Source of the DNA: Anthoceros angustus
Lineage: Eukaryota; Plantae; Anthocerotophyta
Length of the DNA stretch: 8,022 nucleotides
Reading direction: 5' to 3'
Assembly: GCA_010909165.1 (NCBI GenBank)
Contig: VJWM01000431.1
Location: 1 to 8,022, forward strand
Position 1 is the first letter of the stretch, and every line of letters starts with the position of its first letter. The notes below the pieces were generated by a model. It was not told the DNA's origin. It searched no databases and saw only the letters and a list, made by a program, of their open reading frames with translations. Below are positions 1-8,022 of this stretch, piece after piece. The position numbers were made by a program, and so were the translations under genes.

Positions 1-895
<895 letters not shown>

Positions 896-1562
896 TCAAC
901 CTTTCTGCTTCCTATCACCGACATGGACAATTTAAACACTATGTGCTTTTAAGAACGCACGACTGCACCATGTGTTTAATACGTTAGTAGGACATCCTGT
1001 GCTTGGCGTAACCAGTCATTTGTGGATTGATGACGATGTCCTCTCCGCAGCAACTTGTGGAATAGGGGGTTCTCTGGGACAGGTAATCGCGGAGTTCAGG
1101 TCGGACCCTACCCGGTAGAAGCATCAAAAGACTTGAGCAGCACGCCAGATATGCATAGCTGATCTGGAATGCTTATTAGCACCAGGCAATCTGGGCAGCT
1201 TGTCTTTAATTACAAAGGCTCCACACGTATAAAATCAGAAACAAAGTGTGCTATACCTATGAGAAACAAGTTGGCCTGGAGCTGACTGCAGCAGCTGACT
1301 AGAGGTTGCTGCCGCCACAAAAGCTGAAATGCAAAGCTCTAATATTAACTGCCGCACACATATTGTACAAAGAGCAAATTGAATCAATTTGGATGAAAGA
1401 ATGTCCGAGCGGGCAAGCAAACCTGCAGTGAACAAAAGGACGAGTGTTAGCTTCGACTTCGCATCACCCACAAGACCCATCCCAACAGGCTCACTACTAA
1501 CCGCTTGTTTTAATGACTCATAACATAGATTGATATTAGAAGACAGCAACCAGCCGCTCCAG

Positions 1563-3418
1563 CTACCCATCCATCGGAACGGTACCAAAAATACGATCCC
1601 ACAAGGGAGATGTAATCCCGAATCCATCAGTCTGCACTTTGAAATGGTGATTCAAGTGGTACCTCTGACAGCAGAAGAAACCATCTTCGATTAGTTAGCT
1701 GAGAGATAGGCCTGAACACTTCCGGTCAGATGGACAAAAACAAAGTCATCCTTTATGTACCTTCAGTTTTTGGAGTTACTGAACGGTGCTCCATGATGGT
1801 GGAAATAATGGGTAACATCTGTACACGACATATCCCAGCAGTCCTCCTCCAAACACTGATGGAACAGCAGTATATGGACACACTGCTTTCAAGATGCCCC
1901 AAAACTGGCATATTCAACAGATTCAGTATACACTAGAGTCATATAAGCTGCTGTGAGCTTTGATTCCACCACTTCCAGAGCATACAACCAGAAAAGAGCA
2001 AACATGCACGGCGGATTTGAAGGTGTGCCGTTTGTTCCATACCACAGCACAGAAGAGAGATGTAAATACTGGTGGAAATACAAGACGGTAGCCATCCATG
2101 GGGTGCTTATGATGTATGAAGATAGTGCAAAGTGTTTCCTGTCAGCAGGAACAAATGTGATACCGGTGTGGTGTTCATAGAAAGGTCAGACAAATCTGAT
2201 TAGGAGAGCCGAAGTGCCTTACCAATAAGTAGTCGTCTTGATATGGAAAAGGAACGTGTAAGCTGTACTCCAGAAACGACCACAGTAGAACGCCTAAAAA
2301 AATGTGCCTGGGAGAGTTGACAACGTGAGGCCTCTTTGGAGGCTAGACGTTGCGTGAATAGAACTACTGGCAACCAGACAATTGGTATTATCCACCACAC
2401 TGTCCGTGTGAAGTACTGCAACAATGAGGACATCATCATCATAAGTGATGTATGTGTGTCCAAAATGCGTTCCAAAACACATCACGGAAGTGAAAGGTTC
2501 CACAGTGAACCAGGTAACCCACCTCACAGAAATCACTAGCAAAGAATCGTGGACTCTCTTGGAAACAATCGGTTGATGCACTGATATAATCTTCACCAAG
2601 GTGCCCAACCTAGTGAAAAATATCTGGTGTTAGCCACTGGAACTATCTGTCAGTTGCAGCAAGCGGCTGGCCATCCCGTTCGAAAAGAACATATACCTGG
2701 AACACAAGAGGTTTGTTGAGATCGACCGTGAAGCTCTTGGGTTTTGATTTGCCATTTGGGACTGCATCATTTGGCCTGAAACTGCAAAAAAAAAACGATA
2801 CATGCGTTCAATCCTATGTACCAGTGGACGCAGCTGTGCCCTGGAGTCGTTCACTACCTGCTGCTGTGAACGACTCCACCAACATAGAACTGCTGCAACA
2901 TGTCGAAAGCAGCTTGGCTGTGAGAATGGGCATCCAGGGTGCCCACCTTCATCAACTCGCCCACATCTTTCCCTTGCAGACTTTCCAAGATCACCTATCA
3001 CAGACAGATGCGAATCCCAGATCACAGAGCGGAACCCAGCGAAACTAATGCAGTCATGAGCTACAACACATGCCGCTGCGCATAGCAATGCTCGTTTGTC
3101 CTCGGGCATTCCGCAGACCCAAAACCACCACCTCCCAGATCGACATTCTCAGACCACGTTAGATACCTCTGGACCGCCTGGATGGTTGTGAAGAAAATCT
3201 GTAACATCATAAGCCTTTCCGAACACCGGGATCCAGGCATCTTCCTCCGTCCGATGCCTGGCAACCCTCCATGGAAAACATTTTCAGCTGCGAACGCGAC
3301 TCAGCTGATGCTCCATTTTGCCCCACATCTGCGGCAATGTCCGAGACCACTGCCGCACCTGCAGCGCGCCGCAGGCATCGTCGGGGATGCGAGCCGCGAG
3401 GGGCCGGTTGCGGAGCAT
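1563..3418 (-). CDS. FAH1: Sphingolipid (ceramide) fatty-acid 2-hydroxylase with fused N-terminal cytochrome b5 domain (Scs7/FA2H architecture); about 11 apparent indels
   Basis: Exons: (start at 3418 or 3281)-3167, 2994-2858, 2781-2697, 2609-2523, 2415-2223, 2138-2043, 1904-1761, 1664-1563 (TAG), all with GT-AG introns of 76-172 nt. Recognisable FAH peptides: FTVDLNKPLVFQ|VGHLGEDY..HQPIVSKESPRFFASDFCE|YFTRTVWWIIPIVWLPVV..LEYSLHRFLFHIKTTTYW|.NTLHYL..HHKHPMDGYRLVFPP..|FWGILKAV..FGGGLLGYVVYDVTHYFHHHG..|RYHLNHHFKVQTDGFGITSPLWDRIFGTVP. All four His-box regions are present; the second is damaged. The start codon is uncertain, and the symbol names the family rather than proving orthology to FAH1 versus FAH2. 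Confidence 0.9.
2842..2878. repeat. Perfect 13-bp inverted repeat with an 11-nt loop, spanning the FAH exon 2/intron 2 splice donor
   Basis: TGGAGTCGTTCAC (2842-2854) and GTGAACGACTCCA (2866-2878) are exact reverse complements. On the - strand the loop reads AGCAGCAG|GTA. Confidence 0.9.
2858..3281 (-). other. Cytochrome b5 heme-binding domain (two exons) at the N-terminus of the FAH gene
   Basis: MFSME(E)VARHRTEEDAWIPVFGKAYDVTDFLHNHPGGPE|VILESLQGKDVGELMKVGTLDAHSHSQAAFDMLQQFYVG. HPGG is at 3184-3173 and the second His-ligand region HSHS at 2928-2917. The intron 3166-2995 is phase 0. One 2-nt gap at about 3266 (GAGG read where GAGGAG is expected). Confidence 0.9.
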
Positions 3419-3671
3419 GGCAGATCAAGCGCGAAGGCCCCCAGCTCTGCGGCAATCCTGACTGCTTTCAAACGGGCTCCAGTCTTCCTATAGGGTCGCC
3501 CGTTAGTAGTCAGGTTCCCCCGCCGTACCGGGAACCGGTAACCAGGCCGTCAGCCGGTTGGCGGGTTCTCATTCTCAAGGCTTCCCCGCGCGGCGTGGAC
3601 GCGCGTAATCGCGGAGGCGAGGGCGGCGTCGTCGTCTTCGGAGCTTGCGATTCGTTGACAAGGCGAGAGAG
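3419..3671. promoter_or_regulatory. Probable shared (bidirectional) promoter/5'-UTR region between FAH and RAR1
   Basis: About 250 nt of GC-rich sequence separates the divergent candidate starts of FAH (3418) and RAR1 (3672). Inferred from position only; no specific cis-element identified. Confidence 0.45.
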
Positions 3672-4979
3672 ATGTCTGTGACGCGGGTGAGATGCCAGCG
3701 GATAGGATGCGATGCCATGTTCTTGCCGGAGGAGAACGAGGACGATTCTGCTTGCATCTATCACCCCGGGGTATGTGCTGATGTGATCCCTTGGAGCAAG
3801 CTTCCATGGCAATTTGGAGTTGTAGATCTAAGAGGCCGCTAGGAAGTGAGTCCGGTTCGTCATGTTTTAGACGGATTTTAGCCTTGAACGGGACCAGCAG
3901 CAACAGTGCAAAATTTCGGTTAATTGGACATGCTGCAAGGCTGACAGATTATGTCTGGTGCTTCTGGGATGGGATTTGCGGGCTGGATTTTTCCGCTGCT
4001 ATCTCTGCTACATAGCCGGTGAGTTTCAGTTTGGTTTGCATGTTCTTGCAATTTGAGGATAGTGATGTCTTGAGCGTCAGTCTGACAGCCGACTTGTAAC
4101 CTCTCAGCCCTTGTTTCATGACGGCGGGAAGGAATGGGCTTGCTGCAAACAGCGGAGCCACGATTTCAGTTTGTTCCTGGAGCTCCAGGGTAATGCTGGT
4201 CGCAGTCGGAGAAAATTAGGGCATTCAGTTGTTGTGCTCAGCTGAGTAGGTGCTTGCTTGAATTTTCCCTGTCCCGCCAAAAAAATGCTGAGGAGTTTTA
4301 GCTGCCTTTGCCTTGCAGGTGCAAAAAGGGGAAGCATACTACTGAAAAGCCTGTGTTAGCAACAAAGGCAAAACCCGCCCCCAAGCCAGTTGCAGCGCCA
4401 GTAAGCAAGGAGGCATGCTCTAGATGTAAACAGGGATTCTTCTGCGCAGATCATGGTGAGCCTCCTTTCAGCTTATGGCACCTTCCGTTGGATGCAAGAT
4501 AGCTAGCTGCTTGGATATTCCAATAGTGACTCGCATGTGTAAATGGTGTGCTGCAGGAACCCCTGCAAAACCTCTAGCAACGACAAACTCTTCTCGACTT
4601 TCAGCCAGTACTCCTGTGCAGGTTCCCACACCAGCAGCTGCCCCTCCCAAAATTCTGGACCTTGATGCCAAACAGCAGTGCAAACATCATGGCTGCGGTA
4701 GCACATTCACTGAAAGGGAGAATCATGACACTGCTTGTCACTACCATCCTGGTCCTCCAGTTTTCCACGATAGATCCAGAGGAGTAAGTGGTCGTCTCAC
4801 TCCACCTGCTCATGTACACTTTCGCGCTTATACGATTCTTGCAATGCTCACCTTGGCTGTGTTTGCTGGTCGTTGGCATGCTGTGATGTTCATGTCAAGG
4901 AGTTCGACGAGTTCATGGCTATTCCTCCCTGTGCAAAGGGTTGGCACTTGATGACCAGTTGTTTTCCCGCGCATCCTAA
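3672..4979 (+). CDS. RAR1: RAR1 CHORD-domain HSP90/SGT1 co-chaperone (5 exons, apparent frameshifts, damaged last acceptor)
   Basis: Exons 3672-3770, 4108-4189, 4319-4455, 4557-4783 and about 4873-4979. CHORD-I: CQRIGCDAMF..SACIYHPG|PLFHDGGKEWACCKQRSHDFSLFLEL(P)G|CKKGKH. Plant-type CCCH linker: CSRCKQGFFCADH. CHORD-II: CKHHGCGSTFTERENHDTACHYHPGPPVFHDRSRG|.ACCDVHVKEFDEFMAIPPCAKGWH. One C is missing at 4185-4186, judged from exon phase. The stop at 4979 assumes one more indel near 4948; uncorrected, the frame runs to 5091. Confidence 0.93.
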
Positions 4980-5319
4980 TTGTTTTCGCAAACGACATCG
5001 TTTTCAGCCAGCTGGCATGAATCTGCTTCTGAAAATGTCGTCCCGAACCAGTCGTCCAGTGCCGGTTCTGCCTGTCGGTGTTTTATTCTAGCAATTGTGC
5101 AGTGGGATCCAAATTGATCTTCGCAGAAACGACTTCGGAAGTTGAAACGTGTAGTGCAACCTTTGTGTTATTGGTTGGATAAATGTGTCCGTTCGTCCAT
5201 CGGTCGCGCCAACATGTGCCCTAGTCTCTGTCTGTCTTATCTACCCTCCTTCGCAACTGCATGTTTTTTTCGGAAGCACTCGTCTGCTGTGCTGTGACTA
5301 CCCCTCTGCTTGTGGCCAG

Positions 5320-5488
5320 GTAAGCGGAGAAGACGAATACCACCACGCTTCATGCTTGCTGAGTTCCCCCAGTCTCCATCCTTGTTGTATCTTGCACCAC
5401 ATGCATTGCGCAGATGTAACCCTTTGCATGTCGGAATTCCATCATGTTTGTATGTGGGATGGGTTGAATCGAAGTGTGAATTTCGCAG
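5320..5488 (+). other. Probable 5'-UTR intron of ClpS1
   Basis: CAG|GTAAGC donor at 5320 and TTTCGCAG| acceptor at 5488, 64 nt upstream of the ATG at 5552. Supported by splice consensus only. Confidence 0.5.
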
Positions 5489-5551
5489 ATCAGGGACGAG
5501 CATCTGTTGAATTGTCGAGAATCGCGCTGGTCCACGTGTGCTGCCCGACGA

Positions 5552-6219
5552 ATGGCTTGCGCTCTGCAGCTGTTAGTGCTGCCGCCCGGCCGGTATCTGT
5601 CTGATCATGGCGGTGAGATCAAGTTGTTGTGCTTTTCTGTTCCGCATTCCGTCCGCCGTGTTTGAGAACTGGAATTCCCGACACCCAGCTGAAGAATCTG
5701 GATAGGGTCTTTTTAAATGGAGGAGTACATTGCAGGCTTGGATGCACGGGGAAACGTTCGTTGGACTCCATGCCGAGCTGGTGTCCGCAATCTGCGGGCT
5801 GCACTGCACTTCTGGGGCTTGCTCGAGAAACCCACTATAGAGAGAACCACCCCGGTCGTGAGTCGGAGTTCGATCTGCGGTAGGCTGTCTTGTCTTAAGT
5901 TAGAGCTTCTTGCCGCAATCTTGTGCCTATGCTCCTTATGCTGCGCATGTCTCGTTGCAGAAAGTCTCGCAAATGTCTCCTCCTTACCGAGTGATGCTTC
6001 ACAACGACAACTTCAACAAGAGGGAGTATGTCGTCCAAGTGCTGATGAAAGTTATACCAGGGATGACGGTTGACAATGCTGTAAACATCATGCAAGAGGC
6101 TCACGTGAATGGGCTGGCAGTGGTGATCATTTGTGGACAGGCTGATGCAGAGGAGCACTGTTTGCAGTTAAGGGAAATGGTCTTTACAGCTCTGTCGAAC
6201 CAGCCAATGGAGGTGCTAG
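5552..6219 (+). CDS. CLPS1: Chloroplast ATP-dependent Clp protease adaptor ClpS1 (3 exons, four apparent single-base deletions)
   Basis: Exons 5552-5612, 5736-5879 and 5961-6219. After a putative transit peptide: GLLEKPTIERTT(P)GRESEFDLR|KSRK(M)SPPYRVMLHNDNFNKREYVVQVLMKVIPGMTVDNAVNIMQEAHVNGLAVVIICGQADAEEHCLQLR(G)NGLYSSVEPANGG(C)*, nearly identical to plant ClpS1 as I recall it. Bases appear missing in C4 (5850-5853), A3 (5971-5973), G3 (6172-6174) and T (6214). Exon 1 is less certain than the rest. Confidence 0.93.
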
Positions 6220-6899
6220 TACCAGGCATCATGACGTCTTGTGATTCAATTTATAGCTGTCCCTCAGCAATGTATACTATTAAGCACAGACTCTGGAGGG
6301 CATGGTGGAGCTTTCACCACCACATGACGCGACTCACCAAACTACGCGGTACACATTGAACTGCATGTATATACGTAAGTGCCAACCCTTACTGTACTCT
6401 ACAATTTTAGGTCTACACGCAGTGTGTCGTATGCAAACCCTGCACACTCTGCTTTGCAAGGCTACAAGCTGGGACCGGCGAACGACTTCCTTCTGTCTGC
6501 TCTATCTGCCATTTTGTTGCACGGCTTTGAGCAAGACAAGTATTCTGTAGAAAATGCGTCCAACAAGCTGCTGAGCCCCTAAAGCAGGGTGGCATTGCAG
6601 TCCATGACAAACTTTTGGACGGGTAGACGGTAAAATGTGGCGGCAGTCAGTTGTAGAGTTGGGTTATTGTATAGCTTTTCCTGACTGAGTTCATACGTAT
6701 CTCTGAGTACCTCGTACTTCCTACATGGAAAGGTTGGGAACAACCACCGTGCTTATGTCTGCAGTATTTGGTTGTTTCTCTGGTGCAATGCACGCAGCGC
6801 AGCGATATTTTTAGCAATGTCTTAGAACTTTTGTACACTGCGATCTTATGTTAGTGCAAACCGATATTAGGCACTGATCAAACGGCCATAGGAGTCTTG

Positions 6900-7080
6900 G
6901 CTTAGAGCATATGGAGAAGTTTTGTGGCAGTCTGTAGTTCAGAGGTCATGCATCTGGAGACCTCTTGTAGCTGTCTTTGTCCAGTGCAGACATTATGCCT
7001 CTGCAGCTGTCTTGGAACAGCCTTTGGTTCAGACCTTATTTGGAAACGTCTGGTTACGGTATCTGGCTCAGAGCTTATGG
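6900..7080. repeat. Highly degenerate minisatellite: five copies of a 15-bp motif at roughly 40-bp spacing
   Basis: GCTTAGAGCATATGG (6900), GTTCAGAGGTCATGC (6937), GTGCAGACATTATGC (6984), GTTCAGACCTTATTT (7027), GCTCAGAGCTTATGG (7066). G1, AGA at positions 5-7 and AT at 12-13 are invariant. Spacings are 37, 47, 43 and 39. Confidence 0.55.
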
Positions 7081-7252
7081 TACAGTCTCTTTTGACCATT
7101 CCAGTCATATTTTTTTATATTTTTTGTAGTTTAGTCTTTTAGTGGTTGATAGTGTCCGATACTTTCTGTGGAGGACAATGTCTATGTCTCGGACCAAGAA
7201 CATTTGTCTGTCGGACAGCAAAAGTGTAAACAGAGGCACAGCCAGCCCATGC

Positions 7253-7420
7253 CACATTGCACGACCCGCCACTGTTCCGCATCGCACGACATGGCACTTT
7301 TCCACATCGCACGATCCAGCACTGGTTCACATCGCACGACCTTCTGCACCGTTTCACATCGCACGATCTTTGGCTGTGTTTCACATCGCACGATCTTGGG
7401 GCTGTACTTCACATCGCACG
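7253..7420. repeat. Tandem array of seven CACATCGCACG cores with variable 14-17 nt linkers
   Basis: Cores start at 7253 (CACATTGCACG), 7278 (CGCATCGCACG), 7303, 7328, 7355, 7382 and 7410 (exact). Periods are 25, 25, 25, 27, 27 and 28. Confidence 0.93.
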
Positions 7421-7642
7421 GGCTTCTGCCCGTTTCTGGCACAAACCATTCCCTTGGGAATCCTAGGCCTACAGCGACATTGAGGGTGAATGTGGACCTC
7501 ACGGTGTCCCTAGACACAAGGTTACACTCACACCTCCTCTCCTCGGGACTATGTAGGCCTCGTAACTGCAGCCATAGCATGTCTGGGCCACAGGAGGAGG
7601 GTTCTACTCCACTCACCGTGATCCCTAACATATATGTTGCAG

Positions 7643-8022
7643 GCTCTTCTGGTCATATGACCCAAAGCCTATTACTCCGTGCTACGAGGAGGTCGGATGC
7701 GCTATTATAGCACCAAGACTACAACAACCTTATCTACCATATTGAGAACTACCCTCACAGTTTGAAGTCCTTTTCAAGCTCAAGGACCGTGGCAGTATTT
7801 GGATTGGACTTGGACTTAGGACTATGAGAGTGCCTTCCTAAAGTTGGCGCACTATTTCATAGACACTCACTCGATGGTCGGCCTTGGGTCCTAATGATTC
7901 GCGAGCTTGCATGGTGGGCGCTTGCCTTGAGGACTTTAAGTTGTGGATGGCCAAATTTCATGCGGATAGGTGAACTCACAAGTTGGATGGTCGCCCATAT
8001 GTTTTCGTCCCGTTCTTGGATT
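7643..8022 (+). other. Unidentified, possibly decayed coding or transposon-derived sequence
   Basis: Follows a CTAAC...TTGCAG branch-point/acceptor-like signal (7625-7642). Short protein-like stretches occur in shifting frames with an in-frame TGA. No family recognised. Confidence 0.2.

Follow-up and report, generated by a model that had tools for sequence, protein, structure and literature searches.

The window, i.e. the whole stretch of 8,022 nucleotides of hornwort DNA analysed here, carries a cytochrome b5 domain and a fatty acid hydroxylase (FAH) that are encoded by a single mRNA, the b5 part first, and not by two genes. Very probably this is an expressed nuclear gene from a land plant of bryophyte grade, coding for a self-sufficient, Scs7/FA2H-type 2-hydroxylase of sphingolipid fatty acids, the small gaps in its assembled copy being assembly errors and the fusion being ancestral. 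Reading in three frames and the exon boundaries place the gene on the minus strand, with eight coding exons and one untranslated 3' exon (Table 1).

Six runs containing part of the stretch were found and four of these (X1 to X4; three studies, three organisms) were compared with the window over positions 1450-3500. In each of the four, a single contig (1479-3742 nt) comprises all eight exons, from 3473 to 1499, and every predicted coding junction (7/7) is skipped at GT..AG sites. The runs are represented by Logan contigs whose RNA status was guessed by the tool; since the contigs are devoid of introns and their skips are bounded by GT..AG, they can hardly be DNA, i.e. they are transcripts. The contig of one organism (A) is near-identical to the window while those of the two others (B and C) deviate by several per cent, so that the relatives have the fused transcript in common. 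Once the gaps supported by the transcripts are counted, no stop is present between the b5 and the FAH parts. The fusion that the first-pass annotation had proposed from the letters alone is thus borne out: instead of separate b5 and FAH mRNAs, single spliced contigs cover both in all four runs. The first AUG of the transcript is located at 3418, from where the b5 frame is reached only after two transcript-supported corrections; alternative start codons are at 3281 and 3272. The gap-corrected ORF encodes 373 aa from AUG 3418 and 328 aa from AUG 3281.

Table 1. Features of the b5-FAH gene in the window, with coding lengths (nt) and the gap letters supplied or removed by the transcripts
Feature	Position	Strand	Content	Coding length with gap letters	Basis
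Exon 1	3167..3473	-	5' UTR, start codon, N-terminal half of Cyt-b5; HPGG at 3173-3184	252 (or 115+2)	contig pieces 3165-3473 in X1-X3; Pfam Cyt-b5 E=1.1e-9; translations
Intron 1	2995..3166	-	GT..AG, phase 0, right behind HPGGPE		joints 2992->3165 (cut +2) in X1, X2; 2991->3164 in X3, X4
Exon 2	2858..2994	-	C-terminal b5 half; second heme ligand AHSHS; 45 aa	137+3+85 (exons 2 and 3)	
Intron 2	2782..2857	-	GT..AG, phase 2; separates b5 exons from hydroxylase part		joint 2781->2858 in contigs of 4/4 runs
Exon 3	2697..2781	-	linker and conserved FTVDLNKPLVFQ motif	see exon 2	translation, contigs
Exon 4	2523..2609	-	VGHLGEDY..VHQPIVSK..SPRFFASDFCE	87+6	translation, contigs
Exon 5	2222..2415	-	membrane helices 1 and 2; His box 1 (HRFLFH)	194+4	
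Exon 6	2043..2139	-	His box 2 site	97+8	translation, contigs
Exon 7	1761..1904	-	His box 3 (HYFHHH)	144-1+4	translation, contigs
Exon 8	1502..1664	-	His box 4 (HLNHH), C-terminus, stop codon 1563-1565, start of 3' UTR	102	contig pieces 1499-1666
3' UTR intron	1423-1501	-	GT..AG		sequence
Exon 9	~1165..1422	-	3' UTR only, about 255 nt		255-letter loose end at 1499 (X1, X3, X4) matching 1390-1419 exactly

In Pfam searches, an exon 1 piece (3167-3283, minus strand) matched positions 5-36 of the 74 in PF00173 with the HPGG motif inside (E=1.1e-9), and exon 2 matched positions 39-73 of 74 with the second-ligand motif HSHS inside (E=0.043). At the level of the profile this confirms the two exons as complementary halves of a single Cyt-b5 domain (positions 5-73 of 74) in which the motifs of both axial His ligands are present. 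It had been suggested that the two upstream exons encode a complete b5 fold, which agrees with this result, and the peptides quoted for them are readable straight from the sequence. The intron given as 2857-2782 is indeed of phase 2, is bordered by GT..AG and is spliced precisely as predicted in all four runs. The accompanying statement that the domains are joined without any correction is valid for the exon 2/exon 3 junction only and fails for exon 1, exon 2 and the FAH exons; the codon missing from exon 2 (three letters at 2945) leaves the frame intact.

A protein of the same architecture is present in the moss Ceratodon purpureus (KAG0604244.1, P0140; 357 aa), where hmmscan detected Cyt-b5 (PF00173, E=3.9e-17) and FA_hydroxylase (PF04116, E=1.9e-16) in one polypeptide. 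KAG0560187.1 (P0144) is listed together with it, and a cluster mate, UniProt A0A8T0GNL8, bears the automatic name 'Fatty acid 2-hydroxylase'. In the search with protein P0015 the moss protein was the sole match with a b5 domain, all others being b5-less. Its b5 region is 65% identical to exon 1 over 34 aa (E=1e-11) and 43% identical to exon 2 over 42 aa (E=1e-8). On the genomic locus (L005) the moss protein is distributed over eight exons and all seven introns (7/7) interrupt it at the same residues as in the window gene, namely after HPGGPE, seven residues past the (V/I)G that ends the b5 domain, after PLVFQ, after DF(C/L)E, after YW, before the (F/L)(W/Y)G.. exon and after (K/N)LK. The identity of architecture and of introns, two of which are situated within the b5 domain and the linker, argues that the ancestor shared by mosses and hornworts already had a single fused gene. 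For the moss protein a database entry was found, and no published description. Exon 2 alone, used as a HMMER query, retrieved only an exon-like ORF of 69 aa from a JGI metagenome (P0001), the 45-aa query being too short to reveal a distribution; this ORF, which shares 56% of its residues with the window and 50% with the moss, represents a third variant of exon 2. A word search with the alignment of exon 2 and P0001 returned P0001 alone, and a metagenome scan with the same alignment returned no match.

The first-pass annotation had placed the b5 domain nearer to that of Scs7 than to free cytochrome b5, and this was upheld in part. The sole PDB match of exon 2 is the Scs7 b5 domain (E=0.055), and the inter-ligand loop of the moss protein aligns with 4 gap positions to Scs7 and with 7 to free b5. 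Exon 1, on the other hand, scores better against free cytochrome b5 than against Scs7 (2e-7 vs 4e-4), and so does the whole moss b5 domain (2e-13 vs 3e-10). The architecture as such is Scs7/FA2H-like as had been claimed, since the moss protein aligns colinearly with yeast Scs7 across both domains (E=8e-65).

These scores against free cytochrome b5, and the occurrence of b5-less FAHs in bryophyte-grade lineages as well (P0124 and L002, see below), would be in line with a secondary fusion, in which a bryophyte ancestor would have combined, by exon shuffling, a free plant cytochrome b5 gene with an FAH that had no b5. We consider this unlikely. In the PDB, Scs7 is the one match of exon 2, the long inter-ligand loop fits Scs7 with the fewer gaps, and the domains follow each other, and the linker is placed, as in Scs7/FA2H. 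Moreover, fused b5-FAH proteins occur in animals, fungi and protists alike (PMC10002949), so that retention from the eukaryotic ancestor requires fewer events and is the more economical assumption. The ancestral state in land plants was most likely the fused one. The distribution of the domain agrees with the ancestral architecture put forward initially, with the fused Ceratodon purpureus gene sharing 7/7 introns and the lycophyte and seed-plant matches being b5-less.

The b5-less proteins begin close to a landmark that can be located in the window gene. Seed-plant FAHs start about 5 residues ahead of the motif FTVDL(N/K)KPLVFQ, which constitutes the 3' end of exon 3 in the window gene, behind the b5 domain and the linker; instead of a start just before FTVDL, two b5 exons and the linker precede it here in the same ORF. 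A metagenome scan with the stop-free stretch around exon 6 identified a conifer-like FAH cDNA (L001, with the ORF P0002) and an intron-containing b5-less FAH gene of a low-GC plant (L002/L003). Among the best 120 matches listed in a word search with P0002, all contained PF04116 only, and the named ones were all from seed plants. In the search with P0015, the protein of the lycophyte Diphasiastrum complanatum (P0133, 243 aa) was likewise without b5.

The closest core known, 86.5% identical to the core pieces of the window, is that of a b5-less protein of 230 aa (P0124; Logan SRR33208242, locus L004), the mRNA of which has a complete 5' end as indicated by an adapter remnant and an in-frame stop. 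Its nucleotide identity to the window amounts to only 82-84% over the two alignable stretches of conserved exon sequence, which points to a paralogue, or to an orthologue from a more distant relative with the b5 domain lost. For L002, no HPGG-type exon was found within 4.9 kb upstream, and this b5-less gene has intron positions in common with the window gene. In view of P0124 and L002, the b5 exons seem to have been lost more than once. Such losses would have involved a new start codon in exon 3, both in the line of the vascular plants and in some copies of bryophyte lineages. At 68% identity, the fused moss core is less similar to the window than the b5-less FAHs of vascular plants are. Given this and the b5-less relatives of bryophyte grade, the sequence in which b5 was lost can be traced through only a handful of taxa, the sample comprising relatives of the hornwort, a single moss and a single lycophyte, plants that are probably ferns, and seed plants. 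We regard the chances as evenly balanced that the last common ancestor of land plants possessed the eight-exon b5-FAH gene, that hornworts and mosses kept it, and that b5 was lost once in the vascular stem and, separately, in copies of bryophyte lineages.

In its assembled form the copy in the window is incapable of encoding the enzyme, with His box 2 deleted and more than 10 frameshifts present. About a dozen small frame-breaking gaps were counted which are absent from all transcript contigs. Relative to the contigs, exon 1 misses 2 letters at ~3265 and has 2 extra ones at 3364-3365; exon 4 misses 6 letters in two gaps (2558, 2578), exon 5 misses 4 (2252, 2255, 2296/2341), and exon 7 has 1 extra letter at 1820 and misses 4 near 1767-1771. 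In exon 6, 8 letters are missing at 2114-2117 with respect to all four runs (GCAACCA + A in X3); this gap removes the HGCHH core of His box 2, and the letters are present in all transcripts. The FAH exons contribute at least 8 further frame-breaking gaps relative to every transcript contig. The gap positions coincide exactly with the frame jumps of the three-frame translation, and the exon lengths together with the gap letters from the transcripts are all multiples of three (Table 1), resulting in one frame. In addition, donor and acceptor of intron 5 are each one G short as assembled.

We are confident, to a good though not complete degree, that these breaks are errors of consensus or assembly rather than signs of decay. 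The run from the same species (X1) shows 0-3 substitutions per exon, with none in four exons and the UTR, but its indel letters add up to about 30, 26 in aligned gaps and a further 4 where exon 7 ends. This disproportion, the G losses at intron 5 and the frameshifts, at least 2, in the AlkB-like gene downstream are the reasons for reading the breaks as consensus errors. Conversely, the window copy might be a recent duplicate decaying into a pseudogene, while a working paralogue at another locus supplies the intact transcripts. The frame-breaking indels, which number more than 10 and include the loss of 8 letters in a catalytic His box, could be taken in this sense, as could the clean appearance of the CHORD and ClpS exons nearby. 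This is nevertheless rather improbable: the ratio of almost no substitutions in X1 to about 30 indel letters is typical of consensus error, the differences between window and contigs are nearly all deletions in the window, several of them in short repeats or base runs, and the AlkB-like neighbour is frameshifted too. No obvious frameshift was seen in the CHORD and ClpS exons, so that the errors are unevenly spread. Taken as consensus errors, the small gaps make the gene unreadable to gene finders in this assembly. A hornwort b5-FAH protein was not found in protein database searches, and its being hidden in this way may explain the absence.

That the fused transcript merely combines two neighbouring genes, one a small b5 gene and the other encoding an FAH without b5, by read-through or chimeric assembly is highly improbable. 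Logan contigs may well be chimeric, as exemplified by L004, which strings several ORFs together; yet identical in-frame GT..AG junctions occur in four independent assemblies from three organisms, neither a stop codon nor a start context separates the b5 and FAH parts, and the annotated moss gene shares the exon plan.

The hydroxylase part was compared exon by exon, the searches using single exons or database proteins as queries. An exon 8 piece (1566-1664, minus strand) matched the last 28 positions (105-132) of FA_hydroxylase (PF04116) in Pfam with E=3.2e-6, a fragment which, the exons having been scanned singly, is below the whole-domain cut-off. His boxes 1, 3 and 4 are readable in the window, box 2 only in the transcripts. 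The core shares 75-76% of its residues with P0002 and with a group of 233-aa FAHs that stands beside the seed plants in the tree and probably represents ferns, and 71-73% with angiosperm FAH1. Overall it has the orthologous hydroxylase core of plant FAH1/FAH2, with 71-76% identity to FAHs from seed plants, probably ferns, and a lycophyte. The tree of database FAHs tracks the plant species tree. As far as these identities tell, the core is that of an ordinary plant FAH, vertically inherited and not fungal. Horizontal acquisition of the fused gene from a fungus, the architecture of whose Scs7 it has, is scarcely credible in view of a core 75-76% identical to plant FAHs, an FAH tree following the species tree, and intron positions shared with both the b5-less plant gene L002 and the moss gene. 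ESM Atlas searches with exon 8 and P0002 returned only bacterial or short clusters and hence no plant distribution.

The layout of the gene suggests that exons 1-2 encode a b5 heme domain, exon 3 a short linker, and exons 3-8 a di-iron membrane hydroxylase with four His boxes. We infer heme binding, electron path, substrate and activity as follows. A reductase of the ER, either NADH-cytochrome b5 reductase or NADPH-P450 reductase, would reduce the b5 heme, whose predicted ligands are the HPGG His and, in HSHS, the second His. From there the fused b5 domain would pass electrons in cis to the di-iron centre, and this, together with O2, would hydroxylate C-2 of the N-acyl chain of ceramide.

According to a 2023 review (PMC10002949), the FAHs of plants are without the b5 domain that animals, fungi and protists possess, and in the CB5/FAH/BI-1 model a free CB5 bridges FAH and Bax inhibitor-1 (PMC9539407). 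Both sources concur with the initial remark that Arabidopsis FAH1 and FAH2 are without b5 and use a free CB5 linked to BI-1. No account of a bryophyte FAH fused to b5 turned up in the literature searches, and a fused FAH is absent from the text of the land-plant sphingolipid reviews and of the Marchantia Cytb5-HBD paper. With the window gene and its moss orthologue, the rule 'no b5' holds for the sampled vascular plants but not for all land plants, and the loss of the domain is placed after the split between bryophytes and vascular plants. The gene offers a test of whether a fused b5 can replace a free one and vice versa, and of the BI-1 link where b5 is fused. If the ancestral reading is true, the reliance of FAH on free b5, and with it the BI-1/CB5/FAH link to cell death, would be derived, and hornworts, which may hold both forms side by side, would represent a natural experiment.

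The fused architecture of Scs7/FA2H is already known, and the hornwort gene is a further case of it. Compared with the protein of Ceratodon purpureus, both heme ligands are conserved, whereas the cores are only 68% identical and the N-terminal leader and the linker differ. Arabidopsis FAH1/FAH2 and the vascular-plant FAHs (P0004, P0079, P0133) share with the window gene the FTVDLNKPLVFQ/VGHLG sequence with which the core starts and, if box 2 is read from the transcripts, the His boxes; however, they are without b5, while the window gene possesses it. Yeast Scs7p (PDB 4ZR0) and animal FA2H have the same domain order and a similar length of the inter-ligand loop. The electron path would be the same as in these two. 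In sequence they are distant: identical residues are much scarcer in the alignment of the moss protein with Scs7 than in comparisons with plant FAHs (75%).

Splicing at intron 5 of the FAH gene was seen in all of the aligned transcripts (spliced Logan assemblies), despite the lack of canonical dinucleotides in the assembled sequence. Each of its splice sites is short of one G, missing from a G run; the transcripts nevertheless splice there, so these losses again point to bases dropped from runs when the sequence was assembled. The AlkB-like oxygenase gene, encoded on the strand of FAH and located downstream of it, served as a control for assembly noise inside the window. As assembled it carries at least two frameshifts, one of them within a C run at ~38–45. 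No frameshift was visible in the ClpS exon. At the 3′ end of the FAH mRNA the contigs jump from ~1500 to 1422 and then run ~255 nt further, defining an intron within the 3′ UTR.

Features of the window and of related sequences
Feature	Location	Strand	Details
AlkB-like 2OG-Fe(II) oxygenase gene	1–895	-	PF13532, E=1e-4, one piece
FAH 3′ UTR intron	1423–1501	-	contigs
FAH intron 5	2140–2221	-	GT and AG both absent as assembled
RAR1-like gene with CHORD domains	3609–5090	+	Pfam CHORD
Exon of a ClpS (Clp protease adaptor) gene	5910–6356	+	Pfam E=2.7e-17
Tandem array	7252–7420		units ~25–28 nt, 5–6 copies, 74–90% matches
FAH mRNA without b5	L004 128–820		Logan SRR33208242
FAH gene without b5	L002 4932–7000, and L003		JGI metagenome contigs, 154 and 198 kb
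P0001, exon-like ORF	1161-nt contig		JGI sample 3300059835; HSHSEAAFDML motif

Pfam matches to CHORD fall in three exon stretches of the RAR1-like gene (E=3e-6 to 2e-11). Since this gene and FAH lie on opposite strands, with ~200 bp between the FAH transcript start (3473) and the first RAR1-like coding exon, the two probably share a bidirectional promoter. The core of the tandem-array unit is CACATCGCACGA.

FAH sequences lacking the b5 domain were found in a Logan run and in JGI metagenome contigs. The protein encoded by L004, a Logan locus, is 86.5% identical to the window core and may represent a second, b5-less FAH gene in hornworts. The L004 contig itself is probably chimeric, because a starch-synthase-like ORF and others are strung along it. 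The metagenome gene at L002 and L003, whose source is a low-GC (37–40%) plant, has the intron positions of exons 3–8 in common with the window FAH, and no b5-like exon was present within 4.9 kb upstream of it.

The metagenome ORF P0001 is 50–56% identical to b5 exon 2 of the moss and hornwort genes and is a third variant of this exon beside those two versions.
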